A stretch of 62,752 nucleotides of DNA, counting the filler, from Stramenopiles sp. TOSAG23-2 (taxonomy: Eukaryota): assembly GCA_900128395.1 (NCBI GenBank). It is 31 parts of 31 records of this genome, joined end to end, with 100 filler letters (N's around TTAATTAATTAA, not from the genome) between each part and the next. Parts side by side here need not be neighbours in the genome. Positions count along the whole stretch, not along the records: positions 8,177 to 10,114 come from LT652189.1; 30 more parts are not named here. One strand, given 5' to 3'. Shown piece by piece: positions 1-62,752 of the stretch. Position 1 is the stretch's first letter. Each line of letters opens with the position of its first letter. A program made the position numbers and the translations under genes. The notes below the pieces were generated by a model, which did no database searches, was not told the DNA's origin, and worked only from the letters and a program-made list of their open reading frames with translations.

Positions 1-1
1 A

Positions 2-1947
2 TCGACATCGCAAAATGCTAGTGTGGCAGAGATTGAATCATTAAAGAAAACATTGACAGATAAGGAAGCTGAATATGAAAATACTGTTAAATCAATGAAA
101 GAAAAAAATGTTGCTGATAATAAGAAGCGTTTACATGCAGTAAAAGTAAAATTTGAGAAAATGGAAACAAATTATAAATCCGAAATGTCAAAATTACAAA
201 CATCAAATGATGAAAATGTTACAAAAATGACTAAATTAAGTGAGGAGCTTGAAAAAGCTAAAAAAGATTTAGAAGCATCGCAAAGTGAAATTGAGCTTAC
301 GACGGGACAATTGAATAAAATAATGTCAGCAAATACCGATAATGAAAAAGCAAAAAGCAAATTTAAAGAAGATCACGATGCAAAAGTAAAATCATTAGAG
401 GAAACTCATACTTCCGCAATTAGAAAACATGTCGATGAAATAAAGTCATTGAAATCATCAATGGAAGAAGCAAAAGTAGAGAGAACGAATATGGAGACGA
501 AACATAAATCAGAAATGGATGGACTGGTATCAAACCATAAAAGTGAGATTGAAAAATTAAATAATGATTTTGCTACAAAAGAATCTGAAATAAAATCAAG
601 TTTATCGTCATCGCAAAATGCTAGTGTGGCAGAGATTGAATCATTAAAGAAAACATTGACAGATAAGGAAGCTGAATATGAAAATACTGTTAAATCTATG
701 AAAGAGAAAAATGTTGCTGATAATAAGAAGCGTTTGCATGCAGTAAAAGTAAAATTTGAGAATATGGAAACAAATTATAAATCCGAAATGTCAAAATTAC
801 AAACATCAAATGATGAAAATGTTACAAAAATGACTAAATTAAGTGAGGAGCTTGAAAAAGCTAAAAAAGATTTAGAGGCATTAATATCAAACCATAAAAG
901 TGAGATTGAAAAATTAAATAATGATTTTGCTACAAAAGAATCTGAAATAAAATCAAGTTTATCGTCATCGCAAAATGCTAGTGTGGCAGAGATTGAATCA
1001 TTAAAGAAAACATTGACAGATAAGGAAGCTGAATATGAAAATACTGTTAAATCTATGAAAGAGAAAAATGTTGCTGATAATAAGAAGCGTTTGCATGCAG
1101 TAAAAGTAAAATTTGAGAATATGGAAACAAATTATAAATCCGAAATGTCAAAATTACAAACATCAAATGATGAAAATGTTACAAAAATGACTAAATTAAG
1201 TGAGGAGCTTGAAAAAGCTAAAAAAGATTTAGAGGCATTAATATCAAACCATAAAAGTGAGATTGAAAAATTAAATAATGATTTTGCTACAAAAGAATCT
1301 GAAATAAAATCAAGTTTATCGTCATCGCAAAATGCTAGTGTGGCAGAGATTGAATCATTAAAGAAAACATTGACAGATAAGGAAGCTGAATATGAAAATA
1401 CTGTTAAATCTATGAAAGAGAAAAATGTTGCTGATAATAAGAAGCGTTTGCATGCAGTAAAAGTAAAATTTGAGAATATGGAAACAAATTATAAATCCGA
1501 AATGTCAAAATTACAAACATCAAATGATGAAAATGTTACAAAAATGACTAAATTAAGTGAGGAGCTTGAAAAAGCTAAAAAAGATTTAGAGGCATTAATA
1601 TCAAACCATAAAAGTGAGATTGAAAAATTAAATAATGATTTTGCTACAAAAGAATCTGAAATAAAATCAAGTTTATCGTCATCGCAAAATGCTAGTGTGG
1701 CAGAGATTGAATCATTAAAGAAAACATTGACAGATAAGGAAGCTGAATATGAAAATACTGTTAAATCAATGAAAGAGAAAAATGTTGCTGATAATAAGAA
1801 GCGTTTGCATGCAGTAAAAGTAAAATTTGAGAAAATGGAAACAAATTATAAATCCGAAATGTCAAAATTACAAACATCAAATGATGAAAATGTTACAAAA
1901 ATGACTAAATTAAGTGAGGAGCTTGAAAAAGCTAAAAAAGATTTAGG
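2..1947 (+). CDS. Internal fragment of a long coiled-coil tandem-repeat protein (119-aa units)
   Basis: Frame open across the whole scaffold; K/E/S-rich heptads; both ends truncated. Confidence 0.85.
604..1947 (+). repeat. 357-bp near-identical coding tandem repeat
   Basis: atcgtcatcgcaaaatgctagtgtggcag recurs at 604, 961, 1318 and 1675; the unit starting at 1 carries an extra 246 bp. Confidence 0.95.
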
Positions 1948-2047
1948 NNNNNNNNNNNNNNNNNNNNNNNNNNNNNNNNNNNNNNNNNNNNTTAATTAAT
2001 TAANNNNNNNNNNNNNNNNNNNNNNNNNNNNNNNNNNNNNNNNNNNN
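1948..2047. other. Artificial scaffold spacer, first of 30 such spacers
   Basis: N-run + TTAATTAATTAA (stops in all six frames) + N-run recurs about every 2 kb; intervening scaffolds shrink steadily in length. Confidence 0.98.
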
Positions 2048-3994
2048 GAAATAGTCATTGAGCGAATCGAAACAGAATATATTTCTCAGTCTTATTTTAC
2101 ACCAGAGGAAATAAAACGAGCATCATTAGCATGTGAAGGTTTATGTAAATGGATTATTGGCATGGTAAGGTATTTTCGTATAACGCAAACTATAAAGCCA
2201 CAACAAATGGCACTCAAAGAAGCGGAGGAAGATGTAATGTTTGCGAAAGAATTGTTAGCAAAAAAACAAAAGAACGTTTTATCAGCTGAAAAGCGTTTAA
2301 AACAACTTGAAAAGCAATTAACTCGTGCGTCTGATGATAAAAAATCAGTTATGCGGTTGGAGTCAGAAAGAGTGCGCTGGGAAGCTGCATTAGAGGCCAT
2401 CAGTGTAGATGGAGCAACCATTCCTGCGGATGCTCTGCTATCTGCAGCGTATGTAGCATACTGTGGTCCATTTAGTATGGATCAACGAAAGGATATGTTT
2501 TCCAAATGGGGTAAAATTGTGCACATGAATAAATTGGACACTGCTATGGTAATAGAAGATGATGATGATAAAAGTTTTATCTCAGCAACTTTTGATCCAA
2601 AATGTGTCCTTATTCAGGAGGATGATATTTTACGTTGGGTGTCCACTGGTTTACCGAATGACAATGGTTGTATTGGTAGCGCGATGATATTGACTGAAAA
2701 CATGGGACGCCGGCGTTGGCCATTGTTGATTGATCCATATGGTTTTGGTATGTACTGGATCAAAAATGTATATAGCAATGATATGGGTAAGCCTCTAACA
2801 AGNNNNNNNNNNNNNNNNNNNNNNNNCTAACAGTATCAGTTGATGATAAAAATATTGACATTATTGTATCTAGAGGAATTAAGGAAGGAATTACTGTTAT
2901 TATCGATTTGGGAACTACTACTAGGATTGACGAAAAATTTTCAAGCATACTAGCTTTGGAGGAAAATGTCTCTGACAACAGTGGTGGTACAAAGACAATT
3001 CCTCATGTAACATATAATAACGAACTTTTGGATTACGATCAAGATTTCAAGCTGGTTTTTGTGACCCAATCTAAGTTATCAAGTGATCAATCATGTTCGC
3101 AACCTACGATTTTGTTTGCCTTATCGTCAAAAGCATTGGAGAAAGAATTATTATGGATTATTTCGTATGAAGTGTTACCGGAAGAATCTGAAATTAGACA
3201 AAACGCTATGTCAGCGCAGGCTAGACTCAGCACTGAAAGTAAGCGATTACAAAATGAAATCTTAGAGTTGTTAAATGAATCTGAAGGTAGTATGATGGAA
3301 GATGAGAATTTATTACGTGTTTTGAATGATTCAAGGAGAAAAACTTCCGAGTGCCAACATGCTATGAAGAGTGCACGTAACAAAATAATACAATCCTCGG
3401 AAAAAATCGAATGGTTTAGACCATTAACCGAACGTGCAGTATTGTTGTATAAAATTTTAGCTAAAATGCAAGAATCGAAACCTGCATATAATTTCTCTCT
3501 AACGTGGTTTATATGTATTCTGTTGACAATAATTCGAGATGACGAAGATATTCTTGTAACGGAGAAAGATGAAAGTGAAACTGTGGATGAGAGGGATGGA
3601 AAAAAAAGTAAAAGGAAAAAAACAAAGCATGTGGATCGAGATGCGTCATCGTTAGCCTTCATGATATACTCTACTGTAATCTCTCGAGAAGATTATCTAT
3701 TGCAAAATAAAGGTAAAAAAACTGAAAGTGCTGCAAAGGTTGAAGTAGTAGTTCAAGATTTACATTATAACGATGAAGGGGAGAATAATGTTTCCGAAGA
3801 AAATATATTTCAGCAACAAATGAATAAAATTAAAGATGCAGTTGTTTTATTGACAGAAAGAGTTATTCAAGATGCTGGCATGGGTATGTTTTTAGAAGAC
3901 CATGTGTCGTTTGCATCAGCAATTTGTATCGAAATATTACAATTGTCTGATAAAGAAAAGGATATGGTTTCCAGGAATGCCGACTCATTTGAAC
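2048..3994 (+). CDS. Divergent dynein heavy chain fragment (stalk/MTBD, CC2, AAA5, strut), interrupted by an internal N gap
   Basis: Upstream-open frame FTPEEIKRASLACEGLCKWIIGM; ERVRW; DALLSAAYVAYCGPF; GLPND; RRWPLLIDPYG; EILELLNESEGSMMEDENLL; YNFSLTWF. Confidence 0.85.
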
Positions 3995-4318
3995 NNNNNN
4001 NNNNNNNNNNNNNNNNNNNNNNNNNNNNNNNNNNNNNNTTAATTAATTAANNNNNNNNNNNNNNNNNNNNNNNNNNNNNNNNNNNNNNNNNNNNAGATAA
4101 ACGTGGGTATTTGTGCTTGTGGGAGTAAGCGTTTAAAAATATACGTATCATTTTGTTTAATTATAATTTTACAAATATCATTACGTTCGTTCGTATGAGT
4201 ACAAAATGAGAAACCTGGTATACTACGAGGTATATATATATTAACTTTTGAGATATATTGTCGTGTCTAATTGTCTAATATTATATTTTACATTATCTAT
4301 AAACAACTATAATAATTT

Positions 4319-5674
4319 TTACGAAGCATTCAACCTATTTTTACCAATTATTTGATCTTTCCTTGCCCTTCTTTCATCAGCAGTTTCTCGTTTCCGTCTA
4401 TTACCACTACTACTACGTTTTTTTTTCCTTCTACCACCTAAATTTACTTTCTTTAATACTTTAATACGATCATAGCTTTTTTTTCTATCCATAACAAAAC
4501 CAGCCCTTGGAACATGCTTCCATTCTTTTCTTGCACTTTCATATGGTAATAAGCGAAATGTTTTATTTCCAATGCGTTCATTTGCTTCATCTATCACATT
4601 GCGTTCTTTTACATTGATTAAATTGTTCTTACTAGCTAAATTTATTTTCGATTTAACATTCTTGGCACTTTTTTTCAAAGAATCTGCTCCAGCTTTCATC
4701 ATTATTCGTTTTGGACTTTTACCATTACGCCCAACCTGCCCATCAAACAACATTCCTAATTGCTCATCTTCATCTAATGTATATGCAACACCTTTATAAA
4801 CCTTAACAGTAGTTCCATATGCATATCTTATCCGTCTACCTTTTTGAGATTCTAAAGCAGATTTAAAATTAGCAGTTTTTGTTTTTCTATTCCAGGGTTG
4901 CTTCATTTGTTTTTTTGACATTGCAGGTCTAGCAACGCATTCATTATATGCATGAATTGCTTTACCAGTCAATTCCCTTCTGCGCCTGGTTGATCTAGGT
5001 CGTATACGATGTGGGTTTACAGTTTCCATGTCTTTTCTAAAATCATCTGGTCTATCGTATTGCGTGGAACTATTCCATGACTGTGCCGTTTTTGGTCGTG
5101 TACGCCCACCGTACATTACACGATGATTTTGGTAATCAGTAAAGCGAATTCGACCACGTATAGCTGGTCTTTCAAAATATTGTTGGCGTTGTGATGGTGC
5201 TAATATGGCTGCTGGTTCTAACGAAGGTTCTTCCTCAACAACTTTTGGTTTTCTACTAACAAAATGTTCCTTATTTGCAACTTCCTCTTCTACTTCTTCT
5301 GGGGGTTGAAAATTTGAGAAAGATACTACGTTTGGGTTATCTTTATTTAATAAAGATGTCATACTACCAAAATCAACGCTTGGATTTGCTATTAATGTTT
5401 TTTTACTTTTCCTATTTTTTTTATCATTGTCGTTTTTATTTGCATTATTATTATTATTATTTTTCACTGGGGAACGGATTGATGCTTTTCCAATACCACC
5501 TATATTTTTCTTTGAGGATGAAGCACCACCAATACCCAGTTTACCACTATCTTTTTTTCGAGATGGTGATATGTGAGACAATGGTGATTTTTTACTATTA
5601 ACTGGTTCTTTTGGTACATCTTTCACAGTAAAAGAAAACTTTACGACTTCATCTGAAAATAATTGAGCTGCCAT
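4319..5674 (-). CDS. Hypothetical basic (K/R-rich) low-complexity protein
   Basis: Complete 451-aa ATG-initiated ORF in AT-rich flanks; no recognisable domain. Confidence 0.7.
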   Translation of the reverse strand: MAAQLFSDEVVKFSFTVKDVPKEPVNSKKSPLSHISPSRKKDSGKLGIGGASSSKKNIGGIGKASIRSPVKNNNNNNANKNDNDKKNRKSKKTLIANPSVDFGSMTSLLNKDNPNVVSFSNFQPPEEVEEEVANKEHFVSRKPKVVEEEPSLEPAAILAPSQRQQYFERPAIRGRIRFTDYQNHRVMYGGRTRPKTAQSWNSSTQYDRPDDFRKDMETVNPHRIRPRSTRRRRELTGKAIHAYNECVARPAMSKKQMKQPWNRKTKTANFKSALESQKGRRIRYAYGTTVKVYKGVAYTLDEDEQLGMLFDGQVGRNGKSPKRIMMKAGADSLKKSAKNVKSKINLASKNNLINVKERNVIDEANERIGNKTFRLLPYESARKEWKHVPRAGFVMDRKKSYDRIKVLKKVNLGGRRKKKRSSSGNRRKRETADERRARKDQIIGKNRLNAS

Positions 5675-6503
5675 TTTACTACTAAATAATGTATTAATTA
5701 TATTAATTAATAATTATTTAATAATTATCTATGGTCTATTAAAACAATTATACCTACTATATTATAACTATCTATAAATTAGTATTATATATGACATATA
5801 CAAAAATTTGGGTATATCACTAGTTGATTGACTGTTTTTTTATATCGAAAGTTGAATGTTTAGTATTGCTTACTCTATTTCTTTCATTTGATCACACCAT
5901 ATATATATTTTTATAATAACAACGGTTAGTAATAATTCCATTTAGTAGTTACGTATAGTAGTTACGAATATTATTTATATAGTCTAGCTACTGTAGTAGT
6001 TACGCATAGTCCCTTACTAGATGTGGACTTGACGATNNNNNNNNNNNNNNNNNNNNNNNNNNNNNNNNNNNNNNNNNNNNTTAATTAATTAANNNNNNNN
6101 NNNNNNNNNNNNNNNNNNNNNNNNNNNNNNNNNNNNGCTGTTCATCAGGACGATTTGAAATCATCGTATTGATATTTGATGAAAAGAGTGTAATCTGGTA
6201 TAAGGTACATGTAGATATGCAGGTTTTAGATTTGACACATCAGGTTTCACCACTTCGTATAGTTTATTTTTTTTGATATTCTAATTTCCCTTTCAAGTAC
6301 AACTTATTGTAATTTGAATAGCGTAATACTGTTTCATGTGATTTCATATAAGACTCATATGAAATAAAAAAACTACGAAGAGTTCTCCACTTTAATAAAC
6401 CATTTAACTTGCTATTGTATTATAATTACTTCGTACTTTTATTTTACTTTTTTAAATTTTCATTTTTATATATATAATATATATTTATTATTTAAAAGCA
6501 TTT

Positions 6504-7279
6504 TTAACATTTTCCTTGAATTAACTTGGACCCATCGACACATTTTCTCTCTTTTTTAAGCTCACGAGTATGTGAGAGAGTGAGAGGGCATTCTTCAGCA
6601 CTGTAGTGTATTTCACACTTGACACCATCGTTTCCTTTCTCTGGCCAAGTATCACACTTTATCTGATTTGTGCACTTGGAATATGTCTTGAAGTCTTCCT
6701 TTGCCCAATGTAATCTTTTAATCAGCTGATCTCTCAATTCAATATTATTTTCTAGACGATGGCTAATGTACTTGTCAAGTGCGCAAAACAAACATGACAA
6801 ATAAGTGTTATGATCATATTTTTCATATTTTTCACTGCATACGCTATTTTTATTTCCGTGATCCAATCTATAATTTTCTTCACGTTCTTTAATCAATTTT
6901 TTGTATAGAAAACTTTCAGATTCCATTGGATTTGGGACTTCCTTGAAATTCTTGCTTAAATGTTTTAAATAGCGGCATTGGTTATCAAGGCTAAATTCAT
7001 CAACTTTCCCACCAATCAAGCCAAGTTGTTTAGAAAGAAGTTTTCTAAATCGACAATTTTCGAGGGAATTTTTAATTCTTTTGCAACTTTTTTAGCAGCT
7101 AATATCGCTCCGAAAGAGTGAATCGTAGTTTGACTTGAACTGCCATTTAGTGTTTTTCGTGAATCACTCGTCTCATCGATCATAGGATTATCAACCATAT
7201 TTTTTAAAATGTTATTTGGCTTTTTTGTGGGTGGCAAATCTTGTGACTTGCATTTTTTTTTACGAGAGTCAGTGTACAT
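6504..7279 (-). CDS. Hypothetical protein: two overlapping ORFs (7016-7279, 6504-7019), possibly one frameshifted gene
   Basis: Downstream frame stays open back to about 7092, next to an A6 run; Cys-rich C-terminus. Confidence 0.4.
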
Positions 7280-8177
7280 TTTTTGAAAAAAATACTTGCT
7301 TCAAATGTAGTGATACCGTTTCTTTTTTATGTAGGTGTCCGTATATATGGTTATTATGATTTATTATACATCTATACATCTACTTTAAAATGTGTGGTAC
7401 ATTACATGTATAGTTTCTATATACAATATACAGTATGATGTATGATGCACATATATTTTATTCTTTATTCCTACTATGCACCTGATATGTGCATATACAG
7501 TACATGTATGTGGCCAAAGAAAAGGGTCAAAAAATTGCATTTTTTCTATCTATTATATAATAGTGTGGGATCCAAGTACATCATATTCCTATCAAATACA
7601 GGTAGAACCGAGTGTGAGAAAATCACCCATCATAGCCAGATAGCTAGCCCATCTCATACCTCATATAACTTGATAGCTGGATAGCTTAAGCTGGATATTA
7701 TGCTGATGGATATAATAGCCAGGATAGCCAGATATTATTAGAATTATAGCTGGATATAATAGCGCAAAAAAAACTGCAAATAATATGCACATATGGATGG
7801 ATTGCCCAAATAGATATACAGTATATACATCAACATAAACAATACGACGTAATAATTGATATATAGACCGTAATAATTACAATAGTAATAATTACACACA
7901 CACATATATATAAACAACTAGGACTTCGTACTTTTGGTAGTTATAAATATCCATTACTGTATGAAAGATACATTACACATTAACATTTGTTGTTGTTGGT
8001 ATAGATTATATACCTGGTAACAAAGATATTTGTTATTTAAAGCGACTCAATATATTCATTTACATTTTAATCCATCNNNNNNNNNNNNNNNNNNNNNNNN
8101 NNNNNNNNNNNNNNNNNNNNTTAATTAATTAANNNNNNNNNNNNNNNNNNNNNNNNNNNNNNNNNNNNNNNNNNNNT

Positions 8178-10114
8178 ATCATCTACAAAGATGATAAAGA
8201 AGCTGAAGAACATTTTACACTGGGTCGATTAATCGACGTAACTGACGACACAAAATGCACTTTCTTTGTAAATTGGGAAGACAGCAAAACAGAGCGTGAA
8301 AGCATCGATATTATTGACTATTGGATAGTTGTCCAGATAGGGAATGAAACACCGAAAGATTTTGGAATGTTCAGATTATATTTTAATGTTGATCGAAATA
8401 AAAAGTATTGTAGCAAAGATAAAAATCCGAAAGTAGAAAAACCACCATTGGTATTTGATGAATTTGAGGTGGAGCTACTCGGCAATCCGCCTCAAAAAAA
8501 AATATTCCGGTCAAAAAACCATCATGCAAATACTCATACAATCAAAATCACATTGAAACCACAACGAAAACAAGAGCTATTTAGAAAAGTTATACGACAA
8601 AAAAAACGCCAACGGGATCAACAACAGGATGGAAATGGTAAAGCAATATTTAAAGAAGCTGAAATTGGTACTGCTCCAGCTGGTAACATAGTTTCATCGG
8701 TCGACTTGCTCATTTCCGAGGAAGACACACTCGGTTCAAAAAGTTTTTATAACATAAAAGCAAACCATGGTGAATTTGGTACATTAAAAGCACGTCAATT
8801 AAAAGTTACCAGCGATCCAAATTTTAAAACAATTATTTCAACATGTCCTAATAATATATTAAAATCAGTGACCAAAGATTTAGAATTATATATTTATGTA
8901 TGGCGTGATGAATATGGCAATTTAACTAGTGATATAGATGCTGGGCCAATGGCTGATCAATTATGGGAATTAAGCCAAAAAATAGGAATACCATTAGTAA
9001 CATTTCATGATGGTAGTCCAGTAAATTCTGAGGAAGAAATGAAAAATCGGGAGCAAAATGGTAAACATTTAATTGTATGCAATAATGCTTTAAATACATT
9101 AAATCTTCAATGTATAAAAGAATTAAAAGAACAGCAAGATATATTCCAAGAATTCACAGACGAACAAAAGAAATACGTTGAACAGTTTTCAATTGAATGT
9201 GAAAATATCAATAAAAATATCCAAACATTGATGAATCAAGTCGAGAAAAATAGAAATGATATTGAAAATAACAAGGCGCGTCTTAAAGCATTAGAAGACA
9301 ATAACAAGAAGAAACAATATCATCCTTTTCATATCATTCCATATAAAAATACAAAAGGAATTATATTTGTATGTATTGATTACCCTGAAAATATAAAAGA
9401 AGCAAATGCGATTGAAAAAATCACAAATGCAAAAATATTTAAAGGTACATTAGATGCATTTCGCGAAGAATTAAGCAAGGAAATATATACTTTTGTCCAT
9501 TTTATTGGTCATGGACAGATAACAATTGATACTACAAAACTAGAATTGACGTTTACTGATACAACTAGTACTCCACAAAAAATTCAATGTATTAAAATCG
9601 AAGTATTTCTAAAACTTTTGATACAAAATGACATAACATTATTTACAATGAGTGCATGTGAAACATCTCCTGTTGTGAAATTGTTTATTGAAAATGGTGG
9701 TTTATATGCCTACGGGTATAAGAAAAAAGTTGCCTCTGTTGCAGCGCCAATATTAAGTGAAGAATTTTACGAGCAACTTTTTAAAATGAATAAAACCCCT
9801 GAAAAGGCATTTGAATATGGTAAAACAGCTATTCTTACAAAAATTAAAGATATTCCTAAATGGGTCTTAAAAAATGAAATGCATGTGCATGAGCAAAAAT
9901 TTGATTTATTAAAAGACAATGAAGGTGGAGATCCAATTTTCAAAGAAAACGATGAAAAAATCAAAGAAATATACACTGAACGTGTAAAAGAATTGAACTT
10001 ATTGAGAGCATCAAAGGATGATACGTCCTTTTTAAAATTGGTTTTCAAATTTATTGAAAACCAAGAAAACTTTTCAAAAGTTATTGCTGCTCTAAACAAA
10101 AATGATGGGATGGA
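8178..10114 (+). CDS. Peptidase S74/ICA autocleavage domain + coiled coil + CHAT caspase-like protease (partial at both ends)
   Basis: TSDPNFK..LYIYVW..AGPMADQLWE..PLV..QCIKELK (S74); FVHFIGHG..LFTMSACETS..AAPILSEEFYEQL..AF (CHAT); frame open from 8178. Confidence 0.8.
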
Positions 10115-10690
10115 NNNNNNNNNNNNNNNNNNNNNNNNNNNNNNNNNNNNNNNNNNNNTTAATTAATTAANNNNNNNNNNNNNNNNNNNNNNNNNNNNNN
10201 NNNNNNNNNNNNNNTTATGAAAATTTTCCATGTCTAATTAGCATTTGGAAAAAGAGAAAATGAGGAGAGATGGGAGAAGAGGGGTAAAATGTACGAAACG
10301 TACAGAGAGAACTTAAAAATATTACGGGTGTAAAAAATACATTCTTTATATATAATCATATATATATATATATATTTAAATGAAACATGGAGCGAAGTTT
10401 TGGTGTGTTATGTTATTTTACACGGGCTCCTTCTTCTTTGTTTTTCTCAAGGTTTTTTCTTCTTGCATATTCTTTTTGACTTTCACATTATGAAAATTTT
10501 CCATGTCTAATTAGCATTTGGAAAAAGAGAAAATGAGGAGAGGTGGGAGAAGAGGGGAGAGATATACGAACGGTTCGTATGTACAATGTTTGAAACGTAC
10601 AGAGAACTTAAAAATGTACGGTGTAAAAGATATATTCTTTATATAAATATTATATAAATGAAACATAGAGCGAAGTTTTGGTGTGTTATG

Positions 10691-11602
10691 TTATTTTACA
10701 CGGGCTCCTTCTTCTTTGTTTTTCTCAAGGTTTTTTCTTCTTGCATATTCTTTTTGACTTTCACGAGATCCATATACAAAACCATGTTTATCCAAGCCTC
10801 GAGTAGAAGTTTTAAATGTGAAAGATCCATATGTATGTGCTCCTAAATAATGCATATGTAAAACAATTTTTGCTGTATTGCGACTATCAATAAGACCATC
10901 ATGTGCTCTACCATCAAATGTCATTCCAAGTCGTTCAACGCATTTTTGCAATCCACGAGCATCTTTTGTTTTATAATGTCGACGAAATAATACTTTTAAA
11001 TCAATCCATCGATCAAATACTTTAGGTATTGTATACTTTTTATACATTAACTCTTTTGCTAATTGTGAAATATCCGCATCCGACCAAGTTGTTATATACC
11101 ATTTACCAACTCTTTCATTATCTTTATTTATTAAATTATGTTTCTTCAGCCATGATAGATATTTATCTAGTGCATTAGGTAATGTTGGGGCATTATTGAC
11201 CATTTGTTGGGTAATACCTGTCAACTCAATCGAAAATTTTGTTAGGGTTGGATTCAAAACAGGTCGAACATATGTATTGAATTCATCTATTATTCTGCTA
11301 TTTGGACCATCCAATTTCACTAGTACTGATGGAAACTGTGTGATTTCCGAGATAGGCTCTACTTTTTGTCGGTTATCTGCTGTCCATTCAAAATCCAATA
11401 CGACTAAATGTGTTAATGCTGGTAAATTTTTTTTACGTTTTTTATTTTTAAAATCAGCAGCTGTTGGTGGACGTAAGCTACCCCATCCTTTGCGTTTCTT
11501 TTTTTTAGTAGTGATAATGGTGGTAGAGGTAGTGGAACTATTCAAAGACGTATTATTTATTTTCGAAAAGGAGGAAGAGGAGGACGAGAAGGAGGATGCC
11601 AT
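10691..11602 (-). CDS. ERI1/ERI2/ERI3-family DEDDh 3'-5' exoribonuclease
   Basis: VVLDFEWT, EITQFP, YVRPVLNPTLTKFSIELTGITQ, WIDLK, GRAHDGLIDSRNTA. Confidence 0.9.
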   Translation of the reverse strand: MASSFSSSSSSFSKINNTSLNSSTTSTTIITTKKKKRKGWGSLRPPTAADFKNKKRKKNLPALTHLVVLDFEWTADNRQKVEPISEITQFPSVLVKLDGPNSRIIDEFNTYVRPVLNPTLTKFSIELTGITQQMVNNAPTLPNALDKYLSWLKKHNLINKDNERVGKWYITTWSDADISQLAKELMYKKYTIPKVFDRWIDLKVLFRRHYKTKDARGLQKCVERLGMTFDGRAHDGLIDSRNTAKIVLHMHYLGAHTYGSFTFKTSTRGLDKHGFVYGSRESQKEYARRKNLEKNKEEGARVK

Positions 11603-12254
11603 GATGATATTAATAATAATTGTATCATGAAGAATATCTTGTATTGTTATATATTTCCTTACAAATTCTTTTTTCTTCTATATACTTCTTTCACAGCAAA
11701 TATTAAAATGTACATGTATAATTATATATGATATATATTAAATGAATTCAACAATTTTATATTACAAACAACAGTGCAACACTATATAAATAAAATAATA
11801 ATAATAAATCTAATTTTGCGCACTATTTTCGATTTACAGAGGTATTACCTATTAATAGACTATAGGCTGACCAGGCTGACACACCATTATACCATTTTGG
11901 TTGTATTTATACTTGCCTTTTAATAATATACTATACTACCACCAGGTTGTAGTATACCACCAGGTATTATATACTTCTCTTTTTTATTATATATATTATA
12001 GATTGCTGCACATGAACAACACAGTAAAAATCTATAGTATACACACAAACTGATGTAACAATATACAATATAAAGATAGATAAATACAACACTAATATAA
12101 TAATATACTATACTACCACCAGGTTGTAGTATACCACCAGGTATTATATACTNNNNNNNNNNNNNNNNNNNNNNNNNNNNNNNNNNNNNNNNNNNNTTAA
12201 TTAATTAANNNNNNNNNNNNNNNNNNNNNNNNNNNNNNNNNNNNNNNNNNNNGG

Positions 12255-13373
12255 ATATCCTCTATATTGCAAGACCGTCGTACGAAGGAAAAATTTTTAG
12301 ATAAAATTTGTAGATTATCTCAACAAGGACGTTTACGAGATTTGAAAGAAGAATTATATGGGAAAACAGAAACTGTTGTATGGGCAAGATCGTTAGATGG
12401 CCGTACGGTACTACATACTGCATCATTAGCTGGGCAAGTCTCGACTGTTAAATATTTATTAAGTATAGGTGCATCGTTGGAAAAACGAGATGCGAAAGGT
12501 ATGCGTCCATATGATCTTGCATGTTTAACATTAAAGCGATCGGATGAAAATCATCCACGAATAGCACATTATCGCAAAGTTCGTGCCATGACAAGTACAA
12601 TTAGTATCTTTGAAGCTGCTAAAACTGGTGATATTGATCGTGTATTGCATTTATTATCAATTCAACCAAAACATGCAAGAGCTAGCAATGCCTATGGTAT
12701 GACAGCAATGCATTTTGCCGTATTATCTAATCGAATACAAATTGCAAGAGAACTTATGCAAGTTGGTGGTCAAAATGTATGGCATGTTCGTAACAATGTT
12801 GGGCAAACGCCACTTGATTTAGCATATGGCAAAAAAGATTTAAAAGCATTATATGATGTTGGAATGCACGATACAAAACGTAATATTGTGGAAAAACAAA
12901 TGTTGGCATATAAAAAACATTATGATGCTCTAATAGAAAAAGAGGAAGAAAATTACGTAAAAGAATATTTGCGAGGTACAACAGCAGCTGTCTTATTTCA
13001 ACAACATAATAAAAAAAATAAACAGGATATGATGCGTAAAAAAAAAGGAAGATCTATATCAAATAATAAATCTTCATATTATGGTAAAAATAAATCAACA
13101 AGAGGAGGAGGAGGAAATCCTTATGGGGTTCCATCTAAAATAAAAGCGGTAAAATCAACTGCTAGCGCACTTGATATATCAACCATTGATGGTGGAAGAA
13201 CTACAATGATACGAAGAAATAAACAACGTAATCATGGTTTTACTACGCAAACAGAAAAACGTCCATGGTGGCAAAGAAGTGTGACACATGTATTTTCAAA
13301 TGTTGATTTAGAAATGCCAGATACAAATACGATTGAATTTGATCAATATATGAAAAATCATTACAATGTGTAG
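12255..13373 (+). CDS. Ankyrin-repeat protein (5' partial)
   Basis: GRTVLHTASLAG, GMTAMHFAVLSN, GQTPLDLA. Confidence 0.85.
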   Translation: MSSILQDRRTKEKFLDKICRLSQQGRLRDLKEELYGKTETVVWARSLDGRTVLHTASLAGQVSTVKYLLSIGASLEKRDAKGMRPYDLACLTLKRSDENHPRIAHYRKVRAMTSTISIFEAAKTGDIDRVLHLLSIQPKHARASNAYGMTAMHFAVLSNRIQIARELMQVGGQNVWHVRNNVGQTPLDLAYGKKDLKALYDVGMHDTKRNIVEKQMLAYKKHYDALIEKEEENYVKEYLRGTTAAVLFQQHNKKNKQDMMRKKKGRSISNNKSSYYGKNKSTRGGGGNPYGVPSKIKAVKSTASALDISTIDGGRTTMIRRNKQRNHGFTTQTEKRPWWQRSVTHVFSNVDLEMPDTNTIEFDQYMKNHYNV

Positions 13374-14020
13374 TTTATGGGTAGGAGTGTAAAATTTTAA
13401 CCATCAATAATATATTATGTGTAAGAGAAAATTTTTTATATATTTTTTTTATTTTTAATTTTCAACACACATTTTATTTGTATGCACAGCACGCAAATTC
13501 CATGAAAACCAGAGCGCTTTTACTTTGTTAATACTAATACGTTTGTGCAGTTCACCTTAAACCTACTTTTTCGGAACGTATTGGTAGCACACAGCATCAT
13601 GGAAAAATAAAGTTTATTATTTGTAAGGACACACATCTTTCGGAAATTATGCGACCTTCTATTACAATTCTGGAAATATAGACAAAGCTGCTAGTCCTTC
13701 GAATAAGGTCATAATACTTAACATATATAATATTATACATCCTTCATCAATGTTATTTTCTTCATGGCTTGATGTTGAAATTTGGAATTTATCATTGTAA
13801 TTAATTGTTTCATACTGCTGTATTAAATCAAATAAGAAGGGAAAAGTAGATGCTAACTAGTAGCAACAGTACGCACAAACATATGTATCTTCTTCGAACA
13901 AACTAAAAACAGAAAATATTATGCAAGAGGCATGCTGTAAGATAGAACAAATATGGCAATACGTATTTATTTATACATACACACCGTCTGTAATTAATTT
14001 ATAATAATAATAATAATATC

Positions 14021-14189
14021 ATGGCATCAATTGCGTCATCATCATCATCATCACCAGTAATTTCTTCCCCGACTACTACTCCGTCTACGGTTGAAACCCT
14101 TTTTGAATGTGACGAAGAGAAATTGCAACAGGAAAAACACATGAAATTGCTGATTAAATACATAAACTTTATTGATACTAATCCTGCTT
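14021..14189 (+). CDS. N-terminal fragment of an unknown protein
   Basis: ATG after an AT-rich leader; Ser/Thr-rich start like other genes here; open to the scaffold end. Confidence 0.5.
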
Positions 14190-14661
14190 NNNNNNNNNNN
14201 NNNNNNNNNNNNNNNNNNNNNNNNNNNNNNNNNTTAATTAATTAANNNNNNNNNNNNNNNNNNNNNNNNNNNNNNNNNNNNNNNNNNNNATATAGTCCTT
14301 TTCATATACTCAGTAGATTTGTAGTGTTTGATATATTTGATAGGCAAAATTAGGTATTTTTTGTACTTGAGAGANNNNNNNNNNNNNNNNNNTCATATAC
14401 TCAGTAGATTTGTAGTGTTTGATATATTTGATAGGCAAAATTAGGTATTTTTTGTACTTGAGAGTTTGAAAAACTTTTTGCACTTTTTTCATCGAACACA
14501 ACGAAGAGCACAAGAATATGTTTTAAACTGCTCTCTTCTTTAAATTAATGGTGAAAGATACTATAAGAAGAGAAAGGTAGAGAGACATATATATATAGAT
14601 ACAATTTATTCAATAATAAATAACATTTCTTACGTTTTCACAATAGGAATTATATATAAAA

Positions 14662-15732
14662 ATGGCGTCATCAACAATAAAAAGAATATTTAGTGGAATA
14701 CAACCAACTGGTATACCACATTTAGGTAATTATTTAGGTGCTATTGTTAATTGGGTCGAACTACAAGCAATAAATAATAATAATAATAATAAACATGCCA
14801 CTGAAGCTCCTTTAATATTTTATTCAATAGTAGATTTACACGCATTAACAGTGCCAAAAGATCCTATACAATTACAAATGGATATTAAAGATTCTGCGAT
14901 AACATTATTGGCGTGTGGTATAACACCGGATGCATCAAAAAATATATACATGTTTCAACAAGGTAGTGTAAAACAACATGCAGAGCTCCAATGGCTATTG
15001 TCTACAATCACACCTATGGGTAAATTAAATCGTATGACACAGTTTAAAGAAAAAAATAATACAGGCAATGTCGATAAAGCATTATTAGGTCTCTATTCAT
15101 ACCCTATATTAATGACAAGTGATATTTTATTATATAAAACAACACACGTACCTGTTGGCGATGATCAAAAGCAACATCTAGAATTAGCACGTGATATAGC
15201 AAATACCTTTAATATACAATTTGATAAAAAAAATAATAATAATAATGGCACACCATTTTTCCCATTGCCACAAGGTATATTTCCAACGGATGATACAAGT
15301 GCAAGAGTTATGTCATTAAATAATGGTAGTAAAAAAATGAGTAAAAGTGATATATCCATCTATTCAAGAATAAACTTAGATGATGATAATGATATGATAA
15401 TGAAAAAAATTAAAAAAGCAAAAACAGATAGTTACAATGGATTTGACTTGATTATGACAAATGATAATGGTATGGAAGAGGAGAGGCCTGAAATAAAAAA
15501 TTTAATTGGTATACGTGCAAGTTTAGAAAAGAAATCGATGGAAGATGTAATCGATGATTTACATTCACGAGCCTGTGAACCTATATCTAATGAAATCAAT
15601 CGTTTACGTTCTAGCTTAGATGGTAATATATATGTTGATAATATCTTAAAAGAAGGAACAGAAAAAGCAGAAGAAATTGCAGAAAATACGATGCAACATG
15701 TTCGAAAATTAGTTGGTATATCGGCAATATAA
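14662..15732 (+). CDS. WARS2: Tryptophanyl-tRNA synthetase, bacterial/mitochondrial type
   Basis: FSGIQPTGIPHLGNYLGA (HIGH), VDLHA, RMTQFKEK, YPILMTSDIL, VPVGDDQKQHLELARD, KMSKS. Confidence 0.93.
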   Translation: MASSTIKRIFSGIQPTGIPHLGNYLGAIVNWVELQAINNNNNNKHATEAPLIFYSIVDLHALTVPKDPIQLQMDIKDSAITLLACGITPDASKNIYMFQQGSVKQHAELQWLLSTITPMGKLNRMTQFKEKNNTGNVDKALLGLYSYPILMTSDILLYKTTHVPVGDDQKQHLELARDIANTFNIQFDKKNNNNNGTPFFPLPQGIFPTDDTSARVMSLNNGSKKMSKSDISIYSRINLDDDNDMIMKKIKKAKTDSYNGFDLIMTNDNGMEEERPEIKNLIGIRASLEKKSMEDVIDDLHSRACEPISNEINRLRSSLDGNIYVDNILKEGTEKAEEIAENTMQHVRKLVGISAI

Positions 15733-16330
15733 AAAATATGCATATATATATATGATGGCGAGCACGAGTCATATTGTAAAAAAGAAACCACACACGCATA
15801 CATGATATATACATTCTTAAATGAAAATTTCAACACACTAGTGTGAGATAGATATTATTGTCTCAGTTATTGTATTCTTTTGAAGAGGAGTAGGAATTAT
15901 CATGAGTAAATTTTAAAATAAAAATTATGCGTAAATTTAAATTTATATAAAAAATAATAATAAGATATTTTTTTTATATATTATTTGGGAGACATACATT
16001 TATAAAAAAAATTATATAATTAATGTAAACACACATATATAAATATGCTACGAAGTATTATGCATATTTTAATGTATTTTACGAAGTGTGGTATTTAAAA
16101 CCCAAAAGAGATTTGCTACATTTCACACACACACAGAGCACACGCACCACACATACTATTTTATTTTTTTACTCCTGCTTCTTTCCTTTTCCTCTTTTTT
16201 CAACATCATATTGATATTTCTATATNNNNNNNNNNNNNNNNNNNNNNNNNNNNNNNNNNNNNNNNNNNNTTAATTAATTAANNNNNNNNNNNNNNNNNNN
16301 NNNNNNNNNNNNNNNNNNNNNNNNNATAGA

Positions 16331-18157
16331 TTAAGGAGCATAATTTAAAATTGCAGATTTTATTCGCTGTTTTACACGATCCTTTGATTTTGATACCCAA
16401 TTATGCCATACAATATGTGATGCAGTTGGTTTAAAATGTCCAGCTTTAATACTATTGAAACGCATCAATGCCGTAGGCTTTTTATGATAATGCGAATGTG
16501 GACGTACATGTGTTGCAACATGGCGAGGCGCCTGTACTGCAGGAACAGTTGCCTTGTCAGCAAGTTCATGTGGCGTTGTAGCACTACTCCTAGAAGCAGT
16601 CGCTCTATTCTTCGCATTAGCTTTTGTATTTTCATATTCTGGTTTCGATACATGGCTCTGAGAACTAGTATGTGCTTGCTCATTTGTTGCAGCTGCTTGT
16701 TCCGTCTTTTCTGCATTTTTACTTAAATCTAAATTTTGCACTAAATTTTCTGCAAAACGTGAATCTTTATTATCAGTATTCACACGGCTATTACTATTAC
16801 TACTAACATCTGGTATTTTATCTAAATCATTTAAACTACTATGCAATGCATTGATATCGTTGTTCTTATTACCAACCATATGTGCTTTGTAAAATGGTGA
16901 GACATCATTTGCTTGTTGTGGAAAAATTTCACGGAAACGTGGTTGAAGCGGTGCTGTCATCTTTTGCTGTTGTTGTTGAGGAGCTGGAGCGGCTGCATTG
17001 GCTACTATATTTTTTGCTTTTTGAGAGCGTTCCCATGCTTCTGCTTTTGCAATTTCATTCACTTTGCTGTATTGTCCAGGCGATCCTACTCTGCGTCCTG
17101 TTTTTGGAGTAGCAAGAACTGGTGCTGGATTTGTACGTTCACCGAACGAGCGAATACCAAATGAACTACCAACTTCTTTAGCCCGACCGTAACCAAAAAT
17201 ATTTGCGTTCATATATGCTTCTGCTTCTATTTTTGTAGCTTCATTTTGTACTTGCATATGATGACGTTGTTTGGCATGGTGTCTCATATGATGTTTCATA
17301 TGATGTTTCATATGATGTCTTAAGTGGTGCCTTAAATGGCTATGTGATTTTGCATGAACTTTTGAAGCAGTTTCTAACAAATCCATTGCTGGTTGCTGTT
17401 CTGGCACTATTTCTTGGTCTAAGTGTTGTGGCAAATTTCTAGCTATTTTATTTTTATTAATTTTATATAAGCTATTCACCGTTGCCTCAGGGCTCCATGC
17501 ATGTTGATTCAAACCACGTACATCGTTACCAACTTTTGATTTCATTTGAATTAATGATGTTGGCGCAGGGATACCGGAACTAGGAATGTTCAAATTTGTT
17601 TCCTTTGATGGAGGAGGTTGCCAGCTACTTCTTCGACTATCCATATTCATATTTGCTCTTGGCATATTTTGTTGTTGTTGTTGTTGTTGCATTTGTTGCT
17701 GAGCTAGCATGTGCTGTTGTTGCATCATTTGCAGTTCTTGTTGTTGCGGCGATGGCATATTCTGCTGCTGTTGTTGCTGCGCGATACCACCCATATTCAT
17801 CACATTATTCAACATTTGACTACCTTGTAAAGCAGCATATGCTGAACCACCAAATGGACTATTAGGTACACCACCTTGTTGTTGTGGTGGTGTTTGTTGA
17901 AAGCGCATGTTACCACCAGCAACTGCAGCTGACTGTGGAACCATAGGAGTTGCCATAGGCATTTTCGCAGGCAATGCTGATGGTTTAATGGCAACTGCTG
18001 CTGCTACTACTGCTTCTTTTTTCTTTGCATCAGGTGCTTTATTCAATAAGTTCTCAACATCATTAATTAACTCATCCGTCGTTTTCGCTTGAGCAATATA
18101 TATAGTTGTTAATATTATAAGTGTAACGATGAATATAATATTCATAATACTCTTCAT
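16331..18157 (-). CDS. Secreted Gln/Pro/His-rich low-complexity protein
   Basis: Signal peptide MKSIMNIIFIVTLIILTTIYIAQA; polyQ; HHLR/HHMK repeats; complete ORF. Confidence 0.8.
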   Translation of the reverse strand: MKSIMNIIFIVTLIILTTIYIAQAKTTDELINDVENLLNKAPDAKKKEAVVAAAVAIKPSALPAKMPMATPMVPQSAAVAGGNMRFQQTPPQQQGGVPNSPFGGSAYAALQGSQMLNNVMNMGGIAQQQQQQNMPSPQQQELQMMQQQHMLAQQQMQQQQQQQNMPRANMNMDSRRSSWQPPPSKETNLNIPSSGIPAPTSLIQMKSKVGNDVRGLNQHAWSPEATVNSLYKINKNKIARNLPQHLDQEIVPEQQPAMDLLETASKVHAKSHSHLRHHLRHHMKHHMKHHMRHHAKQRHHMQVQNEATKIEAEAYMNANIFGYGRAKEVGSSFGIRSFGERTNPAPVLATPKTGRRVGSPGQYSKVNEIAKAEAWERSQKAKNIVANAAAPAPQQQQQKMTAPLQPRFREIFPQQANDVSPFYKAHMVGNKNNDINALHSSLNDLDKIPDVSSNSNSRVNTDNKDSRFAENLVQNLDLSKNAEKTEQAAATNEQAHTSSQSHVSKPEYENTKANAKNRATASRSSATTPHELADKATVPAVQAPRHVATHVRPHSHYHKKPTALMRFNSIKAGHFKPTASHIVWHNWVSKSKDRVKQRIKSAILNYAP

Positions 18158-18362
18158 ATTGCTAAATGTAAATAAATAAATATAAATAAATATGTATATA
18201 TATTATATATATCTATATAAATAAATATGTATCAGCTACGATCTATCTATCGTGGTGTTGNNNNNNNNNNNNNNNNNNNNNNNNNNNNNNNNNNNNNNNN
18301 NNNNTTAATTAATTAANNNNNNNNNNNNNNNNNNNNNNNNNNNNNNNNNNNNNNNNNNNNAT

Positions 18363-19715
18363 CATAATGATGATGATAATGATGATGATGATGACGATAG
18401 TAATTTTGAATCACTTGATATGAAAGCACTTAAAGGCGTAGGCGAAGTTGTGACATATGAAGTACCAAATACAATATCATTGCGTGCAAAAGAATCTGCA
18501 TTAGTTGAAATTGGAAATTTCACTTTAAATGCAAAAAGAGTTTTACAATATGATCGTAAGGAAAATGAAGTAAATGCTATCAGGTGTTGTCATATCTTTA
18601 ATAACACAGATACAATCTTTGCACCTGGATCGATAACTGTAATGGACAATGGTCAATTTGCAGGACAAAGTGAGTTTGTTCCAATAATTCCAAATGATGA
18701 TGTATTAATTCCATATGGAGAAGATAGTACGTGTTCTGTTGAAAGTTCTTTGCCTAAAAAATTGCAATCAACATCTATCAGCAAAGTGGAAGCTATATAT
18801 GATGAAAGCAATGAAGGTAGCAAGAATCTAATCCGTGGATTTAATGTTGTTTACAAAGCGAAAAAGTGCACCGTATATAAAGTGAGAAACAACGCAGTGA
18901 AAAAAGATAAAACTGTAAATCACTTTTATATAGACCACACAGCTTCATACAGTCATGGTGGTTATGAAATTACGACGCAAAAGAATTGTGTAAAAAGTGT
19001 TACGGGCTTTTCAAGATTTGATCTTAAACTTCCCCCTCAAAGCGAAGTAATTTTTCCTGTGGAGGAAGAGGTACAATATCCAGTGCGTTTGATGGTGAAA
19101 TCTTCCATTGAAAATTTCTTGCGTAAATTGCCAGACAAATACTTAACAAACGAAGAAGTATTCCCAAAGAAATTATATGAAAAAATGTTGTCTATAATCG
19201 ATTTTGACGATGCAAGAGTATTATTGCAACATATATGCAATTACACAAACCATCGGTATATAATTGATACATTATATCCAACAAAAGGTTCTATGGCAGA
19301 CAAAGGTAGAAAAGCGTTGGTTAAACTTTTGGGTCCATCAAATAAAAATATTAAATTGATGTCACAAAAGATACTTGAATTGAAAAAAGCAATGAATGAT
19401 TATGAAAATAGTCAAAATCTTTGCAAGGCAAAAGAAAAAAGTATTGCAGACACATTTAAAAATCAAGAACGTTTAAGAGAAAATATACGTTCATTTGAAA
19501 AACAAGCTAACTCCAAGCTCGTGAAAAGGTATTTAAGTGATATGGATAAAGAGGAGGATGATTTAATTCGTCAAAGGAAAGAGATAAAAAAATTGGAATT
19601 GTCAAAATCACAGAAACTATATCAATTAACGGAATTGAAAAAAGTTATTAAAAATGCATCAACGGAAACTTCTACCGAATTGAAATCATTGAAAAAAACA
19701 TATCATCTATTTTAA
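18363..19715 (+). CDS. DUF4139-like protein with C-terminal coiled coil (5' partial)
   Basis: GEVVTYEVPNTISLRAKESALVEI..NNT..FAPGSITVMDNGQFAGQ..IPYGED; NQERLRENI..LVKRYL. Confidence 0.7.
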   Translation, partial: HNDDDNDDDDDDSNFESLDMKALKGVGEVVTYEVPNTISLRAKESALVEIGNFTLNAKRVLQYDRKENEVNAIRCCHIFNNTDTIFAPGSITVMDNGQFAGQSEFVPIIPNDDVLIPYGEDSTCSVESSLPKKLQSTSISKVEAIYDESNEGSKNLIRGFNVVYKAKKCTVYKVRNNAVKKDKTVNHFYIDHTASYSHGGYEITTQKNCVKSVTGFSRFDLKLPPQSEVIFPVEEEVQYPVRLMVKSSIENFLRKLPDKYLTNEEVFPKKLYEKMLSIIDFDDARVLLQHICNYTNHRYIIDTLYPTKGSMADKGRKALVKLLGPSNKNIKLMSQKILELKKAMNDYENSQNLCKAKEKSIADTFKNQERLRENIRSFEKQANSKLVKRYLSDMDKEEDDLIRQRKEIKKLELSKSQKLYQLTELKKVIKNASTETSTELKSLKKTYHLF

Positions 19716-20486
19716 AGCAGCGAAAGAGAAGAGAAGAAAATTAAAAAAAAAGAATATTTTGGATTTGTGTGATAAGATGTGTGTTAAAAAATATTTGGTA
19801 AAAATATTTTTATTTATATTTTATTTTTAAAAAATATAAAATGTGACGAGAAGTAAAAATTTAATTTTTCTCTTTGTTCTCTCAGTTGTTCAAATGCTTG
19901 TACGAAAATTCGGTACACATTTAAAATATACTGGAGCAGAATCAAGCAAAGGATAAAATATGCTAAATTTATCATTACGTACGTGTGTGTATGCATGCGT
20001 GGATACCTATTTCTAGTTTTCTTGATACTGATGATGAGTATGAATTTGTATATATATATATATACGCTGGACTTGTTGCTTTATCACCATGCGAAATTAA
20101 GCAAAGAGAACGTAAGCCAAAGTAAGCAGGCCAAGACTAACTGGTAGTGGGTTGTTGTAAACGTATTCGCCTACTGCACACAGAGCAGTCCATACAGCAC
20201 CTGCATATGTTTGAGAACCCGTGCTACCAGACGTTTCTTCTCCTTCATCAAATGCATGGGATGCATTTTCAGTGTTTCCACCTGGAGTTGANNNNNNNNN
20301 NNNNNNNNNNNNNNNNNNNNNNNNNNNNNNNNNNNTTAATTAATTAANNNNNNNNNNNNNNNNNNNNNNNNNNNNNNNNNNNNNNNNNNNNAAAAATGAT
20401 TGATTTTATATATTGTGCAAACAACCCTTTAATATTAAAAAATATATAATATATATATTACTGTTCATATATATAATATATTTATA

Positions 20487-22187
20487 TTACATACTTGCAA
20501 CTGAACCTACAATTGCTTTGCCGGCGCACATACAACTATGTTTAATTTCCTTTGCTCTTCCACCACATCTTTCTTGTTGTTTTGTTAAACGTGCTTGCAC
20601 ATCATTCGCTAAGTCTGTATATTTCAATTTTTCATAACAATTTAACAAACCACGTAATGACCATGGGTTTTCTGGATGACGACCTGGTTCCATATCCGCT
20701 AGATAAACTTCAATCGCTTCATCTACGTAATTTTGTTCTAACAATAATGCACCAAGTGCATGACGACATGGTTGCATAATACCCCACGGTTCATCATATG
20801 GTAATGCATCTTCCATTTCTACTGCAATGCGTAATTGTTCATATGCTTTTTTAAATTCGCCACAGCGATATAAAATCTCACCACGTAACATTTTTGCCTT
20901 AACAGCTAGTAATGCAGTTGCCATATTATTATGTAAACGTCGTAATTTCATTGCAGGATGTACCATTGCTTTTAAATATTTTTGCTCCTCCTCCTTTGCT
21001 AATTCAACTTTACCTAAAACAGCAAGTGAAATAGCACGTGCATATAATAATGTAGCCCATGTATAACACATCACTTCTTGACTTTTTGGAAATTCCATAC
21101 TTAATATCTCATCCCATCTTCCAAAACGTAATGCAACATGAATTTTTTGTGGATAGAAACATTCTTGTTGATCTCGTCGTACTGGAAATTCAGTCAATAT
21201 GTCTTCATTCATGAAATCATTTACCATCGTTGCACCTCTATCCGCTTCATCTTCAATACAACCAAGAATGGCACTATAAACCATCATGTGGCAATTGTGT
21301 GAAATATATGATGCATAAAATGTACCAGCATTACCACCACCTCCATTTTTTCGACATCGATAATCACTTTCCAATGCTTTTGCATTAGAATCAACACCAC
21401 TGCGATAATCACCAACCAATACATCGATATGTGTTGCCATATGTATTAAATGTCCTGCATCTGTTTTCAGATTTCTTAATACATCACATGTTGGCAATGC
21501 AGCATGTGGATCTGGAGACATTTCCATTAAATGTACATACAAATGGCATAGACCAGGATGTTTCGGCCATTTTTTCAATGCTGCCTCGATGACTGGTTTT
21601 GCTTCAGCAGCTTCTGCACTTGCTTCACCAGTTTGTAAATTCCATAACAACCATGGTTTCAACACCATTGTAGCGTCAATACGTGCAAATGCAACATCGG
21701 CATCATTTGGAAATTCATTATAAACATCAATCATGGCATTACGATATGCAACATTTAAATGTCCAGCATATTGTGATGGTGGCCATGATGAAAATCGAAT
21801 ACGTAATGCATCAACTATTGCTTTTTCAACTTTAGTATAATTTTTACCATCTGGCCCATTTAATATTTCAGTAGCTTTTGCCAACGCTTCAACTGCTGCA
21901 CGTTGTGATGGAAATTGATTGACATTTGGTCCTGCAGTTAATAAATAATAACCACTATCTTCTGAAAAATTATAATTTGGACCATTACTATATGCAATAC
22001 CCCAATATCCTAATACACATTTTGGATCACTTTCTACGCAATATTTAAAACATTTAATTGCTTCTTCATGATGAAAATCAAACATCCAATTCAAACCACG
22101 TTGAAACCAATCATTTGCTAATTGATTTGCTGCAGTGATAGAACGTGTATACGTTCCTAAATTAAATGGATATGGTTCAGTTGCCAT
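20487..22187 (-). CDS. TPR-domain protein of a bacterial/fungal-type family
   Basis: FNLGTY..WFQRGL..FHHEEA, GPNYN, HPGLCHLYVHLMEMS, GHLIHMATHID, LPYDEPWG.MQP.RHALGALL, HPENPWSLRGL. Confidence 0.85.
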   Translation of the reverse strand: MATEPYPFNLGTYTRSITAANQLANDWFQRGLNWMFDFHHEEAIKCFKYCVESDPKCVLGYWGIAYSNGPNYNFSEDSGYYLLTAGPNVNQFPSQRAAVEALAKATEILNGPDGKNYTKVEKAIVDALRIRFSSWPPSQYAGHLNVAYRNAMIDVYNEFPNDADVAFARIDATMVLKPWLLWNLQTGEASAEAAEAKPVIEAALKKWPKHPGLCHLYVHLMEMSPDPHAALPTCDVLRNLKTDAGHLIHMATHIDVLVGDYRSGVDSNAKALESDYRCRKNGGGGNAGTFYASYISHNCHMMVYSAILGCIEDEADRGATMVNDFMNEDILTEFPVRRDQQECFYPQKIHVALRFGRWDEILSMEFPKSQEVMCYTWATLLYARAISLAVLGKVELAKEEEQKYLKAMVHPAMKLRRLHNNMATALLAVKAKMLRGEILYRCGEFKKAYEQLRIAVEMEDALPYDEPWGIMQPCRHALGALLLEQNYVDEAIEVYLADMEPGRHPENPWSLRGLLNCYEKLKYTDLANDVQARLTKQQERCGGRAKEIKHSCMCAGKAIVGSVASM

Positions 22188-22423
22188 GATACTTGAAAAA
22201 TTATTTTTTAATTCACTTTTTGTTATAATTATTATTATTATATGTTTTCGTATGTATGTATGTTGATAGATAGAGAGAGGGGATGGGAATTAAATGAATC
22301 TGTGTTTATATAATATCTATATNNNNNNNNNNNNNNNNNNNNNNNNNNNNNNNNNNNNNNNNNNNNTTAATTAATTAANNNNNNNNNNNNNNNNNNNNNN
22401 NNNNNNNNNNNNNNNNNNNNNNA

Positions 22424-24091
22424 TTAGCCGTTGATCGCAATTATCGGAACCATGGAATTGCTACAAAAATGTTCATAGCTTTTGCCAAACATATTTTTTC
22501 TGGAAAATATGGAGTGCCACCTAGAGGAATACTTGTCATTAAAGGTATTCTTAAAATGCAGACTATGTATAAAAATTTAGGGTTCATTCCATTTGGGCCA
22601 GTGTTGGGATCTGGCAATAGCTTCTATCAGCCTATGTATATGAACATGACGTCGTTTTTGATTGCACTTTTTCATCGTCTTAAGCGATATACGATCAAAT
22701 TTTTGCAAGTTGGTTGGAATTGGATTCGTCTTGCAGCATTTATAATAGTATTTAGTATCGTTGTATCCGAAATAGCATCCGATAGATTATTTAACGGTGG
22801 GGTCATAGAAAATTATAAGATTTGGAAGGCACCAAAATTTTATGGAAACAGTACCGCATTTTGTCCTAAGTGGCGATATCAAACAAAATCTTCTGAAGAA
22901 TATAAATATATCCATGAAGGAGAGAAAAAGGCTATTGCATGGCAAGGTGTTCAGCTAACTTATCTAGTCTATATAATAATTGCTTCGTGGATGTTCTCCA
23001 TACCACGAAGAATCCAAGATTGGTTGTATATCGATGCGCTCAATTTTTGCAAGGATGTCCCAATGACTATTGCATTTGTTTGTTGTGATTTAGCCATATT
23101 TGGTGCAATTTTCATGAGCAATTGGAAGATTCCTCTCGCAATTACAATAGGATGTGTTCTCGTATTGCCAAAGCACGACCATTGCGCACCAATGTACAAC
23201 AAAACATCTGGTGATAAAAGTGGCCGTTTAGCCATCATACGACTTGCATGTTGGATTGGATTGTTGGTAATACTTGAGTTTATGGAAGGAAACATGTTGT
23301 ATTTTGTTGCGCAACTTAATCCAACGCGATTCGATCATATTCCTGCATTTGATGTATGGAAAAATGTGTTAACAGAATCATTCCCAAATATTATCTCATT
23401 TGGTGAAAATGTTTGGAAGCCTGCTGATATGGAATATGAAGTTCTACCGATTTTATTTCTCCTAGTTGTTAATTTAGCTGGGGTATATCCAAGTAATTTT
23501 TTCATTTCACCCAGGGAACCAAAATATGTTGTAGATGAAGCATTGAAAATTGTGAAAACTATAATTGTAAGCCATACCTTCGTCAGACCGATACTTTTTA
23601 CGAGTACATTGCTTCCATCGCAATTTCATGAGTGTTACCAAGGTCGATTTGGGTATCTCGACACGCATACAAAATTATGGGATAAGTTAAGCAAGCCATG
23701 GGAAACAATGGTTGGAGGCTGCAATGATCTTTTACCAAGTGGACATGCTATCATTGGAACAATTTGTTGCCTTACCATTGCTAAGTATCGGGGTGGATTA
23801 ATGTGCTGGCTTTCATGGCTTGCATGGCTTTACACTGCTGTAATGATTGTAGGTCAAGGTCATCATTACTCTGTTGATATTTTTGTTGGAATTTTCATTG
23901 CAGCAACAACATGGTATATTTGTCATGATGGCGAGATAACATGGTGTGGTAGGTCATATGCAAAAATTCGAGTTAAACTTCAAGCTGCAAAAAAATCTAC
24001 AGGTAGTCCAAGAAGAAAAAGATCAAGATCAAACTCTGAAGATTATATCCATAAAAGTTTTTTAAGCAAAGAGAAAGAAATCCACATATAA
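22424..24091 (+). CDS. GNAT acetyltransferase domain fused to sphingomyelin/IPC-synthase-type (PAP2_C) membrane domain (5' partial)
   Basis: LAVDRNYRNHGIATKM and MYKNLGF (GNAT); several TM segments; GGCNDLLPSGH and HHYSVD. Confidence 0.78.
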   Translation, partial: LAVDRNYRNHGIATKMFIAFAKHIFSGKYGVPPRGILVIKGILKMQTMYKNLGFIPFGPVLGSGNSFYQPMYMNMTSFLIALFHRLKRYTIKFLQVGWNWIRLAAFIIVFSIVVSEIASDRLFNGGVIENYKIWKAPKFYGNSTAFCPKWRYQTKSSEEYKYIHEGEKKAIAWQGVQLTYLVYIIIASWMFSIPRRIQDWLYIDALNFCKDVPMTIAFVCCDLAIFGAIFMSNWKIPLAITIGCVLVLPKHDHCAPMYNKTSGDKSGRLAIIRLACWIGLLVILEFMEGNMLYFVAQLNPTRFDHIPAFDVWKNVLTESFPNIISFGENVWKPADMEYEVLPILFLLVVNLAGVYPSNFFISPREPKYVVDEALKIVKTIIVSHTFVRPILFTSTLLPSQFHECYQGRFGYLDTHTKLWDKLSKPWETMVGGCNDLLPSGHAIIGTICCLTIAKYRGGLMCWLSWLAWLYTAVMIVGQGHHYSVDIFVGIFIAATTWYICHDGEITWCGRSYAKIRVKLQAAKKSTGSPRRKRSRSNSEDYIHKSFLSKEKEIHI

Positions 24092-24503
24092 AATTTCAAT
24101 CTGAGAGCGATGTAAAAGAAGTAGGCCTAATGCTATTTCCTTCCTATTTTAAAATAAGGGAAAACGTATCTGGATAATTTTACTATATCTTACAGTATTT
24201 GTAAATATATAAAATTACCTATTTGGGTTATATTCCGTATAATTTGAGTTTTTTTTTAAGTTCACGAACTAACAACAATTTCACACATCAGTTTTCACAT
24301 CAGTCCAATACCAATCTGGCAATGTCCAATTTAATAAATTGTTGTTCAACTTTNNNNNNNNNNNNNNNNNNNNNNNNNNNNNNNNNNNNNNNNNNNNTTA
24401 ATTAATTAANNNNNNNNNNNNNNNNNNNNNNNNNNNNNNNNNNNNNNNNNNNNATATCGAATATTAAGAGTATACTAATAAATACATATTACTAGTGACC
24501 CTG

Positions 24504-24724
24504 ATTATGTGTTAAGAGAAAATTTTTATATTTTATATACGACGTGTCGTACCAGGTATATACGTAATATAAAAGTTTTAATTTTACGCGCATGATTATA
24601 AGAGTTCGTATTTTTTTTAATTTATGTGTGAATGATAATTCCTACTCCTTCAAAAGAATACGTACCAATAACCGAGGCAGTAAATATCTACACGCATCTC
24701 ACACTAGGACGTTGATATTCTCAT
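24504..24724. repeat. Dispersed intergenic repeat; related copies at 15821-15953 (inverted), 36945-37014 and 13414-13450
   Basis: Core atgataattcctactc in three scaffolds with alignable flanks; 13414 matches only the 5' part. Confidence 0.8.
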
Positions 24725-25067
24725 ATATATATATACATACGGAAGCGTGAGATATCATATCATACGGTATATATTGCATCGGTTAATTCATATGACAATT
24801 CCTAAAATCTCAAAACAATACAGTGACTGAACCAATATTAATTATTAAATTACATCTTACAAAAAATGTGTCAATAAATTCCACAACAGGTAATACCGAT
24901 GAAGGTAAATGAATGTTATCAACCGGTCGTTGTTGAAAAATGGGCATGGCCATGTGATGCAAGATAAATAACCAAACATGACATATTGCATGATATTAGA
25001 ATTCCCTTCTTTGCAAATTTGTTGCATTACCTGTCAGATTTAGCTTTGAAACTACTATCTACACATT

Positions 25068-26384
25068 CTAGAATTGAACAAAGTTTTTATCTGGATGTAT
25101 GTAACTGACCAATGCAACCCCTCTCCGTTTACATTCATTTAAACTTAATCCGTCATCATTCTTTTTTTTGTTGCATGGTATTAAAATTCGACAGACTTGA
25201 TTGGAACTTTCATCGCCTCTCATCCGATCGCGGTCTGATGTTAAATAAAATGGACATGAGTAAGAGGCTTCGCTGCCACTTCCACTACTACTACTACCAC
25301 TGTTTTCAATTTTAACTTTGCTGCAATAAATGCCATGCACGCACGAGTATAATTTTAAAGAATCAGCTTCAACAATGCATTTTAAATTAGAATCCCATCC
25401 TGCTCCATCTATATAAATATTTTTAAATATTAATGCATCTTCTGGTAATTTGAATGACATTGTTTTACCATCCTTGTTTTCTCCTTCCATTACTGTTTTT
25501 CCAATAATCTGACTTTCAGGTAATGGACACATGCCCTAAAGGCAAGAACAAAAGATTTAAACGTATATCTTTTTTGAAGGTAATAGAACCATTGCATATA
25601 GAGGACAAGTATTCGCGCCTATAACTTAATTGCTTCAACAAATATGGTAAAGGTATTCTTCTACGGTTGCATTGAGTGAAACGATATGCAAATGCTCCAT
25701 ACCATTCCTTCGGTACAATACCGTTCAATAAGTCAGCAATTTCCCTGAAGAGACTGTTTGTGAGCTCGATTTTGCCATCAAAAAGTGATTTCAATATCTT
25801 ATATTTTCCAGACAAATCATCCATCATTTCATTGAATATTGTAACTTCTCTCCGGATGACAGTAACCGTTTCTTTATCCATTTCAATCCATAGATGGTTG
25901 TCCACGTCAACACTAGCAGGTACAGATTCCATTTGCCCAAATATTATATTTTCAGAAAATACTTCTTGGCTGCCATCATTAAACCGAAATCCCTTGCCAC
26001 AATTATCATCACGACTAACAGTATTTACGCTGATGCAATACAGGGTCTGCATTGTTTCTTTCAAGCGCAAACGTAGATATTCGTTATGGGCATTTGGACC
26101 AAGTCCGACGATGCTAGTATCAGAGACACTAGAAATATTTTGAACATGACTTTTGTATCTTTCTAATGCTTTTATAGATCCTTCCAATTGATCTTCATTT
26201 TTTTTTTTGCGCCTCTTTCTTTTCTTTTTGCCGCGAGGAGTATTAATCTCCACAGTGCTATCAATACCAAACATTTGTGCCTTATCTTCGGAGCCACCAT
26301 ATAAAAATGGATACGGCGATTCTTTTAATGCATCAGAACAAATTACTGTTTTAAATATAGATTTGATTGCATAAACATCGTTTG
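25068..26384 (-). CDS. Divergent dynein heavy chain C-terminal region, with a frame break near 25516-25532
   Basis: VIRREVTIFN, LLNGIVPKEW, RREYL, NIYIDGAGWD, YSCPFYLTSDR, RRGVALV. Confidence 0.75.
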
Positions 26385-26484
26385 NNNNNNNNNNNNNNNN
26401 NNNNNNNNNNNNNNNNNNNNNNNNNNNNTTAATTAATTAANNNNNNNNNNNNNNNNNNNNNNNNNNNNNNNNNNNNNNNNNNNN

Positions 26485-26920
26485 GATAACAAGGAAACTC
26501 CTGAAATTAATGCTTTTGCTAAAATATTAGGAATATTACAACCTAACAACTTTTCCACACAATTTGTTGTTAGGTAATATCTGTCATCACCAACTTTATT
26601 GCAGTTGTTTAACTATTTTGCTTTTTTTATTTTCATAAAAGATAACAAGGAAACTCCTGAAATTAATGCTTTTGCTAAAATATTAGGAATGTTACAACCT
26701 AACAACTTTTCCACACAATTTGTTGTTAGGTAATATCCGTCATCACCAACTTTATTGCAGTAAAGAAGTATCTTTGTCAAAATGCCGCAGGCAGATTTGT
26801 TTAACTCGTACATAACAATTATTTTGTTACCGACTTGGGTTGCTTTTTCTTCCCTTTCATCATCATCTTCAACAACAACCACTTTTCCACACAATTTGTT
26901 GTTAGGTAATATCCATGATC
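26485..26920. repeat. Diverged direct repeat (26485-26603 vs 26641-26760) plus a third partial copy near 26883
   Basis: ttttccacacaatttgttgttaggtaatatc occurs three times. Confidence 0.85.
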
Positions 26921-27902
26921 TGGTATATTTATAAAAGAACATTATAAATCTACATATTCCTTGCCATGAGTGTTGGTATTGACCTAGGTCTACACCACTA
27001 ATGTGTAATAGATATATTGAATTCCACGTATACTCTGATTTTTATGTAACATAGAAAATGTTGCACAGAAAATATTTTTTAATGCCAATCTGTTTTGTTG
27101 CTTCACATTTCTTACCAGTCTTTTGATTTCACTTTTTTCAGCCCTTTGCTAGCCCTTTGCTGAACTACCAAAATTTTTTGATGAAGGCCATCTGTTGTAA
27201 AAAAATGCCTTCTTAATTCTTGCGCAACATATTTTCCCTTGTTTACTTTTAACACCTTTTTTTTTATGTTTAACACCTTTATACATTTCATGGGTGAAAC
27301 TTAGCAACACATTAAAATCGTTTTGACAAAAGGATGAATGTTTGAACCATAGTGGTTCCACCTACAATCGATGCTGCAATTTAAATTGATTGTTCCGCGT
27401 GGAGCAAATTTCCCACCAATTAATCTTTGTTATCATGATATTGGAAAGCTAGGTGGAGCGTATACGACTCATACGGTTATAGCAGCAACCCAGTCCCAGG
27501 CGAATGAAATTTTGGGGTTAGCAGGGAAGTGGTGCGTCGGCCGTTTTACTCATCAGAGATGTTACAAGTGGCCCGTCAACGGATAGCACCGGGAGTAGAT
27601 ATCATCATCTGGGAAGGTACTAATAAAACATATGTATGTGTGTACAAAGGTACTATGGTTGCTATAGATGCGCCAATATATATAATGGATGTTGCAAATG
27701 TCGAAAGGCAGCAACAGGAAAATTGCAAAACAAAGAGGAAGTACCAAAAGCAAGAAGTGAAATTCCATTTTGTGTGTTTGTATGTGCCTGGACGTTCGTA
27801 TTGTTAGAGTGTGTCGTATTGTTAGAGTGCGGATATTATTAAGCAGTTGGACTGCCTAGTAATTCCTTTATTTACAGAGCTAGATACATGTATGCCTTAA
27901 TA

Positions 27903-28016
27903 ATTCAGATAGGCAGTGCAAGTATACAAAATGGTCGTGCTATTCCACCATAATTTTGCCCTAAATTATGGTGGAATAGCACGACCATCTTGTATACTTT
28001 CACTACCTATCTGAAT
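27903..28016. repeat. Long inverted repeat: 54-bp arms, 3 mismatches, 6-nt loop
   Basis: 27903-27956 is the reverse complement of 27963-28016 except at three positions. Confidence 0.92.
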
Positions 28017-28514
28017 AACAGGGGATTTCGACGTGACTAGAATCTGGCCAGGGCTGGTTAAGACGATGACTAGAATCTGGTTAAGGGAAAATAAACTACA
28101 AGGCTTATATAGGCGTGAGCGTATGAGAGCGTATAAAACTGTAACAATAAGTAAACTTCTACTATTCAAAAAAAAAAAACTAAAAAAAACATTGAATTGC
28201 AACAATTGTTGTTTTTGTGAAAAATAATACAAAAAAACAAACAAATGTTAACATAGTGTATCTAAGATTTGAACCGAGAAACATTATTAAAGCATATATA
28301 CCAAACAAAAAAATAAAACACTAATACCATCATAATATAGATACGTACAATGTCCAAACGAAAATCTTGTAAAGAACGTAATCATTCAGAATGTGAATCG
28401 GGATGGCAAGCAAANNNNNNNNNNNNNNNNNNNNNNNNNNNNNNNNNNNNNNNNNNNNTTAATTAATTAANNNNNNNNNNNNNNNNNNNNNNNNNNNNNN
28501 NNNNNNNNNNNNNN

Positions 28515-30442
28515 TATGTTTGATCTTTAACAAAAGTCTTCAATGTCAATCCAGTACCATCATGTCCATTACGACCATCTTTGCCGTTTGCACCATTCGC
28601 CCCGTCTTTACCATTAGCACCTGGTATACCTGGGGCACCATTTATACCGTTCACCCCGTCTTTGCCGTTAGTACCGTCTTTACCTCCTTTACCGTCTGCT
28701 CCATTTTTACCATCATGGCCATTGTTACCATCTTTGCCAGCTTTACCATCATGACCATTAGTACCATCCTTACCATTAGTGCCAGGTGTACCTTGTTTAC
28801 CATCTTTACCTTCAGGTGCTTTGAATTCTATCCAATGATGTTTATCTAACTCTTTTGATGGAAATTCTGCAGCGGTAAATGTGGCTGCAGCAATATACAT
28901 GGAATCGCGGTTTGGATCTTTACTTGATGGTGCAAATACATAATCACCCTTGTTGTATGTTCCCTGCAATGTAAATGTTTTCAAAGTCAATCCAGTACCA
29001 TCATGTCCATCACGACCATCCTTACCATTAACACCGTTTGTACCATCTTTACCATTAATACCATCTTTACCATTAGTACCATCTTTACCGTTTGCTCCAT
29101 CTTTACCATTAGAACCTGCAGCACCATCAGTACCGTCTTTTCCGTTCTTACCATCATGCCCGTTCTGACCATTAGAGCCATCTTTTCCTGGTATACCTTG
29201 TTTACCTTGTTTACCTTCCGGTGCTTTGAATTCCACCCAATGATTTTGATCAAGCTCCAACGATGGAGATTTTAAGGCTGTAAACTCTTTCGCAGCAATA
29301 TACATTGAATCATGTTTTGGATCTTTACTTGATGGTGCAAATACATAATCACCTTTATTGTATGTTTGATCTTTAACAAAAGTCTTCAATGTCAATCCAG
29401 TACCATCATGTCCATTACGACCATCTTTGCCGTTTGCACCATTCGCCCCGTCTTTACCATTAGCACCTGGTATACCTGGGGCACCATTTATACCGTTCAC
29501 CCCGTCTTTGCCGTTAGTACCGTCTTTACCTCCTTTACCGTCTGCTCCATTTTTACCATCATGGCCATTGTTACCATCTTTGCCAGCTTTACCATCATGA
29601 CCATTAGTACCATCCTTACCATTAGTGCCAGGTGTACCTTGTTTACCATCTTTACCTTCAGGTGCTTTGAATTCTATCCAATGATGTTTATCTAACTCTT
29701 TTGATGGAAATTCTGCAGCGGTAAATGTGGCTGCAGCAATATACATGGAATCGCGGTTTGGATCTTTACTTGATGGTGCAAATACATAATCACCTTTATT
29801 GTATGTTTGATCTTTAACAAAAGTCTTCAATGTCAATCCAGTACCATCATGTCCATTACGACCGTTGGTACCATCTTTACCATTTGATCCATCTTTACCA
29901 TTAGCACCTGGTAAACCTGGGGCTCCATGCTCACCTCTTGTTCCATCACGACCATCACGACCGTCTTTACCATCCTTACCATTATGACCATCTTCTCCAT
30001 TGTGCCCATTAGTACCATCTTTTCCTGGTATACCTTGTTTACCTTGAGGTGCTTTAAATTCCACCCAATGATTATTGTTATTATCTAGATATGGAAATTT
30101 ATCAGCACTAAATTCTGTTTCCGCTATCCACATAGAGTCATGATTTTGATCTGATTTTGATCTCGAAAATACATAATCACCATGTTTGTATGTGTGGCCT
30201 TTTACAAATTGTTTTAACGTCAATCCAGTACCAGCATTACCTGTATTACCTTTGGCGCCAACATCACCTTTTGCACCATTAGCACCAACGTCACCTTTAG
30301 CACCTTTAGCACCAACGTCACCTTTTGCACCTTCTTTACCAGTGTCACCTTTTGCACCTTCTTTACCAGTGTCACCTTTTGCACCTTCTTTACCTTGAGG
30401 TGCTTTAAATTCCACCCAATGATTATTGTTATTATCTAGATA
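28515..30442 (-). CDS. Collagen-like (Gly-X-Y) protein with interspersed ~60-aa CBM5/12-like modules (internal fragment)
   Basis: GKDGTNGKDG tracts alternate with LTLKTF..TYNKGDYVF..DSMYIA..P..HW.EFKAP; 846-bp higher-order duplication (28515 vs 29361). Confidence 0.85.
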
Positions 30443-30543
30443 TNNNNNNNNNNNNNNNNNNNNNNNNNNNNNNNNNNNNNNNNNNNNTTAATTAATTAAN
30501 NNNNNNNNNNNNNNNNNNNNNNNNNNNNNNNNNNNNNNNNNNN

Positions 30544-32454
30544 AACGTCTTTAGTTTCTACCATGCCTTGGGTGGAAAAAATGTAATGGATAGTAAAGTT
30601 GAGGATATAAAAGATTCAATTGTCAGAGAATGGTGTAGAAATATCCAATTGATTTTTTTGGATAAAAAAGCTGATCTTTTTGGCGCGTTAATGGACTTTG
30701 ATATTGATGCAGCAGGTGTTGCTTATGATGGTAAAAATGTTTATGCATTGCCACGAGCAGTACGAGGGATCAATACCAATACACAGCTCATGCGACCAAA
30801 CATTATACGGCATACTCGGAATCGACATCGCATCCGAAAATATGTTGCTAGGGGGTTTCAACCATTTTTTTATGATTTTTTGTGTACACATACTCCTAAA
30901 TGCAACCATGATAATTTCCTTTGTTTTTTGAAAAAGGAAACTAAAATTGACTATTATCTGGATAGAAGCAAAGTTGCCAAAGATATAAAATACGAACCTG
31001 ATTACAAAGACAGTGGTGAGGACAATATCTGGGCGTGTTGCCATACTCATGAATATGCTAATCTCGAAAAATGGAGAAGTGAATGTACATGGCGTGATGT
31101 GCATGGACACCCCCTTTATCAAAAAAATCGACCTTCTCTTGATAATACGCCATATATGCCTAAGAAAGATGGTGTGTCACTCAGGCCTCGTAATTCCGGT
31201 GCTCATTGCCATGGTTTCGATAATTATTATAATTTTACGGAATTTGAAAAAGCAGATGGTGACGCAATCAAATTTTTTGCGGAACGTTACAAATGGTCTG
31301 AAGAAACATATAGTATGGTGGCTGCCCAACCGACTGACACTTTGATAGCATGTAGAAGCTGCTATAAAGATTACAGAGTGTTAAATAGTTTCAGCAAACT
31401 ATCAACAGCCCAGAGGCGTATATTCGATAGTGTTGAAGTTGAAAGAAAAAATGTTAATGGCGATATAGTATCGGAAGTAGCATTTGCACATTCTTTAAAT
31501 GGAGAGTATTGGTATTGTGCTGGGGCAGTGCCAAAGCTTCCATGGGGAGAAGAACGAGGGGGCCTTGGTTCGCATTTTGGATATGATGAGGATAAGTATG
31601 ATTTATTCCCCTTTTCAATAGCTGATGTTGAGCTCAAATGTTGCAAACAACAACGGGGAGAACATTTGCGATTTATTGAAGAACATATAGATGATGAATT
31701 TATTAATTTGAATCCGTTTTTTTACAATAAATGCATCACAAAGGAATTAAAATTGAATGACAGTGATGGCGGTTGTAAAGACAATGATAATAATACTAGT
31801 GATAGTGATGATACCGATGAATATGATAGTTCATTTTATTCAGTCGGGGCAAAACATGCGGCATTTTCAGAGGATCATGATATATCTGAAATGCAAGCTG
31901 CAACATTTCATAGAGGTAATTTAGTACAAGGTTNNNNNNNNNNNNNNNNNNNNNNNNNNNNNNNNNNNNNNNNNNNNNNNNNNNNNNNNNNNNNNNNNNN
32001 NNNNNNNNNNNNNAGAGGCAATTTAGTACAAGGTTTTCTACCACGTTTTGTACATAGTAAAGATTTAAAAGTCCTTCTTCAATTAAACAAAGTTGTTGAA
32101 CTGCGTGGCCCATGTCGCCCACCAATTGGACTAAACCCGGAGCGTTACATTTCTAATTGTAAATATTGCAAGAAATTTATGTATCGTAGTGAAATAAACG
32201 ATAATGATTGCGGTACATGCGTGAAAGATGTGTCAAAACTTGAGCGGCCAGCGAAAAAAATGAAAGTCAGCAAGAAGCTACAAACGCAATTGGGTGCAGA
32301 AGAAACAGCAAGAAATACGTTTAACTTTATTGGAGACTCTACTACCAGTAAAAGTAAAAGAAGTGAACGTGCAGAAAACAGAAATGGCGATGATATGATT
32401 GCCAAGGCATTAGCAGATGTATGTACAGTGCATGATTTGTATGGTGGTATATGA
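30544..32454 (+). CDS. Hypothetical protein with a putative nucleotidyltransferase-like segment and Cys/His-rich region (5' partial, internal gap)
   Basis: NIQLI..MDFDIDAAGVAYDGKNVYALPRA..RIRKYVARGF; several CxxC. Confidence 0.55.
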   Translation, partial: NVFSFYHALGGKNVMDSKVEDIKDSIVREWCRNIQLIFLDKKADLFGALMDFDIDAAGVAYDGKNVYALPRAVRGINTNTQLMRPNIIRHTRNRHRIRKYVARGFQPFFYDFLCTHTPKCNHDNFLCFLKKETKIDYYLDRSKVAKDIKYEPDYKDSGEDNIWACCHTHEYANLEKWRSECTWRDVHGHPLYQKNRPSLDNTPYMPKKDGVSLRPRNSGAHCHGFDNYYNFTEFEKADGDAIKFFAERYKWSEETYSMVAAQPTDTLIACRSCYKDYRVLNSFSKLSTAQRRIFDSVEVERKNVNGDIVSEVAFAHSLNGEYWYCAGAVPKLPWGEERGGLGSHFGYDEDKYDLFPFSIADVELKCCKQQRGEHLRFIEEHIDDEFINLNPFFYNKCITKELKLNDSDGGCKDNDNNTSDSDDTDEYDSSFYSVGAKHAAFSEDHDISEMQAATFHRGNLVQGXXXXXXXXXXXXXXXXXXXXXXXXXXXRGNLVQGFLPRFVHSKDLKVLLQLNKVVELRGPCRPPIGLNPERYISNCKYCKKFMYRSEINDNDCGTCVKDVSKLERPAKKMKVSKKLQTQLGAEETARNTFNFIGDSTTSKSKRSERAENRNGDDMIAKALADVCTVHDLYGGI

Positions 32455-32572
32455 ATTTTGTAATTTTTAAAGNNNNNNNNNNNNNNNNNNNNNNNNNNNN
32501 NNNNNNNNNNNNNNNNTTAATTAATTAANNNNNNNNNNNNNNNNNNNNNNNNNNNNNNNNNNNNNNNNNNNN

Positions 32573-34195
32573 AGTTCTCTTTTTGTATCTAAACCGACTC
32601 TTTTTGGTGGGGAATACTTTTTCCTGTTTGTAAATGCGACAAATAAACGTATATTTGAAGCTAACCCTGAAAAATATGCCCCTAAAGCTGGTGGTTTTTG
32701 CGCGTTTTCATTGACTGGGTACGATTCAAATGGGGCCGGGTTTTGGTGCAGTTGTCCACAACAAACAGAAGGATATGCGATTGTAAATGGCTCGTTTTAT
32801 TTTTTTCTATTTAGTGGTGCAAAAGAAGCATTTCTAAAGCATGGAAATGATGCTATTATTGGGGTTGATCGAAACTGGCCTATACTCTTGGAAGAAAATA
32901 ATGTGAAAGATTTACATTGTTTTAATACAGATCGATTGGTTCCTGTTGTCAACAATAGTATCGACAAGAAAACAACGAAGCAAACGAAGCAAATAACAAC
33001 CACATCGTTGGAGAAAAGAATGAGTGAAAAAAACGGTAACGCGATTGATAAAAATCCATCTATCGTTGATTATTGGAATGATCCAACTGGTTTCAAATTT
33101 CAAGAGATCTCTAGATCTCAATTTAATGAATTTGGTGCAGCTGGTATGAATGTTGGGTTTGATATTGTAATACACCCTAATACAGGAACATGGTTTTTGT
33201 TTCATCGCGAATACAACTTCAAAATTCCACAACCAACGTATTGCAAAGCTGACTATGCCCGTGTAGTCATTCGAAAAAGTCTCGATGAAGGTGTTACTTG
33301 GTCAAATGCAACTGTGGTAGCCTCACCAACTGGAAAAATGTGTGCAATTGTTGATGGCGGTGGATATTTTGATGCGAAAGAAAACACATGGCATTACTTG
33401 GCACAATGTCTTGATCTGCACGAATCATGGGGTCTGTGCGAATTTTCATTGAAAAATGTCATGGATCCAACCATAGGTTCTCCGTCTTGGGTAGAAAATA
33501 TGAATAATCCTGTTGTTAAAAGTGGTCAATTATGGTCGAAAATTTGTTCGCCGCCTTCCCATTGCTCCCCATTAACTATTGAAGAAGGGACACCTGATAT
33601 AGTAAAAAAGGATACTGATGGGTACTTCTGGGTAACATTTCATGGCTGTGTTCCAAATGCAACGTCCAGTTCACGAGGGGTTGCTAAAACAAAAGATTTT
33701 GTAAAATGGGAAACATATGGCGATGGTTTGCCGAATGATGCTATATTTACAAAAAACGATTGTAACAATTGGAATGTTTCTTGGTCAAATGGAACGTGTG
33801 TTGGTGGAGGTGAAGGCAGTATAACAATTGGGAATGATGGGTACATGTACGAGTTGATTGAAGCTCCAGATATAAGTTTAGGCTGTAAAGGGAAAGGGCA
33901 AAATTGGGTATTAGGATTGTTGCGTAGTAAAACATTTTCTGCAACGGGCACTTGGGAAAATTTTAAATACGCAAAACCACTAGTGGTTCCAATTATAAAA
34001 ATCGGTTGTTACATACAATATCATAGAATCTTTTACGATCGATTCCGTGATCATACATATTTAGAATTTTGGACTATGGGGGGGGAATATGGTACCGGTT
34101 GGATGCATATATTTAAATTGATAAATATTCCTAAAGGGGAGAGTAGTGAATTGCCAATAATTGCTGATGGAGATACACCATGGCCACCGAAATAA
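32573..34195 (+). CDS. YHS-like domain fused to an Asp-box beta-propeller glycosidase-like domain (5' partial)
   Basis: YFFLFVNATNKRIFEANPEKYAPKAGGFCA; Asp-box SLDEGVTW; NNPVV, EGTPDIV, GVAKTKDFVKW. Confidence 0.7.
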   Translation, partial: SSLFVSKPTLFGGEYFFLFVNATNKRIFEANPEKYAPKAGGFCAFSLTGYDSNGAGFWCSCPQQTEGYAIVNGSFYFFLFSGAKEAFLKHGNDAIIGVDRNWPILLEENNVKDLHCFNTDRLVPVVNNSIDKKTTKQTKQITTTSLEKRMSEKNGNAIDKNPSIVDYWNDPTGFKFQEISRSQFNEFGAAGMNVGFDIVIHPNTGTWFLFHREYNFKIPQPTYCKADYARVVIRKSLDEGVTWSNATVVASPTGKMCAIVDGGGYFDAKENTWHYLAQCLDLHESWGLCEFSLKNVMDPTIGSPSWVENMNNPVVKSGQLWSKICSPPSHCSPLTIEEGTPDIVKKDTDGYFWVTFHGCVPNATSSSRGVAKTKDFVKWETYGDGLPNDAIFTKNDCNNWNVSWSNGTCVGGGEGSITIGNDGYMYELIEAPDISLGCKGKGQNWVLGLLRSKTFSATGTWENFKYAKPLVVPIIKIGCYIQYHRIFYDRFRDHTYLEFWTMGGEYGTGWMHIFKLINIPKGESSELPIIADGDTPWPPK

Positions 34196-35093
34196 AATAA
34201 ACATTATCTCATCTCACAATAATATCATATTTCATTAAGGGGAGCGATTCACCGTCAAAGTCAGGACCAGCTGCCACAGCAGGCGGCACCTCTCATCGCC
34301 AGTACAGTAGGCATTACAGTAAACTAAAACAGCTATACATTCTATTTAAAAAATCAATAGTGTATCGTTTTAAAATAGTGACAGGATCCAGCGGAGCGAA
34401 TTAAATTACGTGCTGTGGCACAAGAACGTTAAAAAAATGTGTTGTTCTTTGTGTGCACTTGTTGAATTCATTGAATTATTATTATATATGCACAGGTATT
34501 NNNNNNNNNNNNNNNNNNNNNNNNNNNNNNNNNNNNNNNNNNNNTTAATTAATTAANNNNNNNNNNNNNNNNNNNNNNNNNNNNNNNNNNNNNNNNNNNN
34601 ATCTATCTCACTAAACTGAAAGATGGACAATGAATCGTAACATTGCGATAGAGTTCATTGAAATCCACAGAGTGTGCCAATATTTTTAAGATACAAAAAT
34701 ATTGGTGGAGGTAAATAGATGCAATTAACGCATTATATGCATCAATTGAAAACAGAGATATTATATATTTATTTTCGTTCAATAAAGCTGTGTGTGCGTA
34801 ATGTTACAAAATTAAGCGAGAGACAATATACATGTACACATACACCCTTCTTCTTTTTTTTATAAAATATATATATATATATATAATTACTTTCGTATCA
34901 AGCCCTGCCGTCCTGCCATATTATCCAAAATTTTCTCTTGTTCTCCCTTTCTTTTTTTCTTTAGTATCGATATTCTTTCAATAATTCTCCAGCAATAACT
35001 AAATGTTGGATTTCACTTGTACCTTCATAAATTTCAGTAATTCTTGCATCACGATAATGTCGTTCTGCTGGCATATCACTAACATTTTTTTCT

Positions 35094-36335
35094 TTAGTAT
35101 CGATATTCTTTCAATAATTCTCCAGCAATAACTAAATGTTGGATTTCACTTGTACCTTCATAAATTTCAGTAATTCTTGCATCACGATAATGTCGTTCTG
35201 CTGGCATATCACTAACATAACCCATTCCACCAAGAGTTTGCATGGCTTGATGAGCGCAATATGTAGCTGCTTCTGAGGCAACCAATTTTGCTTGCGCAGC
35301 TGCTTTGGTGAATGGTTCTCCAGAATCTTTTAATTGTGCAGCATGCCATGTCATTAATCTGGCACATTCAAGTTTTGTTTCCATTTCGGATAATTTTTGT
35401 TTGATCATTTGAAAATTAGAAATAGGTGCATCAAATGCTTTTCTTTGTTGTGAATATTCAATAGCGCATTCAAATGCTGCTTGACCGATGCCTAATGCTT
35501 GTGCAGCAACACCAATACGCCCAACATCTAAAGTCGTCATTGCAATTTTAAAGCCATGACCTGGTTCCCCTAATAAATTTTCTTTTGGAATACGACAATT
35601 ATCAAAAATTAAATTAGCAGTAGAGCTTCCACGAATACCTAGTTTATCTTCCTTTTTTCCAACAGTAAATCCTGGTGTTCCCTTTTCAACTATAAACGCG
35701 CTGATACCTTTATGCTTTAAACTTTTATCCGTTGTAGCAAATACAACAGCACAATCAGCTTCATGGGCATTTGTAATCCAACATTTTTCTCCATTTAATA
35801 CCCACGAATCACCGTCGTCCTTAGCGTTTGTACTTGCTGCGCCAGCATCACTGCCGTTTCCTGGTTCACTTAATCCAAAGCAACCAATTTTTTCTCCTGA
35901 TGCAAATGGTCTTAAATATTTTTCTTTTTGTTCTGTCGTTCCGTGATATTCCACAGGTAGGCAATATAAAGTATTTTGCACTGTCATAATTACACCAGCG
36001 CTTGCACAGCCACGGCTAATTTCTTCCATAGCAATTGCATACGCAACATAATCCAACCCTGTACCACCAAATTCAGAGTCAATAGCAACAGATAATAAAC
36101 CCAAGTCACCCATACCTTTTATAGCTTCAGCTGGAAATTTGTGTTCTTTATCAGTCTCACCAGCAATCGGAACTAGTTCTTTATTAGCAAAGTCGCGGCA
36201 CATGTCTCTCATCATTTTATGTTCATCTGACAACATTGCTAAATTTGTGTATGAACGTAAGACGTGACGGTTTTGTTGACTTTGTTGTTTTACAACTTGT
36301 TTTAAGTTTTTTGTTAATAATCCACGTAACGCCAT
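35094..36335 (-). CDS. ACADS: Short-chain acyl-CoA dehydrogenase, mitochondrial
   Basis: [71 protein letters not shown]; basic presequence. Confidence 0.95.
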
Positions 36336-37221
36336 TATGAAGATGATTTATAAAAAAATAATAAAATTAATAGAAATAAATAAGTATATATGTATATATA
36401 TGTATGTATATCTATATATATCAGTAAAATTTAAAGAAACAGAAACTAACAAAAAATCTTTAATATGAATTTGTTGTTTCAATGAAACTTATTACAATGT
36501 TTACTTTCTTTTCAATACTACCTATNNNNNNNNNNNNNNNNNNNNNNNNNNNNNNNNNNNNNNNNNNNNTTAATTAATTAANNNNNNNNNNNNNNNNNNN
36601 NNNNNNNNNNNNNNNNNNNNNNNNNTACGAAAGATGAATGTTGCACTTCGCAACATGAACGTATATGTAATTGGAACAAAGGCATATGCAATCCATTAAC
36701 AAATACTTGTAACTGGTTTTGGGTATTTGTTTTGTTAATGAGCTGTTCATTTTTTGCATGTATAATGTTATTTAGATTAGTTTACAATGATTTATGCCGA
36801 GGAGAAAGGCAACAGGATGCTACAGGTGGTGGTGGCTATGGTACAGTTCAAAATAACAATGGTAAAAGAGATGGAGAAGAATTGAATTAATAAAAGAAAA
36901 GTGTACTATACTTCGTACGAACTGAAATTTAGAAACACACACAGGAAAATATTTATATATTTTAATTTACGCATTAATTTATATTTTTAATTTACTCATG
37001 ATAATTCCTACTCTAAATATTTAATATATATAATATTTTTCTAGAGACTATTTTCTCATTTTAAATTTTGTTGCTCTGATCTCGCTCTCTCTATCTTCTA
37101 TCTCGCTATTAATTTAATATTTTTTTTTATTTCTTTTTTTCAAAAATTATTATCATACGAACCTCCAAATAAGTCATTTTTAACACCCAGCTAAAATACA
37201 ATCCTTTTTCTTGACAAAAAT

Positions 37222-38392
37222 TTAATTATGTTTTGTCGTGTTGATTGGATATGGTTGTTTCAATCGGATATGAAACTTTTCTTTATCCATTTCTGACATA
37301 TTTTTATAACTATCAGTTTCCAATACATTTTGAAGAATCTTCACAGTATTTGTATCATGTTGCCCAATACCAAATAACCATACACATTGCATAATTGCGC
37401 TGTTTCTGCGCTTTTCGCTTAAATTTTTACCACCACGATGACATAATCGGCGATTGAAAATGAAAATATCACCTTGCTCCAATGAAACATTCATAAATTT
37501 ATCTTCCATTGATTTATAAAATTCAGCATCATGAATTTTTACATCAATATCAAGAATCTGATTTGAATATGGTACAACTTCAGTGGAACCATTGTTTACA
37601 TCCATTGCATCGCTGGCGATCAATGTTTGAACAGAAAAAAAAGGCAACACGTGCGGCATTTGATATCTTGTAATTAAATTTTGANNNNNNNNNNNNNNNN
37701 NNNNNNNNNNNNNNNNNNNNNNNNNNNNNNNNNNNNNNNNNNNNATATCTTGTAATTAAATTTTGAGCTTTGGTAATATCCCCAGTCCAGAATTTACCGC
37801 TTCCAACATGCATTGGATAATCAACATGAGATAGCTGCCTATCTGCGCCACCTTCAATCCAATGTGTTGTAAATGCTCCAATGCATGAATGTCCCAATAA
37901 AATATCCATAATTTTGTTGTAAACTGGGTTATTAATCAATTTCATTAGTAACGTTGGATTTTGCTCACTTAATGCTTCCATTAAATTATTTATCACATAT
38001 TTACCAAGTTGCTTTGGATGCCTACAGTTACTATGATGTTTTGCATCTGTTTCGATGTATTTTTCACAAAATTTATTATATTCATCCATGGTGTTTTTGT
38101 CAAATACATTCTTAAAACCAACGCAACCTGGGCCACCCTCTTCAAAGAATTGCTCGTATATATCTTGCATCAAATCGGCATTTGATTCCAAATCTTTTGC
38201 GGATGATACGCGATAAAAAGGAACACCACGGTCGTTATATTCACATTGTGTAGAAATTTTAGCTTGATTTCTCGCTTCCTCCAAGGTATCTACTAATTTA
38301 TTTAGTGCATTTCTTCCACCACCATTATTCCATGTTGAATGCAATTTAAAATTGTTTTTTTTTGTTGTTGTTGTCGTTGCAAGCATTGCCAT
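37222..38392 (-). CDS. Phytanoyl-CoA dioxygenase (PhyH)-family Fe/2OG dioxygenase, split by an N gap
   Basis: RQLSHVDYP (HxD), NGSTEVVPYS, GDIFIFNRRLCHRGGKNLSEKRR. Confidence 0.85.
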
Positions 38393-38650
38393 CTTTTAAT
38401 CGTGTATTTTTTTTTATTACAATTAGATTTGTTATTGTGGAAATGGGCAAGAATAAATATTATATAGCGAAAAAGGAATGAATACATTTTAAAATTATTC
38501 TTTTTAAAATTAATAAGTTGTTGTTCTTTTTTTTTAGTCTAACTATAAAANNNNNNNNNNNNNNNNNNNNNNNNNNNNNNNNNNNNNNNNNNNNTTAATT
38601 AATTAANNNNNNNNNNNNNNNNNNNNNNNNNNNNNNNNNNNNNNNNNNNN

Positions 38651-39840
38651 TTACTACCCAATGCAGCAAAACTCCCCACCCGCCATTTCATTGCTAGTGA
38701 ACTATATGCATCCCTTACAGCATTGGAAATCAACACATGAGTACGTAATAAACGCGCGTTGTCGTATAGATGTGTAATCGTGTTATCAACTCTACGTTCC
38801 GGTGCTTTATTTACTTCATTGATTACTTCTAGTCGGGTTTGTTCCAAATCTTGCAGCGCATCTGCCAATGCAGTGCGGCTTCCAGGGTGATCCCCAGGTA
38901 CTCTCATGGTATAAATACGCGGAAGATCTTTACGTACAATGACTTTCGACAAATTCCAACATAATGAACCATATGCACGCGCAAAATCATGAATTTTTTC
39001 GAATTGATCTACTTTGTTTAAAATAATATGTAATTTATGGTCCATGCCAGCTAATGATTTTGTTAAACAGGCAAGTGTTTCCCCAGTCGTCCCTGGCTTA
39101 TCTGGATCAAAAAATAGCAATATGACATCCGCTCTTTCCGCAAACCATTTTGTCACACCCATAAAATCATATCCACGATCACGCGAAGTGGTTTCATAGT
39201 CTAAACTCTTACCTTGATTCGATGGAGAATCAATCATTCCTGGAGAATCTATTAACATAATACCATCTAACTCTAGACCGTTCCTAACTTTCAATTGCAT
39301 GTGATTAATTAGACCAGGTCCGAAAAGCCGCAAACCGCTAAATCCAGCATCCGGACTACCAACCAATGCTGGCCCGTCTTGATCCATATCATCTCCATTT
39401 TGGCTAGGCGCAATTACCGTAAAACCGTCGTCTGTTGGTGCAACGCCTGTTTTTTGAACTTCCCTACCTAATACATGATTAATAAAAGTACTTTTTCCAG
39501 ATGAGTGATTACCTAAACAAAAAACAAAAGGCAAATATGGACGAGACTTTACATCTCCCCCCTTTTCCAATGGACCCAGCACACGTTCATTTAAAGGTAG
39601 AAGGACGCCTTCAGTTATTGCTTCTGCTTTCTTAATGATTTCCTGTGCTTTTAACTTGTTTAAAGGTGGAAATGCACCGGTATCACTTGTATTTATTTCA
39701 CTATTCTTTTTTTTATCATTATCGTCCTCCCAAATCCAACTTGACATATATTTTACATGACCATATTTCTGTATCGTTTTCCAAGATTTTTGTTGTTGTT
39801 TGTAATATTTTACGTATCTAATCTTTCGCAAATGTATCAT
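38651..39840 (-). CDS. Dynamin-like/EHD-related GTPase with probable mitochondrial presequence (3' partial)
   Basis: G1 LGNHSSGKST, G2 TGVAPTDD, G3 IDSPG, G4 NKVD; ARAYGSLCWNLSKV; hydrophobic segment at the truncation. Confidence 0.85.
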
Positions 39841-40677
39841 CCTTATTCTATGGATGGTTTAGTTGCTGTTGTTGTCATCTGGTTAGCACAGTGTGTATAT
39901 ACTATATGGAGATGGACATTATTAATTTTATAATTTGATAAAAAAAGATATATGACCCACCTTTAATAAGATCAGGAGGATCAGTTTTTTGCGGTAAATT
40001 TACCTTAACATAGTTTATAGTTTTTTAACTTTACTCCAACTCTCTCACCGTGTGGCTCTCCCCATTAAAAGCATGTTGACAAAAAGAATTCTTTTTGGTT
40101 TCCCTTCAACTGCTTCTAGTACAGTGCCCTGCACTCGTACTTGGATCTTTAAGCGCGCTCAATCGTCAGTTCGGTTATAACTTCATTATATGGGACTGCA
40201 GTTTTCCGTACTAGTTTTCCGACGACTAATTAATATCATTAACTTGCCTGTACTCACTTTCCGTATTCGCCTATCATTTCATTATATGTTGACAGGATAA
40301 AGTTGTGATTAATACTATCATATATTGATATCCAGTTCCATTTGTGAAAGTCCTTTATTATATGAAAGCGAGGGTCTCCATTGAACCAATTATGTATATT
40401 ATCTATATGTATCTTGTGTTTTGGATTTACGAAAATTACTACATCTGCTAAATTCGTGCAGTATTTTATTACACTTACAATACCATCGTTTTGGGATTGA
40501 TCTACTTATCAGGAGGATCGGTAAAAAAAGTACTATATAATAGCGTATATATAAGTACAATATTTAGTATTCTAANNNNNNNNNNNNNNNNNNNNNNNNN
40601 NNNNNNNNNNNNNNNNNNNTTAATTAATTAANNNNNNNNNNNNNNNNNNNNNNNNNNNNNNNNNNNNNNNNNNNNCG

Positions 40678-42599
40678 TATAATATTCATAATAATAATAA
40701 TGATAATAATAGCATTGATGATGGTGATAACGATGAGGATGATGATAATAAAGATGACGATTTATTTTCTACTAATGGAAGCTTTTCCAATCTGTCAAAT
40801 AGTAATAATCGTGCAAAAATTAAAAATAGACGAGCAATAGGTAGACGATCAGGAAATATAACTACTGCATTTGAAGAAGGTTCATGGGATGAGTTACATA
40901 TATCATTATTAAATGATAAGATAGAAAATATAGAAGAATTGTTAAAGGACAAAAACGCCAATAATAATAAGAAAAATTTCGTAAATAAATCCGGTGAATG
41001 TGGTTTAACACCATTGCATATCAGTGCAATGATACGAAATCAAGACGTTGTACAGTTAATTTTAGATAATGGTGCAAATTTAGAGGCCTGTGATGCAGGT
41101 GGAAAAACACCATTGCATCGTGCAGCACAATGTGGCAATACTTCAACGTTGCGATGTTTAATAAAGAATGGAGGAAATATATTTACTACGGATAATGATG
41201 GTAGAAATCCATTACACGATGCTGCATTTAATAATCATTCAGAAGCACTTGAATTATTGTTGACATTTGGTGGAAAAGTAGATTTAAAAGATAATGATGG
41301 TAATACAGGAATATTATTAGCTTGCAATCAAGGTAATGTTGATATTGTTCAAATTTTAATTAATTATAATGCGAATGTCAACTTATCCGATTTAGAAGGT
41401 CAAACACCATTACATGATGCAATTGCAAATAAAGATACAAAAACAGTAGAAACGTTACTATCATCTTCCAAAGCACGAGTTGATTTACGTAATGAATATG
41501 GTCGAACAGCATTGCATAGTGCATGTGCTAAAAATTGTTTTGAAATAGTTGAAATGCTTCTAAATAAAGTGAAATATGCAAAAAGCGTTGCTTACAATGA
41601 TGTTTTAAATGCTCGTGATGAAGAAGGTTGGAGTGCTTTGCACGATGCAGCAGCAACAGGGGCTGTTGACATTGTTGCCTTATTATGTGAAAATGGCATT
41701 GATATCAATTCCTCAAAAAGTGATATGCAGCGACCATTGCATTGCGCAGCAGCTAATGGACATGTTGAAACCGTGAAATATTTACTTGCAAACGGTGCAA
41801 GAGCAAATGCTGGCGATTCAAATGGTGATACTGCTTTACACTGGGCTGCATTTAAAGGTCAAGCACAATCAGTTTTTGCAATTTTAAACGCAGCTTTAAA
41901 CTCTGATGTGCGAAGTCCGACAGATCCACACTCTCAAAATGCAGATGGTGGAACAGCCTTGCATTCAGCAGCAAATCATGGAGATGTTGCTACTGGAGAA
42001 ATCTTATTAGAATTTGGAGCTTCTGTGGATGTACAAATGGATGATGGAAATGCTAGTTTACATAATGCTGCATATGAAGGACATTATGATTTTGCATTAA
42101 TGCTGTTGGAACATGATGCGACAGTTGACATTATTAATGCAGAGTTACGAACACCATTACATGAAGCTGCATGTATGGGCCATACACACCTTTGCCGTTT
42201 ATTGCTTACATATGGTGCAGTAATAGACTTGCAAGATGGTGGTGGTGATACTCCATTGCATTGGAGTGTCTGTAATGGCCATGCTACTTGTGCGCAATTT
42301 TTATTAGAACAAGGTTCAAATATGGGAACTGTCAATGTTGATGGCGGTACACCATTGCATGCTGCGTTAATTAACAATGAATTTGAATGTATTCGTGTGC
42401 TGCTACAAGCTGGTGCAAATGTAAACTCAAAAATGGAAGTTGCGGGGGAAAGAAGTGGCGATTCGTGTTTGCACGTCGCAGCGGCGGAAGGTTTAACTAG
42501 TTGCATAACAATGTTAATAGAAGCTGGCACATTGATAAATGAAAAAAATGCAATGGGAAGAACTCCTTTGCATGAAGCTATACGCAGAAAACATTATAA
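40678..42599 (+). CDS. Long ankyrin-repeat protein (about 16 repeats, partial)
   Basis: Repeated GxTPLHxA..G at about 33-aa spacing. Confidence 0.95.
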
Positions 42600-43011
42600 N
42601 NNNNNNNNNNNNNNNNNNNNNNNNNNNNNNNNNNNNNNNNNNNTTAATTAATTAANNNNNNNNNNNNNNNNNNNNNNNNNNNNNNNNNNNNNNNNNNNNT
42701 ATATAGTGAATTTTTACCTTAACTTAGCACTGACACAGCAGTGGATATTTTTACTTTGACTCTTAGCTCAGCGCTCTCATGATAAAATATTTTATGATAT
42801 GAATATTAACCATATGCAATTATACATATGATATGCGTGCATAATATATATAAAAAATTCTCTTATTTGGCATACTATATATATCATATATATATAAGTA
42901 AGAGAATTTTTTATATAGTATATATATATATATATTTTGAGATTTGTATTTTTTACGTGCATCAATATGATATTATATGATATTATGATATTTGGTACGT
43001 CGTTATCATTT

Positions 43012-44049
43012 CTAATAACAATAATAGTCCCTTGCCATCCCAGCCATACCTCTGCCTATATGATTGAATGGTGGTTTTAATTTACCTTCAAACTTTGCAT
43101 TAATTATCTTTTTAAATTCTTGTATAGGATTCATTTGTTTTTGCTTAGTAATATATTCAAACCATTTCACACCTGCTTTAACATGTGTTATTTCATCTAA
43201 ATATATTCTAGTTAATAAGCTAGCCGATCGTTCATCATGACCTTTCATAAATTTGTTGACAGAGCCCAGGTAGACATCTAACCCGCGTGCCTCTAAAGCC
43301 ATATGTTCTATTGCTAATCTCGCTAATAATGACGATGACGTTCTCTTAGCACTTTCCCATAGTTTATCATGTGTGTCCAATTCACCATAATATGAACCAA
43401 GTTGTCTTAAACGTTCAGACCAAATTAAAAAATGCCTGGCTTCGTCTTCCGCAACACGTACCCAGTCATCATAAAATTGTTTTGGCAAATTCAATGCTTC
43501 CCCATTAGACATAAACCTTGTAATAATATCCCACGATAAATCAATAGCAACATTTTCGATATGGGCAAGAGAATGTACCAAACTTATGACGTTTTTCTTG
43601 TTCCCAGCACCACCCCGTTTTGGAACCGAATTGACATCTACAGTCTTGACGTTTCTTGCCGGTGTATCCGGGGGGATGGGAAAAAAATCATCTGCTGCTG
43701 GTTCTAACTTTAATTTTTTTTCAAACCATAATTTTGCATAATAAAGTGTTAATGCTGCCTTCTTAAACGGATTTGGTTCTTCCAACACAACACAACATGC
43801 GGCAGGTAGTGATATTTCTGAACTTGCACCACTACCACTTGTGACATATTTCTTTACATTATTATGTTCCAACGCTTCATTGACTAATATGGCTACATCT
43901 TCTTCCATTGCTGGTTCATATTGCGTTGGATCATTTTTGTCTTTTACGACAGCGTTTTTTGTTATATAATTAATTCTTGGCATACAATTATATAAATTAT
44001 AAAACCTACATGCAATATATTGTTCATTGTATTTTTCCAATGATGGCAT
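43012..44049 (-). CDS. DUF455 ferritin-like di-iron protein
   Basis: HSLAHIENVAIDLSWD, DEARHF, LEARGLD, DEITHVKAGVKWF, LKPPFN. Confidence 0.88.
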   Translation of the reverse strand: MPSLEKYNEQYIACRFYNLYNCMPRINYITKNAVVKDKNDPTQYEPAMEEDVAILVNEALEHNNVKKYVTSGSGASSEISLPAACCVVLEEPNPFKKAALTLYYAKLWFEKKLKLEPAADDFFPIPPDTPARNVKTVDVNSVPKRGGAGNKKNVISLVHSLAHIENVAIDLSWDIITRFMSNGEALNLPKQFYDDWVRVAEDEARHFLIWSERLRQLGSYYGELDTHDKLWESAKRTSSSLLARLAIEHMALEARGLDVYLGSVNKFMKGHDERSASLLTRIYLDEITHVKAGVKWFEYITKQKQMNPIQEFKKIINAKFEGKLKPPFNHIGRGMAGMARDYYCY

Positions 44050-44721
44050 AATTATTTCTGTTCGTTGTTTACTTTGCTTTCCCTGTATCAAAACTGACTT
44101 GCCCAGTGATATTAATATCGTCGATAGGAAGTGAATATATATGTGCTATGCATCATATGTCTATATGTCATATATATATATATTTTAATAAACACTTGGA
44201 GAAGTAGTTTTGCGGAAAGTTCCAGGCAAGCCCGGCAAGGACCCCTATACTGTCCTCAGGAAACCCCGCTGTGCTCTCCGCATATACTGTATATAGGAAT
44301 TACCTGTACTCTGTACTCCTGGTACTGTAATATTACCTGGTACAATAAGCACTGGACACTGGACACTACTGGATAATGTGCTAAATATATCATTGTAATC
44401 ATCACAGAGACACCAGCATACCAGGCCTTAGCAGGCATACCACGGTATAGTCTAGCTAGACTACCGTATTGTACATCATCTGATCCTATATATATTATTC
44501 ATCATTTTATTATTGAAAATAACAGTGTCTATTGAAGGTATGAAAAGTCTAGGACCTAGACGACTATTGATTGAAGGTTGAAGGTTGAAGGCCACCAAAT
44601 TAAAATGTGCAAATCAATTNNNNNNNNNNNNNNNNNNNNNNNNNNNNNNNNNNNNNNNNNNNNTTAATTAATTAANNNNNNNNNNNNNNNNNNNNNNNNN
44701 NNNNNNNNNNNNNNNNNNNAA

Positions 44722-45870
44722 GTATGTGAGGATCCATCTGGTAAATTAGCTCGTGGTGACATTATACCATTTGCATTATCATCAGGTGGAAAATACAGTC
44801 GTCATAATTTATATGTTGAAGTGGCAGATACAATAAAATATAATGGTTATTTACATAGTGGTATGAAAAAACTACTACGCTCGCTTGGAAGAAGTAAGAC
44901 AAGATATGCAAACAAATTAGTCAATTCGTTTTTCAAGGATGTTTCCTTATGTGGACCACGAATTGTTGATGAACCTGGTAAAACTGAAATTAAATTGTGT
45001 GAATTGTTTGTCCCATATAAGCATTCAATGAAAGAATTTTACAATTTAATTGAACATTTAGTAGTTAAACCGATGACAGTTCAAAGTTCCTTATTTCTTG
45101 AAACGATAGAAAGTAAATTATTAAAACGTCAAATATCAAGTAAAGGTCGTATTGGTAAAACCAGTAAGATAATTCCAGGTATGGGAAAGATGATGCAAAC
45201 AAAGAGTAAAAGTAGCAATAGTAAAACGGATGATACATGCAGACCGGGTATTAAATTTGGACCAACAGAATTAGCCAAAAAAAAGCAATGGTATTGTCGA
45301 GGTTCGAATCATTTAGATTTATCTACGACTAATATTAAAAATATTGCAATTCATTATTTAAAAAATGATATTTCTTCAAAATATCAAAAATATATGATAA
45401 ATTTAAAAGAATCATTACGATATGATATTAAAGATAATAGTTGCTCAGCTGCACCATTATTTACAGCAAACGATATTTCCATACAACAAGTGAATATGGA
45501 TACGTTAGGTAAAAAAAAAGAATGGGTTGCTGTGGTAAATTTAAATACAAAATCTGAAAATGGTTATTTACAAAGTGAATTGCCATATTGCAAAGTGCGA
45601 AATTATTTAATTGGTTCCAACGTAAACGTGAAAGCGTATGTTGATGATACATCGTGTTGCGATGGATTGAAAGATTACAAGAAGTGTATAGAAGTAAATG
45701 GATGTACTGATGATAAAATCAAGCCATTGAACAATAAGATAAATAAGCACTATTCAAAAGATGTAGTATTGACGGGAACACAATATGAAGTGAAGAGTAC
45801 CTATGATGTGAACAGAAGAAGACGAAGAAGAATATTACAAAATCGTAGTAAAGGTGATTGTAGGCTTTGA
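44722..45870 (+). CDS. Hypothetical Cys-containing, probably extracellular protein (5' partial)
   Basis: Open from the scaffold start; ends RRRRRRILQNRSKGDCRL. Confidence 0.7.
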   Translation, partial: VCEDPSGKLARGDIIPFALSSGGKYSRHNLYVEVADTIKYNGYLHSGMKKLLRSLGRSKTRYANKLVNSFFKDVSLCGPRIVDEPGKTEIKLCELFVPYKHSMKEFYNLIEHLVVKPMTVQSSLFLETIESKLLKRQISSKGRIGKTSKIIPGMGKMMQTKSKSSNSKTDDTCRPGIKFGPTELAKKKQWYCRGSNHLDLSTTNIKNIAIHYLKNDISSKYQKYMINLKESLRYDIKDNSCSAAPLFTANDISIQQVNMDTLGKKKEWVAVVNLNTKSENGYLQSELPYCKVRNYLIGSNVNVKAYVDDTSCCDGLKDYKKCIEVNGCTDDKIKPLNNKINKHYSKDVVLTGTQYEVKSTYDVNRRRRRRILQNRSKGDCRL

Positions 45871-46922
45871 TATTTAGGTTGCTGGTTCCTACAAAAACCT
45901 AGATGGACTGTCCATATCACTTTCATCAAGTGTGTCATGCTGGATTCAGACCTACTTGTGCTTATATAGTCATTAGCTTTTGCGGCGGCGCATTAAGATT
46001 GAGTAATTGAGGATTAGTTAATTTGTCCAGAGAATAAAAATATATATATATAAATTATTTATATAACTTACGACGAAGCCGTAGATTTTAAACATCAAAT
46101 ATGTAATATGTGTTATGTGTTTACTTTATAAAAAAAGAAATATGGTAATTATTTTGTTGTTTTGTTGTATTTGTTGTTTTTATGATTTTTTTACCTGTAT
46201 GTAATTACCCTTCTTCGTTAAATATAATAAATAGACAAACGTCTCATAAATGTCTCTATATTAAAATGTCAAATATGACATGTGATATATTAGATATATA
46301 TATATCGTAAAAAAAAAAACAGCATGAAAAGAATCACGAATAAATATATATATATATATAATAATAATAATACACATACATCATATATATATTTCTCCCT
46401 CCCCCTTTCCGACTAATTTATCATACAAACATATTTTTATTTTTTATTTACAGTATAGTTAATTTTATAATTTTCGTTCAACATTATCAACAAATTATCA
46501 AGATTTGTTTATAATTATAATAATTTCATACTATATACAACACAACAACGAACAGGAACAACGAAAGCAACAACAAAGATGGCATCGATGACAACAAAAA
46601 CAAACAATACATTTCTATCCAATCCAATCCCATTTAANNNNNNNNNNNNNNNNNNNNNNNNNNNNNNNNNNNNNNNNNNNNTTAATTAATTAANNNNNNN
46701 NNNNNNNNNNNNNNNNNNNNNNNNNNNNNNNNNNNNNACCATAGCTGTTCGTGTATAAAAAAAAAAAAAAAGCTGGAAAGAATAATAATAATAATATAAA
46801 TACACTTTAACTTACTAATAAAAGACTGATACACGATTAATCAATGAAAGTATCTTAACAATAACAGATCTTCATGGTAAAAGCGCAATAACAAGAAGCA
46901 ATTGCCACACTTCATCATTACC

Positions 46923-48654
46923 ATGGAGATGAAGGAAGTTGAAGATACGGATACGGAAGTGTGTCCGTATACGTTACAAAAGAAAAAAGTAATAACACAA
47001 GAAGCATTTTTAAAACATGGAAGGCAATCGAGATCAAACTTAGCTCTTGACCTTACGTATCTAAATAATGAAAAGAAAGTTTCATTATCTCGCTCACCTA
47101 CAGTGACTGAACAAAAACGATCATCATCAAGGAAGAGGACATTGTCGCAGAATGATATGGAAAATGTCATGCGAAGACAAAGATCTGCTTTTGGGCAGAC
47201 AGTAAATAGAAGAAGAAGAAGCATGTCCTCTTCAACAAGTATGCTGAAGCCAAGGTCACCTGGTGTTAGTTTTTACAATCGAAAACATTTAACGATACAA
47301 AATAAAATCAAAGGATTATCCGTAAGTACGAAATTATACATGTGTCGCATTTTTTGCAATATTAGAAACAGAGTATTTAAACGATTGTTCGCGACGTTAA
47401 TTAAGTGGAAATATAGTGTTGGATTAAGTTTTCATCCAGACCGAAAGTTTGAAACGTCTACATATACTATATCACCTAAATCAAAGAGCAAGAAAAAAGG
47501 AAGACGAAGTAACACCACGAACCGTGTGGGAAATAAGAAAAGAAGTAGTTACAATAACAAAGCGAAACAAATAAAAGTTAAAAAGCAAAGGCCATTGATG
47601 ATTAATCGACCATATATAGAAAAAAAATTAAAATTAAGTTCACAGGCTTTGTATTATGAAAAAAATAGACAATATATCGTTAAAGTTTGGTACAAATGGC
47701 AAGCAGTTAGACAAGCAAAGAAAGCGGCAAAGGTATTATTGCAAGTAGCTATAAATACATACAATAGACGATGTAAAATGAGATGTACAAAACGATGGAA
47801 GAAATATACAAGAGTGCGAGTGGTTGCTAGAAATTTATTAAGTACAAATGTAAAAAATAGAAATGAACATATAGCAACTAAATATTTTACAGCATGGTCA
47901 AGAAAAAGTATAAAATTTAAATTTGAAAGGCAAACGTTAAATAGGCATGAGGGCATATATAGAAAGTTTGTCAATGTGATGTTGAAAAAAACTACATTTA
48001 AATGCTTTAATGATTGGAGAACTTATAGTTCAGGTAAAATTAAAGCGCGTACTGTTATGTTGAAAACGTTAAAGAGGATGGATAATGGCATTTTAGCGAT
48101 GGGTATGGATACGTGGATACATAATACGAAGGAAATAACGAAAGAGCGTATTTTTATGGATGAAATTAATTACTTGAAGAATCAAATGATAGAACAAGAA
48201 AATGAAAAGAAAAAAATATTATGTAATAGAGTATTTCAACGTATTGTTAATAGACAATTAATATGTGCATGGGAGGAATGGCGTGAGCATGTAAAAATAC
48301 AAAAATTATTACAACGTATTAGTGCTAGATTTCGTGCATCAGGTAAAGCAAGAACATTAAATACATGGATTGCATATGTAAAATATCGTCGATATGCACG
48401 TGACTTAGCAAATCGTGTATTCAAACGCTTGGATAATCGTGGTTTATCCGCTGGATGGACGCAATGGCAAACATTTGTACGATATGATCGATACATGGGA
48501 GAAATGAACAGGTTACAACAACAACATAATGATATGATGATGAAAATGAAAGATGAAGCAAATAGTGAATTAGATAAATTAAAACAACAAATTGCAGATC
48601 AAGAAAATGAAAAGAAAAAAATATTATGTAATAGAGTATTTCAACGTATTTTTC
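46923..48654 (+). CDS. SFI1-like repeat protein (putative centrin-binding; 3' partial)
   Basis: Periodic F/WxxW basic helices: KVWYKW, YFTAW, CFNDW, AWEEW, LNTW, GWTQW. Confidence 0.65.
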
Positions 48655-49542
48655 NNNNNNNNNNNNNNNNNNNNNNNNNNNNNNNNNNNNNNNNNNNNTT
48701 AATTAATTAANNNNNNNNNNNNNNNNNNNNNNNNNNNNNNNNNNNNNNNNNNNNACAAATATATGAAAAATAAAATTGGCATTTTAGAAAACGATATTTA
48801 CATATTTCCTATATAGTGAATAGTGTTATTTGTTAAGTGCACATTTTTCTCACGGTTTGCACAGTTTTGACACGGTTTATATAGCACTGCGAATGTCAAT
48901 ACTGTGTAGTACTTGTGTATTAGTCAGCTTTACCATAGACACAGCAACGGCGAAGAGCCCTTTTTGGATTTCGTTCTACTCCGAGTGCTATGAACCTGCT
49001 AATATAAATAGCATTCACACAGCAGGGGATACAAGCATCAATTTGTTTGTTTTTGTAAGAGTGGTATGAACCTGCTAATTTTTAATGGCTCTCCTCCACC
49101 AATCCTTCACCAAATCCTCTGCTCGAATTCCCCTATCAAACACAATATACATACTTATTAGAATACTGTCCAAATGACATTTTTCGTTCGCTTCATTTCC
49201 AATTTGGTTTGCATCTTGTTTTCTATAATATAACACTACACACTATTGAATAATAGATATCAATATATATATATATATGTTTCCGTAACAGAGAAAAGGA
49301 AGAAGAGGTAGTAATAGTAGATATACATAGATATATAAACAATCGATATTATTGCATCTTGTTTTCTATAATATAACACTACACACTATTGAATAATAGA
49401 TATCAATATATATATATATATGTTTCCGTAACAGAGAAAAGGAAGAAGAGGTAGTAATAGTAGATATACATAGATATATAAACAATCGATATTATTTATC
49501 AAACAATATATTATTTTATTCTATTAGTAAAAACAAACAAAC

Positions 49543-50121
49543 ATGAAACAAATTTTATCCTCCCGTTTCATTGATATCCCAAAAGGTGTCACTGTTGTTG
49601 TTAAAGCACGTGTTGTAACTGTTAAAGGACCACGTGGCGAATTAACCAAAGACTTTAAAAAAAGACAAATGTCCATGGTTAAGTTAAACGATAAAAGAAT
49701 CCGTGTTGATGTTTGGGGTGGTAGCAGAAAAGAACTTGCTTGTCTTAGAACCGTTACCGCACACATTGAGAACATGATCAAAGGTTTGACCAAAGGTTTC
49801 AAATACAAAATGAGATTTGTATATGCGCATTTCCCTATCAATGGCACTATTGTTGGTGGTGGTGATTCCACTACTTTTGAAATCCGTAATTTCTTAGGTG
49901 AAAAACGTGTGCGAGTAGTTAAAGCACGCCCAGGTGTTACAATGCTTAAATCCACCGATGTTAAAGACGAAATCCAAGTTTCAGGAAGTGATTTGAATGC
50001 TGTTAGTTTGACTTGCTCTGACATTTCCAGTGTTACCAAAGTAAGAAAGAAGGATATTCGTAAATTCCTTGATGGTATTTACGTGAGTGAAAAAGGATTT
50101 ATTGAAGAAGAGGATGTATAA
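49543..50121 (+). CDS. RPL9: 60S ribosomal protein L9 (uL6)
   Basis: VKGPRGEL, YKMRFVYAHFPIN, EIRNFLGEK, KDIRKFLDGIYVSEKG. Confidence 0.97.
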   Translation: MKQILSSRFIDIPKGVTVVVKARVVTVKGPRGELTKDFKKRQMSMVKLNDKRIRVDVWGGSRKELACLRTVTAHIENMIKGLTKGFKYKMRFVYAHFPINGTIVGGGDSTTFEIRNFLGEKRVRVVKARPGVTMLKSTDVKDEIQVSGSDLNAVSLTCSDISSVTKVRKKDIRKFLDGIYVSEKGFIEEEDV

Positions 50122-50771
50122 ATAAAAAGTTTTTATTTAAAAAAAAGAGGAACACATAAGTTATAGTTTTTTTCACATTATATCACGCATACACCTTATA
50201 TTATACGTATTTTTATACATCATATATATTTATGACATATGTTTAATTTCTATCTCATCAAATATGGTTGTGACAGCAGCAAAAATGTACGTATAATTTA
50301 TATACTCGTATCATATAATTTATTCGCTTCTGTCTTTTGACATCATCATCAGGCGGCATTAAAACAAATATAACGATACATACTTGAGATTTTTTAAAAA
50401 AAGAATTATTAAAATATTCTCTCTCTCTCTATAGATCATCTATCACTCATCGGTACATACATTTTATTACAAGATTCGTATGAAACCAAAAAGGTGTAAT
50501 ACATTTTATATATAGAACACTCTCAGCAGAGAATTAATGACACAAAATGTACACGACATGTGTGCATTAAATTAAAATCATACACACACACACACCGCTA
50601 TTGTACAAAAACCGTCCCATGTAGAATTATTATAAATATGTACCACACACTCTATCGAATCAGAATCATCTNNNNNNNNNNNNNNNNNNNNNNNNNNNNN
50701 NNNNNNNNNNNNNNNTTAATTAATTAANNNNNNNNNNNNNNNNNNNNNNNNNNNNNNNNNNNNNNNNNNNN

Positions 50772-50981
50772 ATTTTGCCAAATTTTTCTTTGCCAATATT
50801 GGAAACAGAAATTTATTTTCCATGTAGTCAAGGGAGATTATTAAATATCGAATTTCAATCAAAATATGTTTCTGCTTCTGTGGTTTCCTTTAATAATATT
50901 TCGATAAATTATGTATTAAAAGAAGAAAGTAATGATTATAATTTTGAAGTTGTAGTGGAAGGGATTGTTCGTTGTGAGTGA
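50772..50981 (+). CDS. C-terminal fragment of an unknown protein
   Basis: Open from the scaffold start to a stop, convergent with the next gene. Confidence 0.4.
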   Translation: MLPNFSLPILETEIYFPCSQGRLLNIEFQSKYVSASVVSFNNISINYVLKEESNDYNFEVVVEGIVRCE

Positions 50982-51050
50982 GAGAGATAGAGATAGAGAG
51001 AGGGGGTTGTTTAAATTGAATTTTTATATACAATGTTTCTAATTTATTTT

Positions 51051-51938
51051 TTACAACGATTTTAAATGTACCGCCACTTCTACCCGATACCATAACTCAG
51101 TCCCCTTTTTGTATAACGTCCCCAAAGCATTTGCAACACGGTGCAGGGCAAAGTCAACTACAGTGCCAATGTCGTTATCAATAACTTCAGTCATTAAAAT
51201 AGATCCATCATGTATCAGTGCATAATCCAACAAAAACAACAGTAATTGGAACCCATTTTTATCTTTGCAGTTGTCAACGGCTACATGCAACATATTTAGT
51301 TGAGTATCACGATGAAATAAAAGGGTTGGATTACCGTTTATTTCTTCGTCAACTTTCAGCAAATATTTAACTAAATGTTGTTTACCGAAATAAATAGCGG
51401 TGAAAAAGCTACAGAAACATCGCTGTGTTTTTGTATTTGTTCCAGGTAAAGTCAAACACCGGAAAAACTGTTCAGTTCCGCTAGTGTACTTCACAAATTT
51501 ACGCATAAATGTCATGTCTCCTCTTTCACATGCAACGCATATATGCGTGAATCCTTTGCATTGTCGATTATACTCTAAAAACAGATTGTTTGCGCTATGA
51601 TATTTCATCTTTCCTAATAACTTTTTCTTATATGTATTTACCGTGTTGCCCCCTTGCATGATGATAAACTGTTTTATAAAACAAGATAATGATAAACTAT
51701 GCATGTTTGACGCCATGAGGTACTCGAATACAATTTTCTCCACTAGATTTTCTGGCAAAACAATAAGAATATGATACGAAGGATACCGTGATTCAATCGT
51801 TTGTTGTTTTTCTAAATAGTTACGATTTAGTGTGAAACTTTTTGAATACGGTTTCTGCTTTAAATCCAAGGTTGTAGTTGTTGTTGTTGTCGTCATTGTT
51901 GTTGTTGTTGCATCATTATCAGTAACTAACGATGCCAT
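51051..51938 (-). CDS. Divergent ankyrin-repeat protein
   Basis: ICVACERGD, FFTAIYFGKQHLVKYLL, NMLHVAV, GTVVDFA. Confidence 0.65.
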   Translation of the reverse strand: MASLVTDNDATTTTMTTTTTTTTLDLKQKPYSKSFTLNRNYLEKQQTIESRYPSYHILIVLPENLVEKIVFEYLMASNMHSLSLSCFIKQFIIMQGGNTVNTYKKKLLGKMKYHSANNLFLEYNRQCKGFTHICVACERGDMTFMRKFVKYTSGTEQFFRCLTLPGTNTKTQRCFCSFFTAIYFGKQHLVKYLLKVDEEINGNPTLLFHRDTQLNMLHVAVDNCKDKNGFQLLLFLLDYALIHDGSILMTEVIDNDIGTVVDFALHRVANALGTLYKKGTELWYRVEVAVHLKSL

Positions 51939-52892
51939 TGTTTCAATTTATTATATATATCTTTATCTTTATCTCTGTCTCTTCTTTCTATCTATCTATC
52001 TATCTGATCTATATATATTTATTTTGTAAAGTGTACATGTACACGGATTTAGATTATAATAGATGAAGGTATAGTACATACCACCTGGTAGTTTTTTTAG
52101 TTTTTTAGTTTTATGTAAAGTTAAAGTATAATATTAGTATACATCAATACAGGAGTTTTGATAGGCGGTAATATAATTATCATTTTGCCGGGCGGATTTT
52201 TGAAGGAAGAAAATCATCTTAATCTCTCGTCCTGATGATAAGTGGTGCATGATGACGACGATGTATTTATTAAATAATTATTTTTTTAGGATCTTATAGA
52301 CTAATTGTAATTTGTATATTTTGTAATTGAATGAATGAACGAGTAGCAAAGAAGAAATCATACAAAATATTATTAGAATTATCATTTTATTTTTTATGGT
52401 AGAATAATAAACAATATAATTATTGAAACAAGATTATCACAAGGAATATGGCAAGGCAATTAAAAGGAAAGGCACGAAAACAAACAAAAGAAGAAAAACG
52501 ATTGTCAGCAGCAAAACGTTTAAAAGCAAAAGAAAATTGCATAAAAGTTTATTTGCCAATCATTGTAATCACTTTATTATTGCTCATTGCATTATTATTT
52601 TATTACTATTAATTAAGTCAAAAGAATAATGGCGTTGCACATGTTCTTATCAATTTACGTAATTACATTCGTAATAATAGCAATAATNNNNNNNNNNNNN
52701 NNNNNNNNNNNNNNNNNNNNNNNNNNNNNNNTTAATTAATTAANNNNNNNNNNNNNNNNNNNNNNNNNNNNNNNNNNNNNNNNNNNNTGTTGATTTAGTT
52801 ATTATTTATATAGATTATAGGATATGATAGAATTAATTTATTAATTAAAATATTTATATTTATTATTATTATATTATCATCATAAAAATGTA

Positions 52893-52908
52893 TACCTGGT
52901 ACCTGGTA
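52893..52908. promoter_or_regulatory. Tandem copies of the recurrent palindromic TACCWGGTA intergenic motif
   Basis: Same motif in non-coding DNA of many scaffolds; function is inferred only. Confidence 0.5.
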
Positions 52909-53491
52909 TACTGGTATACCAATATAATGAATACAAGTACTGCCGGACTGGTGTGGTACCTGCCTAGGTATAAATAATACTGTCCTACCATAGAAATAGT
53001 ACTGTAAATTAAAACGGACCTATTAATATTATATTATTTATTATAAGCTCTTATTTTTTCATTTTGTCTTGTTGCACTCCAGGCACTGTTGTCCAGTTGT
53101 CTGTTCTCTTCTTGTTTTTTTAATTAAAAAGCTAAAAAAATGCACGTTATAATAAGTGCAGCAAGCAAGGCAAGTGCACAAGCAATTATTAGTACTCTTG
53201 TCCTCTTGCTATTTATATTACTAGACTACCAAGGTTAAGGTATTAATAGCTAGTTTACTATATATTATAACTATATATAATAATACTGTGAACTATATAT
53301 ATATAGTACGACTAAAAAATAATAAATACTCTGTCACATAAGTAGTTACTTTTAATTATATTTTATAATTACAAGGAAACGGTAAAAGAAAGATCGATTG
53401 TATCTTTAAAATTTCACGTATTAATTTGGCAAGCTTTGCTCTCTATTTTTTGTTGGTTTCTCAATGCCTTGAGGTATATTAATTTTAAAAC

Positions 53492-54178
53492 ATGGGTGGC
53501 GTTACGTCAAATTTAAAAAAAGCTTTAGCCAACGTAGATCCTCTTATAGGAACTAAGACCAGAGAAGAAAAATTAGCTGTGGTATTCAACTATGTAGATA
53601 AAAAAAAAGATGGAGTGGTTGATATGTCAGAGTTGAGTTTGATGGCTGAAAAATTAGACAAGCGAGGCGTAGAGGAAGTGCGGCAAGAATTTATAAAATT
53701 AGATCAAGACCAAGATGGTGTAATTACACTAGACGAATTTACAGACTATTATTTGGAACAGCTTGGTGCATATGAAGATCAGGAGTTTCAATTTTGGTGT
53801 CACGCTATTTTACATTTAAAGCACTATGGAATGTCGCAACTGTATAAACATAATTTAATTAATGAAAAAGGCGAGGATTTAAATCTAGTAAAAATTGCAA
53901 CAAAGAAAGAGAAGGAAGAAAAGAGGGCCTTAAAGATAGCTGCTGAAATGAATGTAGATCCAGTTAGTTTAAGAAAGGCAAAAAGTCGGAAAATGGAACT
54001 TAAACGTATTAAAATGATAGTGGAGGGGACTGGCTCGTTGTGTGATTATAGTGATGGTGAAGCAAAGGGGGCACACGGAAAGTTAAAAAAATTAAAAGCT
54101 GCTGCTAAAATGATAGGTCACTTTAGCGCACACTTGACAGATGAACGAGCGAGTGCAAAACAATCCCAAGGTTTTTGA
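53492..54178 (+). CDS. EF-hand calcium-binding protein, possible N-myristoylation
   Basis: Loops DKKKDGVVDMSE and DQDQDGVITLDE; N-terminus MGGVTS. Confidence 0.85.
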   Translation: MGGVTSNLKKALANVDPLIGTKTREEKLAVVFNYVDKKKDGVVDMSELSLMAEKLDKRGVEEVRQEFIKLDQDQDGVITLDEFTDYYLEQLGAYEDQEFQFWCHAILHLKHYGMSQLYKHNLINEKGEDLNLVKIATKKEKEEKRALKIAAEMNVDPVSLRKAKSRKMELKRIKMIVEGTGSLCDYSDGEAKGAHGKLKKLKAAAKMIGHFSAHLTDERASAKQSQGF

Positions 54179-54802
54179 TGAAAACCTGTATTAATAATAC
54201 AATTTGTATGTTGTTTGTGTATTATTAGAATTATATTATTTAAAAAAAAATTTATTATAATAAATAATAAAATTGTAGCGTGTAGTATGTGGATATACAT
54301 TATTAAGGTATTATAACTATACCTGGTATATAGGTAGTCGGAACAAAAGTAACAAAAAAAAAAGAAACGCAAAAAGAAAATATATACTGTAGCACTGTAG
54401 CTAGCCAGCTAGCTGAGCTAGCTGGCCAGGCTACGAAGCCTCGTACTACATAAAAATACAGACCGGGTATGATATTATAAAAAGGAACGGAAGTCTGTTT
54501 AGTGTTGTATTCCATGCTAAAAGAACATGTGCGGTAAAGCCTTTATTGGATTTTTCATCTATGCTATAATACCTGGATTGTCACAGCAGTATGATAATAT
54601 GACACTACCAGACTTGCTTTTTTGCTTATTGAAAACTTTATTAATTTAAACCATTTTTTCCGATTAGATCACATCTACGAAATATTAAAATAATAGCAAA
54701 AGNNNNNNNNNNNNNNNNNNNNNNNNNNNNNNNNNNNNNNNNNNNNTTAATTAATTAANNNNNNNNNNNNNNNNNNNNNNNNNNNNNNNNNNNNNNNNNN
54801 NN

Positions 54803-55090
54803 GAACCAAGTGTAACATCATTTATAATACAGACTATATATATTGGATTGTATGGCATATCATCAATATTGCAAGTGTTTCAAGCTCAAGTAGATGGTTC
54901 ATTGAGTACATCTGCGCAATGGATTCTTTTAGCAGGATCTTTTGCTGGCATAATATTTTTTATCATGACAAAAAATTTTATGTTACTTTTACCACCATTA
55001 ATGAATATACTGTATTGTTTTTTATTACTTTGGGGAATATATTGTAATGAGAATGAAAATATTCAATGTTTGTTGCCTAATTTTTTTTAA
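54803..55090 (+). CDS. Small 3-TM membrane protein, PQ-loop/SemiSWEET-like (5' end at scaffold junction)
   Basis: Open frame EPSVTSFIIQTIYIGLYGISSILQV..SLS..; three hydrophobic helices; canonical PQ not conserved. Confidence 0.4.
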   Translation, partial: EPSVTSFIIQTIYIGLYGISSILQVFQAQVDGSLSTSAQWILLAGSFAGIIFFIMTKNFMLLLPPLMNILYCFLLLWGIYCNENENIQCLLPNFF

Positions 55091-55454
55091 CCTAATAAAA
55101 GTGGAAATTTTTATTTATTTTATTTTTTTGACGAAACAGAATTCAAAAGAGATAAAATGGAATATTTATGACATTGTATTTTTTATTATATGATATATTC
55201 ATCTAAAAGTTTATTTTAAAAAGTGGAAATTTATTACTTTTATATCTGAAAATATATTTTATTCTATGTAAAGATTATGACATATTTAGTACGAATGAGT
55301 ATGCTAAGTATAATATTTGTTAAACAAACGTCATTTTCCTATATGTGCAAAATAATCGGTAAAAAAATAGCAGGTAAATATGCCCAAAATAAAATGCCAC
55401 ACCAAGTGTAATTTTTGATAACACTGTGTACATGCTAAAATAAAAATCAATCAA

Positions 55455-55566
55455 AAAACTCGACTGGAAACCCCATTTCCAAGGTCTGTAAAAAAAAGTT
55501 TGAAAAAAAAAAATAGACTTGTGCCAAAACACGACTGGAAACCCCATTCCCAGTCGTGTTTTGAAG

Positions 55567-55600
<34 letters not shown>

Positions 55601-55841
55601 ATGTTTACAGTCGTATTTTTCATCCTTAAATATTATTTAGGCTTACACATCATCTTTTAATTATTACACTTGGTGTGGCATTCGGTTTTTTCATTTTTTT
55701 AGCATAATCATACCATGAAAAATCCAGAATCAAGTTTTAGATACTATTTTTATGCTAATATAATTTTAAGTATTTTTTGATGGATTTTCACCAATTTTCA
55801 AGCAAAACTCGACTGGAAACCCCATTCCCAGTCGAGTTTTG
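55455..55841. repeat. Stem-loop repeat family: full 39-nt copies at 55525-55563 and 55803-55841, partial copy at 55455-55480
   Basis: caaaac(a/t)cgactgg-aaaccccattc-ccagtcg(t/a)gttttg. Confidence 0.93.
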
Positions 55842-55962
55842 TTCTACTCTGATTTATTTAGTAAGACATTATCATTGACAGCAATTAAAAAAAGTGTGAC
55901 ATTTAAAGAAAAAAATAAGCATAAAATGTCATACTCTTTTCCTTCTTTATTTACTTTTTTAA

Positions 55963-56187
55963 ATTATCCTTAAGAGGATCAAAGATTTGTATGAATATGC
56001 TGAGAAAAAATTAAACAGTTCTGAAAAAAAAGAAATAGATAGGCTGAAACTACATTTGCAAGATTCATTAAAAGGATTACAATCTTTACAAAAGACATAT
56101 GAAGACGATGTCACATTGAAAGCAAGAATAGATTGTCTCATAGACTATGTAAACACTCTTTTAGAAACAGAGAGTATTAATAAATAA
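55963..56187 (+). pseudogene. Start-less helical gene fragment resembling an NCLDV-type hypothetical family
   Basis: LKGLQSLQKTYEDDVTLKARIDCLID; in-frame TAA at 55960; no ATG. Confidence 0.4.
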
Positions 56188-56460
56188 AAAAACCAAAATA
56201 TTAAATAAAAAATATTATATAATTTTTTTTTGTCTGATTGTACATCGCATTTGTTAATTATTTACTTTAATTTGAACATAACTTGAAAAAAAAAGCTATA
56301 TATAAATACATTCGATATAAAAAAACCAAAATATTAAATAAAAAATATTATATAATTTTTTTTTGTCTGATTGTACATCGCATTTGTTAATTATTTACTT
56401 TAATTTGAACATAACTTGAAAAAAAAAGCTATATATAAATACATTCGATTATATTTAAAA

Positions 56461-56717
56461 ATGAAATCGATCTATTTATTATTAACTACACTTTCTATTG
56501 TATCAGCAAATTATTGCAGCGACAACGTTGACTCCAGTGGAGTATTGACATGGAGTGGAACCTCTATACCACCAAATGCATTCAAAAACTGCATCGTTAT
56601 AAAAAAAGCAGTATTAACCGGTGTTACCAGTGTGGGTAAGTCTGCATTTGAAAGCGCAGGTGGAACCAAGTGTAACATCATTTATAATACAGACTATATA
56701 TATTGGATTGTATGGCA
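56461..56717 (+). CDS. BspA-type (LRR_5) surface protein N-terminus, truncated or chimeric
   Basis: Signal peptide, then TSIPPNAFKNC and VTSVGKSAF. Confidence 0.65.
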
Positions 56718-57473
56718 NNNNNNNNNNNNNNNNNNNNNNNNNNNNNNNNNNNNNNNNNNNNTTAATTAATTAANNNNNNNNNNNNNNNNNNNNNNNNNNN
56801 NNNNNNNNNNNNNNNNNTCATTGGAACATTTAATTAATTGGAGGATGAAAGAGTTGACAAAAAAGTAATCTAATATACTAGAGACATATTTCGTGTATGA
56901 TAGTACATTTATAATTTCAATTTAAATAATTAGTACTTCGTATAATAATGATGGTTAAAGTCTACTACCACATCATTATTTTTTTTACTAGCGCGCTTTA
57001 TTTTTTTTGTAGCTATACCAGGTAGTAATACGTATATTAATAACTACATGTAGTTGTCTAAGTTAATATTATAATTATAGATCTCCCAGCTAAGGCCAGG
57101 TCCAAATCTACGTTTTCCCAGGAGGAAGACTATATCTACCTGGTCCATCCCAAATTGAGCACCGACCCATCATAATAATAATAATATTATATATAAAAAA
57201 TATAAAAAAAAATATAAAATAATAATACACATCACCGTATACATATGGCCACCTCATTTATATGTAATATTATATATTATATATATTTATACACACACAT
57301 AATACACATTTTATTACGAAGTAATATATATGTAACTCTAAACTTATAACATAGTATAATATTTATTATTCATTGACAAAGGAAAATTATTATGGAACCT
57401 GGTGAATAATATATATGTAACTCTAAACTTATAACATAGTATAATATTTATTATTCATTGACAAAGGAAAATT

Positions 57474-58719
57474 ATGGAACCTGGTGAAGTATTTAAAACC
57501 ATGGATCAATTATCTGGTGGTATGAATGAAACTGAACGTAAAGCTATTTTTAATAATAGTAAACCTTCTATTGAAATGTTTATAAATAATTTAAAGAAAA
57601 ATAAATATACCAAAATATTAATATTAGCAGGTGCAGGTATATCTGTCTCCGCTGGTATACCTGATTTTCGAAGTCCAAATTCAGGTTTGTTTCATAATTT
57701 ACAAAAATACAATTTACCACAGCCAGAATCAATTTTTGATCTTTCATTTTTTCGTTATAACCCTGATCCTTTTTTTACTTTAACGTAAGTACATTCTACC
57801 CCCCTAAACCTGATAAAAAGGACACCTTGTCTAACACCTAACTCATTCATACGCTACGCTCCATAGAAAAGAAATTTATCCCACGAATTTTAATCCAACT
57901 CCAACACATAGATTTTTTCAATTACTGGATAAAAAAAATATGCTATTGCGTGTGTATACACAAAATATTGATACATTGGAGAGACAGACAGGAATGTCAG
58001 GGGACAAAGTAATTGAATGCCATGGATCATATGCTACAAATACATGTTTAACTTGTGGCCAAAAATACTCACAAAAATGGTTCAAAGATAAAATATTCAA
58101 TGTGGATAGTAAAAATAGTAATAATCATAACAATGGGAAAAAACCAGAAGAAAAAGCAACAGCAACAATGACGGTAATTCCAACATGTGATAATTGTGAT
58201 GGCATAGTGAAACCTGATATAACATTTTATGGTGAAAATCTTCCAGAAATATTTGGAAGAATGTATAAAAATGATGTTCAGAGGGCTGATGCGCTTATCG
58301 TTTTAGGTACTTCGTTGCAAGTGTATCCTGTTGCAGGTATAGTCGATTTGGTTCGACCTGATATACCTAGAATTTTAATTAATCGTGATTGTGTACATCG
58401 TGCCAATTATATGGGAGAAGTATCAAAAGGTACGTTTGAAATTTCAACTGATGGATTTTGGTTTGGTAAAAAAGAATTAGATAAACATAATTATCGTGAT
58501 ATTTTTGTACAAGGTGATTGTGATGAAGTAATTAAAAATATTTGTAGAGATTTAAATTGGGATGAAGAATTAAATACATTATTGAAGAAGAAGGATAGTA
58601 AAGGAAATAATAGTGGTTATAAAAATAATAGTAATAATAATGGAGTGGAAGATGATAAGAAACGTGGTAATGGTAACGATCTTTCTGCTATGATTGATAA
58701 TCTGTCAATAAAAGAATAA
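57474..58719 (+). CDS. SIRT2: Class I sirtuin (SIRT2/Hst2-like); exons 57474-57784 and 57867-58719
   Basis: [27 protein letters not shown], CxxC..Cxx[18 protein letters not shown]; splicing restores [19 protein letters not shown]. Confidence 0.92.
57785..57866 (+). other. Spliceosomal intron, 82 nt
   Basis: GTAAGT donor, CTAAC branch candidates at 57831 and 57838, TAG acceptor; removal restores the frame. Confidence 0.92.
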
Positions 58720-58831
58720 AAAAACAAAAAANNNNNNNNNNNNNNNNNNNNNNNNNNNNNNNNNNNNNNNNNNNNTTAATTAATTAANNNNNNNNNNNNN
58801 NNNNNNNNNNNNNNNNNNNNNNNNNNNNNNN

Positions 58832-60031
58832 AATACACTGAAAGGAGTACCACTTGAATACTTTCAATGGGAACGATTAGTGTTTGATGAATGTCATGAG
58901 GCAACATGTCCTGGTGTTGGCGAAATAGATGAAGAAGATAAGAAAGTAACAACGCATAGAGGCCCGCTTGCTGCACGCGAGATTATGGGCGTTGCAACTA
59001 TGGACTTAAAAAAGCGCCCTTTGTATTGTAGAAAAGGAACTTGGGGTTTAACAGGAACTCCAATGTTATCAACTGTTGAGCGATGTACTGAATTAGCATC
59101 TATGTGTGGTGGTACATATGTATGTGGTGCAACAAAACATTGGCGCAATATGGAAAGAGCCAGTGGGCGGGATTTATTTTTAGAAGATTTAGATAGTGCT
59201 TATTTTGCATCTGGTGCATATCGTTCTAGACGGTTTGATCATGCGCAAAGGTATATCAAGACATCCGTTCAACGTAATCGTACGACTGAATATACTGGCA
59301 GCAAAAGTTTGAATATAATTCCAGTCCAAATGACGGCTGCAACATATGCCGAAATGAAGAAACTTAAAAAGCAATTGGATAAAGACCCAAAAAATCCAGC
59401 AACGCTATCGTTAATGTTAGCTGAAACAAATAGAATCGTATGGAAAAACATGTTGAAAACAATCAGTCAAGATGAAAATCGTGGAAAAGAATTGGTCAAA
59501 TTGATCCAAAAAATCAATCAGGCTGATAAGAAAACAAAAATTGTCATTTTTGCACCATATGATTGTGGCGCATATGATATTGCATTAAAAGCTTTACAAT
59601 CACATTGTGTTGAAGGTTTTGATGTTGATGATGATAAAAAAATTCATTTTGAGTATATTGATGATACCAAGCCGGCGGAGACACGACGTGAAATAATAAG
59701 GCTTTACAGCTCAATAGACATTAGTGATGGAGATCGATTTAACCCACGTGTATTGTTATTACCATTCAGCCACGCAGCAGGACATAATTTTCAATATGTT
59801 GGTAAAGACGTAATTTTATATGCTCCATTATGGAAAGCATCTGATCCAGTCGAAGCTATTGCAAGAGAACAACAAGCAATAGGTCGTGTATTCCGATCTG
59901 GTCAAGTCAATTCAGTTAATGTTTATCGATTTTTATTGACACATGAGAAAGATAAAACGTTTGATATTGACGATATGATATTTCGGCAAAACACCAAGAA
60001 AGAAAATATCGAAGCTGCATGTTCAGAGTGA
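58832..60031 (+). CDS. SNF2-family ATPase C-terminal part (RAD5/16- or DNMT5-type; 5' partial)
   Basis: FQWERLVFDECHE, WGLTGTP, AAGHNFQ, EQQAIGRVFRSGQ..V.VYRF. Confidence 0.82.
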   Translation, partial: NTLKGVPLEYFQWERLVFDECHEATCPGVGEIDEEDKKVTTHRGPLAAREIMGVATMDLKKRPLYCRKGTWGLTGTPMLSTVERCTELASMCGGTYVCGATKHWRNMERASGRDLFLEDLDSAYFASGAYRSRRFDHAQRYIKTSVQRNRTTEYTGSKSLNIIPVQMTAATYAEMKKLKKQLDKDPKNPATLSLMLAETNRIVWKNMLKTISQDENRGKELVKLIQKINQADKKTKIVIFAPYDCGAYDIALKALQSHCVEGFDVDDDKKIHFEYIDDTKPAETRREIIRLYSSIDISDGDRFNPRVLLLPFSHAAGHNFQYVGKDVILYAPLWKASDPVEAIAREQQAIGRVFRSGQVNSVNVYRFLLTHEKDKTFDIDDMIFRQNTKKENIEAACSE

Positions 60032-60405
60032 GTGAGAAAAAGTAAAATTAATTCGTATTGGGGTGTATTTTGTTTACTGTACAAATATTCTATACGATCG
60101 TCGAGCGCACGTGCGCTTCGTATCATTGGTTTAATCAAGATTCTTCATAGGCACCAGAATGTATGATAATATTGTGAATATTTAGAGCGTATAAAAAGAG
60201 TATTATATATGATATATAAATTGAAATTAATTGAAATACAACAACACAAAAGATGTATCATAAAAAAATTACAACGTGCATACAGTCTTATATCACATGT
60301 ACACGTTCGTATCATAGTTAGTACGGAACCCATTTACCTCTCCCTTTCCCTCGATTCTTCCCCCTCTCTCTTCTCTCTCTGTTCCAGTTTCTTCTTCTTT
60401 ACTCT

Positions 60406-60741
60406 TCATCTTCTTTCACTGACTGCACTGAAAGTAAGCGTCAATGGATAACGAGAGACTCTTAAAAGTGTTTGGACATGTTCAATACTTGTTTCTGATA
60501 CATCTACATTGCCAATCTTCAGAATCTGCATATCTTTTTCTATTTTATCACGTGACGCCCCATTTGGATCTACTGCATCTACAAAAATGCCAATTCTTCC
60601 TTCGTATATATTTAAACCAAGTCCGCTCCTTGGATAAGTAATAGTAATCGTATCTGTTGCTGCATTATTATTAGAAATATTTTGTCTTGCACCATCTTTC
60701 TCCGGTTTCACTACTACAAATTCATCATCATCATCATCCTC
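60406..60741 (-). CDS. C-terminal PDZ domain of a truncated protein
   Basis: GLGLNI..IFVDAVDPNG..QILKIGNVDV..VQTLLR..PLTLTF. Confidence 0.8.
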   Translation of the reverse strand, partial: EDDDDDEFVVVKPEKDGARQNISNNNAATDTITITYPRSGLGLNIYEGRIGIFVDAVDPNGASRDKIEKDMQILKIGNVDVSETSIEHVQTLLRVSRYPLTLTFSAVSERR

Positions 60742-60960
60742 ANNNNNNNNNNNNNNNNNNNNNNNNNNNNNNNNNNNNNNNNNNNNTTAATTAATTAANN
60801 NNNNNNNNNNNNNNNNNNNNNNNNNNNNNNNNNNNNNNNNNNTTATACCTGGTACAGTACTAATCACTGTCCTACTCGACCTCAAAATCATCTAAATTCT
60901 AAATCATCAAAATTAAAATGGCAAATGCAAATGGCACGAACCAAATTTTATTTTCTGTTC

Positions 60961-62752
60961 TTATTTTTCATAATGTTATTACGTACATATATAATGGACC
61001 CTTCGTAACAATGTAAATGGTGCAACAAATATCCATGCTAGTGTAAAGATATTTTGGCATTTTTTATATATAATATAATCATGCCAAAATATTACGGCAT
61101 ATATTTTTTTTATATAACAATTGATGGTTAAAATCAATCTAACGGCATATATTTTATAATACGAACTCGTACCGAACTTCGTACATTCATATTGTTTTAT
61201 ATTTAAAAATCATTTACCTATCATAAGTGCTGGGATAGTGTGTAATTTAAAATAAAGTTATATTTAATATAGCTCGAAGTAAAATATACGATACGACGAC
61301 GTATTTTAATCTATTTTTTTAAGAGCATCGGTAATATTGTTACTAGTTACTAGCTGACTAGCGTTTCATACGAAGTTTTAGTATACCATAATAACGATTG
61401 TCATTACTTGCTTGATCGTTAAAACCACCTGTTTCTTTCACGTGTTTAGCTAACTCTCTCATTTGAAGCAATCGTTGTTTACGCCAAGTTTTGTTACCGT
61501 GATCAGATTGTTTAGTATTTTTCCCAAAAGTTTCCGGTGTTTGCAACTTTGATACATATTCCAACTGATCTTTATTGACAATTAAAAGTCTCATTTTATC
61601 TCTGAAAATGCCAACGTTCTCTGGCCAAAACTCTTCGCGCTCATACGTTATGCAATATATGAATTGCCTCGTCTTTGTAGGAAAACTACAAGATGCTTCA
61701 ACTGAGACACTACTTTCCGTTAATAATCTTTTTACAAGACCAAACAGTTGTTGCCAAACAAGTTGATCTTCATTGAATGGCCCTACGTCCAGTAAACATA
61801 GCTTTGGACATTGATCCTTTAAAGCAATTGTTTCCTTTCTTGCTTTTTCCAATGCATTATTAAATTTTTTAAAATTGGGTTTATATTTATCTTCATAAAT
61901 TACGTCCCATTCTACATCCAATTCTTCAGTATCCAGCCTTCGTATTGCATCCATTTCAGATGTTTTTCTATCATCATGGCGATCGACAACTATTCCCATG
62001 AACATATTTAGTTGCACTGATATCAATTCTTCACCAGGTGTTTCTCTTTTGTCCTTTACTTGTGTTAAAAATAAATTATAAATAAGCAATGCAGAAGTAA
62101 TCAAATTGCCAAGCAGAACCCAAACTTTTTGAAGCATATTCATCATTTTGAAGAATGCATTCAAAACAGGTAATCTTGACCTCAAATATTCATATACATA
62201 GCAAATGTTAACCATATAGTTCAATTCAATGTCTTCCTCCATTGAATCCTTGTAACAACGGTTAACTGCATATACAAATGTTACAAACACAAAAAAGAGG
62301 AGCAAACCACATAATACATATAAGACATTCCGTTTGTTGGTCAATTTATGAATTGAATACTCCTTTACAGATGTAAACGTAGTGGTAGATATCATTTTTC
62401 TTTTGTGTCTTTTAATAATTCGTATACCTATTGTATAATTCCAATTAATATGGTTATCATTAATAAGACGAATGTATAATAGACACAATGACGAGAGAAA
62501 CAAAAAAAGATAAATATACTGTACTCCCAATGTACTCAGGTTTATTATATATACATGTACGAGGCCAACCAAAATACCAAAATCCAATAAAAACAACAAC
62601 CTTCTCTCTTTGAAAAACCCACAGCAAAAAAATTAATTTAACAAAAAATGCAGTGCAAATGTTTTTTATTTTTCATAATGTTATTACGTTAACGTACTAA
62701 TGGACCCTTCGTAACAATGGTGCAACAAATATCCGTGCTAGTGTAAAGATAT
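60961..62752. repeat. Diverged ~90-bp direct repeats (60961-61052 and 62666-62752) flanking the last gene
   Basis: ttatttttcataatgttattacgt..taatggacccttcgtaacaatg..gtgcaacaaatatcc(a/g)tgctagtgtaaagatat. Confidence 0.9.
61358..62599 (-). CDS. Hypothetical membrane-anchored protein (start uncertain)
   Basis: 413-aa ORF with N-terminal hydrophobic segments and a globular C-terminus. Confidence 0.65.
   Translation of the reverse strand: MLFLLDFGILVGLVHVYIINLSTLGVQYIYLFLFLSSLCLLYIRLINDNHINWNYTIGIRIIKRHKRKMISTTTFTSVKEYSIHKLTNKRNVLYVLCGLLLFFVFVTFVYAVNRCYKDSMEEDIELNYMVNICYVYEYLRSRLPVLNAFFKMMNMLQKVWVLLGNLITSALLIYNLFLTQVKDKRETPGEELISVQLNMFMGIVVDRHDDRKTSEMDAIRRLDTEELDVEWDVIYEDKYKPNFKKFNNALEKARKETIALKDQCPKLCLLDVGPFNEDQLVWQQLFGLVKRLLTESSVSVEASCSFPTKTRQFIYCITYEREEFWPENVGIFRDKMRLLIVNKDQLEYVSKLQTPETFGKNTKQSDHGNKTWRKQRLLQMRELAKHVKETGGFNDQASNDNRYYGILKLRMKR

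Follow-up and report, generated by a model that had tools for sequence, protein, structure and literature searches.

Receptors of the NLR type carry an effector, an NTPase and LRRs in that order, and their N-terminal modules are swappable. In NLRP1 and CARD8 an autoproteolytic domain, the FIIND (ZU5-UPA), lies within the receptor, and its self-cleavage leaves two fragments. To our knowledge, eukaryotic use of the self-cleaving S74/ICA domain outside viruses has been well described only for MYRF and Dictyostelium MrfA. Published work on MyRF places its cleavage at P586-S587, with the dyad S587/K592, and describes trimerisation through a C-terminal triple coiled coil as needed for the Ser-Lys cleavage (PMC8326128). 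After self-cleavage the N-terminal trimer of MYRF goes to the nucleus, as two accounts report (PMC3742443, PMC8326128). SAVED-CHAT is reported to be activated by oligomerisation (10.1101/2023.06.23.546230).

Here we describe a gene fragment, P0001, found in a window of 62,752 nucleotides (the whole stretch of DNA analysed, filler included) from Stramenopiles sp. TOSAG23-2, assembly GCA_900128395.1. Like MYRF and MrfA, the P0001 family carries S74/ICA inside the chain, with an S-x4-K dyad; a stalk precedes the domain and a triple coiled coil follows it. Here too a functional N-terminal part would be set free in trimeric form, and a C-terminal part of large size would remain. Unlike in those proteins, no NDT80/PhoG domain, transmembrane segment or MRF C-terminal domain was detected, and after the ICA domain come a protease, an ATPase of helicase-like type and LRRs. 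The family profile aligns with chaperones of phage tailspikes and tail fibres of the endosialidase type (3gud, 6f45), starting at the cleavage serine and ending with the last helix, and a trimer is modelled. In phage and polinton-like fibres, however, the ICA domain stands at the extreme C-terminus and is discarded, whereas the P0001 family carries it towards the N-terminal end of a cytosolic protein with several domains. For the CHAT domain of P0001, SAVED-CHAT (8tl0) of prokaryotic defence gives the best match in both sequence and fold, with the His-Cys dyad aligned, but P0001 comes from a eukaryote and has no SAVED sensor; its oligomerisation would come from the ICA/coiled-coil trimer and perhaps from the ATPase. 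The relatives of P0001 share with NLR-type receptors the order of effector, NTPase and LRR and the exchangeable N-terminal modules, and self-cleavage would likewise leave two fragments. Their ATPase, in contrast, is SF1 helicase-like (ResIII, SLFN-g3, Dda) rather than NACHT or NB-ARC, and the self-cleaving domain is S74 rather than the ZU5-UPA of NLRP1 and CARD8.

An open frame across an unplaced contig

About 31 unrelated contigs of roughly 1.9 kb make up the window, ordered by falling length and joined by linkers made of N-runs and TTAATTAATTAA, which has stops in six frames and is present in 30 copies against 0.19 expected. The gene fragment occupies one entire contig of 1938 bp (8177-10114, LT652189.1; GC 0.307), which is unplaced and carries the whole finding. 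It is bounded upstream by an N-run, the six-frame-stop linker (8121-8132) and a further N-run (together 8077-8176), and downstream by the same arrangement (10115-10214, linker at 10159-10170). Since the window consists of joined contigs, the DNA flanking 8177-10114 is unrelated and offers no genomic context. In trinucleotide composition the contig is close to the window's remaining sequence (r 0.967, rank 11 of 33), and no paralogue of P0001 was found among the window's other contigs.

P0001 is a partial CDS of 645 aa on the plus strand (8178-10112), as are all features described below. It spans the contig from end to end, open on both sides and lacking its own start and stop, and its 645 codons are free of any stop. 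The first ATG lies at 8367, and the relatives P0002, P0008 and L001 align upstream of this position. Measured against L001, the contig lacks about 60-90 residues at the N-terminus (~40-90 as counted for the N-terminal domain) and the entire C-terminal half; the whole protein exceeds 1400 aa, and P0001 represents only part of it. The initial annotation had taken the frame for a complete two-domain protein in genomic context, which it is not, and every motif it named sits where it had been placed, in the single open frame 8178-10112.

Short contigs falling on this stretch were recovered from three marine DNA runs and one oligo-dT RNA run, the listed pieces being about 85-99% identical; those of the RNA run lie at 9162-9312 and 9322-9619. 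With the stretch divided into 30 bins, coverage was 19 for X2, 25 for X3, 20 for X4 and 8 for X15, some parts being uncovered. None of the listed pieces spans the whole stretch, which is evidence in neither direction. The best explanation is a real, expressed, truncated gene of an AT-rich marine eukaryote, one of a family that encodes cytosolic proteins of very large size.

Domains of the encoded protein

The S74/ICA part of P0001 (8811-9107) begins at the putative cleavage site. The translated segment GTLKARQLKVTSDPNFK (aa 201-217, 8778-8828) ends in SDPNFK (8811-8828), whose S-x4-K dyad is formed by Ser212 (8811-8813) and Lys217 (8826-8828). This dyad is kept in all four of the family members that cover the site, and the Ser212 site lines up with SDERHK at residue 1 of 3gud_A, the GA-1 chaperone in its released form; cleavage is predicted between Thr211 and Ser212. 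Further along are Y238-x-Y240 (8889-8897, in YIYVW at 8889-8903) and DAGPMA (8937-8954, in DAGPMADQLWE at 8937-8969), and CIKELK follows at 9111-9128. The Pfam profile Peptidase_S74 (PF13884) matches the window over profile positions 1-54 of 58 with 20.1 and 20.3 bits (E 7.7e-4 and 6.9e-4), just below the cut-off of 22, and L001 with 17.9 bits against the same cut-off. The homologue P0011/P0019, which matches window aa 199-338 at E 4.7e-6 in a search of 1.84 billion proteins, reaches 40.8 bits, and in alignment A4 five sequences of six match the profile at E<=1. Compared with the PDB, the A4 profile finds 3gud_A of phage GA-1 (E 1.8e-4, from chain residue 1) and the tail fibre 6f45_A (E 8.6e-4, full domain and last helix), the ten remaining matches all lying at E of at least 0.4. 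Among the relatives, P0020 matches the tail fibre of cyanophage P-SSM2 (E 3e-4) and P0019 matches tail-fibre PHROGs (up to E 2.1e-9); the S74 part of the window itself gave no match to phage records by tblastn or to PHROGs. Multicystatin, the top PDB match of a different profile, A1 (E 2.4e-5), was set aside as irrelevant to the window because its columns occur only in P0011. The S74/ICA domain proposed by the initial annotation is thus upheld by a sub-threshold Pfam match in the window, the clear match of the homologue, the profile matches to 3gud and 6f45, and a homotrimer model.

Ahead of the cleavage site stands a stalk (aa ~158-211, 8649-8810), of which residues 186-211 fall within the modelled trimer interface. 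Between S74 and CHAT, and continuing the last ICA helix, is a coiled coil (aa ~305-375, 9090-9302), seen as a heptad-periodic stretch (aa 305-378) with heptad scores of 0.5-0.68 and no Pro or Gly; the fold model of L001 has a helix at 318-402. Homotrimer modelling, which the initial annotation had proposed as a check, was carried out on three copies of aa 150-372 and gave a score of 0.90, against 0.00 for the best of three controls, with contact agreement of at least 85% and partner pLDDT of at least 81 across runs. In the model the coiled coil is parallel and in register, with same-residue contacts across chains at 316, 351, 355, 358, 362 and 365, and the interface comprises residues 186-224, the ICA core and the heptad positions. 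The mark applied to the trimer is passed by 21 of 30 same-chain solved pairs and by 0 of 23 solved single chains, a calibration made on two copies, whereas the trimer job used three; the alignment was unused. The pass may also reflect the model's memory of solved ICA trimers. We consider it probable that members of the family trimerise and cut themselves.

The CHAT caspase-like domain (9375-9824; Pfam match at aa 400-549) scores 27.8 bits against PF12770 (E 2.1e-6), over the cut-off of 24. It holds His445 (9510-9512) within VHFIGHG (9495-9515) and Cys494 (9657-9659) within MSACET (9648-9665), followed by AAPILSEEFYEQLFKMNKTPEKAF at 9741-9812. The family profile A2 matches 8tl0_A in the PDB at E 8.5e-6, His445 and Cys494 aligning with the HFIGHG and Cys motifs of that chain. 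Conservation of the Cys column is 90% or more, and the His is found in every covering row except that of P0014, a relative without the His motif. An AF2 model of aa 375-645 has a mean pLDDT of 64.2 (core blocks 69-91) and a pTM of 0.61. A Foldseek search with it returned five matches at E<=0.001, all of them 8tl0 chains (E 1.3e-5 to 1.4e-4), with Dronc 2fp3 (3.6e-3) and MALT1 6f7i (8.1e-3) next. Pfam, the PDB profile match and the fold model therefore agree with the initial reading of this part as CHAT, and both of the catalytic dyads reported with it are present in the window and conserved in the family. The helical region after CHAT (aa 561-645, 9858-10112) is ended by the contig edge and leads to a helicase-like ATPase in L001 and L002.

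The N-terminal domain (aa 1-126, 8178-8555) is beta-rich, with a conserved FFVNW..IGNE core, and includes FRLYFNV (8370-8390) and IFRSK (8502-8516). It had been guessed to be an Ig-like, DNA-binding fold, which the searches did not bear out: window aa 1-181 gave no Pfam match and the domain no PDB sequence match at E<=10, and the N-terminal part of L001 matched only DUFs in Pfam, at E of at least 0.058. The fold model that included the domain had a mean pLDDT of 44.8, with 22-43 in the domain itself, too poor for a judgement on its fold. A wide structure search with VIA-align matched only the long helix (Z about 7), a common arrangement, and the ESM Atlas scores with the domain (0.75-0.78) were below a useful level. 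Next to it lies the basic patch KPQRKQELFRKVIRQKKRQRD (aa 127-147, 8556-8618), which is NLS-like and may serve as an NLS; aa 121-150 contain 11 K/R and 2 D/E, and a basic patch is found at the equivalent position in L001, P0002 and P0011.

Relatives and exchange of modules

The most informative relative, L001, is an ORF of 1411 aa on an independent contig, identical to the window at 370 of 627 positions (59%). Its order is N-domain, basic patch, S74, coiled coil, CHAT, SF1 helicase-like ATPase and LRR, so that the passage from S74 to CHAT proposed for the window recurs in a single ORF. A second relative, L002, combines a pair of CHAT domains (61.7 bits) with ResIII (44.9 bits) and LRR, and its N-terminal 570 aa are unrelated to the N-terminal part of L001. 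The helicase and LRR parts are known from the relatives only, as the window contig stops before them. The ATPases of L001 and L002 match ResIII (34.9-36.5 bits in L001), SLFN-g3_helicase and AAA_22 in Pfam, and reach only 16.2 bits against nSTAND_NTPase5 (cut-off 34), which places them outside STAND. The match of L001 to SLFN-g3_helicase, of Schlafen group 3/DUF2075 type, is weak, lying just over the cut-off (24.5-24.6 bits against 24) and covering the N-terminal half of the profile only, and the protein is without the Schlafen core domain. The LRRs of the relatives are 26-residue repeats that match LRR_1 at 20.9 bits (cut-off 20.6), LRR_6 at 21.7-22.8 (23.4) and LRR_4 at up to 24.7 (27). No transmembrane stretch was found by a simple hydrophobic-window scan of P0001, P0016, P0017 and P0019.

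Modules are exchanged between relatives, some of which have two CHATs without S74 and others S74 and helicase without CHAT. Within the window a mosaic breakpoint lies at 9257-9280, with upstream DNA about 89% identical to L001 and downstream DNA 95.5% identical to L002. Synonymous divergence (dS) differs several-fold between modules. Against two relatives, dN/dS is below 1 in all modules with unsaturated dS, which indicates purifying selection; against the nearest relatives it is 0.31 for S74 and 0.28 for CHAT. Some family copies may be decaying or mis-assembled, because L001 and L002 each contain a frameshift. The link between S74 and CHAT consists of the 59%-identical relative together with overlapping short fragments, no near-identical independent contig spanning both. 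We regard the domain identities and their architecture as very likely correct. RNA folding at the junction (z 0.49) and a promoter scan of L001 were both uninformative.

Among the relatives named above, P0002 stems from a eukaryote proteome collection. With the whole fragment, NCBIfam and PDB phmmer searches returned nothing meaningful and the ESM Atlas no usable match. A word-index protein search near the length of P0001 scored 0 of 7234 candidates, and one with L001 aa 40-440 recovered L001 itself only. Among PADLOC defence models the sole match was of coiled-coil type (E 0.0047). Prokaryote genome contigs, queried with P0016 and P0019 in a scan that detects close relatives only, held no relatives. 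The architecture was new to the initial annotation, and our literature searches likewise found no description of S74 combined with CHAT.

Competing explanations and a proposed mechanism

The order of N-terminal domain, basic patch, stalk, ICA and coiled coil is that of MYRF, and the position of the basic patch is conserved in four relatives. The gene might therefore act as MYRF does, with a constitutive ICA cut, an N-terminal trimer going to the nucleus as a regulator and a C-terminal part serving as a cytoplasmic anchor or regulator. The Pfam and PDB sequence searches, however, gave no NDT80/PhoG or other DNA-binding match for the N-domain, the precursor has no membrane-spanning stretch for its retention, and the protease, helicase and LRR parts and the module shuffling would be left unexplained; we consider such a role improbable. 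The same degree of improbability attaches to a gene derived from a virus or mobile element (from a polinton-like or a giant virus, for example, or as an endogenous copy), in which an S74 fibre module and a Dda-like helicase would serve the element. Among polinton-like viruses that infect protists, PF13884 is reported to be ubiquitous in fibre proteins (PMC12220804). The S74 of P0019 leads to the phage tail-fibre PHROGs, its ATPase leads to a Dda-like helicase PHROG (E 1.4e-8), T4 Dda is the sole PDB match below E 0.01 for the helicase profile, and the gene is multi-copy and mosaic. Yet no relative was found with three queries (A3, P0016 and P0019) in 2.9 million viral contigs, a scan that detects close relatives only, and the S74 domain is internal, with more than 1000 residues after it, rather than C-terminal in a repeat-rich fibre. 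The composition of the contig also matches that of the window's other contigs, and both LRR and CHAT typify cellular receptors.

Two further explanations concern the integrity of the gene. A degenerate copy, with one or both enzymes dead and the ICA domain kept as a trimerisation scaffold only, would account for an S74 score under the Pfam cut-off, for the frameshifts of L001 and L002 and for the missing His motif of P0014; but Ser212/Lys217, Tyr238/Tyr240, His445 and Cys494 are all in place in the window, the dN/dS values of both domains are low and no stop interrupts the frame, so that degeneration appears very unlikely. An assembly or amplification chimera of two unrelated genes could be suspected from a contig that is small and unplaced and whose nearest relative switches sharply at about 9257-9280. 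It is strongly argued against because L001 has the identical domain order in one ORF on an independent contig. The switch point is also crossed by the metagenome fragments P0006 and P0009 and by record 1 of the RNA contig X15 (9162-9312), and L001 and L002 share no junction sequence able to mislead an assembler; we hold a chimera to be extremely unlikely.

We favour, at somewhat better than even chances, a sensor-switch-effector receptor for immunity or regulated death with self-cleavage of the phage type built in. The whole protein would run from the N-domain through the basic patch, a short stalk, S74/ICA, a coiled coil of ~70 residues and CHAT to an SF1, P-loop helicase-type ATPase (Dda/Schlafen-group-3-like) and LRRs. 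Three chains would be assembled by the ICA domain and the coiled coil, and only in this trimer would the Ser212/Lys217 dyad cut the Thr211-Ser212 bond. A trimeric N-terminal fragment, made of the N-domain and the basic patch, would then be released. What remains would be a trimer starting at Ser212, with three CHATs adjacent to one another about 18 residues past the coiled coil, and control of the protease would fall to the helicase-like ATPase and LRRs, acting as sensor and switch. The idea of immunity or cell death gains weight because the full-length relatives continue into ATPase and LRRs and the modules are shuffled; taken on its own, an immune or death role of the family is put forward tentatively, at rather less than even chances. 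We think it unlikely that the gene encodes an undescribed protist immune receptor in which the ICA domain takes the role of the FIIND and ligand sensing both unleashes the protease and frees a nuclear signal. Cleavage in such a receptor, dependent on the trimer, would separate a trimeric N-terminal piece carrying the NLS from a likewise trimeric body of CHAT, helicase and LRR, the ligand would be sensed by the helicase and LRR part, and the family would diversify through whole-module swaps between paralogues.

The host of this module, set before protease, ATPase and LRRs, is an uncultured marine protist. If the steps of the favoured mechanism hold, it would provide a second, independent eukaryotic use of the phage tailspike device and a new way to arm a CHAT protease, by means of a built-in trimer. 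The family would then represent a non-STAND sensor-switch-effector receptor with internal autoproteolysis, and would bear on the question of how viral and cellular parts come together in receptors of the immune type.

The open frame and its contig

P0001, a partial protein of 645 amino acids (8178-10112), is read from a frame that stays open over the full length of its 1938-bp contig (8177-10114). The window strings together some 31 short contigs or scaffolds, with lengths falling from 1947 to 1910 bp, joined by N-runs and a linker with stops in all six frames, TTAATTAATTAA; flanked by N-runs, this linker occurs 30 times in the window at a spacing of about 2 kb, against 0.19 copies expected. 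The linkers nearest P0001 lie at 8121-8132 and 10159-10170. Because the contigs are joined in this way, ORFs beside P0001 are uninformative on its gene, and inference from gene neighbourhood across any linker in the window is unsafe. The first ATG (8367) is not the start of P0001, since three relatives align to residues upstream of it. Elsewhere in the window, at 10215-10700, a tandem duplicate of about 270 bases starting TTATGAAAATTTTCCATGTCTAATTAGC, at about 10216 and 10489, sits upstream of a minus-strand ORF of 303 aa (10691-11602).

The initial annotation had read this frame as a self-cleaving S74 intramolecular chaperone (ICA, PF13884) fused to a caspase-like CHAT protease (PF12770). When positions were recomputed, all of its motifs were found in place: the S74 dyad of Ser212 (8811-8813) and Lys217 (8826-8828), and the CHAT dyad of His445 (9510-9512) and Cys494 (9657-9659). 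The sequence observation is confirmed, and what follows both supports the domain interpretation and extends it.

The chaperone, coiled coil and protease domains

Pfam places CHAT at aa 400-549 of P0001 (E 2.1e-6, 27.8 bits, cut-off 24), and the remaining seven Pfam rows are sub-threshold and lie on or beside the coiled-coil stretch. A profile of 11 family sequences over CHAT had a single PDB match at E<=1, 8tl0_A (E 8.5e-6), in which HFIGHG pairs with HFIGHG and the Cys motif is aligned too. Foldseek with an AlphaFold2 model of aa 375-645 (mean pLDDT 64.2, pTM 0.61, core blocks 69-91) led to the same structure: all five matches at E<=0.001 were 8tl0 chains, followed by the caspase Dronc and the paracaspase MALT1. 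The structure 8tl0 is described as a SAVED-CHAT (10.1101/2024.05.08.593092), a system in which oligomerisation into filaments is reported to activate the CHAT protease (10.1101/2023.06.23.546230).

The S74 assignment draws on P0001 itself as well as on relatives. Fragments of P0001 alone scored 20.1 and 20.3 bits against Peptidase_S74, below the cut-off of 22, and the domain was absent from the Pfam rows for whole P0001 and one other sub-fragment; the match, which begins at Ser212, takes in profile positions 1-54 of 58. An exhaustive HMMER search with P0001 through 1.84 billion representatives returned 14 matches. The database relative P0011 (886 aa) aligned to aa 199-338 (E 4.7e-6) and itself scored 40.8 bits with Peptidase_S74, as did its longer cluster mate P0019. 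PF13884 was found at E<=1 in five of the six sequences of an S74-only alignment, whose profile matched the GA-1 neck appendage protein (3gud_A, E 1.8e-4) from chain residue 1, SDERHK, and, along the full domain with its final helix, the distal subunit of a long tail fibre (6f45_A, E 8.6e-4); the other ten PDB matches had E>=0.4. S-D-x-x-x-K is kept in all four family members covering the site, and downstream of it are a Y-x-Y motif (Tyr238, Tyr240) and DAGPMA. In MyRF, a Ser587/Lys592 dyad is reported to cut at P586-S587, with Tyr615 and Tyr617 beside the cleavage site, and cleavage to need trimerisation via a C-terminal triple coiled coil (PMC8326128).

The top heptad signal of P0001 (0.5-0.68) falls at aa ~305-375, a stretch with no Pro or Gly. 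The homotrimer check proposed in the initial annotation, run as a three-copy model of aa 150-372, scored 0.90 against 0.00 for the best of three controls; solved ICA trimers exist, so this score is a sign of likeness and may reflect the model's memory of them. The three-copy run made no use of the alignment, and its calibration was on two copies: 21 of 30 proteins known as same-chain pairs attained the mark, against 0 of 23 known as single chains. Contact agreement was at least 85% and partner pLDDT at least 81 across the trimer runs. The modelled interface comprises 186-224 (stalk and cleavage site), the ICA core and the coiled-coil helix, with residues 239-240 of one chain contacting 219-221 of its neighbour. 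Same-residue helix contacts (316, 351, 355, 358, 362, 365) make the modelled coiled coil parallel and trimeric.

Relatives, mosaicism and source

Two loci, L001 and L002, were returned by a scan of metagenome contigs. L001 (4863 bp) holds a single 1411-aa ORF (P0016) that is 59% identical to P0001 over aa 22-644 (370/627), and its order is a low-complexity N-terminus, N-domain, basic patch, SDPNFK/S74, coiled coil, CHAT, a helicase-type ATPase and LRRs. Its Pfam scores are 17.9 bits for S74 alone, 18.2 for CHAT, 34.9-36.5 for ResIII and 24.5-24.6 for SLFN-g3_helicase (cut-off 24), with LRR matches of 26-residue period. The ATPase carries Walker A GFAGTGKT, DEAH VVIDEAHH and a YRAITRAK-type motif, and a three-sequence profile of it matches T4 Dda (E 3.7e-4) in the Walker A part only. 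At 4834-4863 the LRR motif NNITDVQSIG resumes in another frame past the apparent stop codon, which shows the 3' end of L001 to be incomplete; this points to a probable one-base indel or error, with the LRR array running off the contig.

L002 (5687 bp; protein at 464-5687, two ORFs joined at a frameshift in the G-run 2164-2170) encodes two tandem CHAT domains (61.7 bits), ResIII (44.9 bits) and LRRs; S74 was not found in this protein, and its N-terminal 570 aa are unrelated to the N-terminal part of L001. P0011 and P0019 have the N-domain, basic patch, S74, coiled coil, about 300 unassigned residues and an L001-type ATPase, and no CHAT was found in them. Such proteins mean that the S74-ATPase pairing predates CHAT insertion, or that CHAT was lost. 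P0019, P0011 and P0020 represent a distant relative from a less AT-rich source, with a canonical S74 part that is 27% identical. For the N-domain, neither Pfam (P0001 aa 1-181) nor a PDB sequence search gave a match at E<=10; for that of L001, Pfam gave nothing beyond weak DUF rows, Atlas scores were at most 0.78, and the structure search with its model (pLDDT 22-43) matched the long helix only.

Similarity to the two loci is uneven along P0001. DNA identity is about 89% to L001 at 8717-9256 and 95.5% to L002 at 9274-10114, and the N-domain is about 50% identical to that of L001. Against L001, dS is 0.24 for S74, 0.51 for the coiled coil, 0.92 for CHAT and saturated for the N-domain; against L002 it is 0.07 for CHAT. 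This several-fold spread would fit exchange between paralogues or alleles, by recombination or conversion, with purifying selection acting on them. Many metagenome contigs turn unlike P0001 at loose ends at 9204, 9237, 9242, 9276, 9279, 9334 and 9347, which would fit a module boundary at the coiled-coil-to-CHAT junction where relatives differ.

Sequencing runs bear on the source. The run that shares most of the sampled words is small and may itself be the source. Fourteen further DNA-type runs, marine or seawater metagenomes or unlabelled, contain 18-28% of these words, and six RNA runs 8-9%. Short contigs from three of the DNA runs fall on the S74 and CHAT parts, those listed being about 85-99% identical; X4 covers 8900-9242 (17 differences) and 9283-9721 (10), and X3 covers 9340-9721 (10). 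An oligo-dT RNA run yielded 9162-9312 (14 differences) and 9322-9619 (9). P0002, from a eukaryote proteome collection, is 65% identical over aa 5-273. The P0001 contig resembles the remainder of the window in composition, at rank 11 of 33 (r 0.967), and other contigs encode ankyrin, TPR, PAP2 and collagen-repeat proteins. Together the marine runs, oligo-dT RNA, P0002, composition and these proteins indicate an AT-rich marine eukaryote. Among the other contigs, one ankyrin-repeat frame (40676-42599, plus strand; Ank_2 E 1.7e-102) fills its contig with both ends open. Another, whose 642-aa open frame encodes collagen triple-helix repeats (28515-30443, minus strand; Pfam E 1.8e-52), has the highest GC (0.406) and a trinucleotide r of 0.64 against 0.87-0.99 in the others, and may come from a virus or other organism.

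Alternative explanations and proposed function

A chimeric contig would account for the fusion, and no independent near-identical contig spanning S74 and CHAT was found among those from the sequencing runs. It is unlikely, because the S74-CHAT order recurs within the one ORF of L001, two metagenome fragments run across the switch point (P0006 at query aa 352-412, P0009 at 354-415), and the oligo-dT RNA contig covers 9162-9312. A decaying copy is another reading; dN is below dS in every module with unsaturated dS. The gene might also be borne by a virus or mobile element: fibre proteins of polinton-like protist viruses are reported to carry S74 commonly (PMC12220804), and the nearest matches of S74 and of the ATPase are both phage-like. 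For the ATPase this is T4 Dda; for S74, P0020 matches the cyanophage P-SSM2 tail fibre (E 3e-4) and P0019 tail-fibre PHROGs (best E 2.1e-9). The S74 part of P0001 itself had no match among phage records or PHROGs. A MYRF-like nuclear signal is a further rival; no membrane-spanning stretch was seen in P0001, P0016, the L002 protein or P0019.

In the protist defence or cell-death role first suggested for the fusion, the ICA domain and coiled coil would form a trimer that cuts each chain at Thr211|Ser212. The N-terminal fragment and basic patch would be released as a trimer, and the three CHAT domains, about 18 residues past the coiled coil, would be kept together. The helicase-like ATPase and LRRs, seen in the relatives, may act as a ligand sensor that controls the protease. 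The arrangement is analogous to NLR-type receptors and to the self-cleavage of the NLRP1 FIIND, with no membership claimed; the ATPase of L001 and L002 is not a STAND NTPase.

Full-text searches for Peptidase_S74 with CHAT gave phage genomics only, among the matches listed, and a search pairing Peptidase_S74 with eukaryotes and helicase led solely to work on polinton-like viruses (PMC12220804). Literature listings on S74 or intramolecular chaperones with caspase, immunity, CHAT, LRR, helicase or protists contain no description of the architecture. The analysis thus establishes the domain identities, the intact dyads and the order of parts; the architecture is a new combination of parts of known kinds, and the mechanism and immune role proposed for it would be plausible.
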